Source of the DNA: Actinomycetota bacterium
GTDB lineage: Bacteria; Actinomycetota; Actinomycetes; Mycobacteriales; Mycobacteriaceae
NCBI GenBank assembly: GCA_040752555.1
Contig: JBFMGT010000001.1
Location: 402,352 to 466,351 of the forward strand
Length of the DNA stretch: 64,000 nucleotides
Direction of reading: 5' to 3'
The position numbers and the translations under genes are program-made. Below the pieces are notes generated by a model that had not been told where the DNA came from, ran no database searches, and saw nothing but the letters and a program-made list of their open reading frames with translations. This document shows positions 1-64,000 of this stretch, one piece after another. How positions within the stretch are numbered: position 1 is the first letter of the stretch; every line of letters starts with the position of its first letter.

Positions 1-3
1 GGA

Positions 4-528
4 GTGACTGTGAGCAAGCTGGCGTTCTACCTCGCGGTCGTTAGCACCGTCGTTGCCATCATGTCACTCGCTGTGAGTCTCAATATGTTCCCACTTGGGC
101 AGACTGAACACGCGATAAGGCCGTCGACCTCGTCCACGTCTGCTGCGGAGCCCTCAGAAAAGCACGACGCAGCAATTGAGGCGTGTGTTGGCCTGAGGAA
201 CTTCAAGAGCGGTGTTGGGATTGCGCGTGGCGCCTTCATCGATCGCGTCGACCGGGCCAATGACTGGGAATCATCACAAAGCCTGGGGGTGCAGGGCTAC
301 TACTTCGGCGCGGTGGGTGCGGAGTTGAACTATATGGCCACCCGGCTGAGTCCAGGCGTACCACGAGAAATTGTTGATGCGCTCGCTGGTGTCCGGCGGT
401 CGATCGTGGCTGTGGTCGACGCAGATTTGCGCCGTGAACCCGCCTCCGTTTCCAACGACATGGTTGATCAGTACTCGAGTGCCCTGCGGGCCGCTGAAAG
501 TGCCTGCGAAGCAACGGGGGTCGGCTAG
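4..528 (+). CDS. Membrane-anchored/exported hypothetical protein (N-terminal TM helix, two Cys)
   Basis: 174-aa ORF with hydrophobic N-terminus LAFYLAVVSTVVAIMSLAVSL; stop overlaps next start (TAGTG). Confidence 0.65.
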   Translation: MTVSKLAFYLAVVSTVVAIMSLAVSLNMFPLGQTEHAIRPSTSSTSAAEPSEKHDAAIEACVGLRNFKSGVGIARGAFIDRVDRANDWESSQSLGVQGYYFGAVGAELNYMATRLSPGVPREIVDALAGVRRSIVAVVDADLRREPASVSNDMVDQYSSALRAAESACEATGVG

Positions 529-2876
529 TGGCCGCTTCACCACCCGCTCGTAGCTATTCACGCTTCATCGTGGCGCCCGATGTATGGCCGGTCACCCGCG
601 AGCAATCTGAAGGGCGGGCTGCTGCTCAACGTCGTCTGGCGATGGCGACTGCGGCTGCAGTAGATGCTCATCGGATCGCCTTGCACGGCTTGCAGGTTGT
701 CGGTGTGGCGCAGTCAAATGGCTTCGAAGCAATGCACGCTGCCTACAGGCGTATTCAGGTTCGGGCCGACGATAAGGCCGACGCGGATATGGCTGCCGCT
801 GATCTGATGCAGAGTGTTGCGGCGATCCAGATGAGTGCTGAGCTGATGATTGACACGATTGATGCTGAGGCACATCAACAACTGGTACACGTGCCGAGCA
901 GAAGTCCCACCGCTATCAACATCATTACCAGTGCTGCCGCGCGGGCGCGGGGAATCGCAGTAGGGGCCGCCGATGAGATCCGCGCTTTAACTGTGCAATT
1001 CGTCCAGGGATTTACGCCTCTGCCGGAGGGACCCCCGAATGGCGATCCGTTTAGTACCGGCGATGACGATCGGTCGACCGATAAGCGATCCGACGAATCG
1101 CCTGAGCGTCCACCCGAGGCAGCAGTGGAGACCGGTGATACGCAGCCCCGTCTTTCGGTGCCAGACCCGTCTGATGCCGAATCCAGGTCTGGTAACACTG
1201 CGCCGCGAGTCAGCACCGGGCCTACCCCTGGTCCTTCATCGCTGTCACCGCACCCCCCGGCGCAGAGCGCCAGTCCTGCGTCCGTAGCCGCGGTTGGTGA
1301 CATTGGAAGCAGTGGGGTAGGCCTCGCCGGACCAGGACGTTCCTCATCCATAGGCTCGTTGGCCGCGTTCGGAAGTTCGGCATCGCCGCTACCGGGAGCG
1401 GGCACTGGAGGAATGTCGCAGTCGGGTTCGGTACGACCGGCAGTATCTGCATCGCCGTCTCCTGCTGTCGCGCTGCAAGGGGTCATGCCTGCAAGTGGTC
1501 CTGCGCCGCTGTCATCGGTCACCGGCGCTCAGACGACTAGCATTCCTGCTTTCGTAGCCACTGCGACACCGGCGCAGCCGGCGGCATCTCCGAGTGGAAT
1601 CTGGCATCCGTCAATAGGGGCGACCACGGGTGCCGTGCCAGCGTCTATTGCCGGGCCGCAGGTAGTGTCGAGTACTAATCCCTATCCAGCCGTTTCAGCA
1701 CCCTTGCTGCCCCCGGGGCCGCTGGGTCCGCCGCCTTCAGTTCCGGCCGCAATTCCACCGGCCGCCGGTGCTGTCCCATTGATTGGCGGCGCTCACACCT
1801 CAATGGCGCCTGCCGCCGCATCGGTCGCGACGGCAGCGTTGACAACTCCCGCCGCGACGCTGCCGTCCCGGGTAGCGGCCGCGGCGGCCCGGGACTTGGA
1901 ACGGCGGCGCAACGAGTCGAGCGATCTACAGACGGTTAAACGGTTGGCGTGGGAACTGTTGTACGCCACCGAATCCTGCCGAACCTTCGCACTGTGGGCC
2001 GTCGGCCTGATGTATTCAGCGGCTGGCGATCGGCATGTTGTGGCGCTGACACATCACGGTGCGGGTTACGTCCCCGCGGGGATTGTGGTCCCGAAGGGCG
2101 TGCGGATGCTCTGGTCTGACCAAGCTATTGGAGAGGGCTTTCGTAGCCGATGGATCGGAAATCTCGATCCGGCTGCGACACTGATCGCCTTCGCAGAAGT
2201 CAAGGCCGCGGAGCCGGCTGGCTGGCGCTTAGCCGCTGCAGCGACCACCTGGTCTGACGTAACAGCGCTCATGACTGCCGCGCAACGCTGGGGCACTGAA
2301 TGGGCCACCTGCTCCGGTATGTCCATGCCCGCCTCAATCGGAAAACGGGACGCTATCGCCAACGCGAATACTCCGCACCGATTGGAGCGGGAGTACCCCG
2401 ACCTTTTCGAGCGTGTAGCGCAACTTCGTGCCAGAGGGCTTACCCAGCGAGCCGCCAAACTGGTCACGGAAGCAATCGTTTCCGACGCGCGCCTTGCGAT
2501 CGTCGCCGACGGTGGCCCCCGAATTCCGCCGAACTTCGACTCGGTATGGCCGGCTGCAGCAGACGGCAGAGTAGACGCTTCGGACCGCGCCCGTTTCGCC
2601 GAAGCGGTTCAGCAGCAATGGTTCAGCATCGGAATGGTGCAGCCGGGTTGGGAAGATGAACGCACTGACACCGTCTGTGCAGAGTACAGGGGGCAATGGC
2701 TTATTTGCCGGGCGCTTGAGGTGGTCCTGGGGTGGATAGCTGACGACAACTGCGGGGCAATGCAGGCGGACCTGCCGCTGGAAGACATGATCTACGCCGC
2801 AGCACATGCCTACCTCGACAGTCGGGAAACCGGCTGGATCACTGCAATTTTCGACACTGCAGGCGGTTCATCCTGA
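528..2876 (+). CDS. EspK-like type VII secretion-associated protein (helical N-domain, Pro/Ala/Ser linker, DUF5632-like C-domain)
   Basis: N-term PPARSYSRFIVAPDVW resembles recalled EspK RPTGSYARQMLDPGGW; long P/A/S linker; C-domain HGAGYVPAGIVVPKGVRMLWSD resembles EspK [22 protein letters not shown]. Confidence 0.7.
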   Translation: MAASPPARSYSRFIVAPDVWPVTREQSEGRAAAQRRLAMATAAAVDAHRIALHGLQVVGVAQSNGFEAMHAAYRRIQVRADDKADADMAAADLMQSVAAIQMSAELMIDTIDAEAHQQLVHVPSRSPTAINIITSAAARARGIAVGAADEIRALTVQFVQGFTPLPEGPPNGDPFSTGDDDRSTDKRSDESPERPPEAAVETGDTQPRLSVPDPSDAESRSGNTAPRVSTGPTPGPSSLSPHPPAQSASPASVAAVGDIGSSGVGLAGPGRSSSIGSLAAFGSSASPLPGAGTGGMSQSGSVRPAVSASPSPAVALQGVMPASGPAPLSSVTGAQTTSIPAFVATATPAQPAASPSGIWHPSIGATTGAVPASIAGPQVVSSTNPYPAVSAPLLPPGPLGPPPSVPAAIPPAAGAVPLIGGAHTSMAPAAASVATAALTTPAATLPSRVAAAAARDLERRRNESSDLQTVKRLAWELLYATESCRTFALWAVGLMYSAAGDRHVVALTHHGAGYVPAGIVVPKGVRMLWSDQAIGEGFRSRWIGNLDPAATLIAFAEVKAAEPAGWRLAAAATTWSDVTALMTAAQRWGTEWATCSGMSMPASIGKRDAIANANTPHRLEREYPDLFERVAQLRARGLTQRAAKLVTEAIVSDARLAIVADGGPRIPPNFDSVWPAAADGRVDASDRARFAEAVQQQWFSIGMVQPGWEDERTDTVCAEYRGQWLICRALEVVLGWIADDNCGAMQADLPLEDMIYAAAHAYLDSRETGWITAIFDTAGGSS

Positions 2877-2878
2877 CA

Positions 2879-3649
2879 ATGGATTCGCTGCCTCAGGAGG
2901 TAGATGGTGAAGCTTGGCGCGCCGAGCTCGCGCGGCAGCATACGTATCTGGCGAACGTCGTCGATCAAGCATGTGCCTGGACGCGCGAGTTCCACGTTCA
3001 AACTGAGGTTGAGCTGTGCGGCAACTACACCTCACTAAAGAGTTATCCCCTGCTGGACTACGCGAACAGGCTGAGACAGCTCAGCTCAGCACTAAAAAGA
3101 GTGTGCGCAATTGCTTCGCTACAGCCTCCGCCGCCGACCTGGGACCGCACGACCCTGCATGCGCCCCCGGCTATAGCGGTGCCCGGGCGAGACCCAGATT
3201 GGCGACGGGCCGATTACTCGGAAGGCGGTCGGTACCTGCTGATGCTTCAGCCCACTTCGCCACACGGATACCCGGCTACCGCTCGTGAACAGTGGAGCGC
3301 TGCCCTTCGCCTTGCGAGCCCAAGCGTCATCGAACGCGAAATCGGTGTGCCGCAACTAGTTGCGTACGGTTGGATGGCTCGATCGGAGTTCGACAAAGCA
3401 TATCGGGTGGTGCACAGAGCGTTTCTCGACAGTGCGGCCGCCACGTTTGGTCGTGCGTGGGCTACCGGATCTTCCGAGGATGGAACTCGTTCAATGACCG
3501 TGCTGGTGAGTTGGATGAAGGCACTGACCGACCATGGGTGCTCCTTGGGTGATTGTGATTCCGTGCTTCGTGACATCGAGGTCGTAGACCCGCAAGCTGT
3601 CGCGGATTGCAGAGCAGTCCAGGAAGTTTGGTGCCCTCCCACGCCCTGA
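2879..3649 (+). CDS. Hypothetical protein
   Basis: 256-aa ORF starting 2 nt after the EspK-like stop; no family recognised. Confidence 0.6.
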   Translation: MDSLPQEVDGEAWRAELARQHTYLANVVDQACAWTREFHVQTEVELCGNYTSLKSYPLLDYANRLRQLSSALKRVCAIASLQPPPPTWDRTTLHAPPAIAVPGRDPDWRRADYSEGGRYLLMLQPTSPHGYPATAREQWSAALRLASPSVIEREIGVPQLVAYGWMARSEFDKAYRVVHRAFLDSAAATFGRAWATGSSEDGTRSMTVLVSWMKALTDHGCSLGDCDSVLRDIEVVDPQAVADCRAVQEVWCPPTP

Positions 3650-3769
3650 CCTGCTCCGCCAGTTGATACAAGGCCGAATGCGAGAGTGGCGCCTGCGGCA
3701 GTCTTTGGCCTCACGGTGCTTCACTGCTCTCGGGCATGTAACCGGTGACCTCATACCCTTGGACCAATC

Positions 3770-3910
3770 GTGAAGATCATTGCAATGCAGGACCTCCTAG
3801 AGAACTTCGACGAAGTGCTCTTGAGCGTCGAACGAGGGGATTCATTCGAAATCCGGGCGGAGGATGGTCACGCCATCGCCCTGCTGCTGCCGATTCAGGA
3901 TGAGCTCTAG
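3770..3910 (+). CDS. Phd/YefM-like antitoxin-fold small protein (46 aa), not in ORF track
   Basis: Manual translation from GTG: MKIIAMQDLLENFDEVLLSVERGDSFEIRAEDGHAIALLLPIQDEL, matching the Phd pattern (MKTI...NF.E.L..VE.GE...I...G..+A.L.P). Confidence 0.65.
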   Translation: MKIIAMQDLLENFDEVLLSVERGDSFEIRAEDGHAIALLLPIQDEL

Positions 3911-4040
3911 GACCAAGCCGACCCACCGAGGCGAGCTGTTACACGTCGACGCTTCGCCGGTATTGACGCATCATCAGACCGGACGAAACGGTATGCGATC
4001 AACTATCTGGGCACCTGATTCCCTGCACCACAGCGCACGG

Positions 4041-5618
4041 TCACGACGCTGCCGCCGTGCGACCCTCGCCAGCCTTCGCGTCGGCATTCAAAACTTTCTG
4101 CTGACTCCGGTCGAAGTTCGCGTTCTCGCTGATCTGCGTAAGCGAGAGACGCGAGGGTTGCGAGGCTCGCTGAGCCACAACATCTTTGTACGGCGGATAG
4201 ATTGTCCACAGCAGTACGTTCCTGCGGTTGCGCGCGCCATCATCTTCGATCACCCATCCGAGGTTGCGTAGAGCGGGTGCGTGCCTACGCAGCAGCCCAG
4301 AAACGTCGCGACCGTTCTTCGGCCAGTCCCTCGGTCGTTGCCAGTCGTCGTTGACCGGTGTGAGCAGCATCAGCAAATCACTGCCGGATTGACCAACAGC
4401 AGGTTCTAATGTCCGCGAGCGAAGCTGTTCGATAAACGGGTCGACGGACAAACTGTCCTCAGACAACTGATTGGCGCGCGACATGTACCGGCGTACGCCA
4501 TTAGTCGACAAGATCTCGTCCACGGCCGCCAGCGTGCGACAGAAGTCCGCCATCCTGGGCGAGTCCTCAACTTTGATGGTATCCAACCGATGGTGAACGG
4601 AGGCAGCCAAGTCAAGTAGTCCGCCAAAAATACCTGGTAGAGCTGTTTCCCACCGCTGTCGCATCTCGGCCTCTGACTGTCGCATTCTGGGGTCGATGCG
4701 TCGCAGCTCGACGATCGCTAGCCGCTCTGCCAGATCGGGTCGGATGGCGCCGACGTCGATTCCGTTGATAATCACGCATCGACGAAACTTGATGACAGCC
4801 AGATCGGCATCGGTATATAGAGACCGTTTCACCATGGCGTCGCCTGTCGCAGCGCGGCATAAAGAGTCCGACAGCCACGGCGGGATGGCCGACAGGTTGT
4901 CCAGAGCAACGACCCACGATCCAGACGCGGCAACCGCCCATGAGTCCGCGTCCCGCGGCGCCTGACGAAAGGGGGCGGGCGAAGGATCGATGAGTTCGAC
5001 CAAGCTCCGTGTCGATGTCGTTTTAGCGCTACCTTGCTCGCCAAACAGGGCTAGTACCGGATGCGGGACGTCGCACTGAACCAAAGCAGCTACTAGGAAC
5101 GCGAGAAGAACTGGGCGGTCCTCAACGGCGACATTGACGAACTCCCAGAGCTTCGTCACATCCCCGCGGGAGCTTGGTGCCGGCATCGCCCCCGTCAGCT
5201 TCGTATTTCGGAGGAACCGCACCGGCGCAGTGGGAGCCATCGACCACCTTCCGTCGCAGACTTTGATTACTTGACCGTTTGGATCTCCGGTGTCGATGTA
5301 GATCGTCCCGTGGTGGTCGGCAACGCGTAGGTTCAACTTGTCGGGTGCCTGCGTGGCCGCCAGACCTTCCAAAATCAGTGTGGCGTCGGTAAGTGCTTGG
5401 CCCCCGGCGACCGCACCGGTCTCGGTGAAGTAGCGAGCGGCGAGATCTGCCCGTAGGCCAGCCCTCCCACCACGCAGGAGTATCGCGAGGTGGGGTCGAC
5501 TGCGTTCGGCGCCAAAAGGTTCGCCGTCCTTTGAGACTCCGAGAACATAGCGTTCCCGGGCCATATCGACTAAGCGTGCCGCGACTGACTTCTTGTCCCC
5601 CTCCCCCCTGCCGTTCAA
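4041..5618 (-). CDS. P-loop NTPase, putative replication helicase of the element
   Basis: Walker A-like LFGEQGSAKT, Walker B-like VVALDN, IINGID; lies downstream of the HTH gene in an integrase module. Confidence 0.7.
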   Translation of the reverse strand: MNGRGEGDKKSVAARLVDMARERYVLGVSKDGEPFGAERSRPHLAILLRGGRAGLRADLAARYFTETGAVAGGQALTDATLILEGLAATQAPDKLNLRVADHHGTIYIDTGDPNGQVIKVCDGRWSMAPTAPVRFLRNTKLTGAMPAPSSRGDVTKLWEFVNVAVEDRPVLLAFLVAALVQCDVPHPVLALFGEQGSAKTTSTRSLVELIDPSPAPFRQAPRDADSWAVAASGSWVVALDNLSAIPPWLSDSLCRAATGDAMVKRSLYTDADLAVIKFRRCVIINGIDVGAIRPDLAERLAIVELRRIDPRMRQSEAEMRQRWETALPGIFGGLLDLAASVHHRLDTIKVEDSPRMADFCRTLAAVDEILSTNGVRRYMSRANQLSEDSLSVDPFIEQLRSRTLEPAVGQSGSDLLMLLTPVNDDWQRPRDWPKNGRDVSGLLRRHAPALRNLGWVIEDDGARNRRNVLLWTIYPPYKDVVAQRASQPSRLSLTQISENANFDRSQQKVLNADAKAGEGRTAAAS

Positions 5619-5751
5619 AGGGTTTCCTGCCCGTGGTGCTGTCGCTTATGGGCATGCTGCGCTATTCTCATGAGGAACTTCCGTGTGGCGTGATCGGGTG
5701 GTTCGAACGAAGGCCTCGGCTAGTCCCCGAGGTCTTTTTCGTGCGGAGGCA

Positions 5752-5952
5752 CTAAGCGGCGTCGCCGCCTCCGCGGCGGGTTGCGCTCTCTCGCTCCGAT
5801 ATCCAGCGCAATACCTCGGCCCTGCGATAAACGACTCGGCGTCCCAAGGTGAAACTCGCCGGGCCAATATTCGAATGCCGCCAGTACCTCAGCGTCCCCA
5901 TCGGAACTCCAGTGATGTCCGAAACTTCCTTCGCTCCTAGCAAATCCATCAA
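5752..5952 (-). CDS. AlpA/excisionase-like HTH protein
   Basis: 66 aa, LLGAKEVSDITGVPMGTLRYWRH...GP...GRRVVYRRAEVLRWI; divergent from integrase. Confidence 0.85.
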   Translation of the reverse strand: MMDLLGAKEVSDITGVPMGTLRYWRHSNIGPASFTLGRRVVYRRAEVLRWISERESATRRGGGDAA

Positions 5953-6151
5953 ATTACTCCTCAGCTATGGTCGGTTCGCCTGAGCCAACAGTGACTGGTG
6001 ACTTGACGGTCTGTCCACGACCACAGCCACATTCGCTTGAAGAAAAGCCTTTCAATGACTCGGGGGTCGTGACGTCTTCGGCGGGCTCATGGTCCGGCCT
6101 CCGGACAACGAAGCGGATGAGGGGAGCGGAGTACTGCGGTACTTTCAGCGT

Positions 6152-7363
6152 ATGACGACTCGAAACGAGCGAGCGGGAATTGACGACCGCTGGCACAAAC
6201 GAGTCAAGGCGCCGGACGGCGCGATGCGCACTGAGCGGTCTGCGGTATATGGCAAGGTGTCGCGATGGCGTGTCAGGTGGGTTGACGCCAGTGGAGCCGA
6301 GCGCACCAAGAGTTTCCAGCGTAAGCCGGATGCGCAGGCCTACCTAAATGGGCTGACCGCCGATGTGCAGCGCGGCGAGTATGTCGATCCGCGGAAGAGT
6401 GCGCAGACTTTCGGATCGGTGGCCGAGCAGTGGTTCGCCACCAAACAGCACCGCAAGCCGAAAACCGTTGCCGGATATCGCTCGTTGCTCGACACTGTGG
6501 TGCTGCCGAAGTGGGAAAGTGTTCAGCTGAAAAGAATTAATTACGAATCATATTCAACGTGGCTAGGGGCGCTGTCAGTCGACGGCGGGCAACGCGGAAC
6601 CGGCCTGTCGGCAAGTCGGATCACCCAAGCTCATCAGCTGGTAGGCGCTGTCCTGAAGTACGCCCAACGGACTGGCAAGGTGGCGAAGAACGTCGCGTTC
6701 GAGATCAAGCGGGACGAAGATCTTCCCGAGCAAGGCGAGCGTGAGCGGCGCTATCTGACCCATGCCGAGCTGCTAATGCTGGCGAAGGCTGCTGATCGGT
6801 TCGAGACGCTGACGCTCGTTCTCGGGTACTGCGGACTGAGGTTCGGCGAAGCCGTTGCGTTGCGCCGCCGGCATGTGGGGGATCGGATGCTGACGGTGCG
6901 CTCGTCCGCAACAGCCGTCACCGGTAAGGGCATCGTGGAGTCAACGACTAAGACGAAGCGGGATCGTCACGTGCCTGTGCCCGAACCGGTTTGGAAAAAG
7001 CTAAAGGCCGAGCTGCCCGCCGACCCCAACGCGCTGGTCTTTCCCAGCCGAAAGGGCGGGTTCCTTCCACTTGGCGAATACCGCTGGGCGTTCGACAACG
7101 CGTGTGCTGATATCGGCATCGACGGGCTGGTACCGCACGGGCTGAGACACACCACGGCGTCACTGGCGATCAGTGCAGGCGCTAACGTCAAGGTCGTGCA
7201 GAGACTGCTTGGGCACGCGACCGCCGCGATGACGCTCGACCGCTACGGCCATCTTCTCAATGACGATTTGAGCGGTGTGGCGGACGCCCTGGGGAAGGCT
7301 ATCGACAGCACTGCGGTATTACTGCGGTATTCAGAGCATCGTGACGAGGCGGAAAGGGCCTAA
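6152..7363 (+). CDS. int: Tyrosine recombinase/integrase
   Basis: Catalytic motifs GLRFGE (R), PHGLRHT (HxxR), LLGH...MT...Y; ATG at 6152 chosen over 6089. Confidence 0.95.
   Translation: MTTRNERAGIDDRWHKRVKAPDGAMRTERSAVYGKVSRWRVRWVDASGAERTKSFQRKPDAQAYLNGLTADVQRGEYVDPRKSAQTFGSVAEQWFATKQHRKPKTVAGYRSLLDTVVLPKWESVQLKRINYESYSTWLGALSVDGGQRGTGLSASRITQAHQLVGAVLKYAQRTGKVAKNVAFEIKRDEDLPEQGERERRYLTHAELLMLAKAADRFETLTLVLGYCGLRFGEAVALRRRHVGDRMLTVRSSATAVTGKGIVESTTKTKRDRHVPVPEPVWKKLKAELPADPNALVFPSRKGGFLPLGEYRWAFDNACADIGIDGLVPHGLRHTTASLAISAGANVKVVQRLLGHATAAMTLDRYGHLLNDDLSGVADALGKAIDSTAVLLRYSEHRDEAERA
7310..7331 (+). repeat. Tandem 11-bp repeat ACTGCGGTATT x2 (putative integrase arm-type sites); related ACTGCGGTA at 6133-6141
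   Basis: Direct reading of sequence. Confidence 0.7.
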
Positions 7364-7383
7364 ATTAGGCTCTGAACTGCAAC

Positions 7384-7457
7384 GCCCCCATAGCCCAATT
7401 GGCAGAGGCAGCGGACTTAAAATCCGCCAAGTGTCGGTTCGAGTCCGACTGGGGGCA
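7384..7457 (+). tRNA. tRNA-Leu (anticodon TAA), short variable loop, no encoded CCA
   Basis: Acceptor GCCCCCA/TGGGGGC, anticodon arm GCGGA-CTTAAAA-TCCGC, T-loop GGTTCGAGTCC. Confidence 0.93.
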
Positions 7458-7595
7458 CGGCTGGACTCCCGAGCCCGCGGGCGGTGACGGCTCGAATCGG
7501 TGGACGACGCCCACCAGCCCACTCATCTGCAACCGCCCCGACCAGCACCTGTCGTCGCCAGAGGAAAAGCCAACCTTCATGGGTACCCCGGCCTC

Positions 7596-8396
7596 ATGAT
7601 CCGGTTCCTCGCCATATGTGCGGCACTCCTCATCGCCGCCGTCGCGTCGCCCGCGACAACCGCAGCGCAGCCCGCCACGCCGCCGGGCCCAACCGCGCCC
7701 GCCGACTTCGTCGTGCTCGCCGACGTCGACCCGACGATCCTGCACGACATCCGTTACGTGACGCCGCACAACTTCACGGGTGAACCGGTCACGGGTTATG
7801 CCGAGCCGCTGTGCATCCTCACCCGACCTGCGGCCGACGCCTTGTCCAGAGCGCAGCGGCTTCTGCTGCCGCAGGGCTATTCGCTCAAGGTGTACGACTG
7901 CTACCGGCCCCAGCGCGCGGTCGACGATTTCGTCTCCTGGGCCCAGGACATCCCTGATCAGCGGATGAAGCCCGAGTTCTACCCCCGGGTGGACAAAACC
8001 ACCCTCTTCGCCGACGGCTACATCGCCGACAAGTCGGGCCACAGCCGCGGCAGCACCGTCGACCTGACATTGGTGCAGTTGCCGGCGACAACGACCGCGC
8101 CCTACATCGTCGGTCAACCCCTGGTGGATTGTGCTGCACCGCAACCGGTTCGCTTCCCCGACAACAGCATCGACATGGGTACCGGCTTCGACTGCTTCGA
8201 CACCCTCAGTCACACCTTCGACCCACGCATTCACGGCGCGCAACTGTCCAATCGCCTCCTCCTCAAGGATGCGCTGGAAGCGCAGGGGTTCGAGTTCTAC
8301 GACAGCGAGTGGTGGCACTTCACGCTCGCCGACGAGCCGTACTCCGACACCTTCTTCGACTTCCCCGTCGACCGGACAGCGATCTCGCCCCGCTGA
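7596..8396 (+). CDS. D-Ala-D-Ala dipeptidase, VanX/M15 family, with signal peptide
   Basis: YDCYRP, SGHSRGSTVD, EWWHF motifs; hydrophobic N-terminus. Confidence 0.9.
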   Translation: MIRFLAICAALLIAAVASPATTAAQPATPPGPTAPADFVVLADVDPTILHDIRYVTPHNFTGEPVTGYAEPLCILTRPAADALSRAQRLLLPQGYSLKVYDCYRPQRAVDDFVSWAQDIPDQRMKPEFYPRVDKTTLFADGYIADKSGHSRGSTVDLTLVQLPATTTAPYIVGQPLVDCAAPQPVRFPDNSIDMGTGFDCFDTLSHTFDPRIHGAQLSNRLLLKDALEAQGFEFYDSEWWHFTLADEPYSDTFFDFPVDRTAISPR

Positions 8397-8523
8397 CGAG
8401 CCCCCTCACGCAACCTGGGAGTTGACTGTGAGGTGGCGGCAACACGACTGTCCACGCACTGTTGCGAATCGGCAATCCGATCGGGGAACTCTGAGGACAA
8501 CGGTCTTCCCCGAAAGGTTCTCC

Positions 8524-9384
8524 ATGTCGTATGTGAGTCCGAGCGAGTTCGTCGGCAAGATGATCGATGCCGGCGAGTCCAAAGCGTTGATGTCAACCCG
8601 CGACATCTTGATTCGAGCCTTCATGGCAGGCGCCATCCTTGCTCTCGCGGCGGCGTTCGCCGTGACCATCACCGTGCAGACCGGCAACGCGTTGCTCGGC
8701 GCGGTCCTGTTCCCCGTCGGCTTCTGCCTGCTCTACCTGCTCGGATTCGACCTGCTGACAGGTGTTTTCACGCTCGTCCCGCTGGCCATGCTCGACAAGC
8801 GTCGCGGCGTGACGGTCAGGTCGATGATGCGCAACTGGGGCCTGGTCTTCGTCGGCAATTTCGCCGGCGCCATCCTCGTGGCTCTCATGATGGCGGTCGT
8901 GTTCACCTACGGCTTCAGCGTCGACCCCAACGAAGTCGGCCAGCGGCTCGGCGAGATCGGGCACAGCCGGACGGTGGGGTACGCCGAGCACGGTGCCGCA
9001 GGCATGTTGACACTGTTCATCCGCGGCGTGCTGTGCAACTGGATGGTCTCCACCGGCGTCGTGGCGGCGATGATGTCCACCAGCGTCTCGGGCAAGGTCA
9101 TCGCGATGTGGATGCCCATCATGCTGTTCTTCTACATGGGTTTCGAGCATTCCATCGTGAACATGTTCTTGTTCCCGTCGGGTCTCATGCTGGGCGGCGA
9201 CTTCTCGATCGGCGACTACCTGATGTGGAACGAAATACCCACCGTGATCGGCAATCTCGTCGGTGGACTGACGTTTGTGGGGCTGACGCTCTTCGCCACG
9301 CACGCCCGCACCGGCGACACACGACTGGTCGAACTACCCTCGGAGGATCGCGCGCTGGTGACGACAGGACGGAGTGCTCGATGA
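8524..9384 (+). CDS. Formate/nitrite transporter (FNT) family, likely cyanate channel
   Basis: DLLTG, GNFAG, GVLCNWMV, GFEHSIVNM motifs; ATGA overlap with cyanase. Confidence 0.9.
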   Translation: MSYVSPSEFVGKMIDAGESKALMSTRDILIRAFMAGAILALAAAFAVTITVQTGNALLGAVLFPVGFCLLYLLGFDLLTGVFTLVPLAMLDKRRGVTVRSMMRNWGLVFVGNFAGAILVALMMAVVFTYGFSVDPNEVGQRLGEIGHSRTVGYAEHGAAGMLTLFIRGVLCNWMVSTGVVAAMMSTSVSGKVIAMWMPIMLFFYMGFEHSIVNMFLFPSGLMLGGDFSIGDYLMWNEIPTVIGNLVGGLTFVGLTLFATHARTGDTRLVELPSEDRALVTTGRSAR

Positions 9385-9830
9385 CCCCGATCATGCCCAA
9401 GAGTGAGGCTGCGGAACTGATCAAGGCTGCCCGCATCCGCAAGAAGCTCGAATGGTCCGACATCGCGGCGGAGATCGACGCGCCACTGGTGTGGTGTGTG
9501 GCCGCCCTGCTCGGCCAGCACCCCATGCAGGCCGCTCAGGCCGAGCGGGTGTGCGCGCTGCTCGACCTCGACGGTGCGGTGGCCGAGAGTCTTCAGCTCC
9601 AGCCCAGCCGAGGTATCGACCCCGCGCTCATGTCTGATCCGACCATCTACCGGTTCCACGAGGCTCTCGCCGTCTACGGGCCCGCCCTCAAGGAGCTGAT
9701 CCACGAAGAGTTCGGTGACGGCATCATGAGCGCCATCAACTTCAAGGTCGACATCAAGCGTCGCGAGGATCCGGACGGCGACCGTGTCGTGGTCACGCTG
9801 GACGGAAAGTTCCTCGACTACCGCTGGTGA
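9381..9830 (+). CDS. cynS: Cyanase (cyanate hydratase)
   Basis: DPTIYRFHE, FGDGIMSAINF, GKFLDY signature. Confidence 0.95.
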   Translation: MTPIMPKSEAAELIKAARIRKKLEWSDIAAEIDAPLVWCVAALLGQHPMQAAQAERVCALLDLDGAVAESLQLQPSRGIDPALMSDPTIYRFHEALAVYGPALKELIHEEFGDGIMSAINFKVDIKRREDPDGDRVVVTLDGKFLDYRW

Positions 9831-9910
9831 CGCGGACGCCACTCGAGCGCCTACCTCATCGTCCGCTCGCACTGCTTCCAGAAGCTGGTGAACGAGGGTA
9901 GCCACGGGGT

Positions 9911-9941
9911 CGGACACGCCCCGGACACGCCCCGGACACCC
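9911..9941 (+). repeat. 11-bp tandem repeat CGGACACGCCC x~2.8
   Basis: Direct reading, just upstream of MFS start. Confidence 0.8.
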
Positions 9942-9964
9942 GCTGGCTGCGAGGATGTCCACCC

Positions 9965-11329
9965 ATGACCACACGCGAACCGGACCTGGTCGACGGCGTG
10001 CCGCGCGGGCGGATCGTCGTCGCGTCGATGGTGGGCACCACCATCGAGTTCTACGACTTCTACGCGTACGCCACCGCCGCCGTCGTGGTCTTCCCGCACC
10101 TCTTCTTCCCCAAGGGCAACCCCACGACGGCGCTGCTCGCATCGCTGGCGACCTTCGGCCTCGCCTTCGTCGCGCGTCCCCTCGGGTCGATCCTGTTCGG
10201 GCACTTCGGCGATCGGATCGGACGCAAGACCACGCTGGTGGCCTCGCTGCTGGTGATGGGCATCGCGACGTTCCTCATCGGCGTGCTGCCCACCTACCAT
10301 CAGGTGGGGTTGCTGGCCCCGGCGCTGCTTGCGCTCATGCGTTTCAGCCAAGGCCTGGCGCTCGGTGGCGAATGGAGCGGCGCCGCCCTGCTGGCCACTG
10401 AGACCGCCAAACCCGGCAAGCGCGCGTGGGCGGCCATGTGGCCGCAGCTCGGCGCCCCGTTCGGTTTCCTGCTGGCCAACGGCGTGTTTCTCATCCTGGT
10501 GCTGTGGCTGGGCTTCAACACCGCCAGCCCGGATCTGGACGGCGCGTTCCTGACGTGGGGTTGGCGCATCCCGTTTCTGCTCAGCGCGGTGATGGTGGCG
10601 ATCGGGCTTTACGTCCGGCTGCGATTGACGGAAACCCCGGTGTTCGCCCGCGCGATTGCCCGCGGGGAGCGGGTGCGTGCCCCGCTGGCCGAGGTGTTCC
10701 GCAACCACTGGCGTCAGTTGATCATCGGCACGTTCGTCATGCTGGCCACCTACACGTTGTTCTACGTCGTCACCACCTGGGCATTGAGCTTCGGTACCGC
10801 CAAGAAGACGCCCACCGGTGGGGGATTGGGTATTCCGTATCTCGAATTCCTTCAGCTGCAGCTCATCTCGGTGCTCTTCTTCGCTGTCATGTTGCCGGTC
10901 ACCGGACTGCTCGCCGATAAGTTCGGCCGCCGGGTGACGCTGCTGGTGATCACCGCGGCGATCATGGTCTACGGCACCACCTTCGGGTTGCTGCTCGACC
11001 CCGCGTCGGCGACGACCACCTCGACGCTGGTGTTCCTGATCATCGGAACGACGTTGATGGGCCTGACGTTCGGACCGATGAGTGCCGTACTGCCCGAACT
11101 CTTTCCGACCAACGTCCGGTACACCGGATCCGGTGTCGCCTACAACGTCGCCAGCATCCTCGGCGCGGCGATCGCACCGTTCGTCGCGACGTGGTTGGCC
11201 ACGTCCTACGGGGTGGCGTGGGTGGGCGTCTATCTGTTGTGCGCCGCGCTGCTGACCGGCATCGCGCTCCTGGTGATGCGCGAGACGCGCGACGCCTCGC
11301 TCGACGACATCGAGCAACTCGTTCCGTAG
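9965..11329 (+). CDS. MFS metabolite:H+ symporter (MHS/ShiA-like)
   Basis: GTTIEFYDF, FGHFGDRIGRK, QGLALGGEWSG, ELFPTNVRYTG. Confidence 0.92.
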   Translation: MTTREPDLVDGVPRGRIVVASMVGTTIEFYDFYAYATAAVVVFPHLFFPKGNPTTALLASLATFGLAFVARPLGSILFGHFGDRIGRKTTLVASLLVMGIATFLIGVLPTYHQVGLLAPALLALMRFSQGLALGGEWSGAALLATETAKPGKRAWAAMWPQLGAPFGFLLANGVFLILVLWLGFNTASPDLDGAFLTWGWRIPFLLSAVMVAIGLYVRLRLTETPVFARAIARGERVRAPLAEVFRNHWRQLIIGTFVMLATYTLFYVVTTWALSFGTAKKTPTGGGLGIPYLEFLQLQLISVLFFAVMLPVTGLLADKFGRRVTLLVITAAIMVYGTTFGLLLDPASATTTSTLVFLIIGTTLMGLTFGPMSAVLPELFPTNVRYTGSGVAYNVASILGAAIAPFVATWLATSYGVAWVGVYLLCAALLTGIALLVMRETRDASLDDIEQLVP

Positions 11330-11666
11330 CGGGGGCGCCCAGTGGAGCGGCCGGCCGCGCCATCACAACGAACGCCACCGGGACGGCGGATGCGCCGGTC
11401 ACGCAAGGAGTGCGCCTCGATGACGCAATTCAGATTTATTGAATGTAACTAGAAAAACATTCGATACCACGTCCGTCCGTTGCTCATGGATGCCACTGAA
11501 TTGACTAGCGGCGACGCCGTTCAGGGATGATCCAAGGTGCCGCCCAGGCTTGGCGTCTGCGATAGGGCGGCCGAGTCGATCCCTCCGCAACATCGCTTCG
11601 CATCCGGCCGAACAGAATTTTACAAGGCGCAGATATTTCGGCTTCTTGTGTCTATGCTAAGCGACC

Positions 11667-12965
11667 ATGCCGATCCGGGCGCAGATGAGCTTCCTCAAAA
11701 TGTACGGGCCGAGCGGTGCTGCGGGCCTCGTCGACGACGTCACCAGTGGTGTCGTGCGGATGGCTCGGCGAAGGCCGATTCCCAGCGGCGTCCAGATCAC
11801 CGACTTCGATCCGCTCGACTCGGAGATCACCTCGGACCCTTATCCGCATTATCGCGAGTTGCTGTCCCGCGGGCCGGTTCAGTACAACCCGCGCCGCAAG
11901 GTCTACATCCTGAGTCATTTCGAGCATGTACGGGCGGCTGCTCGAGCCTCTGACGTGCTCTCCAGTGCCGACGGTGTCTCGTTCAACCGCATGCGTGCAC
12001 CGTCGATGTTGACGACGGATCCGCCCCGGCACACCGCGATGCGCAAGCAAGCCCAGCCGACCTTCACCCGCGGTGCGGTGGAGGCCTGGCAAGCCATGGT
12101 CGAAGAGCTCGCCGTGGAGCACACCACCCAGCTGTTCTCCACGCCCGAGGCCGACGTGATCAAGACGCTGGCCGAGCCCTTGCCGACCGCTGTCATCGCG
12201 CACATCCTCGGCATCGCCGACGATGATCTGGCGGCCTTCAAGGAATGGTCCAACGAGACCACCCGGCTGGGCCAGGCGAACCTGTCGCTGCATGGGATGA
12301 AGCAGGCGATGGCGGGCATGAAGGCGATCGGCCACTTCCACGAGTACTTCACCAACAAGCTGCGCAACGGTGAATTGCTCAATGAGGAGACGGTATTGGG
12401 CAGGTTGGTCGCCAACGCCCATCAAGGCAAACTCAGCAACGACGAGCTGTTTTTCTTCGCGTTCCTGCTACTGCTGGCCGGCAACGAGACCACCACGAAC
12501 ATGTTGGGCACGTTGTTTTGCACGCTGTCAGACAATCCCGACCAACTGCGCTTGCTGCATGAGCGCCCTGACCTCATCCCGAGCGCCGTCGAAGAACAGC
12601 TGCGGTACTACTCACCCATCCAGGGCTTGTACCGCACGGCGCGTGCCGATTACGTCGTGGAGAACACGGTGATTCCCGCCGGAGCTCGTGTACTGCTCCT
12701 TCTTGGTGCGGCCAATCGGGATCCCCGTCAGTTCGAGGACCCCGATGAGTTCCGGGTGGAGCGCAACCCCGGACACATGTCGTTCGGCTCGGGTGTTCAC
12801 CTATGTCTGGGTGCACCGCTCGCCCGACTCGAAGGCCGTATCGTGCTGCGCGAAATCGTCAAGAACGTGGACCGTATCGACATCGTGGGAGCCCCGATAT
12901 GGCGGACCAATCCGGTACTTCGGGGTCTGGCGAAACTCGACGTGCGGTTGACACCTCGCCCGTAG
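11667..12965 (+). CDS. Cytochrome P450 (start uncertain)
   Basis: AGNETT I-helix, EEQLR (ExxR), FGSGVHLCLG heme motif. Confidence 0.95.
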   Translation: MPIRAQMSFLKMYGPSGAAGLVDDVTSGVVRMARRRPIPSGVQITDFDPLDSEITSDPYPHYRELLSRGPVQYNPRRKVYILSHFEHVRAAARASDVLSSADGVSFNRMRAPSMLTTDPPRHTAMRKQAQPTFTRGAVEAWQAMVEELAVEHTTQLFSTPEADVIKTLAEPLPTAVIAHILGIADDDLAAFKEWSNETTRLGQANLSLHGMKQAMAGMKAIGHFHEYFTNKLRNGELLNEETVLGRLVANAHQGKLSNDELFFFAFLLLLAGNETTTNMLGTLFCTLSDNPDQLRLLHERPDLIPSAVEEQLRYYSPIQGLYRTARADYVVENTVIPAGARVLLLLGAANRDPRQFEDPDEFRVERNPGHMSFGSGVHLCLGAPLARLEGRIVLREIVKNVDRIDIVGAPIWRTNPVLRGLAKLDVRLTPRP

Positions 12966-12981
12966 AGTCGGGGCTGAGCCT

Positions 12982-15327
12982 TCAGACCGTGCTCACCGTC
13001 GGGAAGCTGATGACGAGCGTGCCGCCCATTCCGTCGGCCACCGCCACGAATCCCGTGCCGTCATCGGTGAACACCGGCGCGGTGGCGCTCGCTCCACCCG
13101 CCCGGTCGATCGCCTGAACGAGTTGTGCGCCAGCCGATGTCAGCGCATACACGCCGGCACCCGGTGCGTTCGTGTAGTCCAACAGGTAGGCGGTGCCGGA
13201 GGGGTCGAACGACAGCAGCCGATAGTCGCCGGTCTCGGTCAACGTGTCGACCGGCTGCTGGAAAATGCTCAGCGGAACGACGGTGTTGCCCGCGGCGTCG
13301 AAGCCCACGATCTTGGTGATCGTCGAATTCGGTGTGCCGGCGAAGAAGTAGCCGACGTCGTCCGGGCCGAACATCACGTCGAATGAGCCCTGGGCCACAG
13401 TTCCGGGCACCACCTCGGTCAGCGTCCCGGTATCGAGCGCGATCACCTGGCGAGCAGTCGTCTGGCCTGGGTCGGGCCCGTAGTAGTCGAGGAGTTGGTA
13501 GGCCGCGCCGTCCGGGCCGAAGAACACGGTGCTCGCCGACGCACCTGCCGGCAGGTCGATGGTGCGGGCGATCGAGCCGTCCGGATTGATCACCGCCACG
13601 TGGTCGATGCCGTCGGCGCGGTAGTTGACGTACCCCACGTGCTGCCTGCCGGTCGTCGCCCCGCCACTCGTGCGCACTGTCCGGGTCACCAACGCGCCCG
13701 GCAGGCTGGTCGTGGTGACGTTGCCGTCGGGCGCGACGATCGCAACCGCGCCGGTGTTCAGCGACGGATGGGTGATCGGCACGAAGACGCTGCCGTCCGA
13801 CGTGATCTGGAACGCGTAGCCGGCGACGCGGCCCGTGATCGGGTCAGACGTCTCCGCGCCGGCAGAGGTGATCTTCGAGATGTAGGTGGTTCCGGTGCCG
13901 TTGTCGGTGTTGCCTGCGTAGGTGAACGTCTCCAGGTACAGCCCGTCGGCGGTGACCACCGTGGTGCCCGGCAGCCCATTGACCGTCCGCGCCGTGCTGC
14001 TGACCCCGTCCAACGCGTAGACGCGAGTTGTCTTGGCTCCGAACAGTGTCCGTTGGCCCGCCGTCACGTAGACGGTGCCGTCCTGCCCGAGGATCGGGGC
14101 GCTTGCCGTGGAACCGTAGGGCAGCGCGATGGTCCGCGTGGCACCCGACGGGGTGTACACCCGCAGTGCCGAGGCGCCGAATTGCGACGACACCAGATAG
14201 GCCGTGCCGTCAGGCTCCAGCCCCAGCGACGTGGTGTAGGGGAGGATCTGCGCCGAGTTGGACGGCGAAATCCGGTAGTAGCGATGGGGAATGGTCTCCC
14301 CGAACGTGCCGAACGGCTTGGGCAATCTGGTGCTGAAGTACAGCGCCCCGTCGGCGCCCACGCGCACCCGGCCGTCGGGCGAGCCGGTGATCGTCTTGAT
14401 CGTGGTCACGGTGCCGCTGCTGTCGACGCTCGAGATCGTCGACCGGGTGCCGCGCTCGTTGGCAGTGATCAGGACCAGCGTGCCGTCGGGACGAGTCACC
14501 ACCCCGCCGCGCAGGTAGCCGTCGATGTCACCACTGTCGGCGAGTACCTGCGCGTTCTTGTCGAGGATGAAGACGCGGGCGCTGCCCCCGCCCGTGGTGA
14601 CCTGGTAGATGGTGCCGTCGGCGGCGATGATCGGCGACTGATAGGCCTGGCCGGGCAGGGCGGACATCCCAGATGCTTGGACGTCGGGTGCAGCAACCGC
14701 GCTGCTAGCCGCTGAATATTTGCTGTTCGCGTCAATTTCGTGGCGACGCGCGGAGGCCAGCATCGTCCACAGCAAGGGAGCGGCGGTCGACGGATTCGGC
14801 GTCTCGTCCGAAGGGGCCGTCGCCTTCGGGGTGAACAGCGTCGTGAGCGCCGTGGCCAGTGGGCGAGCCGGCTCGTCGGCGGCCTCGATGACGTCACCAT
14901 TGGTTGTCTCGGTCGCTGTGCGCGGGCTCGGGTTGGCTGTCAGCGCCGGCTGCTGCGGCGCCGATGGTTCGGCGGCAGGCTCAACGTCCGGGGTGTCGTG
15001 CGCGGCAGTGCGCGGCTCGTCGCTAGCGTCGCGGCGTTCTGCGATCGTTGCCCGCTTTGTCCTCGTAGCAACGGAATTGCGCTTCTTCTCCGCAGAAGCG
15101 TCGTCGCCGGACGCTGCTTCGGTTCGCTTCGTGAACAGACCGCGCCGCACGGGCTTGCCGGCCGCTTCACCACCGGCCGACTCCGTACTGGGCCCCGCCG
15201 TCGCGCTCACCGAGCCGGCCTCGTCCGGCTTCGCCCACGCCTCCCCGGGTATCGCCACGATCGCGAAGCCGATACCGAGTGCGACGGCCAGCGCGCCGAC
15301 GCGTCCTATGTGCGTGTTCTTCTGCAT
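12982..15327 (-). CDS. Secreted protein: mycobacterial HIGRVGALAVALGIG leader, low-complexity linker, repeated beta-strand (propeller-like) C-domain
   Basis: Leader sequence; recurring xGPDG/xADGTxY turn repeats. Confidence 0.75.
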   Translation of the reverse strand: MQKNTHIGRVGALAVALGIGFAIVAIPGEAWAKPDEAGSVSATAGPSTESAGGEAAGKPVRRGLFTKRTEAASGDDASAEKKRNSVATRTKRATIAERRDASDEPRTAAHDTPDVEPAAEPSAPQQPALTANPSPRTATETTNGDVIEAADEPARPLATALTTLFTPKATAPSDETPNPSTAAPLLWTMLASARRHEIDANSKYSAASSAVAAPDVQASGMSALPGQAYQSPIIAADGTIYQVTTGGGSARVFILDKNAQVLADSGDIDGYLRGGVVTRPDGTLVLITANERGTRSTISSVDSSGTVTTIKTITGSPDGRVRVGADGALYFSTRLPKPFGTFGETIPHRYYRISPSNSAQILPYTTSLGLEPDGTAYLVSSQFGASALRVYTPSGATRTIALPYGSTASAPILGQDGTVYVTAGQRTLFGAKTTRVYALDGVSSTARTVNGLPGTTVVTADGLYLETFTYAGNTDNGTGTTYISKITSAGAETSDPITGRVAGYAFQITSDGSVFVPITHPSLNTGAVAIVAPDGNVTTTSLPGALVTRTVRTSGGATTGRQHVGYVNYRADGIDHVAVINPDGSIARTIDLPAGASASTVFFGPDGAAYQLLDYYGPDPGQTTARQVIALDTGTLTEVVPGTVAQGSFDVMFGPDDVGYFFAGTPNSTITKIVGFDAAGNTVVPLSIFQQPVDTLTETGDYRLLSFDPSGTAYLLDYTNAPGAGVYALTSAGAQLVQAIDRAGGASATAPVFTDDGTGFVAVADGMGGTLVISFPTVSTV

Positions 15328-15448
15328 GGCGCCCCCGTCGCGTGCCAGTCTGGTCCCATCGAATCATCCTGGGAACTTCCTGGGAGCGAATCGGGGGATC
15401 CCCTCGTCTTTGCTTTGGTCCTGCAGAGCAAACGTAGGGGACCGCGAA

Positions 15449-16429
15449 TCAGTGCGGGAAGTCGATGACCAGGCGCGGCGGCCCGTCGAGGACCGAGACG
15501 AGGAACGGAGTCCGCTTGCGCAGGCCGACGGCCCACGTCACCACCGCCTCGAAGTCGCCGGCCGCCTTGGCCTCGGTGATGACCACCGTGTCGCCGCTGA
15601 CAGAGGCCGGCCCGAAGTAGGTCTGCACCCCCTCCGTCCACCCGTTGCCCGTCGCTCCGGTCAACACGACCTCGACGAGTGCGTTGGCTCCGGGCAGCGG
15701 TATCTCGTTGCCCGACCCATCCATGTGTGCCGGCAGTGGCCGGTAGCCAACGCGGTAGGCGGGCACGCCGTCGCGAAACTCCATCACGAACCGGTCTGCG
15801 TTCTCGCGTGCGGCCACACGGACGGCGACGAGCTCGCCCGTGCCCCCTGTGCTCGTCCCGGTGACATCTGGCGACGGGGCATCAGGACGCGGGGTAGGGG
15901 CAGGGCTCGGGACAGATGTCGTCGGGCCGATGGTCTTGTCGCACTCACCCGCAGCCCGCCGCTGGGCGATAAGCTCGTCAATGGGTACGCCGTAGTCCCA
16001 CACGAAGTCGGGGTCCGGCGCGAGGACCCACTTGCCGTCTTCGTAGAGCATCGTCTTCGTGTCGGCGAACCCGCTCAGTCGGGGGATGTCGATGTTCCAG
16101 CGGACGATCGCCGTTGTGGGATCGTCGAGCCGCACCCCTGTGGCGTGCGCGGGTAGCCCCGTCTCCGAGCAGGTTTGCTGGAGGGTCACGTAGTCGGATT
16201 GGCTGATCGCATCACGCTGCTGCCGGGTGAGCATCAGCCAGACACCCGCGAAGTCGCCGGAGGTGCGACGGTCGGCGACCTCTTGTGACGACGCCGTGGC
16301 CGCCTCCAGGGTCTGCGGCTCACCTCCGGTCAACGCCGGGGGTATGGAGATGTGATCGGGAAGCGTCATCTCGCAGCCGGCGAGGAGCGATGCCAAGGCC
16401 AGCGACAGAGTGATCTGCACACGCCGCAC
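15449..16429 (-). CDS. Lipoprotein with C-terminal AMIN-like domain
   Basis: Lipobox LLAGC; C-term DRFVMEF...DFEAVVTWAVGL...PF.V..L..PPRLVIDF. Confidence 0.75.
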   Translation of the reverse strand: MRRVQITLSLALASLLAGCEMTLPDHISIPPALTGGEPQTLEAATASSQEVADRRTSGDFAGVWLMLTRQQRDAISQSDYVTLQQTCSETGLPAHATGVRLDDPTTAIVRWNIDIPRLSGFADTKTMLYEDGKWVLAPDPDFVWDYGVPIDELIAQRRAAGECDKTIGPTTSVPSPAPTPRPDAPSPDVTGTSTGGTGELVAVRVAARENADRFVMEFRDGVPAYRVGYRPLPAHMDGSGNEIPLPGANALVEVVLTGATGNGWTEGVQTYFGPASVSGDTVVITEAKAAGDFEAVVTWAVGLRKRTPFLVSVLDGPPRLVIDFPH

Positions 16430-16438
16430 AGATCGAGA

Positions 16439-16756
16439 CTAGCCGGTCAGCGCGAGCCTCGCGACGATTGGCGGACCGACGGGGGACATGTCGAAATCCG
16501 CGTGATCCTCGTCGAAACCAGCACTGGCACGGTATCTCTCAGCAATCGCGGGCGGATCGGTGTCATGTGGGTACCCGATGAGCGCAATCACGCGGTGACT
16601 TGTCGGGCCGACGTCCACCCAGAGGCCGTGCACTGTGCTGCCGTATTTGCGCAGGCTCGCGATGTGGCGCGGCCAGAACGACGCGGTGTAGTCACGCACC
16701 GCCGCCGCGCTCGGCAATGTGTAGATGCGTAATTCCGTTGTCCCGGTCGGTCTCAT
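16439..16756 (-). CDS. NIPSNAP-like protein
   Basis: ELRIYTL...F..HIASLRKYG..VHGLW pattern. Confidence 0.65.
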   Translation of the reverse strand: MRPTGTTELRIYTLPSAAAVRDYTASFWPRHIASLRKYGSTVHGLWVDVGPTSHRVIALIGYPHDTDPPAIAERYRASAGFDEDHADFDMSPVGPPIVARLALTG

Positions 16757-16761
16757 CGGTA

Positions 16762-17646
16762 TCAGCGCCGCTTGCTGTTGGTACCCAGCGGGTCCAGTTG
16801 ATCGTCGGTGGCGTCGTCGGCGGCTGTGGACAGACTCAGTTTCTCCCGCTGTCGGTCCGCGGCAAGCAGATCACGTCCGGCGGCGGTCGCGTAGCGGTAG
16901 GCGTCCGGCCCGACCAGGAGTCGGGTCGGCGGTTCGGGCATCTCGACGACATCGAGCAGCAGCGCGGCCACCTTGGCGGGGTCACTTGCCCCGATGGTTG
17001 CGGTGTTGCTCATCGTTGCGGCGGCCCCGACCGTCGGCTGATACTCCTCACGAATCGGATCGACGCGCATCGACGATCCCGCCCAGTCGGTGCGCATGCC
17101 GCCGGGCTCGAAGACCGTCACCGTGATGCCCAGCGGCGCCACTTCCTGGGCCAGGACGCTGGAGAAGCCGGTGACCGCCCATTTGGCTGACTGATAGGCG
17201 GCCAGTCCCGGTCGCGTCACCCGGCCGCCCACCGACGAGATCTGGACGATGTGGCCGGAGCGTTGGGTGCGCATGACGGGCAGCGCAGCCTGGGTCAGCC
17301 GCACCACGCCGAGGAAGTTGGTGTCGATCTGGGTGTGGAAGTCGTCGAAGTCCACGTCCTCGATCGCGCCCATGTTCGCATAACCGGCGTTGTTGACCAG
17401 TACGTCGAGGCTCCCGAAGTCGTTGACTGCAGCCATGACTGCAGCACGAACCTGGCCGCCATCGGTCACGTCGAGCGTGACGACCGACAGAGCGTCGGGG
17501 TATGCGGTGGCAAGGTCGTCCAGGGCTGATATCGAGCGGACACCGGCAACCACGCGGTGCCCTGCTCTCAGTGCCGCTTCGGTGATCGCGCGGCCGAGGC
17601 CGCGAGAGGCTCCGGAGATGAGAAAGACGTGTGACTGATCGGTCAT
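16762..17646 (-). CDS. SDR oxidoreductase
   Basis: SGASRGLG, NNAG, SSVGG, YQSAK. Confidence 0.92.
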   Translation of the reverse strand: MTDQSHVFLISGASRGLGRAITEAALRAGHRVVAGVRSISALDDLATAYPDALSVVTLDVTDGGQVRAAVMAAVNDFGSLDVLVNNAGYANMGAIEDVDFDDFHTQIDTNFLGVVRLTQAALPVMRTQRSGHIVQISSVGGRVTRPGLAAYQSAKWAVTGFSSVLAQEVAPLGITVTVFEPGGMRTDWAGSSMRVDPIREEYQPTVGAAATMSNTATIGASDPAKVAALLLDVVEMPEPPTRLLVGPDAYRYATAAGRDLLAADRQREKLSLSTAADDATDDQLDPLGTNSKRR

Positions 17647-17903
17647 GAGAACTCCTTGCGTGGATCGATATCGGACGGGTGATCAGGAAACGGACCGAAT
17701 GGTGCCGCCGATGTCAGGTCACCCAGGACGGCGACGGCCTCGCCCCCGTTCGCGCGGATGGCGTCGACCGCCGCAGACGCCCTGGCCTGGTCGCGTCCGT
17801 GCACGACTACTGAAACACCGTCTGCTGCCGGCGTTTCGGCGATTGCGCAACCGATGCCGGTGCTCGACCCGGTGATCAGTGCGCGTCTACCGGTCAGACC
17901 CAT
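17643..17903 (-). pseudogene. Truncated SDR (N-terminal Rossmann fragment only)
   Basis: ITGSSTGIG...HGR...GDL then runs into unrelated tail and stop after ~86 aa. Confidence 0.75.
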
Positions 17904-17923
17904 GTCCACTGTCGCTCTCCAAA

Positions 17924-17960
17924 TCTACAGTCGTATACATGCTAGGTATACAAACGTAGA
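17924..17960. promoter_or_regulatory. Symmetric operator TCTAC-N4-GTATAC-N7-GTATAC-N4-GTAGA
   Basis: Dyad between the divergent SDR fragment and TetR. Confidence 0.6.
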
Positions 17961-17991
17961 CTTGTTCCGGTCTATTCCCTACCATGGGGAC

Positions 17992-18573
17992 GTGACCACC
18001 CGCTCGTCGTCGCGACCTCGCAATGCGGAGGCCACTCGCGAGGCCATCCTGGCCTCGGCGGTACGCAATTTCGCACGTGCCGGGTATGACGGAGTGGGCG
18101 TCCGCGAGATCGCGGGCGATGCTGGTGTCACCGCCATGTTGGTGAACAGGTATTTCGGCTCCAAGGAGCAGCTCTTCGCAGACGCGGTCGAAGCATCGTT
18201 CGCCGCGCCCACTTTCGTCGCCGAGCAGCCGCAGTTTTCTGCGCGGGAGACCGCAGTGGCGCTGGTGGCCCGCTCTGCGCCGGACGGCGATGAGCTGGCC
18301 CCGTTCCTGATCATGCTTCGGTCAGCGTCGAACCCGCGCTCCGCGGAGATCGTCGTCGATGCCATCGAGCGTCATGTGGGCAGGCGATTGACCAGGCAGC
18401 TTTCCGGCCCCGGCCGGCAGGTGCGCAGCGACGTCGTGCTGTCTGTGATCAGCGGAGTGCTGCTGATGCGACGGGTCGTCGGCACCCGGGCTCTCAACAG
18501 CCGAGACGCCGAGGGGCTCACGGACATTCTGGAGGCCGTGTTCGATGCCATTGTGAATGTCCGACCCAGTTGA
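17992..18573 (+). CDS. TetR family regulator
   Basis: FARAGYDGVGVREIAGDAGVTAMLVNRYFGSKEQLF; GTG start at 17992. Confidence 0.9.
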   Translation: MTTRSSSRPRNAEATREAILASAVRNFARAGYDGVGVREIAGDAGVTAMLVNRYFGSKEQLFADAVEASFAAPTFVAEQPQFSARETAVALVARSAPDGDELAPFLIMLRSASNPRSAEIVVDAIERHVGRRLTRQLSGPGRQVRSDVVLSVISGVLLMRRVVGTRALNSRDAEGLTDILEAVFDAIVNVRPS

Positions 18574-18583
18574 CAGTCAGCGC

Positions 18584-19993
18584 TCACAGACCAGCTGATG
18601 CGGCCAGCGGGCCGCAGCGCAGATCGAAGCGCTCGCGCAACGTGTCCAAGGTCCGGCGGGCGTTGTCGCGGTCGCGCCGGTGCCGGAGCCGAAAGCTCAG
18701 AGACCCCCGCACCTGGCGGGTCAGTGGATACCAGGAGTCGACGTTGGACCCGCACCGCAGGAACGCCGAAGTCGGTAGACGTTCGAACATCACGCTGAGG
18801 TTGTACCGCGACAGGCACAGGATTCCGAACGGCATGATGACTTTCGACTTGGCCCGCAGGTCGATGGCGTCCATCTCGTACAGCGGGGCGTCTGCCAGCC
18901 GGTCGCGGTAGAGCATGTGTGTCATGAAGTACGCCGTGAACGACGTCAAATGCATTGTCGCCGAGCGGGGTTGAATCGACAGCACCGATCCGCCGGGCGA
19001 CACGTACGGCTGATAGGGTCCCGCATCGCGCAGGACCTAGCCCGTGCAGTTGATGACCCAGCTGCCGGGCTCGATCCCGCGGCCCGGTCCGCTCGCGAAC
19101 GTCATCACCGGGCCGTCGGGACCGTCGATCAGGTCGGTGAAACGGTCCATCACCGCCTCTCGCAGACCCTCGGCGATGGCGCGGCTCTCGGCGGCCGACA
19201 TGATGCCCAGCACGTAGGTGTCGGCGCGCTCGGTCGGCCAGACGCCGCAGGTGTCACGGAACCAGTGGTTGGCCTCGTCTTCGTTGGTGGCGTCGAAGCG
19301 GCTGAGCATCTGCGCTCCCGAGACGCTCGCCGGGTGCCCGACCACCACCGCCTGCGTCCCTGCGGGAACGTCTCGTCGCGGCTGAGGAAGTATGTGCCCG
19401 AACCGGCCACCATCGACACTTCCCGATGCGGGTTGGCGGTGATGAGTGCGTGGGCGGTGTCCATCCCCGTCTTCCCGCCGCCGATCACCCACACGGGCGC
19501 ATCCTTCGAGGCGATCTCGTCGACGTCACAGAAGTTCGGCGACACCGAGTTCACCCGTCGGGACTGAACCGGCAGCGGGTTGTTCGGCGTGACGGCGAAG
19601 CCGGCCGCGTTGATGAGACGCGGTGTGGTGATCGTGCGCGTGCGCCCATCGGCGTCGCTTACTCGGACGGTGACCATGCCGTCGGATTCGGTGGAACCGT
19701 CGAATTCCCAGCCGAACAGGGTGTCGACCGTGACCCGCCTGCGGACGACATCAAGGCAGTGGCTGAAGTGGTCGAGCACCTCGGATCGCGTCGCGCAGGC
19801 GGACGTACGGATAGGCGTCGACCCACATGCCGCCGACGCGCAGGCGGCGGTCGATGAGAATCACTCGCTGCCCGCGGCCGAGGTAGTCGGATGCCACCGC
19901 GAGTGCGTTCATCCCGGCCAGACCCGCTCCGACGATGCACAGGTCGCAACTCTCGGTCTCTTCCGGACGGCTCGCCGTCGAGTCGTCGGTCAC
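18584..19993 (-). pseudogene. FAD-dependent oxidoreductase pseudogene (frameshifts plus nonsense codon)
   Basis: CIVGAGLAG and VIGGGKTG motifs lie in different frames; frameshifts near 19795 and 19335; in-frame TAG at 19037-19039 with the frame continuing to 18584. Confidence 0.8.
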
Positions 19994-20164
19994 CGCGTCA
20001 CCTACTTCGCTTGTCGGCTCCGTGCGTGTGCCCGATGTCAGCAAAACGAAAACCTGTACATCGCGTACAGAAATAGCCGATCTGACAATCTCGATTACCA
20101 TCAGTCCGCAGTGCGTGCGTCGGCTTCCGCCGGCAAGGGGGTGCAGAAGCTGGGCGAGCTCTCG

Positions 20165-21439
20165 TCAGGTCACGCGCACGGGGCGCACCGACAGACACAT
20201 GATCGCCGCGGCGACGCACAGCCCGGCCGCAAAGTAGAACGCGAGGTCGTAGTCGCCGCGCAGGTCGCGAATCCAACCTGCACCCGCGGCGGCGACCGCC
20301 GCGCCGAGCTGGTGCGACGCGAACACCCAACCGAAGACGATCGGCGTCTTGTCGCCGAAGTAGTTGCGGCACAGCGCAATCGTGGGAGGAACCGTGGCCA
20401 CCCAGTCCAGGCCGTAGAAGATGATGAACACCCACGTGCCGGGCTCGGCGTGCGGGGAGAGCAGGGCCGGTAGCGCGAGCAGTGAAAGCCCCCGCCCGGT
20501 GTAGTAGATGACGAGCAGGACGCGGGCGTCGACGCGGTCGGTCAGCCATCCAGAGAACACCGTGCCCGCGACATCGAGGACGCCGACCACGGCCAGAAGG
20601 CCGGCGGCCACCGTCGTGGGCATCCCGTGGTCGTTGGCGGCAGGGATGAAGTGGGTGCCGATCAGCCCGTTGGTCGTCATGCCGCAGATCGCGAAGCTGC
20701 CCGCCAGCAACCAGAAGGCGGGCACCCGCGCCCCGAGCGCCAGCCCGGAGAACGCCGCGGCGAAACTGCCGCCGGGTGCACGTGGCGCCGGCCCCGTTTC
20801 GACGGCAGGCGGCTGGCCGTAGCGGCCAAGACCTCTGTCCTGCGGCCAATTTCGTATCAGGAGCAGGACGGGCGGGATCACGGCGAGTGCCGCGGCAGCG
20901 ACGAGCAGCGAGGCCCAGCGCCAGCCGTGGTGCGTCGTGATGGCGGCGACCACCGGCAGGAAGATCAGCTGACCTGTCGCGCTGGCGGCGGTCAACACCC
21001 CGGTGACCAGCCCGCGGTGGGCGTCGAACCACCGGGTGGCGATCGTGGCGACGAAGCCCATCGAGATGGCTCCGGTCCCCGTGCCGACGAGCACACCCCA
21101 CAGCAGGACCAGTTGCCAGCTCGCGGTCATCGTCACGCTCAACGCACTGCCGGCTGCGATCATCGTCAAAGCCATGGTCAGTACCGGGCGGATGCCGAAG
21201 CGGTCCATCAAGGCCGCGGCGAAGGGGGCGGTCAGGCCGAACAACGTCATGTTCACCGACATCGCCAGCCCGACCGTCCCGTGCGACCAGCCGAACTCGT
21301 GGTGCAGCGGGTTCATCATCACCCCGGGTACGGAGCGGAAGCCGGCGGCGCCCAGCAGCGCGACGAAGCTGACGGCCGCCACCACCCAGGCCCAGTGCAG
21401 GCCGACGGTGTTGCGGGCAGAGCGGTCGGTCACGGTCAC
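20165..21439 (-). CDS. MFS transporter
   Basis: Multiple hydrophobic helices, MDRFGIRP, GWLTDRVDAR; divergent from GlxA regulator. Confidence 0.9.
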   Translation of the reverse strand: MTVTDRSARNTVGLHWAWVVAAVSFVALLGAAGFRSVPGVMMNPLHHEFGWSHGTVGLAMSVNMTLFGLTAPFAAALMDRFGIRPVLTMALTMIAAGSALSVTMTASWQLVLLWGVLVGTGTGAISMGFVATIATRWFDAHRGLVTGVLTAASATGQLIFLPVVAAITTHHGWRWASLLVAAAALAVIPPVLLLIRNWPQDRGLGRYGQPPAVETGPAPRAPGGSFAAAFSGLALGARVPAFWLLAGSFAICGMTTNGLIGTHFIPAANDHGMPTTVAAGLLAVVGVLDVAGTVFSGWLTDRVDARVLLVIYYTGRGLSLLALPALLSPHAEPGTWVFIIFYGLDWVATVPPTIALCRNYFGDKTPIVFGWVFASHQLGAAVAAAGAGWIRDLRGDYDLAFYFAAGLCVAAAIMCLSVRPVRVT

Positions 21440-21520
21440 CGCTCGACTATGGCGGCAGCCGGACTGGAGGACTAGTGGCAAGACTGCCGTTATTCGTCAA
21501 AAACATGCCATCATGGCGCC

Positions 21521-22489
21521 ATGTCCACCCACCGCGTCGCCGTGCTCCTGCTCGAGCCCGTCATCGGCTTCGACGCGGCGATTGCCCCGACGCTGTTCGG
21601 CGCGGCCACCGGCTGGGACGGGGCCCCGCTGTACGAAGTGGTCACCTGCGGCCTGACGACCGCCCCGGTGCCCAGCACCACCGGGTTCGCGATGATTCCG
21701 ACTGCGGGAGCCGAGGCCCTCGCCACCGCAGACACCGTGGTGGTCCCCGGCACGCGATTGGAGCCCGCCCGCGTCGACGGCCGGCTCGAACCCCAGGTCG
21801 CCGCGGCGCTGGCCGCCATTCCGCCGAACGCCCGCGTCGTCTCGATCTGCACCGGCGCCTTCGTGCTCGCCGCGGCGGGGCTCCTCGACGGCCGACCCGC
21901 CACGACGCACTGGCAGCACGCCGACGCGCTACGCGCGCTGTACCCGGAGGTGCTGGTCGACGAGAACGTGCTGTTCGTCGACGACGGCGACGTGCTGACC
22001 TCCGCCGGGCTTGCCGCAGGAATCGACCTGTGTCTGCACATCATTCGGCGCGACCACGGTACGAAGGTCGCGAACGCCGTCGCCCGCCACTGTGTCGTCC
22101 CGCCGTGGCGGGAAGGCGGGCAGGCTCAGTTCATCGAAAGTCAGGTTCCAGTCCAGGATTTCGCGTCTACGGCGGCGACCAGGGCGTGGGCGGCCCAGAA
22201 TCTGCACGAGCCGTTGACGATCGGCCGGCTCGCCGAGCACGCCGGCATGAGCACGCGCACGTTCATCCGCCGCTTCCGCGAGGAGACGGGCCAGCCGCCC
22301 GGCGAATGGCTGCGCACCCGCCGCATCGACCGCGCCCGCGAACTCCTCGAGGGCCACGACCTCAGCGTCGACGAGGTCGCGCGACGGTCAGGGCTGGGTT
22401 CCGGCGGCAATCTCCGGCACCACCTGCGGCGCGGTCTGGGCATGTCGCCGTCGAGTTATCGCAAGGTCTTCGCCGGCCACGAGCACTAG
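21521..22489 (+). CDS. GlxA-type AraC regulator (DJ-1/PfpI + AraC HTH)
   Basis: SICTGAF, ATTHW, TSAGLAAGIDL, MSTRTFIRRF. Confidence 0.93.
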   Translation: MSTHRVAVLLLEPVIGFDAAIAPTLFGAATGWDGAPLYEVVTCGLTTAPVPSTTGFAMIPTAGAEALATADTVVVPGTRLEPARVDGRLEPQVAAALAAIPPNARVVSICTGAFVLAAAGLLDGRPATTHWQHADALRALYPEVLVDENVLFVDDGDVLTSAGLAAGIDLCLHIIRRDHGTKVANAVARHCVVPPWREGGQAQFIESQVPVQDFASTAATRAWAAQNLHEPLTIGRLAEHAGMSTRTFIRRFREETGQPPGEWLRTRRIDRARELLEGHDLSVDEVARRSGLGSGGNLRHHLRRGLGMSPSSYRKVFAGHEH

Positions 22490-22747
22490 CCCCTCGTGCG
22501 GTCTGAAGCGCGGTTGATCACGAAGAATCAACCTGAAGGAGCCGGCACGAGCACGCGATCGACGGCGCTGCGTGCATTGGTGTGGGTACCGCATGAAGGA
22601 GTGGCCATGGCCGAATCGATCGTTCTCGGCGATCACGCTGCTCGGTGAGAGCGGGGGTGTCGGTCGGCTAGTGTTGATCGGCCGGCATTTCCGGCCGAGT
22701 ACATGCCCGTCGATGAAAGCCGACGACGCGCTTGGGCAAGAGTCGAA

Positions 22748-23392
22748 TTACTCCGGACCGTAGTGGTAGAACGCCGACACCACGTCCTCCACGGTCAGGT
22801 AGGTATAGCCGCCTTCGTCAGCCATTGTCTTCGCCTCGGACGCACCGGCGACGTCGGTCGGGTGGGTCACGGAAACCAGTGCGCAGAACGCGGATGCCGG
22901 CGGGGACGCGCCGGTCAGTGCCGACAGCGCCAAGGCGAGATCAGCCGGAGTCGATGACGGAGTGGTCTGCGCGGCCACAGGGAGAACGTGCCCCGGCCGG
23001 ACGAAGTCACCCGGCCTGCTGTCGGAATTGCTCAGCCGGCGGATGGTTTCCGCGCGGTCTGTCGCTGAGATCCCAGTAGTCACACCGGTCTTGGCGTCGA
23101 CGGCTACGTGCGCCTGCGGGCACAGCGAGTCGGAGTCGACCGGCATGGGCGGAATGTCGAGCGCCCGCATACGGCCGGTATCCAGCGCTACATGGAGCAG
23201 GCCTGAGCCGTGCCGGATCAGTGAAGCGATTCCTCGGGGCGTTGCCATTCTCGCGTCCACCATGATGAACGCCCACGGTGTCGCTCCCACGATCACGGGC
23301 TCACCACGACGCAGTGCTTCGAGGGCCTTTAAGACCGTTGGCAAGGGCAGATCGCGAAGTCCGTGGGGTATCTCGTCAACGACGCTGGTCAT
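22748..23392 (-). CDS. RibB (DHBP synthase)-like protein, catalytically degenerate
   Basis: IRHGSG, TTGISATDR, DFVRPGHVLP conserved; DDEDRENEGD and RxGHTE motifs absent. Confidence 0.8.
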   Translation of the reverse strand: MTSVVDEIPHGLRDLPLPTVLKALEALRRGEPVIVGATPWAFIMVDARMATPRGIASLIRHGSGLLHVALDTGRMRALDIPPMPVDSDSLCPQAHVAVDAKTGVTTGISATDRAETIRRLSNSDSRPGDFVRPGHVLPVAAQTTPSSTPADLALALSALTGASPPASAFCALVSVTHPTDVAGASEAKTMADEGGYTYLTVEDVVSAFYHYGPE

Positions 23393-23964
23393 GAGACGAG
23401 GGACGCCCAGTGGTCACGGTCCAGCCGCGGGAACTTCGACCGGAAGTAGACGAGTGGGTGCGAGTGCGGGTCCTCGACCGATCCGAGCGACAGGACATGG
23501 GCGGTGATGATCTCATGATCGCCACCGGGGTAGCACTCATCTATCTCGCACTCGACCCAGGCCTGACAGTTGGCAATCACCGGCGCTTGGGTGCAGTTGC
23601 CTGGGGACCATTGCACTTCAGCAAATTTCGGACCACCCGAGATGGCGAACGACCTCGCTATGGCCTCCTGCCGACTCGACAGAATGTTGACGACGAATTT
23701 GCCGGTCGCGCGGATCGCCGGCCAACTGGACGACCCACGATCGATCGATATCAGCACCATCGTCGGGTCGAGTGACAGCGCGATGAACGACTGAATCGTC
23801 AGACCCAGCGGCCCGTGCGGACTCACGCCGGTCACGATCGCCACCCCCGTCGGGAAGTGACCGACGACGTCGCGAAACTTCGCGGTCACCTGCTCATCCT
23901 CGCTGCGCTCTGATGCGGTCGGCGGTTTCGATGGCGTCGTTTTCGGGTGCGTCCGAGTTGCCAT
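23389..23964 (-). CDS. Flavin reductase family protein (start uncertain, 23964 or 23889)
   Basis: FRDVVGHFPTGVAIVT, SLDP, GGDHEI, PLVYFRS. Confidence 0.92.
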   Translation of the reverse strand: MATRTHPKTTPSKPPTASERSEDEQVTAKFRDVVGHFPTGVAIVTGVSPHGPLGLTIQSFIALSLDPTMVLISIDRGSSSWPAIRATGKFVVNILSSRQEAIARSFAISGGPKFAEVQWSPGNCTQAPVIANCQAWVECEIDECYPGGDHEIITAHVLSLGSVEDPHSHPLVYFRSKFPRLDRDHWASLVS

Positions 23965-25393
23965 ACGGTCGGACGAACACCATATAGAGCGCCCCTGCGA
24001 CCAACACCACAGCCAACCCGATGAGAACGATCCACCTGTCGATGAAACCCAGGCTCGGATCGCCCGGTAGCGCAAGCAGAATCATCGCGAAGACGCCATA
24101 GATGAGCGCCAGGACATTGATCAGTAGGCCCGCCCCTCCCAGCGACCACGGTCCGGCCGGTCGCCAGCCCTTGATGCGCTGTCGCAGAGCGGCGAACACA
24201 ACCATCTGGAAGCACACATAGATTCCCAGCACTGCGAAGGCCGTGACCTGCACCGCGCTGTCCGGCTTGAAGTACAGCCACACAGTGATCAGCATCGGTG
24301 CCGAGCATGCGGCGATCATCGCGTTGCGGGGTACCGATCCACTACCAGCGACCTCCTGGTGCAGCTTGGCGAGCCACGTGCTGCCGGGCAGCATGTTGTC
24401 CCTTGCGAAGCTGAAGAGCAATCGGCTGAGCGCTGCCTGTTGCGACAACGCAGCGGACAGGAAGATGGTCGCGGCGACGACGAGTAGAAGCGTCATGCCG
24501 AGTTCGCCGGTACTGCCACGGACGATAGCCGGAATGGGATCTGCCACTCCACCATCCACGATCTCTTGTAGGTTGGGTGCTGCCAACACGAAACCCGCGT
24601 ACGCGATGAAGGCGGCGACAAGACCGATCACGATCGTGAGGATCATCGCGACCGGGATGCGGCGTTCCGGGTCCTTCACCTCTTCGGCGACATCGCCGCA
24701 CGCCTCGAATCCATAGAACTGCCAGAGACCGACCAGGGCAGCGAGGGTGAACGCCCAAAGATACGAGCCCTCGCCCGCGACGCCGAGTGTATCGAAGAGG
24801 ACGCCAAACGAATTGCGCCGTTCGAAGAGGAGGAGGAAGAGTCCGAGTGCCACCACTCCGATCAATTCGCAGTAGAAGCCGATGCGTACGACGAAAGCCA
24901 ACGTCTTGGTGCCGGTGCTGTTCAACACGAATGCCACGGCAAGCAGACCCAGGCCGATCGCCAGACCTGTCACGTTCGTCAGCTCTACGTGAAAAAGGTT
25001 CGCGAGGAATGGAACTGCGAACTGAACCACTGCTGTCGTGGTGGCGATGAGCGCCGCGATGTAGATCCACGCGGCCATCCAGGCGTAACGGCGTCCCCAC
25101 AGACGCCGCGCCCAGGGATAGATGCCACCGGTGATCGGATACTGCGAGACGATCTCTCCGAAGACCAGTGCGACGAGGAGTTGTCCGGCGGCGACGATCG
25201 GGAACCACCAGATCGATGGCGGCCCCGCAGTCGCGAGGCCCAGCGCGAAGATGGACAGCACGCCGGCGCCGGGCGAGAGGTATGTGAAGCCGAGTGAGAA
25301 GTTGGAGACCAGTCCGATGCTGCGCTTGAAACCTTCCTGTGGAACCGAATCCGGCTTGATCGCCGGTTTTGGTGGCATGACTGACTCTGACAT
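23894..25393 (-). CDS. APC family amino acid/amine permease
   Basis: FSLGFTYLSP, GGIYPWA, YGFEACGDVAEEVKDP. Confidence 0.9.
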   Translation of the reverse strand: MSESVMPPKPAIKPDSVPQEGFKRSIGLVSNFSLGFTYLSPGAGVLSIFALGLATAGPPSIWWFPIVAAGQLLVALVFGEIVSQYPITGGIYPWARRLWGRRYAWMAAWIYIAALIATTTAVVQFAVPFLANLFHVELTNVTGLAIGLGLLAVAFVLNSTGTKTLAFVVRIGFYCELIGVVALGLFLLLFERRNSFGVLFDTLGVAGEGSYLWAFTLAALVGLWQFYGFEACGDVAEEVKDPERRIPVAMILTIVIGLVAAFIAYAGFVLAAPNLQEIVDGGVADPIPAIVRGSTGELGMTLLLVVAATIFLSAALSQQAALSRLLFSFARDNMLPGSTWLAKLHQEVAGSGSVPRNAMIAACSAPMLITVWLYFKPDSAVQVTAFAVLGIYVCFQMVVFAALRQRIKGWRPAGPWSLGGAGLLINVLALIYGVFAMILLALPGDPSLGFIDRWIVLIGLAVVLVAGALYMVFVRPYGNSDAPENDAIETADRIRAQRG

Positions 25394-25488
25394 ATGAGGT
25401 GCTTCCTTCCCTCGGGCAAGGCATCGGCATCTACATGGTCGCTGGCCACGACACGCTCGCGGTCGAGGAGATAGCGGCTGCGCAACAA

Positions 25489-25506
25489 TTTGGACGTTTG
25501 TAGAAA
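25489..25506. promoter_or_regulatory. Putative operator copy 1 TTTGGACGTTTGTAGAAA
   Basis: 16/18 identical to reverse complement of 25630-25647. Confidence 0.6.
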
Positions 25507-25629
25507 CTCTCAAGCGGGCTCAAACTAACCCCGGGTTGCGTGCGTGTCAACAGCTGGCGGTGAAAAGAGCTGCGGCTACAGGTCTTGACACCCTCGTTCA
25601 GCCGTCCTACTGTGGCTGCACACTGCAAA

Positions 25630-25647
25630 TTTCTACAAATGTACAAA
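25630..25647. promoter_or_regulatory. Putative operator copy 2 TTTCTACAAATGTACAAA
   Basis: Quasi-palindrome in the AT-rich divergent promoter region. Confidence 0.6.
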
Positions 25648-25762
25648 CTTGCGGATGTGGCTCATGTGGTGGCCGATGAAACCAAACACGTTGTGGGACA
25701 GAGCAATCATTTTGTCGTGCGGCAGAACTGCGCTATGTCCCAATGAAAGGATGATGACCGCG

Positions 25763-26842
25763 ATGAAGTTCGGCCTCTTCAACATCCCCTACTCGCGCGA
25801 TTACGCAAACGGAAGGCGTTCGGCCAAAGAAGTGATCGACTGGGACTTGCAGCTCACACAGTGGGCCGACGAATTCGGTTGGGAAGAAGTCTTCTTCGCC
25901 GAACACTACACTCTCGGCGGTGAACCGAGCCCTGCGCCCGACGCGATGATCGCGGCCGCATCGCAACTCACCAGCAACGTCCGCCTGGGTGCGGCGGCGC
26001 ACCTGCTGGCCTACCACAATCCGATCTCGTTGGCGCACCGCATCATGTGGCTCGACCACATGACCGGTGGTCGTTACATCGCTGGATTCGCGCCCGGCGC
26101 CTTCCCGAGCGACGCCCAACTCTTCAACACCGGGAAGAAGAATCCGCAGATGATGGCCGAGGCGATGGACATCGTCGAGGCCGTTTGGACCAGAACCGGT
26201 CCGTTCCGCATCGAGGGTGAATTCTGGACAGTCGACATGCCCGCCTACAGCGACAGCATCCACGGGCCGCACCTGAGGCCGAAGCAGGGCCGCATCCCCG
26301 TGATCATGACGGGCATGCAAGCCAGCTCACCGACGTTGACGACAGCCGGAGCGCGCGGATATCTGCCTATGAGCCAGCAGGTCCACAACAGTGTGCTCAA
26401 GGAGCACTGGCGAACTTATGCGGAGGCGGCCGAACAAGCAGGGCACGCTGCCGATCGCTCGCAGTGGCGCGTGTGCCGCGACGTACTGGTGGCGGACAGC
26501 GACGAGGAGGCCCGCGACGCGTACCTCAACGGCGCCATGGGCGATCTGTGGGGCAACTACAACATCCCCACATTCATCGAACTCGGAATCGGTGATCTTC
26601 TATCAGGCGGCACCGTGCCCGCGCAGGATCTCGACGTCGAGTGGATGGTCGATAATTTCCATATCGTCGGATCGCCGCAAAGCGTCGCCGACAAGATCAC
26701 CGAAATGTACGAGGAAGTAGGAGGTTTCGGAACCTTGATCTCCTTTGGTCACGACTACGCAGCGGACCCGGACGTGTACCGGCGAAGCTTCGAGCTCATC
26801 GGGACCAAGGTCACCGAACTCGTCGCCCACCTGACCGCATGA
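25763..26842 (+). CDS. Luciferase-like (LLM) flavin-dependent monooxygenase
   Basis: MKFGLF, FFAEHY, VRLG..AHLLAYHNP. Confidence 0.92.
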   Translation: MKFGLFNIPYSRDYANGRRSAKEVIDWDLQLTQWADEFGWEEVFFAEHYTLGGEPSPAPDAMIAAASQLTSNVRLGAAAHLLAYHNPISLAHRIMWLDHMTGGRYIAGFAPGAFPSDAQLFNTGKKNPQMMAEAMDIVEAVWTRTGPFRIEGEFWTVDMPAYSDSIHGPHLRPKQGRIPVIMTGMQASSPTLTTAGARGYLPMSQQVHNSVLKEHWRTYAEAAEQAGHAADRSQWRVCRDVLVADSDEEARDAYLNGAMGDLWGNYNIPTFIELGIGDLLSGGTVPAQDLDVEWMVDNFHIVGSPQSVADKITEMYEEVGGFGTLISFGHDYAADPDVYRRSFELIGTKVTELVAHLTA

Positions 26843-27609
26843 TCAGCTCTGAGTTGTTGGCCGGCAAAGTCGTCTTCGTTTCGGGCGGTGCGAGGGGTAT
26901 GGGTGCCGCCCACGTTCGCAGGATGGCCGAAGAGGGGGCGCGAGTTCACTTCGGTGACATCACCGACGAACTCGGCGAGAAGTATTGCGCTGAGTTGTAC
27001 ACAGTGGGATTGGACGTCACCTACCACCACCTCGATGTCACAGACTCGTCGAACTGGGCCGGCGTCATGGCCAGCATCAGTGAGGCCGAGGGCAGACTCG
27101 ATGCGCTGGTCAACAATGCCGGGGTTCTGGACCTCGCAGGCCTAGACGATGCGACCGAAGAATCGTGGCGCGCTACCCTCGACGTCAACCAGACGGGCGT
27201 GTTCCTTGGTGCCAAAGCTGCGCTTTCGCTGCTGCGCCGGGCGGCCTCGCCCTCGATCGTCAACGTGTCGTCCATTTTCGGTCTGGTCGGTGCCACCGGA
27301 TATGTCGCTTACACGGCGTCGAAAGGTGCCGTGACGCTGCTGACCAAGACGCTGGCCTTCACATATGGGCCAGAGGGCGTCCGATGCAACAGCATTCACC
27401 CCGGATACATCGATACGCCGATGCTGGAAGAGGAACTGTCCGGGTTGCCGGCCGGTTCGGCGGATGCGGTGATCGCGCAGATTCCTCTGCGTCGGTTCGC
27501 CAATCCCGCAGAGGTGTCGGAGATCGTCGTGTTTCTCGTGTCTGACCGTGCCTCTTACGTCTCCGGCGCCGAGATCGTCATCGACGGAGGTCTACTTGCC
27601 GGGCGTTGA
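26839..27609 (+). CDS. SDR dehydrogenase
   Basis: SGGARGMG, NNAG, YTASK, NSIHPGYIDTPM. Confidence 0.93.
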   Translation: MISSELLAGKVVFVSGGARGMGAAHVRRMAEEGARVHFGDITDELGEKYCAELYTVGLDVTYHHLDVTDSSNWAGVMASISEAEGRLDALVNNAGVLDLAGLDDATEESWRATLDVNQTGVFLGAKAALSLLRRAASPSIVNVSSIFGLVGATGYVAYTASKGAVTLLTKTLAFTYGPEGVRCNSIHPGYIDTPMLEEELSGLPAGSADAVIAQIPLRRFANPAEVSEIVVFLVSDRASYVSGAEIVIDGGLLAGR

Positions 27610-27643
27610 ACCACCTGCGCCCAAACCAAAATCGGAGGCAGTC

Positions 27644-28495
27644 ATGTTTGGCCTGGAAGGCAAGGTCGCGCTGATCACCGGAGCGGCACGCGGGCAGGGT
27701 CGCTCGCACGCTGTGCGCCTCGCCGAGGCGGGAGCTTCGATCGTCGCGCTGGACATCTGCACCCAGATCCCCACGGTGCCCTATCCGATGGGGAGTCGCG
27801 ATGACCTAGACCAGACGGCACAAGTCGTCCGCGACTTGGGCGGCAGCATCGTGACGCGAGAAGCGGATGTGCGGAGCGCTGGTGACCTCGATGCAGCCGT
27901 CGAGGCGGCCGTCCGCGAGTTCGGCGGTATCGACATCGTGGTGGCCAACGCGGGCACGGTCAACGGCATCGCTCCGATGTGGGAACTGTCGGAGGATCAG
28001 GTTCGCGATCAATTCGATGTCAATCTCATGGGCGTTTGGCGCACGATCAAGGCCACGGTCCCGCAATTGATACGGCAGCGGCGTGGCGGTGCGGTAATCC
28101 TGATCAGCTCGATCTCCGGTCTGGTTGCCGAATTGAACGTCGGTCACTACTCGGCGTCGAAGCACGGGGTCAACGGACTGATGCGAACGCTGGCTGCTGA
28201 ACTGGCGCCGTACTCGATTCGGGTGAACAGTGTGAACCCCACCAACGTCAACACGAAGATGATCGACAACGACGCCTACAACCGCCTGTTTTCTGGCGGC
28301 AAAGACAATGCCACACAGCAAGATTCACTGGCTGCGCTGCAGGCCATGAACGGGCTGCCAGTGCCGTTCGTCGAGCCGGAGGACATCAGCAACGCGGTCC
28401 TCTATCTCGCCTCGCACGCGGGTCGGTACGTCACCGGTATCACACACGTGGTCGACGCCGGAGCCCTGGCGCCGTTCAAAGCGCCGCAGCTCTGA
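27644..28495 (+). CDS. Mycofactocin-coupled SDR oxidoreductase
   Basis: TGAARGQGRSHAVRLA, insertion DIC...VPYPM, YSASKHG. Confidence 0.88.
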   Translation: MFGLEGKVALITGAARGQGRSHAVRLAEAGASIVALDICTQIPTVPYPMGSRDDLDQTAQVVRDLGGSIVTREADVRSAGDLDAAVEAAVREFGGIDIVVANAGTVNGIAPMWELSEDQVRDQFDVNLMGVWRTIKATVPQLIRQRRGGAVILISSISGLVAELNVGHYSASKHGVNGLMRTLAAELAPYSIRVNSVNPTNVNTKMIDNDAYNRLFSGGKDNATQQDSLAALQAMNGLPVPFVEPEDISNAVLYLASHAGRYVTGITHVVDAGALAPFKAPQL

Positions 28496-28552
28496 CGCTA
28501 GGTGTTCGTCGTCACCAGTCCCTGGAATGGGGAGCGCACCGGCTGCGGTAAC

Positions 28553-29212
28553 GTGACGACGGTGAAGAGGTCGGGTAGTCGCTCGGAAGCGACGGCGACG
28601 GCGCTCGTCGAGGCGGCACTCGAGATCGTTCGAGAATCCGGTGTCAAGAGCGTCACCCATCGCAAAGTGTGCAGCCGGGCCGGTGTGGCGCTGGGGAGCA
28701 GCACCTACCACTACGAGAACCTCGACGCACTGATCCTCGACGCGTTCGCCCATTACGTCGAGACCGTCTCGGTGAAGTACGAGGACTATTTCTCGCGCGT
28801 CACGTGTGACGAGGAGCTGATCGACGCGATGCTCCGCGTGACGACGATCCTCACCACCGACGTCGGCAACGCAATTCTCGACTGGGAGCTTCTCGCTGAG
28901 GCAGGCCGCGAGCAGGCCTACCGCGAATTGGCACAACGATGGTCACACCGGGCTCGCTCCGCAATCGAGGCATACGTGTCGAAGCGGACAGCGTTCATGC
29001 TGGAGACGATCTGGGACGGGACCACCATTCAACGGGTGCTCAACGGAACTCAACTCAGCGATGCCGACCTCCGCGACCTGATCGGCGCCGCACTCGCGCT
29101 CGACACCGAGCGCAAGTACCCGGCCAGTGCGGCCACGCCACAAACGCGATCGCGCAAGGCGCCGGCGCCGAGGAGCAGGTCCCGTTCATCGCGCCAGTCG
29201 TCGGAGGTCTGA
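28553..29212 (+). CDS. TetR family regulator
   Basis: VTHRKVCSRAGVALGSSTYHY. Confidence 0.88.
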   Translation: MTTVKRSGSRSEATATALVEAALEIVRESGVKSVTHRKVCSRAGVALGSSTYHYENLDALILDAFAHYVETVSVKYEDYFSRVTCDEELIDAMLRVTTILTTDVGNAILDWELLAEAGREQAYRELAQRWSHRARSAIEAYVSKRTAFMLETIWDGTTIQRVLNGTQLSDADLRDLIGAALALDTERKYPASAATPQTRSRKAPAPRSRSRSSRQSSEV

Positions 29213-29848
29213 GGCCGCTTCGAGCACATCACCCACGAGCGGGTAGAGGGTGTCGTGTTCGGCCACCGGTGCGGGCTCGGTGCCGCCCGCCATGTGCACG
29301 CGGTTGTGCCACCACACGGGCATGCCGGCGTTGCCTGCTCCGGCGATGTCGTAGCGCGATCCTGCGACGAAGAGCACGCGATGAGGTTCGAGCCCAAGCT
29401 GCTGCAACGCGAGAACGTACGGCGCGGGTTGTGGTTTGTAGGCGCCGGCCGTTTCGGCTGTGACGATGACGTCGAGAGGGACGGTGAGCCGTGAGGCCGC
29501 GAGGTGCCCCAGATGTTCTGAGCAGTTGGTGACCACTCCGAGCTTGACGCCAGCCGAGGCCAACTCCGTCAGCACGTCAGGCGCCTCAGTCCAGGGCTGC
29601 AATTCTGCCCAGCGGGCGGACAGGCCGGCAGCCAAGCCGCGATCGAGATGCAGTGCCTCTGCCGCATCGGCGACCAAGGTCTCGTAGTCTCGATACGAGC
29701 CCTGCCCATAGGTGATCTCGAGATACTTGTTCCGCCAGAGCCTTCCGGTACGAGGGTCTCCTGCGACGTCGTTCCACACGGTCCACGAGTCGAGCAGTGC
29801 GGTGAGCAGATCGAAGAGCACCGCGTCGTAACGCGCGGACCGACTCAC
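29186..29848 (-). CDS. HAD superfamily hydrolase (haloacid dehalogenase-like)
   Basis: VLFDL, VVTN, YKP, FVAGS..D motifs; GTGA overlap with the upstream stop. Confidence 0.88.
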   Translation of the reverse strand: MSRSARYDAVLFDLLTALLDSWTVWNDVAGDPRTGRLWRNKYLEITYGQGSYRDYETLVADAAEALHLDRGLAAGLSARWAELQPWTEAPDVLTELASAGVKLGVVTNCSEHLGHLAASRLTVPLDVIVTAETAGAYKPQPAPYVLALQQLGLEPHRVLFVAGSRYDIAGAGNAGMPVWWHNRVHMAGGTEPAPVAEHDTLYPLVGDVLEAASDLRRLAR

Positions 29849-30477
29849 GACCATTCGGCGAGCACCCGCATCTTGCCGGCCTTGACCGCCGCGTCGCGCC
29901 GCAGCTTCTTCAATTCGGTCGCGAACGCGTTGCGCTCGTTGCTTTGGATGTTCAATGGCAGCTCCAGCGCCTGCAGCAGCTTCGCTTCCAGATGCCAGGG
30001 CTCGGGGTGCAGAACCCATGACACGGCGACGTTCTCGGCCATCCACTGCGTGAGGATCGCTTCCCCGCCGGCGAACGTCTGGCGTTTGCCCGACCCCACC
30101 CGGCGCAGCGCGAATCCGAGTTCCCCGCCCAGCAGCACCCCCAAAGATTTGCGCAGGGTCGAGCCGTCCGCCCCGGCATTGCCCGCGCCGAAGTGGTAGC
30201 GGATGCGCTTGCGCAGGTCCTGCGGAGTCTGCGGCTTGCCGTCGGCTCGCGGCGGGCCTGGGCTCACGCCGACGTACAGCAGCGTCCAGCCATCGCGCTC
30301 CTCGCAGCCGGACACGTCGATCCCGCCGGGGATCTCCCGGAACCACCACCCGTGCGCACCGGCCTTGGCGGGCACCGGGTCGGCCTCGGAGAACACCTCG
30401 TTGCGCGTATACCGCTGCGCGGCAAGGAAATGTGCGATCACGTCCGCGGTGCGCTTCTCGGACATCCTGCCAGCCAT
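29845..30477 (-). CDS. GIY-YIG-like nuclease family protein
   Basis: GAHGWW...LLYVGVS...LRKRIRYH...STLRKSLG...E...LPLN. Confidence 0.65.
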   Translation of the reverse strand: MAGRMSEKRTADVIAHFLAAQRYTRNEVFSEADPVPAKAGAHGWWFREIPGGIDVSGCEERDGWTLLYVGVSPGPPRADGKPQTPQDLRKRIRYHFGAGNAGADGSTLRKSLGVLLGGELGFALRRVGSGKRQTFAGGEAILTQWMAENVAVSWVLHPEPWHLEAKLLQALELPLNIQSNERNAFATELKKLRRDAAVKAGKMRVLAEWS

Positions 30478-30528
30478 GCCACCCAGCCTAGCCGCCCCGC
30501 ATCAGACGAAACGCAATCCGCCGCATCG

Positions 30529-32220
30529 TCAGGCCGCGCGGGTGATGGATGTCTGTCCTCCGACCGGCAGGTCATGCCCCGGCAGGGGCTCGTAGACGAA
30601 CCAGTTGCGGCCGCCGAAGTCGAAGACGGCAGTCAACACGGCTTCCAGCAACGGATTCCACACCGGACGTGCCGGATACCCCAGCGGCAGAACGACGGCA
30701 TCAGCGGCGCCGGCAGGCGTAGGAATCGCGATCTGCTCTCCGGGCGCACCGTAGACGCCCTGTGACCGCGTCCCGGAGAACAGGTCGTTCACCCAACCGG
30801 CCGTCAGGATTTCGGCGGCGTCGATGTTCTGTGGCTTCGAGAAGCCGGCGGTGAGGTACTCGGCGAACTGGATGATCTTGTTGCCGCCCAGCATGTAATC
30901 GATGTGCCTGCCGCCGACGAGGTTGACCCCGTTGAAGTCGTCGGGCCGCGCCAGCTGCAGCTTGTCGGCCATGTCCCCGTTTCGACTCCAGAAATAGCGG
31001 TCGGAGGAGATGAGGTAGATGGGCCGGTAGTCGGCACCGCGAAGCTTCGACAGCGCATTGCTCACGAAAGGCGACCCGGCGGGTTCCACACCGTCGAGCA
31101 TCACGATGCCCTGGAGGTCGGCGATCGCACCGTTGTCGGCGAGGTAGCCGGCGACGCTGGTGACCAGAGTGCCGCCCGCCGAGTGCCCGACGAGCACGAA
31201 CCTCTGGGGCAGAGCCACGTCGTATCCCGCTGCAGTGCTGGCACTCTCGGTGAGCGCTGCACGGTCACCGACGAACAGGTCGGCGACCGCGCGTTGAATG
31301 GTCGAGCCACCCACCCACTCGGCCGACGGTGAGAAGAAGTTCGACGACAAGGACGGCGCCACGATGATGGCGCCGGTGCGCTCGGCGAGATGCGCGATGG
31401 TGTAGCTGTAGATCGGCCCGCTGGCGAGGAAACCGTGCTGGAAATAGATCAGCCGCGTCGAGTCGTCGGCGTCCTCGGGAAAGTACCAGTCGGCCTGCAC
31501 GGAGCGTCCGGTTCCGATCGGCAGCGTGAGGCTTGACGTCCGCACGGTGACGGTGCTGTTCGGCGGAAGAACGGGTGGCCCGTCGGCGAGATGGATCAGT
31601 CCGACGAGAGTGTTGAGGACCAGCGATCCCACCACGTTGATCAGTCCGGCGCGCCGCGGCGGACTCGGCGCAGGCCCGTCGACGTCGACCTCCACCCGAG
31701 TCGCGACGGACGGCGCCACCACCGGACCCGACGGTGTCGTGGTCGCCGTCGTCCTACGCGACGCGACGCGGTCGGCGATTCTCTCGCGGAGGGTCGGGCG
31801 GTCAGCGGTGCCGGCCGTCGACTCCGCCGCTGCAGGACGCTCGACATCGGCTTCGGTTGTCACTGCGTTTTTTTGATCCGTCTCCGCGATGGGGCGCGCG
31901 GGGACGTCGTCCCGTGGCGCCGTCTGCCGCGTGGCCCGAGGCGAGCGACGCGGGGCGTCCTCCGTCGACTCTTCAGCCTCTGCCTTCGCGTGGCGGGGCG
32001 CGAGCCATCGAGGGGGATGAGAGTCTGCGTCGGATCGTTCGCCCCGACGGGCTCGCGGAGAGGTTTCGGCTCGGGATCCCGAGTCGGTCGGTGCGCTGAC
32101 CGTCGCCTGTCCGCCCGCCGCGTCCGGCTCCGCCGCCGCGGTGGCGACGCCGAGGAACAGCGCTGCTGACACCGGCGCCGTCAGAACGCTCAGAGTCACG
32201 ACCGCCGCGGTGCGTCGCAT
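30529..32220 (-). CDS. Secreted alpha/beta hydrolase with low-complexity linker
   Basis: Signal peptide, FQHGFLA, GHSAG, GGRHID. Confidence 0.8.
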   Translation of the reverse strand: MRRTAAVVTLSVLTAPVSAALFLGVATAAAEPDAAGGQATVSAPTDSGSRAETSPRARRGERSDADSHPPRWLAPRHAKAEAEESTEDAPRRSPRATRQTAPRDDVPARPIAETDQKNAVTTEADVERPAAAESTAGTADRPTLRERIADRVASRRTTATTTPSGPVVAPSVATRVEVDVDGPAPSPPRRAGLINVVGSLVLNTLVGLIHLADGPPVLPPNSTVTVRTSSLTLPIGTGRSVQADWYFPEDADDSTRLIYFQHGFLASGPIYSYTIAHLAERTGAIIVAPSLSSNFFSPSAEWVGGSTIQRAVADLFVGDRAALTESASTAAGYDVALPQRFVLVGHSAGGTLVTSVAGYLADNGAIADLQGIVMLDGVEPAGSPFVSNALSKLRGADYRPIYLISSDRYFWSRNGDMADKLQLARPDDFNGVNLVGGRHIDYMLGGNKIIQFAEYLTAGFSKPQNIDAAEILTAGWVNDLFSGTRSQGVYGAPGEQIAIPTPAGAADAVVLPLGYPARPVWNPLLEAVLTAVFDFGGRNWFVYEPLPGHDLPVGGQTSITRAA

Positions 32221-32234
32221 CACCGACACCTCTC

Positions 32235-32270
32235 TATAAATAGACATCAGATGGTTGATGTCTATTTATA
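32235..32270. promoter_or_regulatory. Perfect 15-bp inverted repeat TATAAATAGACATCA-N6-TGATGTCTATTTATA
   Basis: Direct reading; between the divergent hydrolase and TetR. Confidence 0.8.
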
Positions 32271-32330
32271 TGACGCGTTCTCAATCAGGGCAAGGGCCTC
32301 GGGCATACTGGTCGCCCGAAGGACATCACG

Positions 32331-33020
32331 ATGAACGCATCCCCCGACGCCGCCGGAGCGGCACCGCCGCGACGACCGCGCGGGCGTCCACCCGGTGGGG
32401 GCAACTCCGCGGATCAGGCTCGTACTGTGCTCATGGATGCGGCGGAGCGATCGATCCTGGAGCGCGGGTTCCAAGCCTCGACGATGGAGCTCATCGCTCG
32501 CGAAGCCGGCTACTCCCGCGCGGCGATGTACCGCCATTTCCCGAACCGCCAGCGCCTCCTCGAGGAGCTGGTGGCCCGCAAGACCCGCGCGCATCAGCAA
32601 CACATCCTGGAGCGCCTTCCGCAGGGCGCGAGCCTGGCCGACATGCTGGTCGAGAGCCTCGTGATCGTGGCGACCGAGCTCGTCGACGACCCGCTGTTGC
32701 AGACGTTGTCGGAGCACACCGAAGACGGCACGATCGCGCAGCTGATCGTGCAGGACCAATCGCTGACAGAGCTGATCACCCTGCTCGTCGACACACTCGA
32801 CCTCGATCGCGACGCTCTACGCGACGGGCTGCACCCCGCAGACGTGGCGCAGTTCCTCGTCACCACAGCGATCACGCTGTTGATGGGAGTCGTTCCAGAC
32901 TCCACGGATCCGGAAACCGCGCGTCGGTACCTACAGACCTTCGTCCTGCCCGCGCTGCTGAGAGATCCGCCGGGCCCGGCGCCGGTCTTCAAGCACGCCG
33001 GTCCATCACGCAGCCGCTAG
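32331..33020 (+). CDS. TetR family regulator
   Basis: TMELIAREAGYSRAAMYRHF. Confidence 0.9.
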   Translation: MNASPDAAGAAPPRRPRGRPPGGGNSADQARTVLMDAAERSILERGFQASTMELIAREAGYSRAAMYRHFPNRQRLLEELVARKTRAHQQHILERLPQGASLADMLVESLVIVATELVDDPLLQTLSEHTEDGTIAQLIVQDQSLTELITLLVDTLDLDRDALRDGLHPADVAQFLVTTAITLLMGVVPDSTDPETARRYLQTFVLPALLRDPPGPAPVFKHAGPSRSR

Positions 33021-33041
33021 CGATTCGCCACCACCGACACC

Positions 33042-34394
33042 TCAAGCGAAATGCGACTTGTACACCTGGCCGTGTACCCCGACGGTGCGATCCACCACCT
33101 GTGACACCGAGAAGTCCGCGGCCGCAGACAGATACGCGTACGCCGTCGCGCGGTCCATACCCTGGTCGGTCTCCAGGAAGTCCAACGCATTGACCACCGC
33201 GCGCCGCATCGCCACGTCCAAGTCGCTGCCCTGCCCGCCGACCGAACCGTCAGGGTCCGACAGGCCGATGGGCACCCAGGCCTCCGCGGTCTCGGCGAAC
33301 GGATAACGGTACGACACCGAAGGGGCGTCGCCCGATCCCGGCTTGCACACCGTCAACCGGTAGGTGCCCCGCAACGAGCCCTCCATCGCGGTCAGTGCGA
33401 CCTCGCCGTCACCCATCGCCATGTGCGGATCGCCGACGTAGAACAGCGCCCCCTCGGCGAACACGGGCAGGTAGAACGTCGACCCGGGACCCAGCAGGCG
33501 GATGTCGATGTTGCCGCCGCCGACCGTCGGCGGAATCGAATTGGCGGTGGCCGCGGTCAACTCGCGGTCCTGGGAGAAGGCGACGCCCATCATGCCCATG
33601 AACGGTCGCAGCGGAAATCGGACCTGAGCGTCGCCGTAGGTCATCACGCCGTGGCCGTCCTCGACGGCCGTGAACGTCGACATGTTGCCGTAGCGGGTGG
33701 GATCAGCAGTAGGTCGTCCGTCGGTCGCTGTCGCCGGCATGACCTCCGCGAGCGTCACCCCGGCCGGTGGGGCACCGTCTGCCGCGCGGGCCAGCGCCCC
33801 CTTTCCGTGCCTGCTCGAGACCACGCCGTAGGGCACACGCGGAATAGCCTCCAGCACTTGGATCTTCAGGACATCACCCGGCTGCGCCCCCTCGACGAAG
33901 ACAGGCCCGGTGACGACGTGCGGGCCGTCCTTGTCGAAGTCGCGCGGGGTTCTGCGGTACTCCGCAGCGATCGTGACGGCATCGGCGAGAACGTCGTACT
34001 CCGAGACGCCGTGGCCACCGAAATACTCCACCGGGTCACGGCCCTGATCTTCGAGGATGCCCTCATGGCTGACCGCGTCGATGCTCACCGTCTGGCCGGA
34101 CCTCATCTGCAGCACCGGCTTGGCGTGCACGTTCGGCACATAGCCCCAGAGCACCTCGTCGGGCAGGGACTGCAGGTAGTGATCACCGGCGGGGTCGCCC
34201 TGGCCCGGCTGCAAAATGGTGAAGCTGCCCGCCGTCGCCGACGGTGGCGTGGGCGCGGATGAGCCCGAGGAGCAGGCCGCGGCGACCCCGGCAACGCCGG
34301 TACCCACGCCGACGGCGGTCACCGCGCGCAGGAAATCCCGTCGGCCGAGCCCCGTCCACAGCGTCTCAGCAGCCTGTCGTGCAAACTCGACCAT
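33042..34394 (-). CDS. Acetamidase/formamidase family protein with Tat lipoprotein signal
   Basis: GRRDFL, AAAC; HVVTGPVFVEGAQPGD, GGNID, GDPHMAMGDGEV. Confidence 0.88.
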   Translation of the reverse strand: MVEFARQAAETLWTGLGRRDFLRAVTAVGVGTGVAGVAAACSSGSSAPTPPSATAGSFTILQPGQGDPAGDHYLQSLPDEVLWGYVPNVHAKPVLQMRSGQTVSIDAVSHEGILEDQGRDPVEYFGGHGVSEYDVLADAVTIAAEYRRTPRDFDKDGPHVVTGPVFVEGAQPGDVLKIQVLEAIPRVPYGVVSSRHGKGALARAADGAPPAGVTLAEVMPATATDGRPTADPTRYGNMSTFTAVEDGHGVMTYGDAQVRFPLRPFMGMMGVAFSQDRELTAATANSIPPTVGGGNIDIRLLGPGSTFYLPVFAEGALFYVGDPHMAMGDGEVALTAMEGSLRGTYRLTVCKPGSGDAPSVSYRYPFAETAEAWVPIGLSDPDGSVGGQGSDLDVAMRRAVVNALDFLETDQGMDRATAYAYLSAAADFSVSQVVDRTVGVHGQVYKSHFA

Positions 34395-34529
34395 TTCCCG
34401 ACCTTTCGTAGTGGCACGAAAGGTGGTACCCCGCAGTGTTTCCGACCGGATACCGATGTGGAACGTCTGTGTAAGGGATGCTCGGCCCTGCCTCGAAACT
34501 GTCGACGGTGTTCGTCGTTGAGGGCGCTG

Positions 34530-35354
34530 TCATCCTGTCGTCGGGATCGTGCTGAAGATCGGCCAGCAGATCTCCGTGGCGGTGAACGCCATGGGCGCCG
34601 AGGGCGTGGAGCCGAGGTAGTGTTCGCGGATCGACCCCTGGCCGCTGATCAGGTGCTCGTTGACGTACGTGCCGAGCGCGCCGTAACTGCGGTCGATGCC
34701 GTCGTGGCCGCCGGGGTGGGTGAGCACCGCGTACTCCGCCTTGGGCAGCACCTCGGCGCGGACGCCGACCGGGGGGTCCGCGGACTGCGGCGCGGGGACG
34801 AAGAGGGTTGCACTGCCCCGTGATTCGAGGAACAACGCCCGGTCGTAGAGCCCGCCCGGCACGACACCGCGATCCGCACCCGCCGCGGCCACCGCGTCGC
34901 GCAGTGTCGTCAACGCCGCCCCGAACCAGGCGTCGATCTCCGAGGTCTCGATGGTGGCACCGATCGCCCACACCGCGAGCGCGGGTTCGCGGCGCACCGC
35001 CACGTCGGGAGGGGTCTGCGCGGGAGAGAGCAGTTCGCGCAGCGCACCCACGGTGTCACGGGTCTGCTGCAACTGCTCCTCCATCTGCGCGAGATGACTC
35101 GTGATGATGTCGGTGCGGGCTGCGGCGTCATCGGTGCTCAGCAGCGCCTTGATGTCGGGGATGGACATGCCCAGCGATCGGAACCGGCGGATGATGTGCG
35201 CGTGATCGACCTGGCTGGTGTCGTAGAAGCGATAGCCGGTGTGTGCGTCGACGTGGGCCGGCTCGAGGATGCCGATGTCGTGGTAGTGCCGTAGGGCCTT
35301 GCGGCTCAGCGTGGTCATCACGGCGAAGTCGCCGATCGACACTTTCGCACCCAT
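34530..35354 (-). CDS. MerR family regulator with GyrI-like effector domain
   Basis: SIGDFA...LSRKALRHYHDIGILEPA.VD..TGYRFY. Confidence 0.92.
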   Translation of the reverse strand: MGAKVSIGDFAVMTTLSRKALRHYHDIGILEPAHVDAHTGYRFYDTSQVDHAHIIRRFRSLGMSIPDIKALLSTDDAAARTDIITSHLAQMEEQLQQTRDTVGALRELLSPAQTPPDVAVRREPALAVWAIGATIETSEIDAWFGAALTTLRDAVAAAGADRGVVPGGLYDRALFLESRGSATLFVPAPQSADPPVGVRAEVLPKAEYAVLTHPGGHDGIDRSYGALGTYVNEHLISGQGSIREHYLGSTPSAPMAFTATEICWPIFSTIPTTG

Positions 35355-35395
35355 GACACCCTCCTCTGCGATCCCCGGCGGATTCCGGTCAGGCC

Positions 35396-35426
35396 ATCGT
35401 GCAGTTTCCCCCAGGGGGAAGGTCAA
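35396..35426 (-). promoter_or_regulatory. MerR-type promoter TTGACC-N19-CACGAT for merR
   Basis: 19-bp spacer containing a dyad (TTCCCCC-T-GGGGGAA). Confidence 0.65.
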
Positions 35427-35463
35427 CATCACGGCGAGTCCCGAGATTTTTTCCCGGCCGGGG

Positions 35464-35494
35464 TTGACCTTCCCCTTACGGAAACGTCCACCGT
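35464..35494 (+). promoter_or_regulatory. MerR-type promoter TTGACC-N19-CACCGT, leaderless start at 35501
   Basis: 19-bp spacer; shares GTTGACCTTCCCC with the opposite-strand copy. Confidence 0.7.
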
Positions 35495-35500
35495 CGGGTC

Positions 35501-35842
35501 ATGACCAACACAGACTGGGGTGCACTCCCCGACACCGTGAGAACGTTCATGACCGCACTCGATGCCCGTGAGGTGGATCGAGCGCTGACCACACTCACCC
35601 CGGACGCCGTCGTCACCGACGAAGGCCATGACTACAAGGGACATGACGACATCGGCTCCTGGATCGCGACCGCGGCCAGCGAATACACCTACACCACCGC
35701 TTTCACCGGCGCGAACACGACGGACGCGGGAGTCGACGTCGGGCAGCATTTGGAGGGCGACTTCCCCGGCGGGGTCGCCGACCTGCACTACCGCTTCACC
35801 CTCGACGGTGCGCTGATCAGCCGGCTGGTGATCGAGCCATGA
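35501..35842 (+). CDS. SnoaL/NTF2-like protein
   Basis: DAVVTDEGHDYKG...GDFPGG..DL.YRFTL. Confidence 0.85.
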   Translation: MTNTDWGALPDTVRTFMTALDAREVDRALTTLTPDAVVTDEGHDYKGHDDIGSWIATAASEYTYTTAFTGANTTDAGVDVGQHLEGDFPGGVADLHYRFTLDGALISRLVIEP

Positions 35843-36678
35843 GCAGAAGATGGTTCATCACCGGCGGCACCCCCGGCGGCTTCGGGGTGGCGTTCGCCGA
35901 GGCGGCGCTGGAGGCGGGGGATCGCGTCGTGCTCACCTCCCGGCGCCCGCAGGAGATGGCGTCGTGGGCCGACCAGTACGGTGACCGCGTTCTCGTCGTG
36001 CCGCTGGAACTCACCGATGCGGCACAGGTGCAGCGTGCGGTGCAGACAGCCGAAGAGCACTTCGGCGGTATCGACGTGCTGGTCAACAACGCCGGCCGCG
36101 GTTGGTACGGATCGATCGAGGGGATGGCTGAATCCTCGTTGCGGGCGATGTTCGAGTTGAACTTCTTCGCGGTGTTGTCCGTGACCCGCGCGGTGCTCCC
36201 GGGCATGCGCGCTCGCGGGAGTGGGTGGATCGTCAACGTGTCCTCGGTGGCTGGGCTCGTGTCGGCAGTCGGATTCGGGTACTACAGTGCGACGAAGTTC
36301 GCCATCGAAGCCGTCACCGACGCACTGCGCGAGGAAGTCGCCGAGCAGGGCATCTCTGTGCTGACGGTCGAACCGGGGGCGTTCCGTACGAACGCCTACA
36401 CCGGCTTCGCGGATGAGCCCATCGACGAGCCGATTCCCGTATACCACGACCTGCTGAAGCAGGTCCGCGCCGCATTCGTTGCGATGGACGGTGTGCAGCC
36501 CGGCGACCCGCGCCGCGGGGCCCGTGCGGTGATCGCGGCAATGGCCCAAGATCCGCCTCCCCGTCGGCTGGTCCTGGGCAACAGCGGATACGACGCTGTG
36601 ATCGATGCGCTGGAGCAGACGCTGGCCGACCTCCGGTCGAACGAAAAGCTCTCTCGCGGAGCAGATTTCCCGGAGTAG
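35839..36678 (+). CDS. SDR oxidoreductase
   Basis: ITGGTPGGFG, NNAG, YSATK. Confidence 0.9.
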   Translation: MSRRWFITGGTPGGFGVAFAEAALEAGDRVVLTSRRPQEMASWADQYGDRVLVVPLELTDAAQVQRAVQTAEEHFGGIDVLVNNAGRGWYGSIEGMAESSLRAMFELNFFAVLSVTRAVLPGMRARGSGWIVNVSSVAGLVSAVGFGYYSATKFAIEAVTDALREEVAEQGISVLTVEPGAFRTNAYTGFADEPIDEPIPVYHDLLKQVRAAFVAMDGVQPGDPRRGARAVIAAMAQDPPPRRLVLGNSGYDAVIDALEQTLADLRSNEKLSRGADFPE

Positions 36679-36744
36679 CCGAGTGTCGAAGCGAGCCGGG
36701 CCGACGGCATGCGGAAACGGCTCACCGTCGGCTGAGGCCGAACG

Positions 36745-36882
36745 TCAGCGCTTCTTGTTGTCGAACAACGCCTCAGCCGACGATCTCTTGGCCGCCGTCT
36801 TCGCGCTCTTCTCTACGCGTTTCTCTTTCAACGACTTTCCCGACTTCTTGGACATGGCTTGGCGCGGAGACTTGTCGGACAT
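36745..36882 (-). CDS. Small Lys-rich protein (45 aa), not in ORF track
   Basis: MSDKSPRQAMSKKSGKSLKEKRVEKSAKTAAKRSSAEALFDNKKR by manual translation. Confidence 0.65.
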   Translation of the reverse strand: MSDKSPRQAMSKKSGKSLKEKRVEKSAKTAAKRSSAEALFDNKKR

Positions 36883-37027
36883 TGAGGAGCCCCTTGATCG
36901 TGGGGGCCTGTGTGGTCCCGATGGTCTGACCGTACTCCTATCCGAGGTCTTCGTGGGTGTGCGTGTAGCGTGGAGTCATCGGGCAGCTCGGAAATCGAGC
37001 GAACATGTCTGATTGAAGAGGAAACTC

Positions 37028-37186
37028 ATGGCATCGCCCACAATCATCCGATCGCCCTACGACATTCGGCTCGCGCTGGTTCAAGACACCATCACGAGTC
37101 ACTCGGAGCTCGATTCCGAAGCAGCACGCGGGTTGGCGGTGCACATCCTGGCGGCGCTCAACGCCATCCCCGAAAAGATGCGCTGA
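37028..37186 (+). CDS. Small protein (52 aa, DUF6307-like), not in ORF track
   Basis: MASPTIIRSPYDIRLALVQDTITSHSELDSEAARGLAVHILAALNAIPEKMR; RBS GAGGA upstream. Confidence 0.65.
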   Translation: MASPTIIRSPYDIRLALVQDTITSHSELDSEAARGLAVHILAALNAIPEKMR

Positions 37187-37189
37187 CCC

Positions 37190-37387
37190 ATGACTGTCAA
37201 GGTGACGCTGCCGGACGGCCGGTTGGACAGCTACATGCGCTTCGGTGACACCTACGTCGAGCACGGTGACGGCAGTCTCGACGTCGTCCGGCTGGGTGCC
37301 AAGGCGACATTCAACTACACACGGGATCAGTGGGTCAGCGTGGAGGGCGATCGGAAGCGCTCGAAGACGGGGCTTTTCCGTCGTTGA
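37190..37387 (+). CDS. Small hypothetical protein
   Basis: 65-aa ORF 3 nt after the previous stop. Confidence 0.6.
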   Translation: MTVKVTLPDGRLDSYMRFGDTYVEHGDGSLDVVRLGAKATFNYTRDQWVSVEGDRKRSKTGLFRR

Positions 37388-37451
37388 CCCGTGACCGGTC
37401 TCTGACCGGGCACGCTCACGTCCGCGCCGACGAATCGCGGTCGACTTCGGC

Positions 37452-38813
37452 TCACGCCGGGGCGAGTGCCAACACCTCGTCAAAACCTTCGCGCAGGCAA
37501 TCCATGAACACGGGGAGGTCGGGGATGGCGCCGGAATCGACGTCGATTCCCAGGGCGCAGGTGTCGACGTAGGTCAGCAGCGTCACGTTCACCGCCGCGC
37601 CGATCGTGGGCCCAAACGCGTACTGTTTCAAGACGCTCGCCCCGCCCAGAGTGACCGGAACGGGAATGCCGGGCACATCGCTGCAGAGGAAGTCGACGTG
37701 GCGCAGAATCGACCCGATGTACCAGCGCGGCACCCGGTTCAGCACGCCCGCGATGAGTTGCGTGTGGGGTAACGACTTCTCGTTTCGGACCCGTGCCGTG
37801 GTCTCGTGAATGTGCCCGATTCGCTTGGCGGGATCGCTCTCGCCGACGGGAATGTCGAACCGCATCAACGTGATGCGGTTGCCGCCGGGTGCATCGTCTT
37901 CGGTGCGCAAACTGATCGGCATCGTCAGGTGGAGGATGGAGACCCCGACGTCATGCCGCTCGTGGTAGCGGCGCAGCCCCCCGGCCACCCCCGCCACGAA
38001 GGCATCGTTGAGTGCGCCTCCACCGCGGTGGGCCGCCTCCCGCAGCTGGGGCATCGGTATGTCGAGCACGTCGAGACGTCGCAGCAGGGTCCTTCGGCTC
38101 ATCAGCGCCGATCCTGTGCGGTTGACCGGGCGGACGGTCCGGTAGACCGAGGTGACCATTTCCGCGGCTGAGCGCGCGGTGCGCATCGGTGTTCGGGCGC
38201 TGTCGACGAGCAGTCGCGGCAATGCCGAGGCGACGCCGGTGGCGGCCTCGCCGATCAGGCCGGCGCCGTACCGCGCCGCCTCCGCGTAGTCATCGAGCAG
38301 GTTGTGCGCCCGCGCACCCGGCTCCACGTCGTCGGTCGCGGAAAGCTCGGTCAGGCCGAACAGTGTCATCGCGATCTGCACACCGCCCACCCCGTCGGAA
38401 AGTGCATGATGAAAGACGCACAACACCGCGGCGGCACCGTCCGGCAGGCCTTCGATCAGCGTGATCTTCCACAGCGGGCGGGCGCGGTCGAAGTCCTCCA
38501 TCTGCGCCAGACGGGCGAGCTCGAGGACATCGGAGAACGATCCCTTGGACGGTAATGCGGTTCGGCGCATGTGGAAGTCGAGATCGAAATCCGGGCAGTC
38601 CTGCCAGCGCGGCGGGGCGTACAGCGGCGTCTCCACCACCTGCTGACGCAACATCGGGAGCTGACGGCTCAAGTCGTCGACGCGTCGTCGCACGTCATCC
38701 CAGTCCGGCAGACGATCGAGCAGCATCACTGTCACCACGGTCGAGCGCAATCGCGGGTCGCTTTCCATCGACCATGTGAACGCGTCGCTGCTCCGCATGA
38801 ATTCGTTCATCAT
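37452..38813 (-). CDS. Wax ester synthase/DGAT (WS/DGAT)
   Basis: HHALSDG catalytic motif, DFDLDFH, RPLW. Confidence 0.92.
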   Translation of the reverse strand: MMNEFMRSSDAFTWSMESDPRLRSTVVTVMLLDRLPDWDDVRRRVDDLSRQLPMLRQQVVETPLYAPPRWQDCPDFDLDFHMRRTALPSKGSFSDVLELARLAQMEDFDRARPLWKITLIEGLPDGAAAVLCVFHHALSDGVGGVQIAMTLFGLTELSATDDVEPGARAHNLLDDYAEAARYGAGLIGEAATGVASALPRLLVDSARTPMRTARSAAEMVTSVYRTVRPVNRTGSALMSRRTLLRRLDVLDIPMPQLREAAHRGGGALNDAFVAGVAGGLRRYHERHDVGVSILHLTMPISLRTEDDAPGGNRITLMRFDIPVGESDPAKRIGHIHETTARVRNEKSLPHTQLIAGVLNRVPRWYIGSILRHVDFLCSDVPGIPVPVTLGGASVLKQYAFGPTIGAAVNVTLLTYVDTCALGIDVDSGAIPDLPVFMDCLREGFDEVLALAPA

Positions 38814-38970
38814 CAGCTCCTGCGGCCAACGTAAGACCAGCCAGGCCGTCGCAGGGCGGAACTGTCGGTGCTCGGGACGTTCTTCCCCTCAGGTGGTGAC
38901 CGAAGTCCGTACGCTGCAGGCCGACGTGCCCGTCACGGAGCGGCGGGGGTTCCGGCGTCAGGGGGAGCCG

Positions 38971-39510
38971 TCAGCCGTTCTGCACCTCGCCGGTGATGTC
39001 GTGCACCGCGCTGTCGTCGCGGTGGTCGTTCATGTTGCGGCATTCGCCGAAGATCCGCAGTGAGCCGCGCTCGGGATAGTTCCCGGGCCCGGCGATCGCC
39101 ATGACGCCGCCCTTGTGCGCGACTTCGCCGAACGGGTTGAGCCCCGGCGGCGGTCCGGGCGCCCAGCCGGGCTGGCGCGCCGCCGTCGCCGCGACCTGCT
39201 TGGCCATCGCCGCGCTCTCCGTCCCCGCCGGCACTTCATACGCCACGTCGACGCGGCCGTGGAACGGCGGCTCGCCTTGATCGTTGCACCATTCCCACTC
39301 GAACGTGGCATACGTGACGCGAAGATTCGCCGCGCGGGCGATCTGCTTGGCCGCGTCGACGACCTGCGCGCGAGCCTGTTCGTCGGGCAGGCCCTGCACC
39401 GACGGAGTGGCGGACGGGGTGTCTTTCGGTGGGGGAGACATCGATGAGCAACCTCCTGTGAGGGCGGCGACAACGACGAACGATGCTGCCGCGCAGAGTC
39501 GTAACCGCAT
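38971..39510 (-). CDS. LppJ-like lipoprotein
   Basis: Lipobox LTGGC; AKQI..A.L...CNDQGEPPF.G...GW..GPPPG...GECRN resembles recalled LppJ. Confidence 0.75.
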   Translation of the reverse strand: MRLRLCAAASFVVVAALTGGCSSMSPPPKDTPSATPSVQGLPDEQARAQVVDAAKQIARAANLRVTYATFEWEWCNDQGEPPFHGRVDVAYEVPAGTESAAMAKQVAATAARQPGWAPGPPPGLNPFGEVAHKGGVMAIAGPGNYPERGSLRIFGECRNMNDHRDDSAVHDITGEVQNG

Positions 39511-39511
39511 A

Positions 39512-41401
39512 TCAGTAGCCGTGGTCATTGGTGACAGTCTTTCCGGGCCGGTCCCATTCCGGGTCGTAGATGATCGGGGTCTGCACATCGACACCGGGTA
39601 TCGGAACCCGGCCGATGATGGGCACGTCGACCTCGCGAGGCGTGCTCACGGTCACCGGGTGGCGGTGCTCGGCGATCAAACCGTCGGTGACGAGTCGGTC
39701 GCTGTTTCCGGTGGCGATGTCGGTGATGCTGCGCAGCGATTCGCTACCGACCTTGTAATAGGTCGAATGGTCGGCGGGGTCGATGCCGTCGGAGCCCGCG
39801 ACTTCGGCGCGGAAGCGGGTCGATCCGAAGTCCTGCCCGGCCGGATCGGTACCGAGACCGGCCGAGGAACCGACCATGTTGCCCAACTGATCGTTCAGTG
39901 CGTTGGGCAGTCCGGGCCCGGCCTCGCCGAGCATGCCGACGGGATCGGTGGAGGCATCGCCGACGTAGACCTGCCCACCGTTGAGATGGAAATCGGCGGC
40001 GCTGCGGGCCGCATCCGTGCCGGGGCACCCCAGCAGCACAGCGTCGTTGGCCTGCATACCGCTGCGCGCGAACGCATCCGCGACCGTCGTCGAACCGTAG
40101 GAGTGCCCGATGACCGTCGTGTGTTGCGGCACGCTGGGATCGTGCGTGACGCCCAGGCTGTTGACGTCCCACGCCAGCGCGTCGCCACCGGTGCGGGCGA
40201 GGCCCGGGGTGGCGATGTTCGGGTCGGTGAAACTCTCGGGTGTGTCGTAGCCCATCCATGACATCACCGCCGTGGGGCTGTCGGGGTCGGCGGCCAGTGA
40301 CTGGTCGTAGAGGTTGCGCGCATCGTTGTGCCCGTCAGAGAGCCAACCGTCGCGCACGCTGGAGCCGGTGCCCGGGACGATGACGGCGGTGTTGGCGGCC
40401 TTGTCCGGATTGCCGATCGAGATGGCCGCCCGCCCCTTGCCGTCGAAAGCCGTTGGCTCGTAAGCCCAGAGCATCGTCGGCCGCAAGTTGCGGTCCATGC
40501 GCTCCTGCGCGCTGATGTCGCTGTAGCGGCGGTTGTTGCGTTCGTCGCCGTCGACCCCCATCTGGTGCAGCAAACCGTCCTGGGTTCGCTTCGCGTTGTC
40601 GTAGCGCATGACGTCGTCGCGGGACAGCCCGAACCGCCCGGGGTCGGACTTCACGTCGTCGACCGAGACGCCGTGCTGCTGTGCGGCGTGCTCGACTCGG
40701 TCGAGGTCGTCGTCCATCACCGCGACGTTGACCTGGTCGCGCACCTCGGCCGGGAGTCCGTTCAGGTTGCCCAGGATCGGGGGATGCTGCGCGATCAGCT
40801 CCTGGCGCTGCTGCTCGGTGAGGCTGTCCCACCACTGTTTGACGTCCTGCGGGGCGGTGTCCATCGACGGGATCGGCACCTCCTGACCGCCGACGGTGAC
40901 CGTCGGGTTGTCCAGGTTCGGGCCGTCGGCCTGATCGATTGCCGCCGCGGTGTTCTCGTCGAGGTCGGTGAACAGCTGCAGGATCTTCTTCAGCATCGTC
41001 GTGCAGTTGTCGGCGATGCTGTGCAGGAAGCGCCCCACCAACCACTGCTCGGGGGTCACGGTGCCGTCGTCGGCGACCGCGAAACCCATTTTCTCCAGGG
41101 ACGAGACGAGGTTCAGCAGCGCGTCCCGCAGCGCGCCCATCTGCAGACCGGCATTCTGCAGCGCAGACTGCAGCTGCTGCAGACGCATCGCGGTGCGCTC
41201 CTGGATCGCGATGTCCCTCAGACCGCGTGCGATGGCAGCCTCGGCGGCCGCGCCTTTCCAGTGGTCCTGCAGGCGGGACAGCGTCTCCCGCTCACCGGCG
41301 ATGACGGTCTGGACCTCGGAGTACGTGCGCCCGAGTTCAGTGGCCGCGTCGACCAGCTTGCCCGGTTGCGTCCCCCTGACCACCGATATCGATACCGGCA
41401 T
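39512..41401 (-). CDS. WXG100-like N-domain + alpha/beta hydrolase (DUF1023/Rv2079-like)
   Basis: WKGAAAEAA in helical N-term; WMGYDTP, GHSYG, GCPG, DHSTY. Confidence 0.82.
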   Translation of the reverse strand: MPVSISVVRGTQPGKLVDAATELGRTYSEVQTVIAGERETLSRLQDHWKGAAAEAAIARGLRDIAIQERTAMRLQQLQSALQNAGLQMGALRDALLNLVSSLEKMGFAVADDGTVTPEQWLVGRFLHSIADNCTTMLKKILQLFTDLDENTAAAIDQADGPNLDNPTVTVGGQEVPIPSMDTAPQDVKQWWDSLTEQQRQELIAQHPPILGNLNGLPAEVRDQVNVAVMDDDLDRVEHAAQQHGVSVDDVKSDPGRFGLSRDDVMRYDNAKRTQDGLLHQMGVDGDERNNRRYSDISAQERMDRNLRPTMLWAYEPTAFDGKGRAAISIGNPDKAANTAVIVPGTGSSVRDGWLSDGHNDARNLYDQSLAADPDSPTAVMSWMGYDTPESFTDPNIATPGLARTGGDALAWDVNSLGVTHDPSVPQHTTVIGHSYGSTTVADAFARSGMQANDAVLLGCPGTDAARSAADFHLNGGQVYVGDASTDPVGMLGEAGPGLPNALNDQLGNMVGSSAGLGTDPAGQDFGSTRFRAEVAGSDGIDPADHSTYYKVGSESLRSITDIATGNSDRLVTDGLIAEHRHPVTVSTPREVDVPIIGRVPIPGVDVQTPIIYDPEWDRPGKTVTNDHGY

Positions 41402-41558
41402 GACCCTCCACTCCTCGCCGAGTCGATGGTGTCACACCCTCAGTGCCCTCCGTGGAGTCATATCGCCGTGCCCGCGGAGTTGGGATCGGTAGCCCGCCGG
41501 CCTCGGTGTACTCGTCGCATCCACCATCCGGTGGGCACTGGACGAAAAGGAACCGGCC

Positions 41559-42374
41559 GTGAGCATCACCACCATCAGCCGCAGCCTGCTCCCCGCGGCT
41601 GTGCGGGGCACCCGCTTCACGGGGCTCTACGCCTTGAAGCCGTGGTTCACCGGACGGCTGACCCCGATCATCGACGCGGCCGTCGCGCGACGCATCTCGC
41701 CGGACGTGTTCACCGCGGCCGGCGTGGTGGCGGCCGGGGCGGCCGGAACCGCCATCGCGTTCGGCTCCTGGCCGTTGGCGGCGGTCTTCATGGTGCTCCG
41801 CCTCGCGGGCGCCAACCTCGACGGAGCCGTCGCCCGCGCCCGCGGCGTGAGCAGGCCGTGGGGATTCGTCGTCAACGAACTCGGAGATCGCACCGCCGAC
41901 CTGCTCGGCTTCGCCGGCCTGGCGGTCTGGGCCGCGCGCCAACACGGTCCCGGACTGCAGTGGCTGTCCTGGCCGGTGCTGCAGGTTCTGCTGGCCGCCC
42001 TGGCCGCCACACTGCCGACCTTCGCCTCGCTGGCCGTCGCCGCGGCCGGACTCACGCGCCGCAACGGCGGACCGCTCGGCAAGACCGAACGCTGCCTGTT
42101 CCTGGTACTCGCGACGGCATTCCCGGTCCTGCTGCCGATCCTGCTGGCGCAACTGGTGAACGGATCGCTGCTCACCACCGTGCTGCGACTGCGCGCCGCC
42201 CATCGCGAACTCAAGGCCCAGCGCGCGCAGGCTCTCGTCGACGCCCAGTTCGACGCCATCACCCAGCCGTTCACCGCCGCGCACCGACGGTTCACCGCAG
42301 TCACCCAGCGCATCGCCCGCGTCGCTCATCCGTACGAGGCCGTGACCCGGCCGATGGCCGAGGTGGCCGCATGA
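41559..42374 (+). CDS. CDP-alcohol phosphatidyltransferase (YnbA-like)
   Basis: NLDGAVAR...G...NELGD...D, GPLGKTER. Confidence 0.88.
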   Translation: MSITTISRSLLPAAVRGTRFTGLYALKPWFTGRLTPIIDAAVARRISPDVFTAAGVVAAGAAGTAIAFGSWPLAAVFMVLRLAGANLDGAVARARGVSRPWGFVVNELGDRTADLLGFAGLAVWAARQHGPGLQWLSWPVLQVLLAALAATLPTFASLAVAAAGLTRRNGGPLGKTERCLFLVLATAFPVLLPILLAQLVNGSLLTTVLRLRAAHRELKAQRAQALVDAQFDAITQPFTAAHRRFTAVTQRIARVAHPYEAVTRPMAEVAA

Positions 42375-42988
42375 TCGCCGCCGCGCTCCGGCACTGGCTC
42401 TGGCGGACGGTGTGCGCCGCCTCGGGTGGGCTCACCGTGACCGGGCAGTGGACCGTCCAGGGCGGCTGCATCGTCGTCGCCAATCACTCCTCGCACGCCG
42501 ACACCGCGGTCCTGGTGGCCGCGCTTCCTGCCGGCGCCCGTCCCGTCTTCGGGGCCGCTGCCGACTACTGGTTCGCGGTTCCGGTGCGACGGCTCATCGC
42601 CACGTCCCTGATCGGGGTGCTGCCGGTGCGTCGCAGCGGCGACGGCAACTACGACGCGCTGTTGACCGCCGCCGGGCCTGCCCTTCGGGCGGGACGTACC
42701 GTCGTCCTCTATCCCGAGGGCACCCGCTCGACCGACGGCAGCATCGGCGAATTCCGCTCTGGCGCAGTCCGGTTGGCGCGTGACTGCAACGTGCCGATCG
42801 TCTCTGTCGCGATCACCGGGACTGCCGACGTGCTGCCGAAGGACGGTCACTTTGCGCCAGGGCCCATGCAGGTGCGTCTCGGGGCTCCGGTCGACCCGTT
42901 CACCGTCACGGCCGCGCAATTGCGCTCGCAAGTGCTGGAGCTGCGCGGCGATGTGGTGGCCGACGACCGTTACCTTCTGGCGTCCTGA
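42371..42988 (+). CDS. Lysophospholipid acyltransferase (PlsC-like)
   Basis: NHSSHAD, YPEGTRS; ATGA overlap. Confidence 0.92.
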   Translation: MIAAALRHWLWRTVCAASGGLTVTGQWTVQGGCIVVANHSSHADTAVLVAALPAGARPVFGAAADYWFAVPVRRLIATSLIGVLPVRRSGDGNYDALLTAAGPALRAGRTVVLYPEGTRSTDGSIGEFRSGAVRLARDCNVPIVSVAITGTADVLPKDGHFAPGPMQVRLGAPVDPFTVTAAQLRSQVLELRGDVVADDRYLLAS

Positions 42989-43000
42989 CGGCGTGTCGTA

Positions 43001-43888
43001 ATGACCACCCTCCACCTGGATCGCCGGATGCCGCTCGACATCGATCTCGGCCCCCTGCACCTCCACCTGTACTCGCGCGCTGTGTTCCTGATGTGGGTGA
43101 CGGTGGCCGTCCTGGCGATTGCCGGTGTGGCCGTTCTGATTTCCCGCAGGTCGGAGTTGGTGCAAAAGTGGCGCACCTGGGTGCTGATCGCCCCTGCTGT
43201 CGGCGTGCCGGTGTGGTTCGGCCCCGGTACGACCGCGGCGTTGGCGGCGGCACTGGCCGTCGTCGCGGTGCTCGAGTACGTGCGGCTGGCGAAGCTGGGC
43301 CGGGCCGACGCGGTTCTTCTGGTCGTGCTGGCGGTGGCATATCCGCTGGCTGCGTGGCTGCGCCCGTCGCTTCTGTATGCCGCGCCGGCGGTGGTGCTGC
43401 TGTGCGCGGTCCCGTCAGTGCTGGCAGGCGACGTCGAGAGCGGCGCCAAGCGCGCCGCGTTCGTCGGGTTCGGTTCGGTGTGGATCTGCTGGTCGCTCTC
43501 GCACCTCGTGATGGTGTGGCCGGACAGTTATCTGCTGTGCCTGGCGGTCGCAGCAACCGACGTCGCTGCATGGTGCGGCGGAAAAGCACTGCGCTGCATG
43601 CGATGGGCGCGCCGACCGCTGTCCCCGCTGAGTCCCAACAAGACGGTCGGCGGGATGGTCGGCGCGATCATCGGCGCCGCTCTCATCCTGACTCTGCTCG
43701 GCACCCTGTCCGTCGGGCTGCTCATTGCCGTCGCGCTCGGCGGCGTGTTCGGTGACCTGCTCGAGTCCATGCTCAAGCGCCAGGCTCAGGTCAAAGATGC
43801 CGGCAATTGGCTGCCCGGGTTCGGCGGCCTGCTCGACCGTATCGACTCCCTTCTCGTCGTCCTTCCCCTTGCCTACTTCCTCGGATGA
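43001..43888 (+). CDS. Phosphatidate cytidylyltransferase (YnbB/CdsA-like)
   Basis: [38 protein letters not shown]. Confidence 0.92.
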
Positions 43889-43898
43889 AAGAGCTGAC

Positions 43899-45560
43899 AT
43901 GACCCAGTGCGTGACCGCGACCCGCGGCCTGAACCTGCGCGACGTCACCGTTGTCGCCGACGAAACCGTGCTGTTGCAGCGGGTTTCGCTGCAGGCACGG
44001 CCCGGCACGCTCACCGCGGTGATCGGTCCTTCGGGTGCGGGCAAGTCGACCCTGGCCAAGGTGATCGCCGGTGCAGTTCGACCCGCCACGGGCACGGTGG
44101 CCTTGCATGCGCGCGACGTGCGGGATTCGCGTGACGACATCGGAATGGTGCCCCAGGGTGACGTCGTGCACGGACGGCTCACGGTCGCACAGGCGCTGCA
44201 GTTCGCCGCGGAACTGCGGATGGCCGCCGACACCGGCGCCGGGGACCGGGCGTGGGCGATCGCCGCGGTGCTCGAGGAACTCGAGTTGACCTCGCATGCC
44301 GCCACGCGCATCGAATCCCTGTCGGGCGGTCAGCGTAAGCGGGTGTCGGTGGCGATCGAATTGCTCACCGAACCCGGCCTTCTCGTGTTGGACGAACCGA
44401 CGACCGGGCTCGATCCCGCCCTGGACCGGTCGGTGATGGCGATGCTGCGCCGCCTGGCCGATGCGGGCCGCGTCGTCGTGGTGGTGACGCACTCGTTGTC
44501 GTTCCTGGACGTGTGCGATCAGGTGCTGATGCTCGCCCCCGGCGGGAAGACGGTGTTCGTCGGAGCGCCCGAGCAGATCAATTCCTTTCTGGGTGGCGCG
44601 GATTGGGCCGACATCTTCGCCACGGTGTGCGCTGATGCCGACAGTCTGCATCGACGATTCCTGCAGCGGCGCGCCAGGCAGGAGGCCGAGACCGTGTGCC
44701 TAGCCGTCGGCGCACCGGCGGTGTCCGACCGTCTGCGGCCGGGCCTGTGGCGGCAGACGTCGACCCTGGTGCGGCGCCAGGTCCGCTTGCTCCTGGGGAA
44801 CCGGGGCTACCTCGCGTTCCTGGCGGTGTTGCCGTTCCTCGTGGGTCTGCTGCCGTTGACCGTCGCCGGCGACAGCGGGTTGGGCGCATTGCCGGCGCCC
44901 GGCGCGCCACCGTTCGAGGCCAAGCACGTGATCGCATTGACGAGCTTCGCGGCGATCCTGATGGGCGCGACGCTGACGGTCCGCGACCTCGTGGGCGAAC
45001 GTGCGGTGTACCGGCGCGAGCAGGCGGCGGGACTGTCCGCTACGGCCTATCTGATGGCGAAGGCGTTGGTGTTCGGTGGGGTCGCTGTGCTGCAGTCCGC
45101 GGTCCTCGTGGCGATCGTGATCGCGCCGGCAATCGGCAAGCCCGGTCCGTCGAGTGCGGTCGTGCTCGGAAGCGCGACGGTCGAACTGCTTGCCGGTGTC
45201 GCGGCGACCTCGGTGGTGGCCGTATTGATGGGGCTGACGATTTCGGCCGTGGCGCGGACGGGTGACCAGGTGATCGTGCTGTTGGCGATCGCGCTGATGG
45301 CGCAGCTGGTGCTGGCCGGCGGGTTCATCCCGGTGACGGGCCGGCCGGTGATGGAAACCCTCGCGTGGATCATGCCGGGGCGGTGGGGGTTCGCGGCCAC
45401 CGCGTCGACGGCAGACGTGACGCGCCTGGTCGCCGGTATCGCCGACGATGTGCATTGGCAACACACGGCGAGTGCGTGGCTGGTGAACATGGCGATGCTG
45501 GGAGTGCTCGGCGTGCTCTTCGCCGCCGCCGCGCGGTGGCGGCTTCGGGCACGACTGTGA
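43899..45560 (+). CDS. Fused ABC transporter ATPase/permease (Rv1747-like, no FHA domains)
   Basis: GPSGAGKS, LSGGQ, LDEPTTGLDP, then ABC2 TM domain with RW.FAA.ASTAD. Confidence 0.88.
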   Translation: MTQCVTATRGLNLRDVTVVADETVLLQRVSLQARPGTLTAVIGPSGAGKSTLAKVIAGAVRPATGTVALHARDVRDSRDDIGMVPQGDVVHGRLTVAQALQFAAELRMAADTGAGDRAWAIAAVLEELELTSHAATRIESLSGGQRKRVSVAIELLTEPGLLVLDEPTTGLDPALDRSVMAMLRRLADAGRVVVVVTHSLSFLDVCDQVLMLAPGGKTVFVGAPEQINSFLGGADWADIFATVCADADSLHRRFLQRRARQEAETVCLAVGAPAVSDRLRPGLWRQTSTLVRRQVRLLLGNRGYLAFLAVLPFLVGLLPLTVAGDSGLGALPAPGAPPFEAKHVIALTSFAAILMGATLTVRDLVGERAVYRREQAAGLSATAYLMAKALVFGGVAVLQSAVLVAIVIAPAIGKPGPSSAVVLGSATVELLAGVAATSVVAVLMGLTISAVARTGDQVIVLLAIALMAQLVLAGGFIPVTGRPVMETLAWIMPGRWGFAATASTADVTRLVAGIADDVHWQHTASAWLVNMAMLGVLGVLFAAAARWRLRARL

Positions 45561-45640
45561 GTTGTCCCCAGAGCCGTTTTCATCCCCAGCTTTTTGGTTC
45601 GCGACAGTGAATTGTCGGGTGGTTCTGGGAGATTGGGGTC

Positions 45641-46856
45641 ATGTTCCCGCGCAGTTCGTTGGCCATCGGTGAGCGGTTGTCGGTGTTGTTCGACGAGCTC
45701 GCGGAGTTGACGGGGCAGCGTAACGCGATCGACGGGCGGATCGTGGAGATCTTCGCCGAGATCGACCGCGACCAGTTGTGGGCCGCCGCCGGGGCCCGCT
45801 CGACGGCCGGGCTGGTGGCGTGGAAGGCCGGGGTGTCGCCGTCGCGGGCTCAGACGATCGCGGCGATCGCGCACCGCTACGACGAATTCCCTTCCTGTGT
45901 GCAGGGGTTGGCGCAGGGCCGGTTCTCCGTGGACCAGGTCGGGGTGATCGCCGAGCATGGGCTGCCCGGCTCTGACGAGCACTTCGCCACCATGGCCCAG
46001 ACTGCAACGGTCGCCCAGCTGCGCACCGCGCTGAAGATGCAACCCGACCCCGAACCCCATCCGCACCCCGTGGATCCGGGGCCGGTCCCGTCAATCACCT
46101 CCACCTCCAATGACCAGTACACCTACTGGCAGCTCGCGCTGCCCCATGTCGAGAACGCCGCGTTCGAAGCCGCGCTGGCGTCGCATCGCGATGCGCTGAT
46201 CGCCGACTGGAAAGCCACAGACCCCGACGGGCGGGCGCCGATACCGGGTGCGGCGGCGTTCCTGCGGCTAGTCGACGCGAGCTGGGATGCCGAGGCTGCC
46301 GCGCGTCCGCACGGGCAACGCACCACCGTCGTGGTGCACATCGACGTAGCCACCCGAGTGGCCGCGCTGCACCTGGGACCCGTTCTGCCCGAGCGTGATC
46401 GCCGCTATCTCACCTGTGATGCCACCTGCGAGGTGTGGTTTCGCCGCGACGGACAGGTGATCGGGGCCGGCCGATCGGCCCGCACCGTGAACCGGCGGTT
46501 ACGCCGCGCGCTGGAACACCGCGACCGCGCCTGCGTGGTGCCCGGCTGCGGGGGCCACCCGAGCGCTGCACGCGCACCACCTGGTGCACTGGGAGGACGG
46601 CGGCCCCACCGAACTGTGGAACCTGGCACTGGTGTGTCCGTATCACCACCGGGCGCATCACCGCGGCCTGATCACGATCACCGGCCCCGCCGACCACCTC
46701 GTCGTCACCGACGCCGCCGGAAGATCCCTGAGCTCAGCCTCGCTGGCCCGACCACCCACCCAACCGCCACTGGACGTACCCCCGTGCCCAGGCCCGACCG
46801 GCGAACGCGCACAGTGGTGGTGGTACCAACCCTACGAACCCCGCCCACCCATCTAG
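45641..46856 (+). pseudogene. DUF222/HNH endonuclease (REP13E12-like), frameshifted
   Basis: Frame 1 ends RDRACVVPGCG; HNH part HAHHLVHW..GGPT...NL..VCPYHH is in another frame; G5 run at 46550-46554. Confidence 0.85.
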
Positions 46857-46880
46857 CGGTCGCGCGAGGGCAATCCGCGA

Positions 46881-47462
46881 TCAGGACGCGGGTGCGCCGG
46901 TGTGGGACGGGGCGAGAAGGCGGGTGGAGAGCTCGACCAGGGTTCGCTGCAATTCGCCGTCGTCGACGTCCGACAGGTCGGGATCGGCGGCGACCCGGCA
47001 GACACCGGAGAGGAACACCCTGAGGGCGATCCGGTCGGCCACGCATGGCTGCGGTCCTTCGAGCAGCTCCTGCAGACGGTCGGTGACCACGCTGAATTCT
47101 GGTTCGTCGCGCACCAATTGGTCGACCGCGGGGTCGCCGTAGAACAGGACCGACAGCTGCCGGTACCTGACCACCATCTCGATCAGGCCACTGACCAACA
47201 CCTCGCGGCGGCGATGCATGTCGGGAAGAACTTCCGCGATCCGGATGACCCTGGCCATGTCCTCGATCGAGGGCCGCAACACTTCCAGCGCGATGTCTTC
47301 TTTCGAGCGGAACTGGTAGTAGACCGCCGCCTTGCTCACCCCGATGCGGTCGGCGATCATCTGCAGCGACGTTCCGTGTATGCCGTGCTCGACGAACAAC
47401 GTGAGGGCAGCGTCGAGCACCCGCTGCCGCGCCAAGCCGCGCGGAGCCGTGGGTCGCGCCAT
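46881..47462 (-). CDS. TetR family regulator divergent from mmpS-mmpL
   Basis: GTSLQMIADRIGVSKAAVYYQF. Confidence 0.92.
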   Translation of the reverse strand: MARPTAPRGLARQRVLDAALTLFVEHGIHGTSLQMIADRIGVSKAAVYYQFRSKEDIALEVLRPSIEDMARVIRIAEVLPDMHRRREVLVSGLIEMVVRYRQLSVLFYGDPAVDQLVRDEPEFSVVTDRLQELLEGPQPCVADRIALRVFLSGVCRVAADPDLSDVDDGELQRTLVELSTRLLAPSHTGAPAS

Positions 47463-47556
47463 CCGTTCGTCCTTCGTGTCGAGCCGATTACGTGCACAAC
47501 AATAACGCCCGATCCCGGCGGCGACGGCAACTTCACCTGACTCTACGGCTCGATAA

Positions 47557-47576
47557 AGCTAGCCGATCGGCTTGCT
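47557..47576. promoter_or_regulatory. Palindrome AGCTAGCCGA/TCGGCTTGCT, putative TetR operator
   Basis: 9/10 dyad; partial repeat CTAGCCGA at ~47604. Confidence 0.65.
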
Positions 47577-47647
47577 CAAATTAGTTACCGCATCTATGTT
47601 TGCCTAGCCGAGCAATTGACGTGTTGTGCGGCGGTGAAGGGGCGTAC

Positions 47648-48082
47648 ATGGTCGGGATCATCAGGCGGGCGTGGTTGCCGCTGCTCATCGTCGCGGTGAT
47701 CGCCATCGCGGCCACCGTGGTGTACCGCATGCACGGGTTCTTCGGTTCGAACAACGAAACGACTCGACCCGGCGCCGGTCTTGCCCAGGACGCGGAACCC
47801 TTCAACCCCAAGGTGGTCACCTACGAGATCACAGGGCCGACAGGAACGGTGGCGAACATCAACTACCTCGACCTCGACGCGACGCCGCACCGTGTCGACA
47901 ACGCGCCACTGCCATGGTCGCTCACCTTGAAGACCACCAAACCTTCGGCGAGCGCCACGATCATCGCGCAAGGCGACGGTGACAGCATCGGCTGTCGAGT
48001 CCTCGTCGACGACGAGGTGCGCGATCAGCAAGCGTCCGCCGGCGTCAACGCACAGACGTCCTGCCTGGTGAAATCCCTGTGA
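47648..48082 (+). CDS. mmpS: MmpS family membrane protein
   Basis: [40 protein letters not shown]. Confidence 0.93.
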
Positions 48083-50931
48083 CCGAGCCGACCACCCGCC
48101 GCGCGCGGATCCCGCGCTTCCTCCGCTTGTTCTGTGTTCCCGTCCTACTGGGATGGCTCGCGCTGACGGCGCTTCTCAACGTCATCGTCCCGCAGTTGGA
48201 AGTGGTGGGCGCCGCCAACTCCGCGTCGATCACCCCGACGGACGCACCCTCACTCCAAGCCACCCAGCTGGTCGGAAAACTGTTCGGAGAGTACGACTCC
48301 AACAGCTCGGCCATGATCGTCTTGGAAAGCGACACTCCTCTCGGCGCCGAGGCGCACAGATACTACGACGGCCTGATCGCCGACCTGAGAAAAGACACCA
48401 CCCACGTCGAACACATCCAAGATCTCTGGGGCGATCCACTCACGTCCTCGGGATCGCAGTCTGCCGACAACCTCTCCGCCTATGTGCAGCTCTACATCGC
48501 CGGAGACCAGGGTGAGACGCTCGCGAACGATTCGGTCAAGGCAGTGCGCGACATCGTGGCGGCTCATCCACCGCCGCCGGGTCTGCGCGTCTACGTCACC
48601 GGTGCCGGGCCGCTGAGCTCAGACCAGCAACATGCCGGCGACAAGAGTCTGCAGCTCGTCACCGCGGTGACCTTTCTTGTCATCATCACCATGCTGCTGA
48701 TCGTCTACCGGTCCATCGTGACCGTGCTGATCGTGCTCCTGACGGTGGTGCTCGAGCTGTTGGTCGCCCGCGGCGTCGTCGCGTTCCTGGGGTGGCATCA
48801 CCTCATCGAGCTGTCGACCTTCGCGGTGAACCTGTTGACACTGCTGGCGATCGCCGCCGCCACCGACTACGCCATCTTCCTGGTCGGCCGCTATCACGAA
48901 GCGCGGAGCCTCGGCGAAGACCGCGAAAAAGCCTTCTACACCATGTATCACGGCACCGGACACGTGATCCTCGGATCCGGACTGACGATCGCCGGGGCCA
49001 CCCTGTGCCTGCATTTCACCCGGCTGCCGTACTTCCAGACACTCGGTGTGCCGCTGGCCATCGGGATGTTCGTCATCACCGCGGCGGCACTGACGATGGC
49101 ACCGGCCATCATCACCATGGCCTCCCGGTTCGGACTGCTCGAGCCCAAAAGGGCCCAACGGACTCGTGGATGGCGCCGGATCGGGACGGCGGTCGTTCGG
49201 TGGCCCGGGCCCATCCTCGTGGCGTCGATCGCGGTCGTGATGGTCGGGCTGCTCGCTCTGCCGTCCTACAAAACCAGCTACGACGACAAGAAGTATCTGC
49301 CGGCCAGCGTCGAAGCCAATGTCGGGTATCAGGTTGCGAGCAAACACTTCCCGCAGGCTCGGCTCAACCCCGAGGTGCTGATGCTGGTCGCCGACCACGA
49401 TCTGCGGAACTCGACCGACATGCTCATCGTGGACCGGGTCGCCAAGGAGGTCTTCCACCTACCCGGGATCGCGCGGGTACAGACGATCACGCGTCCGCTC
49501 GGGACGCCGATCGAAGGCTCCTCGATCCCGTACATCGTCGGACAGCAGGGCGTGAACCAGAAGCTGACGCAGTCCTACGCCGAGGCGCGCACCGCCGACC
49601 TGCTGACCCAAGCCAACGACATCAACAAGCAGATCGATGTGCTCCGTCAACAGTTGACTCTGCAGACGGAAAGTGCGAACGCGCAGCAGGAGCAGTCCGA
49701 CGTCCTCAAACAGACGGTGGCGGTCACCAACGAATTGCGCGACAAGATAGCCAATTTCGACGACTTCCTGCGGCCCATCAGGAACTACTTCTATTGGGAA
49801 CCGCATTGCTACGACATCCCCGCCTGCTATGCCCTGCGCTCGATCTTCGACGCCCTGGACGGCATCGACCAGCTCTCCGATCTGCTGGCCGAGACGACGA
49901 TCAGCCTCGACAAGATCAACGCCCTACAGCCCAAGCTGCTGGCACTGCTCCCGCCGCAGATCGCCAGCCAGGAACGCAACCGCGATCAGATCATGACGAA
50001 CTACGCGACGCAGAAGGCGCAGCAGGATCTGCAGGACCGCCAGCAGTCGGACCCCAACGCCATCGGCCGGGCGTTCAACCAGTCGAAGATCGACGACTCC
50101 TTCTACCTGCCGCCCGAGGTGTTCGAGAACCCCGATTTCAAACGCGGACTCAAGCAATTCGTCTCGCCCGACGGCAAAGCGGTCCGGTTCATCATCTCCC
50201 ACCAGGGGGATCCCGCGACACCGGAGGGCATCTCACACGTCGAGCAGATCAAGAACGCGGCATTCGAAGCGATCAAAGGCACGCCGCTGGAGACCTCGAA
50301 GATCTACCTGGGCGGGACCGCCGCGACATACAAGGACATGCGCGACGGCTCGAACTACGACCTGATCATCGCCGCGATCTCGGCGATCTGCCTGATCTTC
50401 ATCATCATGCTGCTCATCACCCGCGCGGTGATCGCCTCAGTGGTGATCGTCGGCACCGTGGTGTTGTCCCTGGCCGCGTCGTTCGGACTGGCAGTCCTGT
50501 TGTGGCAGCACATCGTTGGTGTGGAGCTGCACTGGATGGTCCTGGCGATGTCGATCATCATCCTGCTCGCCGTGGGGTCGGACTACAACCTGCTGCTGGT
50601 CGCGCGGTTCAAGGAAGAACGCGACGCCGGGCTCAACACCGGCATCATCCGCGCGATTGCCGGCAGCGGCAGCGTGGTGACGTCAGCCGGTCTGGTGTTC
50701 GCGTTCACGATGATGACGTTCGCGATCAGTGATCTGAAGATCATGGCTCAGGTCGGCACCACGATCGGCCTCGGCCTGCTGGTGGACACCCTGGTGATCC
50801 GATCGTTCATGACACCGTCCATCGCAGCGCTGATGGGCCGGTGGTTCTGGTGGCCGCAGGTGATCCGTACGCGGCCGGCGCGGCAAACCAGGTCGGTGTT
50901 GCCTGCGGCGCCGGCTTCGCCAGGGGGATGA
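48079..50931 (+). CDS. mmpL: MmpL family RND transporter (MmpL4/5-like)
   Basis: [33 protein letters not shown]. Confidence 0.95.
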
Positions 50932-50989
50932 GCCAAAAAGCGAAACTTCGAGTCATTTCGACCGCAGTGGCGCCGGTGGGGAGTTAGCG

Positions 50990-51244
50990 TTGCGCGCTGT
51001 GAGCAAATGGAGTGCGGCGTTGGTTGTGTGCGCTGGTCTGACGACGTTCATCCCGGCGCCCATCGCGCAGGGCGCGGAGTGCGACCCGAACTACACCGGG
51101 GCCTGTGTGCCGATCGCCAGCGACGTCGACTGCGCCGGCGGGAGCGGGAACGGGCCGGCCTACGTCCAGGGACCCGTCACGGTCGTCGGTACCGACATCT
51201 ACGACCTCGATCGGGACGGCAACGGTACCGGCTGCGAGTCCTAG
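50990..51244 (+). CDS. Small secreted protein with Excalibur-like Ca-binding motif
   Basis: Signal peptide; CDPNY...C...DVDC...DLDRDGNGTGCE. Confidence 0.75.
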   Translation: MRAVSKWSAALVVCAGLTTFIPAPIAQGAECDPNYTGACVPIASDVDCAGGSGNGPAYVQGPVTVVGTDIYDLDRDGNGTGCES

Positions 51245-51432
51245 GCGTGCGGGTCGTTGGTGACCTGACCGTCGGGTGTGACGTGCACGGTGCCGTCCTC
51301 GTGGGCTCCGGGCAGATCCGGCATCTCGTGACGGCCACCGGCCGACCGGCGACGCGCCGACCACATCACTGCCCCGACCGCCGATAGCGCCGCGGTCGCG
51401 ATCGGCCACACCAGCCGAGACCTGTTGCCCAT
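51241..51432 (-). CDS. Small membrane-anchored protein
   Basis: MGNRSRLVWPIATAALSAVGAVMWSARRR...; SigF-like promoter upstream. Confidence 0.55.
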   Translation of the reverse strand: MGNRSRLVWPIATAALSAVGAVMWSARRRSAGGRHEMPDLPGAHEDGTVHVTPDGQVTNDPHA

Positions 51433-51442
51433 GCGCCCAGGT

Positions 51443-51469
51443 ATGCCCACACAAAGCCGTCGGGAAACC
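51443..51469 (-). promoter_or_regulatory. SigF-like promoter GGTTT-N16-GGGCAT
   Basis: Near match to the mycobacterial SigF consensus. Confidence 0.45.
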
Positions 51470-51714
51470 GGGTCGGCGGGAGCCTGCGGAGTGCCCTGCC
51501 CTGCAACACCTTTCCTTCGGCATCGACAGGCGTGAACCACGCCACCGGATGACCCAGGGGAACCGCTGCCCGCGCAGGGACAGAAGTATCCGCCGTCGGA
51601 CAGTCGCTGGGATCTCGGAGTCCCCATGTACTCCATGTGGTTGTTCCACCCGAGCGTGCACATGCGTAGTGAGGTACTCGAGTGTCGAGCACGAGGCCGG
51701 GCTACCGTTGCGGG

Positions 51715-52665
51715 ATGACATCTCCGCGCGTGGCTGTGCTCGGAGCCGGGCTGTCCGGGGCGGCCTGCGCCCAGGCGCTGCGCGCGGGGGGCGTCGCCGC
51801 CGAGATCTTCGAGCGGGGTCGCGGCCCCGGCGGCCGCATGGCCTCGCCGACCGTGCAGGGGCGCCGGGTCGACGTCGGAGCCGCGTACTTCACCGTCAAG
51901 GAGCCGGCCTTCGGCGCCGTCGTCGACGACTGGGTGCGCCGTGGACTGGTGAAGCCGTGGACCGACACCTTCGACGTGCTCTCACCCGACGGTCGGGACA
52001 GTACCGCCGGCCCGATGCGCTTCGCGGCCGGCGGGGGCCTGCGTTCCCTGGTCGATGATCTGCTGGCCGGCCAGGCTCGCTACGAAGCACAGGTCGACTC
52101 CCTCGACGGGCTGACCCACGATGCGGTGGTGTTGGCGATGCCGGACCCGCAGGCCGCGCGTCTCGCTCCCGCGCCGCCCGATGACTGGGTGGCTTATGAC
52201 CCGGTGATCGCCGTCGCCGCGGGCTGGCCCCAGCACTGCTGGTCCCTCGCAGATGCCGCGTTCGTCAATGACGATCCCGACGTGTCGTTCCTCGCCGACG
52301 ACGGGTCTCGTCGCGGCGACGGCGCCCCGGTGCTCGTCGCGCATAGCACAGCGGACCGGGCGCGAGAGCATCTCACCGATCCTGAGCAGGCGGTGGCCCC
52401 AGTGCTGGCCGCGATGCGCCGGTTGCTCGGCATCGCACGCGAGCCGTCCTGGACCCACGTGCACCGCTGGACCTTCGCCAAACCCGCAGGCACCCACGGG
52501 GATGCGGAGTTCGGCCTCGACACCACCGACCGCCCTCTGGGACTGTGCGGGGATGCGTGGTGCCCGTCGGGCGCACCACGCGTGGAGGCGGCGTGGCTCT
52601 CCGGACAGCGGCTGGGTGCCGCCCTCGCGGCGCATCTCACGGAAGGAATGGCACAACGGTCATGA
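51715..52665 (+). CDS. Renalase-like NAD(P)/FAD-dependent oxidoreductase
   Basis: VLGAGLSG, FERGRGPGGRM, DVGAAYF, HRWTFAKP, CGDAW. Confidence 0.88.
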   Translation: MTSPRVAVLGAGLSGAACAQALRAGGVAAEIFERGRGPGGRMASPTVQGRRVDVGAAYFTVKEPAFGAVVDDWVRRGLVKPWTDTFDVLSPDGRDSTAGPMRFAAGGGLRSLVDDLLAGQARYEAQVDSLDGLTHDAVVLAMPDPQAARLAPAPPDDWVAYDPVIAVAAGWPQHCWSLADAAFVNDDPDVSFLADDGSRRGDGAPVLVAHSTADRAREHLTDPEQAVAPVLAAMRRLLGIAREPSWTHVHRWTFAKPAGTHGDAEFGLDTTDRPLGLCGDAWCPSGAPRVEAAWLSGQRLGAALAAHLTEGMAQRS

Positions 52666-53642
52666 AAGTCACTGAACTGTGGCGTTTCCCGGTCAAATCC
52701 ATGGGCGGGAACCGAGTCGATGAACTGCGCCTCGACGAGCGGGGCGCCCACGCCGACCGGCTGTGGGCGGTGCGCGACGTGGAGAAGGGAGTCACCGCGT
52801 CAGCGCGCAGGATGCCCGCCCTGCTTCAGTGCTCGGCGCGCTACGCCACCGAACCCGGACCGGACGCCGGGCCCGGAAGAGTCCCTGCCGTGGTGATCAC
52901 GCTGCCCGACGGAGGGGAGATCAGCAGTGACGACCCGGCAGTGCACACCGCGCTCAGTGAATTGGTGGGCCGAGAGGTACGACTCACGGCGCTGCCTGCG
53001 GTCAACGACACCAGCGCGCACCGGATGTCGCTGCAGGCCTCCCTGGGCAACTTCGCCGAAGACCAGGTCCGTCGCGACTTCGGCCTGGGGGACACCGACG
53101 AACTGCCGGACACCTCTGTGTTCACGACGCGTCAAATGATCACGCTGGCACGGTATTCCACCCCGCCGGGCACCTTCGTCGACCTCAGCCCGGTGCACGT
53201 GCTGAGCACCGCGAGCCTGCGAAGCCTGTCAGAGGGGGACACCCCGTACGATGTCCGGCGCTTCCGGCCCAACGTGTTGGTCGACCTCGACAGCCCCGAC
53301 CCGTTCCCCGAGTCTGCCTGGGTCGGCGGTGAAGTCCATCTGGGCACCGTCGTACTCGCGGTGACCAACCCGACCATTCGTTGTGTGGTGGGAACGCGAC
53401 CCCAACCCGGCCTGGAGAAGGATCTGTCGGTGACGCGGCGGTTGGCCGAGATGACCAACCGGTTCCTCGGCATCTACGCCGACGTCGTCACCGCGGGCAC
53501 GGTCCGCGTCGGTGACGACGTGACCGTCTATCTGCCACCGCCGCCGAACGTCGTCGAACGGACGGCTGCTGCCGTCGGTAAGTCGGCCACCCGCCGTCTG
53601 CAGAAACTGCTCGAGGCGACGGTGTTGCGCATCGCCAAGTGA
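52662..53642 (+). CDS. MOSC domain protein
   Basis: LWRFPVKSMGG, DRLWA, RRFRPN, RC. Confidence 0.9.
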   Translation: MKVTELWRFPVKSMGGNRVDELRLDERGAHADRLWAVRDVEKGVTASARRMPALLQCSARYATEPGPDAGPGRVPAVVITLPDGGEISSDDPAVHTALSELVGREVRLTALPAVNDTSAHRMSLQASLGNFAEDQVRRDFGLGDTDELPDTSVFTTRQMITLARYSTPPGTFVDLSPVHVLSTASLRSLSEGDTPYDVRRFRPNVLVDLDSPDPFPESAWVGGEVHLGTVVLAVTNPTIRCVVGTRPQPGLEKDLSVTRRLAEMTNRFLGIYADVVTAGTVRVGDDVTVYLPPPPNVVERTAAAVGKSATRRLQKLLEATVLRIAK

Positions 53643-53646
53643 GGGC

Positions 53647-54585
53647 TCAGCCGCCCCGCTCGGAGTGCCGCAGATGGTCGGCTTGGCTCACCCAGCCCGA
53701 CGGGACGTCGACCGACAACGCGAGATGGACGAACCGGCCCACCGCCGCGGTGGTCGCCCGGATCGGGCACCACTGCAACGTGTAGGGAATGAACCGCTCG
53801 GGTTGCAGCGGTTTCAGCACGACGCCGGGCGCCACCCCGGCCACCGCGACCGTGGTCAACGTCCAGTCCACCTCCCGCTGGTCGGGCCACCGATGGGCCG
53901 ACAGGTCGATGTCGGTCAATTCGGCTGTGGGCGGCGCGATCCCGGCATCGTCGAGGACCTGCTGCAGGGCCAGCGACCACGCCGGGAACAGCGTCTCGCT
54001 GTGCGCGCCCAGCGTCTCTGCGGCCAGCTCCGACAGGTTCACCGCCGGCACGCCGGCTAGGGGGTGGCCGGTGCGCAGGCCGACCACCACCGGTTCGGCG
54101 CAGAACACCTCGCTGAGGATGCCGGGCGGATTCGTCACCGGTCCGCAGGTGATGGCGACGTCGAGCGCGCCCGCGCCGATGGCCTGCTGCAGGTCGGGCA
54201 GCCACATCCGCTGCACCGCGAGCTCGACCTCGGGCGCTGCCCGGTGCAGCGCCCGCGCCAGATGGGGCATCAGCATCGGTGCTGCGGGCGGCGTGATGCC
54301 CACCCGGACGGTGCCGGTGTCCCCGTCGATGAGCCGGCGCACCGCCGCTGCGGCGCCCTCGACGTCGTCGAGGATGCTGACCGCGCGACCGAACAGCTCG
54401 GTGCCGGCCTGGGTCAGTGCCACCCGGCGTGTGGTCCTGGTCAGCAGCGACGTGCCGACCTCCCGCTCGAGGCGGCGGACCAACTCACTCAGCGTGGGCT
54501 GGGAGATGCGGAGTCTCTCTGCGGCCCGACTGAAGTGCAGCTCCCGCGCCACCGCGACGAACGCCTCCAGCTGGCGCAATTCCAC
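53647..54585 (-). CDS. LysR family regulator
   Basis: MELRQLEAF...HFSRAAERL.ISQPTLS. Confidence 0.95.
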   Translation of the reverse strand: MELRQLEAFVAVARELHFSRAAERLRISQPTLSELVRRLEREVGTSLLTRTTRRVALTQAGTELFGRAVSILDDVEGAAAAVRRLIDGDTGTVRVGITPPAAPMLMPHLARALHRAAPEVELAVQRMWLPDLQQAIGAGALDVAITCGPVTNPPGILSEVFCAEPVVVGLRTGHPLAGVPAVNLSELAAETLGAHSETLFPAWSLALQQVLDDAGIAPPTAELTDIDLSAHRWPDQREVDWTLTTVAVAGVAPGVVLKPLQPERFIPYTLQWCPIRATTAAVGRFVHLALSVDVPSGWVSQADHLRHSERGG

Positions 54586-54673
54586 CCGTCGATCTTAAGG
54601 CCGCGCCGGCGATTGATCAGCCATCCCGATGAGTGCGATCCGAGATCCGATCTTGTTCGTCTAGGAGTGGGCC

Positions 54674-55567
54674 GTGCAGGCTGAGTCGGTGTCCGACACC
54701 ATCACCCGCCACCACACCGTGACCATCGACGGGCTCGACGTCTTCTATCGGGAGGCCGGCGACCCGACCCGGCCGACAGTGCTGCTCCTGCACGGGTTTC
54801 CGTCCAGCTCGCATATGTTCCGCAACCTGATCGCCGCGCTGGCCGACGACTACCACCTCGTGGCACCCGATCACATCGGCTTCGGGCAGTCCGCGATGCC
54901 CTCGGTGAACCAGTTCACCTACAGCTTCGACCGGCTCACCGAGATCACCGAGAAGCTGATCGAGCACCTGGGCCTCGAGCGGTTCGCGATCTACATCCAC
55001 GACTACGGCGCCCCGATCGGGCTGCGGATCGCCCATGCGCGGCCCGAACGCATCACCGCGATCATCAGCCAGAGCGGCAACGCCTATGTCGAGGGCTTCA
55101 CCCCGTTCTGGGACCGCCTCTTCGCCCACGCGAAAGACCGCGCCGCCCATGAGGATTCCGTGCGGGAGTACTTCACCGCCGAGACCACCCGATGGCAGTA
55201 CACCCACGGCGTGCCCGCCGATCGGCTCGACCGCATCGCGCCGGAGACCTGGCAGCTCGACCAGACCGGTCTCGACCGCAAGGGCAACGACGCGATCCAG
55301 CTGCAGTTGTTCTGGGATTACCAGTTCAACCTGGACGGATACCCGGGCTTCCAGGAGTACTTCCGCACCCATCAGCCCCCGTTGCTCGTCACCTGGGGTC
55401 GCAACGACGAGATCTTCGGCGCCGCGGGAGCAGAAGCGTTCAAACGGGACCTGCCCGACGGCGAGTACCACCTGCTCGACACCGGGCACTTCGCGTTGGA
55501 AACCCACGGTGACGAGATCGCCGGCTACATCCGGGACTTCCTCGGACGGAAAGTGGTCCAGCAGTGA
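54674..55567 (+). CDS. Alpha/beta hydrolase (epoxide hydrolase/dehalogenase-like, Asp nucleophile)
   Basis: LHGFPSS, HDYGAP, TGHFALE. Confidence 0.9.
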   Translation: MQAESVSDTITRHHTVTIDGLDVFYREAGDPTRPTVLLLHGFPSSSHMFRNLIAALADDYHLVAPDHIGFGQSAMPSVNQFTYSFDRLTEITEKLIEHLGLERFAIYIHDYGAPIGLRIAHARPERITAIISQSGNAYVEGFTPFWDRLFAHAKDRAAHEDSVREYFTAETTRWQYTHGVPADRLDRIAPETWQLDQTGLDRKGNDAIQLQLFWDYQFNLDGYPGFQEYFRTHQPPLLVTWGRNDEIFGAAGAEAFKRDLPDGEYHLLDTGHFALETHGDEIAGYIRDFLGRKVVQQ

Positions 55568-56229
55568 ACTACGCCGCCGCCGACACCGCGGTGGTCGTGA
55601 TCGACCCGCAGAACGACGTGCTCAGCCCACGCGGCAAGAACTGGGAACTGTTGCGCGCCAGCGTCACCGAAAACGAGACCGTCGAGCACCTGGTCGAGCT
55701 GCTCACCGCCGCGCACGACGGTGGCTACGGCGTGTTCGTCTCGCCGCACTACTTCTATCCCACCGACCACCGGTGGCTGTTCAACGGACCACTGGAAACC
55801 GATGAGCTGCGCACCGACACCTTCGCCCGGCGCGGCCCGCTGACCCTCGACGGATTCGCCGGCTCGGGCGCGGACTGGTTGCCCGCGCTCGCCCCGTTCA
55901 TCGACCACCCCGGCACCGTCGTGGCGAGCCCGCACAAAGTGTGGGGACCGCAGACCAACGACCTGGTTCTGCAGTTACGCAAACGCAGGGTGAGCACGGT
56001 GGTGCTGTGCGGGATGCTGGCGAACATCTGCGTCGAATCGCACCTGCGGGACCTGCTCGAGCAGGGCTTCGAGGTGGTGGTGGTCAAAGATGCCACCGCA
56101 GGGCCCCGGCATCCGGTGTTCGGCGACGGCTACCAGGCAGCACTGATCAACTACGCGTTCCTCGCCCACGAACTCGCGACGACGAATGACGTGGTCACCG
56201 CGATGACCCAGGAAGGTGCACGACCATGA
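55564..56229 (+). CDS. Isochorismatase-family cysteine hydrolase
   Basis: [14 protein letters not shown]. Confidence 0.85.
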
Positions 56230-56687
56230 CCGAATCCCGGCCACCGTTTCCACCGTTCGATCTGACCACCGCACTGCAGAAGGTGCAGGCCGCCGAAGAC
56301 GCGTGGAACACCCGCGATCCGCACCGGGTCAGCCTCGCCTACACCGAGGACAGCGTCTGGCGCAACCGCGACCAATTCGTCACCGGGCGGGCACAGATCG
56401 TCGAGTTCCTCACGGCCAAGTGGGAGCGCGAACTCGACTACGCACTGCGGAAGAGCCTGTGGGGATTCCGCAACAACCGCATCGGCGTCCGCTTCCAGTA
56501 CGAGTGCCGCGACGCGTCAGGGCAGTGGTGGCGCAGCTACGGCAACGAACTGTGGGAGTTCGACGAGCGCGGGCTGATGCGTCGGCGCGAGGCGAGCATC
56601 AACGACGTCGCGATCGACGAGTCGCAGCGGCGCTACTTCGGCCCGCGCCCCGAGGCCGAACACGGCCACGAGATCCCGCTGCGGTGA
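56226..56687 (+). CDS. DUF1348 / NTF2-like protein
   Basis: [31 protein letters not shown]. Confidence 0.9.
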
Positions 56688-57310
56688 GCAAGCACTACGG
56701 GTCGATCGCGTTCACCCCGAACGTGCGGTCGGTGCAGGAGGAGCGCGGAAGCGCCGCGTTCTACGGACGCAAAGCGGACGCGGGCGCGACAGCACCGGGA
56801 CCGGACCGGCTCACCGACGACGAGCGCGAGTACCTGGCTGAGCGGGACCATTTCTACCTGGCGTCGGTCGGTGAGACCGGGTGGCCCTACGTACAGTTCC
56901 GTGGCGGACCCACGGGATTCGTACGGGTGCTCGACGACCACTCTCTGGGATGGGCCGACTTCCGCGGCAACCTGCAGTACATCAGCACCGGCAACATGGC
57001 CGGTGAGGATCGCGTCGCGCTGATCTTCCTGGACTATGCCCATCGGCGGCGGCTGAAGATCTTCGGGCGCGCCCGCATCGTGACCGCCGAGGAGGACCCG
57101 CTGCTGGTGGGCTCATTGGCGGATCCTGCCTACGGTGCGGTCGTCGAACGCGCCGTCGTCGTCGACGTCGCGGCCTACGACTGGAATTGCCCGCAGCACA
57201 TCACCCCCCGCTACACGCTGCCCGAACTCGAAGACGCGCTGGAACCGATGCGGCGCAAGCTCGCCGCGCTGGAGGCGGAAAACGCCGAGTTGCGAGCGCA
57301 GCGAACCTGA
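56684..57310 (+). CDS. Pyridoxamine 5'-phosphate oxidase-like FMN-binding protein
   Basis: [27 protein letters not shown]. Confidence 0.88.
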
Positions 57311-57357
57311 CCGTGTCGGCCCGATAATCGGCTCGCGCGCCCCCCGTTGGGGCTAGC

Positions 57358-58890
57358 GTGTTCGCGAGATCATCACCGACAGGGAGGTTCAGCATGCGAG
57401 CCGGTTGGTCGGGACCCGCGGTCCCGCGCAGAGTCGCGCACAGCGCGCGATGGTGGGGCAGGCTCTTCTCGCTGATCGGGGTGCTGGCAGTCCTCGGAGT
57501 CGGTTCGACGCTGACGGTTCCGCACGGCCTCCCAGAAGCCAAGGCGCAGGGGCAGACCTACACGGTCGCGACCGACACCACGTTCGCGCCGTTCGAATTC
57601 CAGGACAAGAACGGCAATTTCGTCGGCATCGACATGGACCTGATCCGGGCGATCGCCAAGGACCAGGGCTTCACCGTCGACATCAAGCCACTGGGTTTCG
57701 ACGCCGCACTGCAGGCCGTGCAGGCCAACCAGGTCGACGGCGTCATCGCGGGCATGTCGATCACCGACGAACGGCGGAAGGTCTTCGACTTCTCCGACCC
57801 GTACTTCGAGTCCGGCATCCAGATGGCCGTGCTGAAGTCCAACGACGACATCACGTCCTATGAGGACCTCAAAGGCAAGCGGGTGGCGGTCAAGAACGGC
57901 ACCCAGGGCTCGGACTTCGCCAACTCGATCAAAGACAAGTACGGCTTCGAGGTGGTCTCGTTCGCCGACTCGTCGTCGATGTTCGACGAGGTGCGCACCG
58001 GTAACTCGGATGCGGTGTTCGAGGACTATCCGGTGCTGCTGTATGGCATCGCCCAGGGCAACGGCTTCAAAACGGTTACCCCGAAAGAAGATCCGACCGG
58101 CTACGGCTTCGCGGTCAACAAGGGGCAGAACGCCGAGCTGCTCGCCAAGTTCAACGAAGGCCTCAAGAACCTCAAGGCCTCCGGCGAATACGACAAGATC
58201 ATCAGCGCCTACCTCGGCGAAGAGGCCACCACCGACGACAACTCGTTGCTGGGCCTGATCAGGAGCACCTTCCCGCTTCTGCTCGAAGGCCTCAAGATGA
58301 CCATCATCCTGACCGTCGTCTCGATCTTCTTCGCGCTGATCCTCGGCGTCATCTTCGGGCTGTTCCGAGTGTCGCGGGCGATCTGGTTGCGTGCCATCGG
58401 AACCACGTTCGTCGACATCTTCCGCGGCACACCGCTGCTGGTGCAGGCGTTCTTCATCTACTTCGGCATCCCGTCGGCGCTTGGTTTCCAGATGTCGGCG
58501 CTCACCGCAGGCATCATCACGCTGTCGCTCAATGCCGGCGCCTACATGACCGAGATCGTGCGCGGCGGCATCCAATCCGTCGACAAGGGTCAGATGGAGG
58601 CCGCGCGCAGCCTGGGCATCGGCTATCTGCCCACCATGCGCAAGGTGATCCTGCCGCAGGCCATCCGCACGATGATCCCGTCCTACATCAACCAATTCGT
58701 CATCACGCTGAAGGACACGTCGATCCTGTCGGTGATCGGTATCGCCGAACTCACCCAGACGGGCCGGATCATCATCGCCGGCAACTACCAGTCGTTCAAC
58801 ATGTGGCTGATCATCGGCATCATCTACTTCATCGTGATCATGGCGCTGACCAAGCTCTCGGATCGACTCGAACGCAAGTTAGTCAAATAG
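57358..58890 (+). CDS. Polar amino acid ABC transporter, fused substrate-binding + permease (start uncertain)
   Basis: FAPFEF, GIDMDL; RGTPLLVQ, EIVRGGIQS...GQMEAARSLG. Confidence 0.93.
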   Translation: MFARSSPTGRFSMRAGWSGPAVPRRVAHSARWWGRLFSLIGVLAVLGVGSTLTVPHGLPEAKAQGQTYTVATDTTFAPFEFQDKNGNFVGIDMDLIRAIAKDQGFTVDIKPLGFDAALQAVQANQVDGVIAGMSITDERRKVFDFSDPYFESGIQMAVLKSNDDITSYEDLKGKRVAVKNGTQGSDFANSIKDKYGFEVVSFADSSSMFDEVRTGNSDAVFEDYPVLLYGIAQGNGFKTVTPKEDPTGYGFAVNKGQNAELLAKFNEGLKNLKASGEYDKIISAYLGEEATTDDNSLLGLIRSTFPLLLEGLKMTIILTVVSIFFALILGVIFGLFRVSRAIWLRAIGTTFVDIFRGTPLLVQAFFIYFGIPSALGFQMSALTAGIITLSLNAGAYMTEIVRGGIQSVDKGQMEAARSLGIGYLPTMRKVILPQAIRTMIPSYINQFVITLKDTSILSVIGIAELTQTGRIIIAGNYQSFNMWLIIGIIYFIVIMALTKLSDRLERKLVK

Positions 58891-58902
58891 GGGCATCGTG
58901 AA

Positions 58903-59673
<771 letters not shown>

Positions 59674-59724
59674 AAACGGGTCGGTCACCGGAATAGGGCC
59701 GGCTCGGTGGTGTTGACTGGTGGC

Positions 59725-60147
59725 ATGACCGAGCAACCAGAGCTGAGCCCGACCGACTGGGTCCGCGAGCAGACCCAACGCATTCTCGAGCAGGGCACCA
59801 CCGAAGGTGTCGAGATCATGGACCGACCCGTCGTGCTGTTCACGACGACCGGGGCGAAGTCCGGCCAGAAGCGCTACGTACCGCTGATGCGCGTCGAAGA
59901 GAACGGCAAATACGCGATGGTCGCGTCCAAGGGCGGCGACCCGAAGCACCCGTCGTGGTACCACAACGTCAAGGTCAACCCGGCCGTGACCGTGCAGGAC
60001 GGCGAAGAGATCCGCGAGATGACGGCCCGTGAACTGTCTGGCGACGAGCGGGAGCACTGGTGGTCACTCGCGGTCGAGGCGTACCCGCCGTATGCGGAGT
60101 ACCAGACCAAGACCGACCGGCAGATCCCGGTGTTCGTCGTCGAGTAG
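59725..60147 (+). CDS. Deazaflavin (F420)-dependent nitroreductase, Ddn family
   Basis: TTGAKSG, VASKGG.PKHP.WY.N, RQIPVFV. Confidence 0.92.
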   Translation: MTEQPELSPTDWVREQTQRILEQGTTEGVEIMDRPVVLFTTTGAKSGQKRYVPLMRVEENGKYAMVASKGGDPKHPSWYHNVKVNPAVTVQDGEEIREMTARELSGDEREHWWSLAVEAYPPYAEYQTKTDRQIPVFVVE

Positions 60148-60153
60148 CCGTCG

Positions 60154-61455
60154 GTGACTGCGCGGGGATCGCTCGTCCTCGCCGCAACCGCGACGCTCTC
60201 CGGAATCGTCATCGGCGTCGTCGGTGGCGCGTTCCGGTGGTGTCTGCAGCACGCCGAGCGGCTCCGTCTCGAGGCGATCGAGTGGGCGCAGCACCTGCCG
60301 GGGCCGGGGTGGCTGATACCGGTCGCCGCGGCAGCGTCAGGGGCATGGCTGGCCGCGTTGATCGTGCGGTGGCAACCCTTGGCCGCGGGCAGCGGCATTC
60401 AGCACGTCGAGGCCGTGTACCACGGTCATGCGCGGCCGCCGCTGATCACCTTGGTGTTCGCGAAGTTCGTCGGCGGCGTGCTGGCGATCGGATCGGGCCT
60501 GGTTCTGGGTAGGGAGGGCCCGACCGTCCACATGGGTGCTGCGGTGGGTGCGCAAGCGGCGCGGCACGCTCGCCTCGGCGACGCCGACATCCGCCTGATG
60601 CAGACGGCCGTCGGCGGTGCGGGCCTCGCCGTCGCGTTCAACGCGCCGATCGCCGGCGTGCTGTTCGCTGTCGAAGAGGTCAGCAAGTCCTTCCGGATGC
60701 AGCTGGTGCTGGCCACCACCCTGGCCTCGGCGACCGCGGTCGGGTGCACCCGCCTGATCCTCGGCAACCACCCTGATTTCGCGGTGGCGCCGCTGGCCGC
60801 TCCAGCGCTGGGCTGGCTGCCGCTGTTCCTGATCTTCGGCGTGCTCACCGGCCTCCTCGGGGCCGCCTACAACGTGACGGTGCTGTGGTTCCTCGACCAC
60901 GTCGCGACGCTGCCGCGGGTCCCCGCAACGGTGAAGGCGCCGGTGATCGGAGGGTTGGTGGGCCTGGCGGCCGTTCTGGTGCCCCTGTCGGTCGGCGACG
61001 GGCAGACGATCACCCAACTGCTGCTCAGCGGCCACCGTCTCGTGCTGGGCCTCGTCATCGGCTACCTCGCGGTGCGGTTCATCGCCGGTCCGCTGAGCTA
61101 TTCGGCCGCGCTGCCCGGCGGACTGTTCGCCCCGCTGCTCGCCATCGGGGCCTTGTGGGGGGTGTGCTTCGTCGGCATCGTCGACCGCATGTGGCCGCAC
61201 GATCTGACGTCGCTGGCCATCCCAATGGCGATCGTCGGGATGGCGGCCTTCTTCTCGGCGACGGTGCGCGCGCCCGTCACGGGCATGGTGATCGTCATCG
61301 AGATGACGGCGACGACGTCGGTCACCGTGCCCATGCTGGCTGCAACGGCGGTCGCGGTAATCGCGGCCCAGCTGACCGGATCGGCCCCCATCTACGACAG
61401 CCTGCGCGATCGCATGGTGCCCGAACGCGGGCCTGCAGACCAGGATGGCGCCTGA
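60154..61455 (+). CDS. ClC-family H+/Cl- antiporter
   Basis: GSGIQ, GREGP, VEE, GGLFAP, IYDSL. Confidence 0.9.
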   Translation: MTARGSLVLAATATLSGIVIGVVGGAFRWCLQHAERLRLEAIEWAQHLPGPGWLIPVAAAASGAWLAALIVRWQPLAAGSGIQHVEAVYHGHARPPLITLVFAKFVGGVLAIGSGLVLGREGPTVHMGAAVGAQAARHARLGDADIRLMQTAVGGAGLAVAFNAPIAGVLFAVEEVSKSFRMQLVLATTLASATAVGCTRLILGNHPDFAVAPLAAPALGWLPLFLIFGVLTGLLGAAYNVTVLWFLDHVATLPRVPATVKAPVIGGLVGLAAVLVPLSVGDGQTITQLLLSGHRLVLGLVIGYLAVRFIAGPLSYSAALPGGLFAPLLAIGALWGVCFVGIVDRMWPHDLTSLAIPMAIVGMAAFFSATVRAPVTGMVIVIEMTATTSVTVPMLAATAVAVIAAQLTGSAPIYDSLRDRMVPERGPADQDGA

Positions 61456-61460
61456 GCAGG

Positions 61461-61604
61461 TCAGATCTCGTCGGGGATCTGGTCGCGCGTCTGCCAGCCC
61501 GCCGGCGCGTCCGCGTCGTCGTCCTGGTGGTCCAGCTTGTCTTGCAGCTCGCGCTGTTCCTCGCTGGCTTTCGTCGCGTCCTCGGGTGTGCTGTTGTCGT
61601 CCAC
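61461..61604 (-). CDS. Small acidic protein (47 aa)
   Basis: GTG start; DDNSTPEDATKASEEQRELQDKLDHQDDD...; fits the intergenic gap. Confidence 0.5.
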   Translation of the reverse strand: MDDNSTPEDATKASEEQRELQDKLDHQDDDADAPAGWQTRDQIPDEI

Positions 61605-61656
61605 GGCGCGCAGGGTTCTCCGATCGCGCGCTCGCCAAACCCCGCAGAATGGCGCC

Positions 61657-62490
61657 ATGCTGTTCTGCGGCCCTGCGCTGGCGCAGCGCATCGAACGCGC
61701 CGAGGCCGATCTGATCGGGTCGGCCACCCGAGCCGCGGCCCGTCGCGGCGCACCCGGCTTCACCCTGCCCGTCTCCGGCGGGCTGGCCTGCTACGCCGAC
61801 ACCGACTCACCGATGAACAAGGTGGTCGGGCTGGGTTTCGCCGGGGTGCCGGACGCTGGCGTGCTCGACGAGATCGAACGGACCTTCGCCGCCCACGGGT
61901 CAGCCGTGGTCGTCGAACTGTGCAACCTCGGCGACCCCGACATCGCGCCGCTGCTCTGTGAGCGGGGCTACCGTCTCGTCGGGTTCGAGAACGTGCTGGG
62001 GTGCGCGCTGCCCGCCGGCTCGCCACCTGACTCGGCCTCTGAGCTCCAGGTCTGGCGCGCCGAGGCGGGGGAGAGCCGGGCGTGGCTCGACGTGATCGTC
62101 GACGGTTTCGCCCATCCGGACGGCCACGGCGTGCCCAGCCACGAAGAATTCCCCGGCGCCGTCATCGCCGCCGCGATGGACGACATGGAGCAAGCCGGTG
62201 TGGTGCGTTACCTGGCCGGCGTAGGAGGCGTCGTCGCAGGCGGCGCGGGGATGCGCACCGCCGGCGGTGTGGCTCAACTGACCGGTGCGGCGACCGCCCC
62301 CGCGTTCCGGCGCCGCGGCGTTCAGGCGGCACTGCTGGTGCGGCGCCTTCGCGACGCGTCGGACGCCCGGTGTGACCTCGCCGTGGTCACCACTGCGCCC
62401 GGTTCTTTGTCGCAGAAGAACGTGCAGCGCAAGGGTTTTCATCTTCTGTACACCCGCGCTCTACTGGTCAGGGACACCGCGGGATGCTAG
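61657..62490 (+). CDS. GNAT N-acetyltransferase
   Basis: ATAPAFRRRGVQAAL, SQKNVQRKGF. Confidence 0.88.
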   Translation: MLFCGPALAQRIERAEADLIGSATRAAARRGAPGFTLPVSGGLACYADTDSPMNKVVGLGFAGVPDAGVLDEIERTFAAHGSAVVVELCNLGDPDIAPLLCERGYRLVGFENVLGCALPAGSPPDSASELQVWRAEAGESRAWLDVIVDGFAHPDGHGVPSHEEFPGAVIAAAMDDMEQAGVVRYLAGVGGVVAGGAGMRTAGGVAQLTGAATAPAFRRRGVQAALLVRRLRDASDARCDLAVVTTAPGSLSQKNVQRKGFHLLYTRALLVRDTAGC

Positions 62491-62611
62491 TACCGTCACT
62501 TCTGGTTCAGGGCACCCGAAGAATTCCGGTCGAGCAGTCAAACTTATTGTGCGACATACCCTTTCGCGGCAACGCAGTTGCGCGGTCCGGTTCCCAAGGG
62601 TAGCCTCGCTT

Positions 62612-62724
62612 AAAGCGAAGGGGAGTAGCCCCCAATCGGATGGTCGACATACTGGCTGAACGCATGCGCCTCGGCCCGGCCATTCGGACCGGACAGTCGT
62701 CTCCGGTGGGCGAGACCTTCGGCT
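62612..62724 (+). ncRNA. yybP-ykoY (Mn2+) riboswitch
   Basis: GAAGGGGAGTAGC...GTCGACATACTGG...GAGACCTTC motif upstream of a UPF0016 gene. Confidence 0.85.
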
Positions 62725-62798
62725 GGACACCCGTATTCGGTTGTCGGCCGGAGGCTTACTCGTATCCGACCGACGGCCACCGAACCGAGGAGTTGTTG

Positions 62799-63524
62799 GT
62801 GATCGCCGCCCTGCTGCTGAGTTTTGCCGTGATCTTCGTGGCCGAACTCGGCGACAAGAGCCAGTTGATGGCGATGATGTTTGCGTTGCGCTACAGGTGG
62901 TGGGTGGTGCTGTCGGCGATTCTCGCGGCCACCACGGCTGTGCACGTGTTGTCGGTGGCCATCGGGCACTACCTCGGTGCTGCCCTTCCGACGCATCTGC
63001 TCGGGCTGGTGGCCGGGCTGATGTTCGTCCTGTTCGGGCTATGGACCCTGCGCGGTGACTCGCTCTCCGATCAGGAGGCCTCCCGGGCCCAGCGCGCCGC
63101 CGCGCCCGCGTTCTTCGTCGTCACCTCGGCTTTCATGCTTGCCGAACTCGGTGACAAGACCATGCTCGCCACGATCACGCTGGCCGCCGACAACAATTGG
63201 CTGGGCGTGTGGATCGGCTCCACGATCGGCATGGTCGCCGCCGACGCGCTGGCCATCCTGGTCGGTGCGGTGGCCGGCAAGCACCTTCCCGAGCGGCTCA
63301 TCCAACTGCTCGCCGCGGCGCTGTTCGGCGTGTTCGGCATCTTCATGGTGATCGACAACCTGCGTCCGAGCCTGCCGGCGGCGGTGGCCGCCGGCATCGC
63401 GATCGCCATCGTCGCCGCGCTGGCGGTCGTGTTGCGCGCCCTGCCGGCACGGCTGCGGCCTGCGGTTCTGCGGCCTGCAGAAGCATCGGAAGCAGAGCCG
63501 CTACCCGTGACGACGCGCGACTGA
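62799..63524 (+). CDS. TMEM165/GDT1 (UPF0016) Mn2+/Ca2+ transporter
   Basis: Two ExGDK(S/T) motifs: AELGDKSQ, AELGDKT. Confidence 0.93.
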   Translation: MIAALLLSFAVIFVAELGDKSQLMAMMFALRYRWWVVLSAILAATTAVHVLSVAIGHYLGAALPTHLLGLVAGLMFVLFGLWTLRGDSLSDQEASRAQRAAAPAFFVVTSAFMLAELGDKTMLATITLAADNNWLGVWIGSTIGMVAADALAILVGAVAGKHLPERLIQLLAAALFGVFGIFMVIDNLRPSLPAAVAAGIAIAIVAALAVVLRALPARLRPAVLRPAEASEAEPLPVTTRD

Positions 63525-63527
63525 GGG

Positions 63528-63776
63528 TCAGATGGGCGACACCGACCGGATCGCGATCTGCCCGGTGTCGCACAATCGACATGTCAGTGGCCGTACCTTC
63601 AAGCGCACGTTGGCAATTCGCAGCGCGCGCTGGCACATCGGGTACGGGCACCCGCAGGACAGCGTGACCCACCACTGCGCCGGGTGCGCCAGCGGGCCGC
63701 AGAAGCGTCGGCACGTGCACAGGATGTCGGGCTCGAAATCCAGTTCCGCCAGCGACGGCTCCAGCAAGGTGGTCAC
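63528..63776 (-). CDS. Cys-rich small hypothetical protein (start uncertain)
   Basis: CTC..FC, CGC...C, CRLC. Confidence 0.55.
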   Translation of the reverse strand: MTTLLEPSLAELDFEPDILCTCRRFCGPLAHPAQWWVTLSCGCPYPMCQRALRIANVRLKVRPLTCRLCDTGQIAIRSVSPI

Positions 63777-63872
63777 GGCCCCCAAGGCTAAAGTGAGGGT
63801 CGAGACTTTTGCGGGAGGCGCGCGCGGGCGGTGCGGCCGTTCTCCCATGGCGCACCGCCCGCGTGCCGGGCG

Positions 63873-63998
63873 TTAGAGCCGAATCCAGCGGCCCAGGAAC
63901 CAGAATCCCCAGCCATCGCCGTTACCGGCGGGCAGCGGCCGGACCAGCTGGCCCTGGTACTGGAAGGGTTGATGATCCTGGCGGCCCTGGTCGATGCC
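63873..63998 (-). CDS. 3' end of a mycobacterial secreted protein (GWGFWFLGRWIRL C-terminus), partial
   Basis: Manual translation GIDQGRQDHQPFQYQGQLVRPLPAGNGDGWGFWFLGRWIRL*. Confidence 0.6.
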   Translation of the reverse strand, partial: GIDQGRQDHQPFQYQGQLVRPLPAGNGDGWGFWFLGRWIRL

Positions 63999-64000
63999 GC

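What the first reader, a model, noticed from the sequence alone, without database searches (positions are those of the whole stretch)
22748..23392. RibB pseudoenzyme coupled to a flavin reductase
The DHBP-synthase scaffold is clear (IRHGSG, TTG.SA.DR, RPGH). The metal/substrate-binding acidic loop DDEDRENEGD, the RxGHTE motif and the CE glutamate (here CAL) are missing. It overlaps the flavin reductase stop (ATGA) in a monooxygenase cluster. This suggests a repurposed non-catalytic role (scaffold, sensor, or heterodimer modulating flavin supply) rather than riboflavin synthesis.
Basis: partly seen in the sequence, partly recalled or inferred. Interest (0 to 1): 0.6.

Follow-up and report, generated by a model that had tools for sequence, protein, structure and literature searches.

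The report
Dead RibB paralogue in flavin-monooxygenase module
A copy of the riboflavin-pathway enzyme RibB has lost its own catalytic residues but keeps, under purifying selection, the two loops it would lend to a partner subunit. It always travels with a flavin reductase and a luciferase-like monooxygenase, so it is a conserved non-enzymatic helper whose job is still unknown.

Summary
A 214-aa minus-strand ORF (22748-23392) has a confident DHBP-synthase fold, but it lacks the acidic metal loop, the catalytic Cys, RxGHTE and the CE glutamate. Its ATG overlaps the stop codon of an HpaC/HsaB-type flavin reductase.

It is not decaying. dN/dS is 0.18-0.21, the same as the reductase. About 45 stand-alone homologues share the same losses.

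Among positions conserved in intact enzymes, the family keeps 2 of 26 in the own-subunit (cis) active-site elements. It keeps 10 of 10 in loops 4 and 5, which canonical RibB donates in trans to its dimer partner.

The gene stays with the same module (LLM monooxygenase, flavin reductase, two SDRs, TetR, sometimes an APC permease) through several rearrangements, in 9 of 10 related mycobacterial loci and on a Rhodococcus plasmid. Only 3% of genomes in the genus carry it.

It belongs to a large degenerate clade that also holds RibA1/MelJ (Rv1940) of the mel2 locus. Intact RibBA paralogues are likewise coupled to flavin reductases, and catalytic loss probably happened more than once.

The function is inferred: a non-catalytic partner protein. 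A prozyme-like heterodimer with housekeeping RibBA is the most novel reading not excluded. The scan has not reported this family on other DNA.

The parts
22748..23392 (-). Stand-alone RibB-like (DHBP-synthase fold) protein, 214 aa. The cis active-site elements are lost and trans loops 4 and 5 are invariant. It is the last gene of the operon.
23389..23889 (-). HpaC/HsaB-type NAD(P)H:flavin reductase (PF01613). The likely start is GTG 23889, behind a GAGGA and 4 nt after the permease stop; an alternative ATG lies at 23964. Its TGA stop overlaps the RibB-like ATG.
23894..25513 (-). APC-family permease (AA_permease_2), first gene of the three-gene operon; exact start not determined.
25649..26842 (+). 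Luciferase-like monooxygenase (PF00296), divergently transcribed. No NCBIfam subfamily reaches its cutoff. The start is uncertain; homology begins near 25718.
26839..27609 (+). Classical SDR (glucose 1-dehydrogenase / hydroxycyclohexanecarboxylate dehydrogenase-like).
27548..28495 (+). Mycofactocin-coupled SDR (TIGR03971, 372 bits, cutoff 300). The true start is probably near 27620-27650.
28502..29212 (+). TetR-family regulator of the module.

Best explanation
The gene encodes a catalytically dead paralogue of DHBP synthase (RibB). It can no longer bind ribulose 5-phosphate or metal, so it does not make the riboflavin precursor. Purifying selection keeps it as a dedicated non-catalytic component of a mobile catabolic module built around a two-component flavin system (PF01613 flavin reductase plus luciferase-like monooxygenase, two SDRs, TetR, sometimes a permease). 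It is co-translated with the reductase. It most likely still dimerises through the preserved RibB interface (loops 4 and 5) and acts by protein-protein contact with the reductase/monooxygenase pair, for example by stabilising the reductase or by controlling hand-over of reduced flavin. Shown here: the fold, the loss of cis catalytic residues, the retention of trans loops, purifying selection, module linkage, translational overlap, and family membership with RibA1/MelJ. Inferred: lack of activity, dimerisation, and the reductase as the binding partner.
For: The fold is intact. All own-subunit catalytic and substrate-binding elements are lost across about 45 homologues, while 10 of 10 trans-loop positions are kept (loop definitions from PMC5228156). 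dN/dS is 0.178 and 0.213 against the 83% and 64% orthologues, close to the flavin reductase at 0.19 and 0.16. LLM, SDR1, mycofactocin SDR, TetR, reductase and RibB-like recur together in 9 of 10 same-genus loci and on a Rhodococcus opacus plasmid, although the order varies: co-directional and overlapping, divergent, or 3-5 kb apart. Across 72 DHBPS-like genes in 15 genomes, a reductase lies within 150 bp of 0 of 16 housekeeping RibBA, 16 of 24 intact extra RibBA and 11 of 32 degenerate copies, and within 5 kb of 20 of 32 degenerate copies. Where it is adjacent on the same strand it is almost always just upstream, often with an ATGA or GTGA overlap. This genome has only 5 reductase genes in 6.2 Mb. 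The same linkage is seen in Pseudonocardia thermophila. Degeneration probably arose more than once (tree; AU test p = 0.022), which suggests the ancestral paralogue already had a second, non-catalytic role. RibA1, in the same clade, cannot replace RibA2 experimentally (PMC11302143).
Against: There is no direct evidence of binding to the reductase or the monooxygenase. No reductase-RibB fusion was seen in 72 sampled genes or in the top 120 longer homologues. In two related loci the reductase is coupled to the LLM instead, and the RibB-like gene sits 3-5 kb away. 11 of 32 sampled degenerate copies have no detectable reductase within about 7 kb. For intact paralogues, reductase coupling could be purely metabolic (co-expression of flavin synthesis), so linkage in the degenerate forms could partly be inherited. 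The invariant trans loops are better explained by the heterodimer rival. The protein is the fastest-evolving member of the module (41-45% identity where the LLM is 74-76%).
Confidence: 0.45

Rival explanations
1. Prozyme-like heterodimer. The dead subunit pairs with the DHBPS domain of housekeeping RibBA. It supplies loops 4 and 5 in trans to complete one active site. This would raise or lower riboflavin-precursor synthesis when the flavin-consuming module is switched on.
For: In canonical RibB each active site uses loops 1-3 of its own subunit plus loops 4' and 5' of the partner (PMC5228156). The family keeps 10 of 10 trans-loop positions, including functional Thr106, Ser109, Asp112 and His135, and only 2 of 26 cis positions. 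The same cis-lost, trans-kept pattern recurs in lineages that appear independent, including RibA1/MelJ. The genome has exactly one competent partner, RibBA on contig 13. Paralogues commonly keep the ability to heteromerise; that is general knowledge, not tested here.
Against: Identity to RibBA is only about 35%. Interface compatibility is untested. Loops 4 and 5 may be kept simply because they form the homodimer interface. One degenerate copy (L189) has RPGQ in place of RPGH. This reading does not by itself explain the tight link to the reductase.
Confidence: 0.25
2. Neofunctionalised protein. The remodelled pocket binds a new ligand (a flavin or a pathway intermediate). The protein would then act as a carrier, a sensor or a metal-independent enzyme of the catabolic pathway.
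For: The clade has its own conserved residues on the former cis side that are not conserved in intact enzymes: Arg74, Pro81, Ala97, Ser174, Pro178, Ala182 and Glu186, at 96-100%. Loops 4 and 5 could still act as a lid. The module is otherwise enzymatic.
Against: The phosphate-binding Arg and Thr, both metal ligands and the acid-base residues are all gone, and loop 1 is shortened. No other family or fold match suggests a new chemistry. Its fast evolution relative to the enzymes of the module is unusual for a catalytic component.
Confidence: 0.2
3. It is still a working, if weak, DHBP synthase that supplements riboflavin supply for the monooxygenase, like luxH in Vibrio lux operons.
For: Intact RibBA paralogues coupled to reductases exist in related genomes. 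The lux-rib precedent is discussed in PMC1793995.
Against: The equivalents of V. cholerae Glu39, Glu41 and His154, whose mutation abolishes activity, are all absent. So are Arg38, the Arg and Thr of RxGHTE, and the CE glutamate. AtRIBA3, which lacks such residues, has no DHBPS activity. The score is below half the RibB equivalog cutoff.
Confidence: 0.03
4. It is a decaying remnant with no function, kept only by chance or by polar effects in the operon.
For: It is the fastest-evolving gene of the module and is found in only 3% of genomes in the genus.
Against: dN/dS is about 0.2 in several independent pairs. ORFs are full length with no stops in all 12 genomes. 20 positions are invariant across 45 sequences averaging 43% column identity. 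The gene is retained in the module through rearrangements and across genera.
Confidence: 0.03

Closest known systems
RibA1 / MelJ (Rv1940) of the mycobacterial mel2 locus (Rv1936-Rv1941)
   Same: Same degenerate clade in the tree (SH-aLRT 96). The DHBPS domain has lost loop 1, the Cys and the His-Thr of HTE, and keeps TGISAxDR and RPGH. A PF01613 flavin reductase lies just upstream, an SDR just downstream and an LLM in the locus (L184-L187). The resemblance of the locus to lux genes was noted in 2007 (PMC1793995). RibA1 is non-essential and cannot replace RibA2 (PMC11302143, PMC13748933).
   Different: RibA1 has two domains, with a truncated GTP cyclohydrolase II remnant, and it keeps the CE glutamate. 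Identity to the window protein is only 33-37%. The mel2 locus has other partners (an epoxide hydrolase and a ferredoxin-type oxygenase). The window protein has a single domain and sits in a different module with a permease and a mycofactocin SDR.
LuxH (RibB) next to LuxG in Vibrio/Photobacterium lux-rib operons
   Same: A RibB homologue is genetically linked to a flavin reductase and a luciferase-family monooxygenase. The intact reductase-coupled RibBA paralogues found here (16 of 24) follow the same logic.
   Different: From literature knowledge, not tested here: LuxH is an active enzyme and LuxG is a Fre-type reductase. Here the reductase is the HpaC/PF01613 type and the RibB copy is catalytically dead.
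AtRIBA3 (plants) and RibBX (Proteobacteria): RibBA-family proteins with one dead domain
   Same: Members of the same enzyme family keep a degenerate domain under selection. AtRIBA3 lacks DHBPS residues and has no DHBPS activity (PMC3509567). In RibBX it is the cyclohydrolase domain that is dead (PDB 6mnz among the fold hits; earlier scan note e1-927479).
   Different: Those proteins keep one active domain, so they are still riboflavin enzymes. The window protein has no active domain left and is not in a riboflavin gene context.
Canonical DHBP synthase (E. coli or V. cholerae RibB; M. tuberculosis RibA2 N-domain)
   Same: Same fold (TM about 0.8) and 29-33% identity; loops 4 and 5 are identical in motif.
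   Different: Loop 1 is deleted, and the conserved residues of loop 2, RxGHTE, loop 3 and the catalytic Cys are replaced. It fails the equivalog cutoff.
Trypanosomatid 'prozymes' (dead paralogues that activate AdoMetDC or deoxyhypusine synthase as heterodimers)
   Same: Analogy only, recalled from the literature: a catalytically dead paralogue keeps the parts needed to complete the partner's active site.
   Different: Different fold and pathway. No heterodimer has been shown here.

Membership tests
DHBP synthase (RibB, EC 4.1.99.12) | DHBP_synthase fold / Pfam PF00926 match | tested here: met
   119.5 bits, E 1.6e-34. AF2 model at TM about 0.8 to RibB structures.
DHBP synthase (RibB, EC 4.1.99.12) | Acidic loop 1 with the two metal-binding Glu and the phosphate-binding Arg (V. 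cholerae Arg38, Glu39, Glu41) | tested here: not met
   The loop is shortened by 4 residues and reads G-ATPWAF. 0 of 8 conserved positions are kept across the clade.
DHBP synthase (RibB, EC 4.1.99.12) | RxGHTE motif (metal-ligand His, phosphate-binding Arg and Thr) and the CE glutamate | tested here: not met
   RRPGHTE is replaced by T---PAD and CE by CA. 0 of 5 and 0 of 5 conserved positions are kept.
DHBP synthase (RibB, EC 4.1.99.12) | Score above the curated equivalog cutoff (TIGR00506) | tested here: not met
   84.4 bits against a cutoff of 177.45.
DHBP synthase (RibB, EC 4.1.99.12) | Converts ribulose 5-phosphate to DHBP and formate; complements a ribB mutant | not testable with these tools
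   Needs an enzyme assay or complementation.
RibA1/MelJ-type degenerate RibBA paralogues (mel2-like loci) | Degenerate DHBPS domain that keeps TGISAxDR and RPGH | tested here: met
RibA1/MelJ-type degenerate RibBA paralogues (mel2-like loci) | C-terminal GTP cyclohydrolase II-like domain | tested here: not met
   The protein is 214 aa and ends after the DHBPS fold. There is no PF00925 match and no GCHII tblastn hit at the locus.
RibA1/MelJ-type degenerate RibBA paralogues (mel2-like loci) | PF01613 flavin reductase directly upstream, with an LLM and an SDR in the locus | tested here: met
RibA1/MelJ-type degenerate RibBA paralogues (mel2-like loci) | Same phylogenetic clade | tested here: met
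   A 51-row clade with SH-aLRT 96 holds both. This is a quick tree with long branches, so support is moderate.
lux-rib type linkage (LuxG-LuxH) | RibB homologue linked to a flavin reductase and a luciferase-family monooxygenase | tested here: met
lux-rib type linkage (LuxG-LuxH) | Catalytically competent RibB and a Fre/LuxG-type reductase | tested here: not met
   The active site is dead. The reductase is PF01613 HpaC/HsaB-like.
Prozyme-type pseudoenzyme (dead paralogue completing a partner's active site) | Trans-acting active-site elements kept while cis elements are lost | tested here: met
   10 of 10 trans positions against 2 of 26 cis positions.
Prozyme-type pseudoenzyme (dead paralogue completing a partner's active site) | Physical heterodimer with the active paralogue and a change in its activity | not testable with these tools
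   No multimer prediction or biochemistry is available.

The most novel reading that the evidence does not exclude
The stand-alone dead RibB, and by extension RibA1/MelJ of M. tuberculosis, is a prozyme-like subunit. It heterodimerises with the DHBPS domain of housekeeping RibBA and donates its perfectly conserved loops 4 and 5 in trans. Induction of a flavin reductase/monooxygenase module would thereby directly retune riboflavin-precursor synthesis. This would be a regulatory pseudoenzyme mechanism not described for the riboflavin pathway.
Probability: 0.25. Interest if true: 0.8.

Novelty: new variant of a known kind. Interest (0 to 1): 0.6.

Why it matters
Published work treats RibA1 (Rv1940/MelJ) as a putative riboflavin enzyme whose role is unclear, because it cannot replace RibA2. 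This analysis places it, together with the window protein, in a large actinobacterial family of RibB paralogues. These paralogues are catalytically dead, under purifying selection, and tied to flavin reductase/luciferase-like monooxygenase modules. The asymmetric pattern (own-subunit half of the active site lost, partner-donated half invariant) turns 'unknown function' into two concrete, cheap experiments: does it bind the reductase, or does it heterodimerise with RibBA? It also shows that current 'DHBP synthase' annotations for hundreds of actinobacterial genes are probably wrong. That matters for metabolic reconstruction and for riboflavin-pathway drug-target reasoning in mycobacteria.

Tried and rejected
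- The search for related loci failed with the 45-sequence alignment because it found no conserved stretch.
- With the single protein, the search for related loci was swamped by canonical RibB through the shared RPGH pattern and returned no close relative.
- A family-wide genome search with the degenerate-clade profile hit housekeeping RibBA in all 301 genomes and did not discriminate.
- The 'relatives' search found no orthologue in 24 same-genus genomes.
- A search of 151 Pseudonocardiaceae genomes at E 1e-45 found nothing because the threshold was too strict.
- The search among longer proteins showed no flavin reductase-RibB fusion.
- The promoter and terminator scan of 22400-25750 found nothing above chance.
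- Rejected: residual DHBPS activity, because every residue shown to be essential elsewhere is missing.
- Rejected: neutral decay, on dN/dS and conservation.
- Rejected: simple inheritance of gene order as the only reason for linkage, because the module is rearranged yet keeps the gene.
- Not attempted: a mirror-tree co-evolution test of RibB-like against reductase, because 11 related loci are too few and not independent.

Full report
**The object.** The finding's coordinates hold a 214-aa ORF on the minus strand (22748-23392).
- It matches Pfam DHBP_synthase over the whole model (119.5 bits, E 1.6e-34).
- It reaches only 84 bits on the NCBIfam RibB equivalog, whose cutoff is 177.
- Its best solved relatives are the M. 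tuberculosis RibA2 DHBPS domain and enterobacterial RibB (E 4e-23 to 2e-19).
- An AlphaFold2 model built on 45 homologues is confident (pLDDT 92.6, pTM 0.88). It superposes on V. cholerae, E. coli, Salmonella and M. tuberculosis RibB at TM about 0.8.
- So the scaffold is intact.

**What is lost and what is kept.** The reference was this genome's own canonical RibBA on contig 13 (282 bits on PF00926).
- The acidic loop DDEDRENEGD is shortened by four residues and reads G-ATPWAF.
- The catalytic Cys is His, RRPGHTE is T---PAD, and CE is CA.
- IRHGSG, TTGISATDR and RPGH are present.
- In V. cholerae RibB, Glu39, Glu41 and His154 are the catalytic residues whose mutation abolishes activity, and Arg38 binds the substrate phosphate (PMC5228156).
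- AtRIBA3, which lacks such residues, has no DHBPS activity in vitro or in complementation (PMC3509567).
- Loss of DHBP-synthase activity here is therefore a strong inference, but it was not assayed.

**The loss is asymmetric.** PMC5228156 describes each RibB active site as built from loops 1, 2 and 3 of its own subunit plus loops 4' and 5' of the dimer partner. I counted positions at least 90% conserved in 40 intact enzymes, then asked how many the 45-member degenerate stand-alone clade keeps:

| Region | Kept / conserved in intact enzymes |
|---|---|
| Loop 1 (cis) | 0 / 8 |
| Catalytic Cys (cis) | 0 / 1 |
| Loop 2 (cis) | 2 / 7 |
| RxGHTE (cis) | 0 / 5 |
| Loop 3 (cis) | 0 / 5 |
| Loop 4, TGISAxDR (trans) | 6 / 6 |
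| Loop 5, RPGHV (trans) | 4 / 4 |
| Rest of the domain | 10 / 35 |

The family has discarded its own half of the active site and kept, invariant, the half it would lend to a partner subunit.

**It is a family, not a decaying copy.**
- A search of 5.8 billion proteins found 475 relatives.
- All stand-alone forms of about 200-255 aa inspected, from Mycobacterium/Mycolicibacterium, Rhodococcus and Amycolatopsis, share the same losses and the same retained motifs.
- Twenty positions are invariant across 45 sequences whose mean column identity is 43%.
- The clade also has its own conserved residues: Arg74, Pro81, Ala97, Ser174, Pro178, Ala182 and Glu186.
- Nei-Gojobori dN/dS against the 83% and 64% orthologues is 0.178 and 0.213.
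- For comparison, the flavin reductase gives 0.19 and 0.16, the LLM 0.08 and 0.06, and the permease 0.08.
- Five other pairs within the degenerate clade give 0.09-0.36.
- Neutral decay is excluded.

**Genomic setting.**
- The gene is the last of a tight three-gene operon. The APC permease occupies 25513-23894.
- The PF01613 flavin reductase follows. It probably starts at GTG 23889, 4 nt after the permease stop and behind a GAGGA. Its TGA overlaps the RibB-like ATG.
- On the divergent strand lie a luciferase-like monooxygenase, a classical SDR, a mycofactocin-coupled SDR (TIGR03971, 372 bits) and a TetR regulator.

**Distribution.**
- Clade members occur in 12 of 401 genomes of the genus, counting this one. 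One match is in genome G604, flagged unpublished, and only the count rests on it.
- So it is a patchy accessory trait.

**Module conservation.**
- In 9 of 10 fetched loci the same gene set (LLM, SDR1, mycofactocin SDR, TetR, reductase, RibB-like) is present. The tenth is cut by a contig end.
- The arrangement changes. Reductase and RibB-like are co-directional and overlapping in the three closest loci. They are divergent, 150-210 bp apart, in five loci.
- In two loci they are 3-5 kb apart, and there the reductase is coupled to the LLM instead.
- The same gene set sits on Rhodococcus opacus PD630 plasmid pRoPD630_2, alongside a class III aminotransferase and a cupin.
- Retention through rearrangement and across genera argues for a functional tie to the module, not inherited gene order.

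**The wider pattern.** I classified 72 DHBPS-like genes from 15 genomes of the GTDB family, each with about 7 kb of flank on either side:

| Class | n | Reductase within 150 bp | Within 5 kb |
|---|---|---|---|
| Housekeeping RibBA (81-98% identical to the canonical one) | 16 | 0 | not counted |
| Catalytically intact extra RibBA paralogues | 24 | 16 (all just upstream, same strand) | not counted |
| Degenerate copies | 32 | 11 | 20 |

- Among adjacent same-strand cases, the reductase is upstream in all but a few, and 16 of 27 upstream junctions show a possible ATGA or GTGA overlap.
- This genome has only five PF01613 genes in 6.2 Mb. By my estimate, a reductase would lie within 5 kb of a random gene by chance about 1% of the time.
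- Pseudonocardia thermophila, in another order, shows the same picture. It has one housekeeping copy without a reductase. Its four degenerate or partly degenerate copies each lie next to a reductase or an LLM.
- A reductase-to-RibB(A) gene pair is therefore an old and widespread actinobacterial feature. It is analogous to luxG-luxH in lux operons.

**Phylogeny (IQ-TREE quick, LG+G4, 103 sequences).**
- Housekeeping RibBA forms one clade (SH-aLRT 99).
- A 51-row degenerate clade (SH-aLRT 96) contains the window protein, all sampled stand-alone forms and the same-genus two-domain proteins.
- Other degenerate lineages (L163/P0089/P0095/P0085 and L188/L189) are nested inside the intact, reductase-coupled clade.
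- Forcing all degenerate rows into one clade costs 70.7 log-likelihood units (AU p = 0.022). The group was defined after seeing the tree and long branches are involved, so this is moderate support for more than one independent loss.
- Repeated loss of catalysis followed by long retention suggests the ancestral paralogue already had a second, non-catalytic role.

**Link to known biology.**
- The same-genus two-domain proteins are RibA1/MelJ orthologues. One is 100% identical to an M. lacus record and 74% to the M. marinum protein, and sequences labelled M. tuberculosis are in the same set.
- Their DHBPS domains lack loop 1, have Arg for the Cys and PAE for HTE.
- Their cyclohydrolase domain keeps the three zinc cysteines but lacks the whole C-terminal catalytic half.
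- The mel2 locus (Rv1936-Rv1941) and its resemblance to lux genes, with MelJ compared to LuxH, were described in 2007 (PMC1793995).
- RibA1 is non-essential and cannot substitute for RibA2 (PMC11302143 and PMC13748933).
- No paper in the searched library describes these proteins as catalytically dead RibB paralogues coupled to flavin reductases, or the cis/trans asymmetry.
- The scan itself has only noted the converse case, RibBX, elsewhere.

**Interpretation.**
- Firmly supported: a conserved pseudoenzyme of the RibB fold, selected, co-translated with a flavin reductase and tied to an LLM monooxygenase module.
- The mechanism is inferred. I favour a non-catalytic partner of the reductase/monooxygenase pair (0.45), because of the pervasive reductase coupling.
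- The invariant trans loops fit at least as well with a prozyme-like heterodimer with housekeeping RibBA (0.25).
- The clade-specific residues on the former cis side leave room for a new ligand pocket (0.20).
- Residual DHBPS activity and neutral decay are each unlikely (about 0.03).
- No reductase-RibB fusion was found to support a physical complex.

**Limits.**
- No multimer prediction was available.
- The tree is a quick search.
- Reductase neighbours were detected with a single tblastn query at E 1e-6, so some may have been missed.
- One genome (G069) and one (G604) are flagged unpublished. Only tallies include them.

Noticed in passing
L132, L147, L156-L159, L165, L169, L170, L172, L178, L180-L183 (genomes of the same GTDB family): Catalytically intact extra RibBA paralogues (43-64% identical to housekeeping RibBA) sit directly downstream of a PF01613 flavin reductase, often with an ATGA or GTGA overlap. 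L147 carries two such pairs in tandem. This actinobacterial counterpart of luxG-luxH does not appear in the searched literature.
   Followed up: partly
P0296, P0304, P0313 (RibA1/MelJ orthologues); L184-L187: RibA1/MelJ appears doubly degenerate. The DHBPS site is dead, and the GTP cyclohydrolase II domain lacks its C-terminal catalytic half while keeping the zinc cysteines. Recent papers still call it a monofunctional GTP cyclohydrolase II.
   Followed up: partly
one search hit list; L184-L187: MelJ orthologues at 66-80% identity occur in many species (M. lacus, M. riyadhense, M. decipiens, M. gordonae, M. simiae, Mycolicibacterium elephantis and others). Of the four same-genus loci read here, all have an SDR just downstream and two (L186, L187) have a flavin reductase just upstream. 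[quoted passage not shown]
   Followed up: no
P0202 (Rhodococcus sp. NCIMB 12038, 520 aa), P0216 (428 aa): A DHBP_synthase-like domain is fused to a flavokinase domain (PF00926 + PF01687). This is another unusual pairing of the RibB fold with flavin metabolism.
   Followed up: no
window 21475-22506 (+): A 343-aa ORF with no Pfam or NCBIfam match lies between the MFS transporter and the RibB-like gene. It is conserved at 66% next to the same MFS gene in the closest relative (L207), but there it is separated from the module by about 3.7 kb. It therefore marks the module boundary.
   Followed up: partly
window 24001-26000: G+C drops to 0.603 over the permease and the divergent promoter region, against 0.65-0.69 in the flanks. 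Together with presence in 3% of genomes and a copy on a plasmid, this fits horizontal acquisition of the module.
   Followed up: partly
L189 (G164:C1): A two-domain degenerate copy keeps GHTE but has RPGQ in place of the otherwise invariant RPGH. It is the only exception seen to retention of loop 5.
   Followed up: no
L045 (Rhodococcus opacus PD630 plasmid pRoPD630_2, 93.5-101.9 kb): The plasmid copy of the module also has a class III aminotransferase and a cupin protein next to a split APC permease. This hints that the module's substrate is an amine.
   Followed up: no
window 29186-30349 (-): A 387-aa ORF has a C-terminal haloacid dehalogenase type II/HAD domain (TIGR01428, 103 bits, below cutoff) and an unexplained N-terminal extension of about 170 aa. 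It overlaps the end of the TetR gene.
   Followed up: no

Follow-up and report, generated by a model that had tools for sequence, protein, structure and literature searches.

An accessory four-gene operon of an environmental Mycobacterium with a putative role in the synthesis and export of a CDP-diacylglycerol-derived lipid

The window, which is the whole stretch of 64,000 nucleotides analysed here, comes from an environmental Mycobacterium and contains four genes on the same (+) strand that were confirmed to encode a transferase, an acyltransferase, a cytidylyltransferase and a fused ABC exporter. The most likely function of this operon would be the synthesis and export of an undescribed lipid derived from CDP-diacylglycerol, and we consider it on balance probable that the four genes serve, as an accessory operon, the production of a dedicated membrane lipid via this intermediate. 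The overall reading given in a preliminary description of the region is supported. We infer the chemistry of the route (acylation, activation, addition of a headgroup and export), as well as which acceptor is used and in which direction the ABC protein transports. The PlsC-type acyltransferase would make or remodel a phosphatidic acid pool, which the YnbB-type cytidylyltransferase would convert with CTP into a CDP-diacylglycerol-type liponucleotide. The YnbA-type transferase would then place the phosphatidyl group on a polar molecule that is probably a phosphorylated alcohol. The ABC half-transporter, which like other fused proteins of this kind probably works as a homodimer, would flip or export the product across the plasma membrane. 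No phosphatase gene that could complete a route of the PIP-synthase type was found in the operon.

The first gene (41559..42374, + strand) encodes a YnbA-type CDP-alcohol phosphotransferase-like membrane protein of 271 residues. Its start at 41559 is a GTG codon with a Shine-Dalgarno-like AAGGA sequence 7 nt upstream, and the alignment with most homologues begins only at around residue 20. The stop codon overlaps the start of the second gene in an ATGA tetranucleotide (42371-42374). This second gene (42371..42988, + strand) encodes an acyltransferase of the PlsC/LPLAT family with 205 residues (PF01553, 84.8 bits), and a gap of 12 nt separates its TGA (42986-42988) from the ATG at 43001 of the third gene (43001..43888, + strand), which encodes a YnbB/CdsA-like cytidylyltransferase of 295 residues (PF01148, 124.7 bits). 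The last junction, a gap of 10 nt between the TGA at 43886-43888 and the ATG at 43899, leads into the gene of the half-transporter (43899..45560, + strand; 553 residues), in which a nucleotide-binding domain (NBD) is fused to an ABC-2 membrane domain (ABC_tran, 104.8 bits; ABC2_membrane, 71.7 bits). The junctions read from the sequence, together with the Pfam domains, bear out the earlier claim of three coupled enzyme genes with the ABC gene 10 nt downstream, and the reading frames are backed by the codon-position GC. A sequence scan revealed no promoter-like or terminator-like sites above chance inside the operon. Upstream lies a divergent intergenic region (41402..41558, + strand, read from the sequence); no sigma-70 consensus was found upstream of the operon, this consensus not being informative for mycobacteria. 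No clean island borders emerged when the region was set against the closest of the sampled relatives: synteny stops near 36.7 kb of the window, and the matches remaining beyond this point are scattered paralogues.

The operon had been described as separate from the housekeeping genes, and the genome indeed carries its own CdsA and five other PF01066 genes elsewhere. Since this housekeeping CdsA and the five other CDP-alcohol transferases are retained, the operon is considered accessory. Orthologues are present in 33 of the 301 sampled genomes of the genus (about 11%), in a patchy distribution. Related loci were collected with a narrower alignment (A2), as the best 80 of 366 loci, all of them mycobacterial. 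The three enzyme genes occur together in 56 of the 61 well-flanked loci, in shuffled order and orientation, and the transferase adjoins a YnbB-type CdsA paralogue in 60 of the 61, as it also does in the window; these counts come from related genomes and are not independent observations. The triad is also found in other Actinomycetota classes and is not specific to mycobacteria, and the adjacency of YnbA-type and YnbB-type genes extends both to these classes and to E. coli. A conserved small membrane protein, termed F9, was also seen, with no Pfam match and no homologue in the genome of the window.

A closer look at the cytidylyltransferase shows the signature PGFGG in place of the canonical PGHGG, a His to Phe replacement shared by all 71 module-linked orthologues (71/71) and also found in other classes. 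The acidic positions GD..ES and DRID are kept (FGDLLES and LDRID), and by signature position rather than structure alignment they would correspond to the Asp-Asp dyad of TmCdsA (PMC4083444), the paper on which does not discuss the His of PGHGG. The score against the CdsA equivalog NF008635 is 64 bits, the cut-off being 385. The enzyme shares 34% identity with YnbB over 192 residues and lies closer to it (72 bits) than to the CdsA of its own genome (56.6 bits), in line with the likeness to the E. coli ynbAB module that had been proposed. The acyltransferase displays both PlsC motifs, HX4D (NHSSHAD) and EGTR (YPEGTR), alongside its Pfam match. HX4D is kept in 80 of 80 orthologous matches, and the only sequence match in the PDB is T. 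maritima PlsC (5KYM, 54 bits). At 64.2 bits the protein stays below the cut-off of TIGR00530 (102.95), the score for the subfamily with LPA specificity. All three enzymes of the operon fall far under the NCBIfam equivalog cut-offs, and their substrates can therefore not be transferred from known enzymes.

The transferase passes PF01066 only marginally (23 bits, gathering cut-off 22). The nearest NCBIfam models are those of the AIP and PIP synthases (52 and 48 bits), both far under their cut-offs; against the phosphatidylinositol-phosphate synthase equivalog NF045883 the score is 47.6 bits and the cut-off 170. The four-Asp signature D1xxD2G1xxAR...G2xxxD3xxxD4 is incomplete, with Ala85 at D1 and Asn106, followed by Glu107, at D3; D2 (Asp88), the Gly, the Ala-Arg pair, G2 and D4 (Asp110, followed by Arg111) are present. 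The NExGD variant pointed out in the preliminary description is real: the transferase sequence contains GANLDGAVARARGVSRPWGFVVNELGDRTAD, and N-E-x-G-D recurs at the aligned positions of E. coli YnbA. Its alignment with E. coli YnbA and with the family (alignment A1) identifies the transferase as a member of the YnbA-type subfamily, with the Asn-Glu pair at D3 and D3+1, no Asp at D1, an N-terminal Y-x-x-K and an R..GG..GK.[DE]R block. The residues invariant in alignment A1, E. coli YnbA included, are Tyr24, Lys27, Arg81, Asp88, Gly89, Ala92, Gly102, Asn106, Glu107, Asp110, Arg167, Gly171, Lys175, Arg178, Thr206 and Arg210. Asn occupies D3 in 66 of 70 full-length representatives, and the replacement of D1 and D3 is a family-wide trait.

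The AF2 model of the transferase (pLDDT 76, with a poorly modelled C-terminal extension of about 45 residues) gave as top Foldseek match PgsA1 (6H59; TM 0.75, rmsd 2.7 Å over 192 columns), followed by other PIPS, IPCT-DIPPS and AF2299. The predicted fold is thus the multi-helix transmembrane type of the CDP-alcohol phosphotransferases, closest to the PIP synthases. In PgsA1, D4 (Asp93) is the presumed base and D3 a metal ligand (PMC6506517). Following the alignment and the roles assigned in that paper, Asp71, Asp93, Arg94, Ser132, Arg152 and Arg155 of PgsA1 are equivalent to Asp88, Asp110, Arg111, Thr154, Lys175 and Arg178, respectively. Going by these equivalences, the enzyme retains its presumed base and the pocket that binds phosphate, whereas the metal site is re-made. 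Of the four Asp residues that canonically serve as metal ligands, two are replaced (Ala85 and Asn106), which makes classical two-metal catalysis uncertain for this enzyme. The idea that loss of D3 removes the catalytic base, and so favours a phosphate acceptor, was dropped, since the presumed base is D4 (PMC6506517), which is kept here.

The ABC protein of the window shares 53% identity with an FHA-FHA-ABC protein encoded elsewhere in the same genome, which matches the structures of Rv1747 FHA-1 and FHA-2 (6CCD and 6CAH) at 194 and 168 bits. As judged by sequence, the latter is the Rv1747 orthologue and the window protein a paralogue. This paralogy was absent from the preliminary description and is the unexpected part of the follow-up. 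Among PDB entries the NBD is closest to the ABCA and ABCG/PDR families, which transport lipids, phospholipids included. Membership in the Rv1747 family is indicated by the fusion of NBD and ABC-2 membrane domain, by close sequence kinship and by the position in a sister clade: in the tree, the 44 module-linked ABCs form one clade, sister to the Rv1747 orthologues (28 sampled) and apart from these and the other sampled paralogues. The ancestral state of this clade is a protein with two FHA domains whose gene lies next to Ser/Thr kinases. FHA domains are found in 23 of the 44 linked proteins and were lost in the subclade of the window, whose ABC protein has none and no kinase alongside; a PknF-like kinase was also looked for beside the Rv1747 orthologue of the genome, and none was found there. 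Conservation of the ABC linkage, proposed earlier as a check, held for the most part. The linked ABC genes belong to one clade, which two of the three module clades have inherited along with the enzymes and the third lacks; 38 of 61 well-flanked loci have such a gene, and the transferase tree mirrors this status. In the ABC-less clade a short MMPL transporter lies nearby in 18 of 30 loci, compared with 2 of 27 and 0 of 22 loci in the remaining clades, in a loose association (1-7 kb).

Missing from about 38% of the well-flanked loci, and from an entire clade, the ABC gene could be a mere neighbour, e.g. an efflux pump for drugs or other substrates functionally unrelated to the three enzymes, the more so as environmental mycobacteria have many paralogues of the Rv1747 family (as many as 8 matching places in a single genome at E<=1e-60). 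We regard this as very improbable: 44 of 44 linked ABCs fall in one clade distinct from every other sampled paralogue, they stay by the enzymes despite inversions and reorderings, the transferase tree tracks their presence, and the gap in the window is 10 nt. It is also unlikely that the operon serves salvage or remodelling and makes no new lipid, with lyso-lipids being re-acylated, recycled phosphatidic acid re-activated and the ABC protein moving lipid inwards or keeping leaflet asymmetry. Salvage would have no need of a dedicated head-group transferase that carries a conserved signature of its own, the housekeeping enzymes are present in the genome, and a fused, NBD-first ABC-2 protein without a binding protein has the architecture of an exporter; what speaks for salvage is that the PlsC family includes many lysophospholipid re-acylases (NCBIfam matches to acyl-ACP--phospholipid acyltransferases).

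The altered metal site raises the question of whether the YnbA-type protein is a non-catalytic partner of the YnbB-type enzyme (a pseudoenzyme, a substrate-channelling or a regulatory subunit), so that the output would be only the liponucleotide or a remodelled phosphatidic acid pool. The family-wide replacement of D1 and D3 and the PF01066 score barely over the threshold point in this direction, but sixteen residues are the same in all members from E. coli to Mycobacterium, among them D2, D4, the Arg/Lys pocket and the Glu after the Asn. Such conservation suits an active site that works in altered form, Mg2+ binding is still possible for an Asn, and a non-catalytic role seems quite improbable. 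A pyrophosphate-linked glycolipid anchor (diacylglycerol-PP-sugar, as E. coli MPIase) would be a different product; here the YnbA-type enzyme would use a sugar-1-phosphate as phosphatidyl acceptor, and the ABC protein would export a lipid-linked glycan. Pyrophosphate-lipid-linked glycans are common cargo of ABC-2-type exporters, ynbA lies directly upstream of ynbB, and the YnbA family keeps its phosphate-binding pocket with an altered metal site. Over-production of YnbB raises MPIase in E. coli, and CdsA/YnbB have been implicated in the formation of GlcNAc-PP-DAG from phosphatidic acid, CTP and GlcNAc-1-P (PMC6362211). Nonetheless, no glycosyltransferase recurs in the neighbourhoods examined, the retained presumed base D4 suits a hydroxyl acceptor, and the papers found do not tie YnbA itself to MPIase. 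We know of no MPIase-like lipid in mycobacteria, and rate such an anchor as rather unlikely.

Returning to the synthesis and export of a CDP-diacylglycerol-derived lipid, a broader and distinctly tentative proposal can be made, namely that YnbA and YnbB, with a PlsC-type acyltransferase and a small membrane protein of ~200 residues, constitute an old and widespread pathway for an undescribed class of bacterial membrane lipids. In mycobacteria, a dedicated Rv1747-family branch, ancestrally under the control of Ser/Thr-kinase/FHA signalling, might have the product of this pathway as its native cargo. If true, the whole Rv1747 family would move phosphatidyl-(phospho)alcohol lipids, and the question of the Rv1747 substrate could be approached in environmental mycobacteria, which are harmless. 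A paralogue of Rv1747 placed 10 nt from the enzymes that likely make its cargo offers a lead to what class of substrate the family as a whole transports. In E. coli K-12, too, ynbA and ynbB are conserved genes that lack an assigned function, and the metal site that defines the CDP-alcohol phosphotransferases is rewritten throughout the YnbA family; solving the YnbA-type reaction would extend the known chemistry of this enzyme class, which is central to the synthesis of lipids.

The operon can be compared with several known systems. Its cytidylyltransferase shares with the housekeeping CdsA the Pfam family and the GD..S and DRxD acidic positions, although the N-terminal half cannot be aligned, and its acyltransferase shares with the housekeeping PlsC the Pfam family, HX4D and EGTR; unlike the housekeeping CdsA/PlsC route, the operon has an accessory and patchy distribution. 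Rv1747 of M. tuberculosis, which occurs with PknF and is FHA-regulated, has the same NBD-first fused ABC-2 architecture as the window ABC protein, the latter being a paralogue, not an orthologue, that has lost both FHA domains. M. tuberculosis needs Rv1747 to grow in mice, and the proposals made for its still unproven cargo are PIMs or lipo-oligosaccharides (PMC5549992); no literature linking Rv1747 to CDP-diacylglycerol-dependent enzymes was found.

The PIP synthases (M. tuberculosis PgsA1, PDB 6H53/6H59, and the M. kansasii and R. salmoninarum PIPS) provide the best structural match of the transferase, and also its best sequence match in the PDB and NCBIfam. The equivalents of Arg94, Arg152 and Arg155 of PgsA1 are kept, whereas Asp68 and Asp89 become Ala and Asn, and Lys135 and Arg137 become Ser and Ala; Arg195 lies outside the alignment and may correspond to Arg210. 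A separate PgsA1-type gene is present elsewhere in the genome. E. coli YnbA is only 25% identical to the transferase and shares with it the N-terminal LYxxKP, xxLDGxxAR, G-x3-N-E-x-G-D-x3-D and RxxGGPxGKx[DE]R signatures. D1 is Ala in the transferase, with an Asn one residue later, and Asn in YnbA; D4 is followed by Arg in the former, as in the enzymes that use ino-P, and by Val in the latter. The cytidylyltransferase carries PGFGG here, not PGHGG, and YnbB has been tied to MPIase only tentatively (PMC6362211). In E. coli, ynbA directly precedes ynbB within the ynbABCD operon, where the partner genes encode YnbC (hydrolase/methyltransferase) and YnbD (phosphatase); here the partners are the PlsC-type acyltransferase and the ABC exporter.

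The operon (41559–45560) comprises four genes on the forward strand: a transferase gene (41559–42374; 271 aa; PF01066, 23 bits against a cut-off of 22), an acyltransferase gene (42371–42988; 205 aa; PF01553, 84.8 bits), a gene for a CdsA-like cytidylyltransferase (43001–43888; 295 aa; PF01148, 124.7 bits) and an ABC gene (43899–45560; 553 aa; ABC_tran, 104.8 bits, and ABC2_membrane, 71.7 bits). All are high-GC3 frames; the first two overlap in ATGA, and gaps of 12 nt and 10 nt precede the third and fourth. AAGGA is placed 7 nt upstream of the GTG start of the transferase gene, and a scan of the sequence revealed no terminator-like site above chance within the unit. The Pfam matches and junctions agree in detail with the preliminary description, which had claimed these genes, their coordinates, their coupling and an ABC gene 10 nt on. 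Its separation of the operon from the housekeeping genes also holds, as the host genome (6.2 Mb, 99.99% complete) carries its own CdsA as a separate gene on contig 23 (195.9 bits) and five further PF01066 genes elsewhere. The four-gene unit is accessory, with transferase orthologues (E ≤ 1e-20) in 33 of the 301 genomes sampled from the genus. When one genome per species was scanned, 366 related loci emerged; the best 80 come without exception from Mycobacterium or Mycolicibacterium, carriers among these 80 including M. scrofulaceum, M. paraffinicum, M. genavense, M. triplex, M. sherrisii, M. iranicum and M. tusciae. One genome (G306; loci L064 and L156) shows a decayed cluster with frameshifts in the acyltransferase, CdsA-like and ABC genes, and in one lineage (G094 and relatives; L057, L110, L112) the transferase–acyltransferase pair is duplicated in tandem.

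By sequence, the transferase is assigned to the YnbA-type subfamily of CDP-alcohol phosphotransferases, a small family with 627 matches (E ≤ 1e-3) among 1.84 billion cluster representatives. The NExGD variant reported earlier for this protein was confirmed, the same N-E-x-G-D appearing in the pairwise alignment with YnbA. A closer inspection of the active site was based on an HMMER alignment with PgsA1, the PIP synthase of M. tuberculosis (6H53), in which positions match the numbering and roles published for that enzyme (PMC6506517). The Mg-1 ligands Asp68 (D1), Asp71 (D2) and Asp89 (D3, which also bridges to Mg-2) correspond to Ala85, Asp88 and Asn106, so that metal site 1 retains only one of its three carboxylates. 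The presumed catalytic base Asp93 (D4) is kept as Asp110 and Arg94 of the ino-P site as Arg111, and at sulfate site 1 Ser132, Arg152 (main chain) and Arg155 correspond to Thr154, Lys175 and Arg178. The transferase therefore retains the presumed base and the phosphate pocket. The change at the metal site is not peculiar to this protein, since of 70 full-length representatives with a recognisable motif 66 carry Asn followed by Glu at D3, and 65 carry either Asn or Ala at D1. Sixteen positions, including Asn106, Glu107, Asp88, Asp110, Lys175 and Arg178, are invariant across the family alignment, which spans Mycobacterium and E. coli YnbA.

The AlphaFold model of the transferase (pLDDT 76, moderate confidence) best matches PIP synthases (6H59, TM 0.75), followed by IPCT-DIPPS and AF2299, with PS and PGP synthases far weaker. 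Canonical PgsA1-type PIP synthases also rank next in the family profile (about 95 bits, against 145–235 bits for true members). In structural terms the protein is a modified PIP-synthase-like enzyme. The equivalog score (47.6 versus 170) does not place it among the PIP synthases proper. Orthologues are named in databases only as "CDP-alcohol phosphatidyltransferase family protein" or as PGP synthase, the latter label being probably wrong. The C-terminus (42050–42374, residues ~225–271) is an extension with loose TQPF/AVTQR/AVTRP repeats, confined to the subclade of the window's protein and modelled as a long low-confidence helix.

The resemblance to E. coli ynbAB proposed in the preliminary description extends to the CdsA-like protein, which matches YnbB (34% identity over 192 residues, 72 bits) above the genome's own CdsA (56.6 bits, only 84 residues aligned). 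Its signature reads PGFGG in place of PGHGG, with the acidic and basic positions retained. PGFGG is found in all 71 module-linked mycobacterial orthologues and in those module-linked homologues of other Actinomycetota classes for which the signature was read; PGHGG is retained in one further E. coli-like module from a different genus of the same family. The acyltransferase shows the motifs HX4D (conserved in 80 of 80 hits) and EGTR, and its sole PDB sequence match is PlsC. All three enzymes score far under the equivalog cut-offs and therefore no substrate can be transferred to them by homology.

Conservation was assessed in the 61 mycobacterial loci, from the best 80 of the 366, with at least 6 kb on either side. 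The acyltransferase is present in 57 of them, the CdsA-like gene in 60 and the full enzyme triad in 56. Gene order and orientation are highly variable, the window's order being seen in 23 of the best 80 loci, and that the triad survives such reshuffling points to function and not to an accidental neighbourhood. In other Actinomycetota classes YnbA-type genes (LNALDG...NE..DR) adjoin a PGFGG CdsA-like gene, usually with an acyltransferase as well; outside Actinomycetota, E. coli is the sole basis of the distribution. A multi-pass membrane protein of ~200 aa without a Pfam match, here called F9, is encoded next to the CdsA-like gene at 23 of the 61 loci (L053:3755-4357; equivalents in L097, L100, L106, L107 and other loci) and sometimes in the modules of other classes (L197, L200, L203, L208). 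F9 may have belonged to the module from the start as a fourth component, such as a scramblase or phosphatase; a homologue is absent from the window's genome.

The closest PDB relatives of the nucleotide-binding domain of the ABC protein are the ABCA and ABCG/PDR lipid transporters. Its one close paralogue in the same genome (53% identity, 854 aa; G000:C11:151230-153794, L072:625-3189) bears two FHA domains that match the solved FHA-1 and FHA-2 structures of Rv1747 (194 and 168 bits). This FHA-FHA-ABC gene was found in all 24 genomes of the genus searched, often with several more paralogues, and is therefore the Rv1747 orthologue; it stands without an adjoining Ser/Thr kinase, in contrast to pknF-Rv1747 of M. 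tuberculosis. The Rv1747 family has expanded strongly in environmental mycobacteria, as many as eight matching places occurring in one genome, some in tandem (many in G003, G008, G010 and G014). A linked ABC (at least 50% identity to that of the window, within 7 kb of the transferase) is present in 38 of the 61 loci and bears FHA domains in 20 of these 38. Ser/Thr kinase genes occur at 13 loci, all with the ABC. In a tree of 74 ABC cores all 44 module-linked proteins form one clade (support 0.78), and a separate clade (0.97) unites the 28 Rv1747 orthologues with other paralogues. FHA-bearing forms diverge first within the linked clade, the FHA-less ABC of the window belonging to a derived group of 15 beside FHA-bearing sisters of identical gene order.

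The transferase tree divides into clade A, whose 28 sequences include that of the window and whose ABC is co-directional as it is here; clade B1, whose 22 loci have an FHA-ABC together with kinases and F9; and clade B2, in which 29 of 30 loci lack such an ABC. Seven of the eight loci of A and B1 without an ABC are on contigs that are short or cut, or have a frameshifted ABC; at the eighth, L127, downstream sequence is present and gave no ABC match. Together with the tree, these patterns indicate that the exporter was inherited along with the enzymes in two clades, so that the linkage suggested earlier stands for A and B1 and fails for B2. A short MMPL-family transporter lies 1–7 kb away in 18 of 30 B2, 2 of 27 A and 0 of 22 B1 loci, distributions to be read as patterns and not as statistics because related genomes are not independent; from these sequences, the exporter of B2 appears to have been replaced by a different type of lipid transporter. 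In part of the ABC-less clade (L059–L061 and L063; G128, G051, G147, G088) the module adjoins an asparagine-synthase-like amidotransferase, a GNAT and ATP-grasp fusion and an MFS transporter, neighbours that might point to a head group or modification derived from an amino acid.

The operon is flanked in the window by unrelated lipid-flavoured genes, and synteny with the nearest sampled relative ends near 36.7 kb. Upstream on the reverse strand (37452–41401) are a WS/DGAT wax-ester synthase, a lipoprotein and a WXG100/PPE-like N-domain fused to an Abhydrolase_8 hydrolase, the fusion gene adjoining the operon divergently; this set is not conserved beside the module in other genomes. Directly downstream, a DUF222 (13E12-type) gene (45641–47023, forward strand) has an HNH motif (LHAHHLVHWEDGG...CPYHHRAHH) that runs on in another frame from ~46560; the gene is either a pseudogene with a frameshift or the product of a sequencing error. 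The relative G001 has related copies at scattered sites, and read-through would overlap the convergent TetR gene. The latter (reverse strand) forms a unit with MmpS and MmpL (46881–50931), ~1.3 kb beyond the downstream end of the operon; 8 of 27 clade-A loci likewise have MmpL genes (54–86% identity) no more than 9 kb away, which may be just the usual mmpL density.

A four-step route of lipid synthesis and export, the chemistry of which we infer throughout, is rated slightly above even. The acyltransferase would make or remodel phosphatidic acid, the YnbB-type enzyme would provide a CDP-diacylglycerol-type donor, the YnbA-type enzyme would add the head group, for which the retained phosphate pocket suggests a phospho-alcohol, and the ABC protein would flip or export the product. 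An ABC unrelated to the enzymes is difficult to reconcile with the trees, and a non-catalytic YnbA-type protein with the pattern of invariant residues. By analogy with MPIase, the product could instead be a pyrophosphate-linked glycolipid anchor, a reading prompted by the YnbB data (PMC6362211), against which stand the lack of a nearby glycosyltransferase and the retention of the presumed base in the transferase. The module might also serve salvage or remodelling.

With respect to known systems, no functional literature on YnbA was found in the literature searched, and YnbB has been tied tentatively to MPIase (PMC6362211). The cargo of Rv1747 is unproven, PIMs having been put forward (PMC5549992), and the literature search gave no paper joining Rv1747 with CDP-diacylglycerol enzymes. 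The module is of a known but uncharacterised kind, and what this operon adds is its link to the Rv1747 family.
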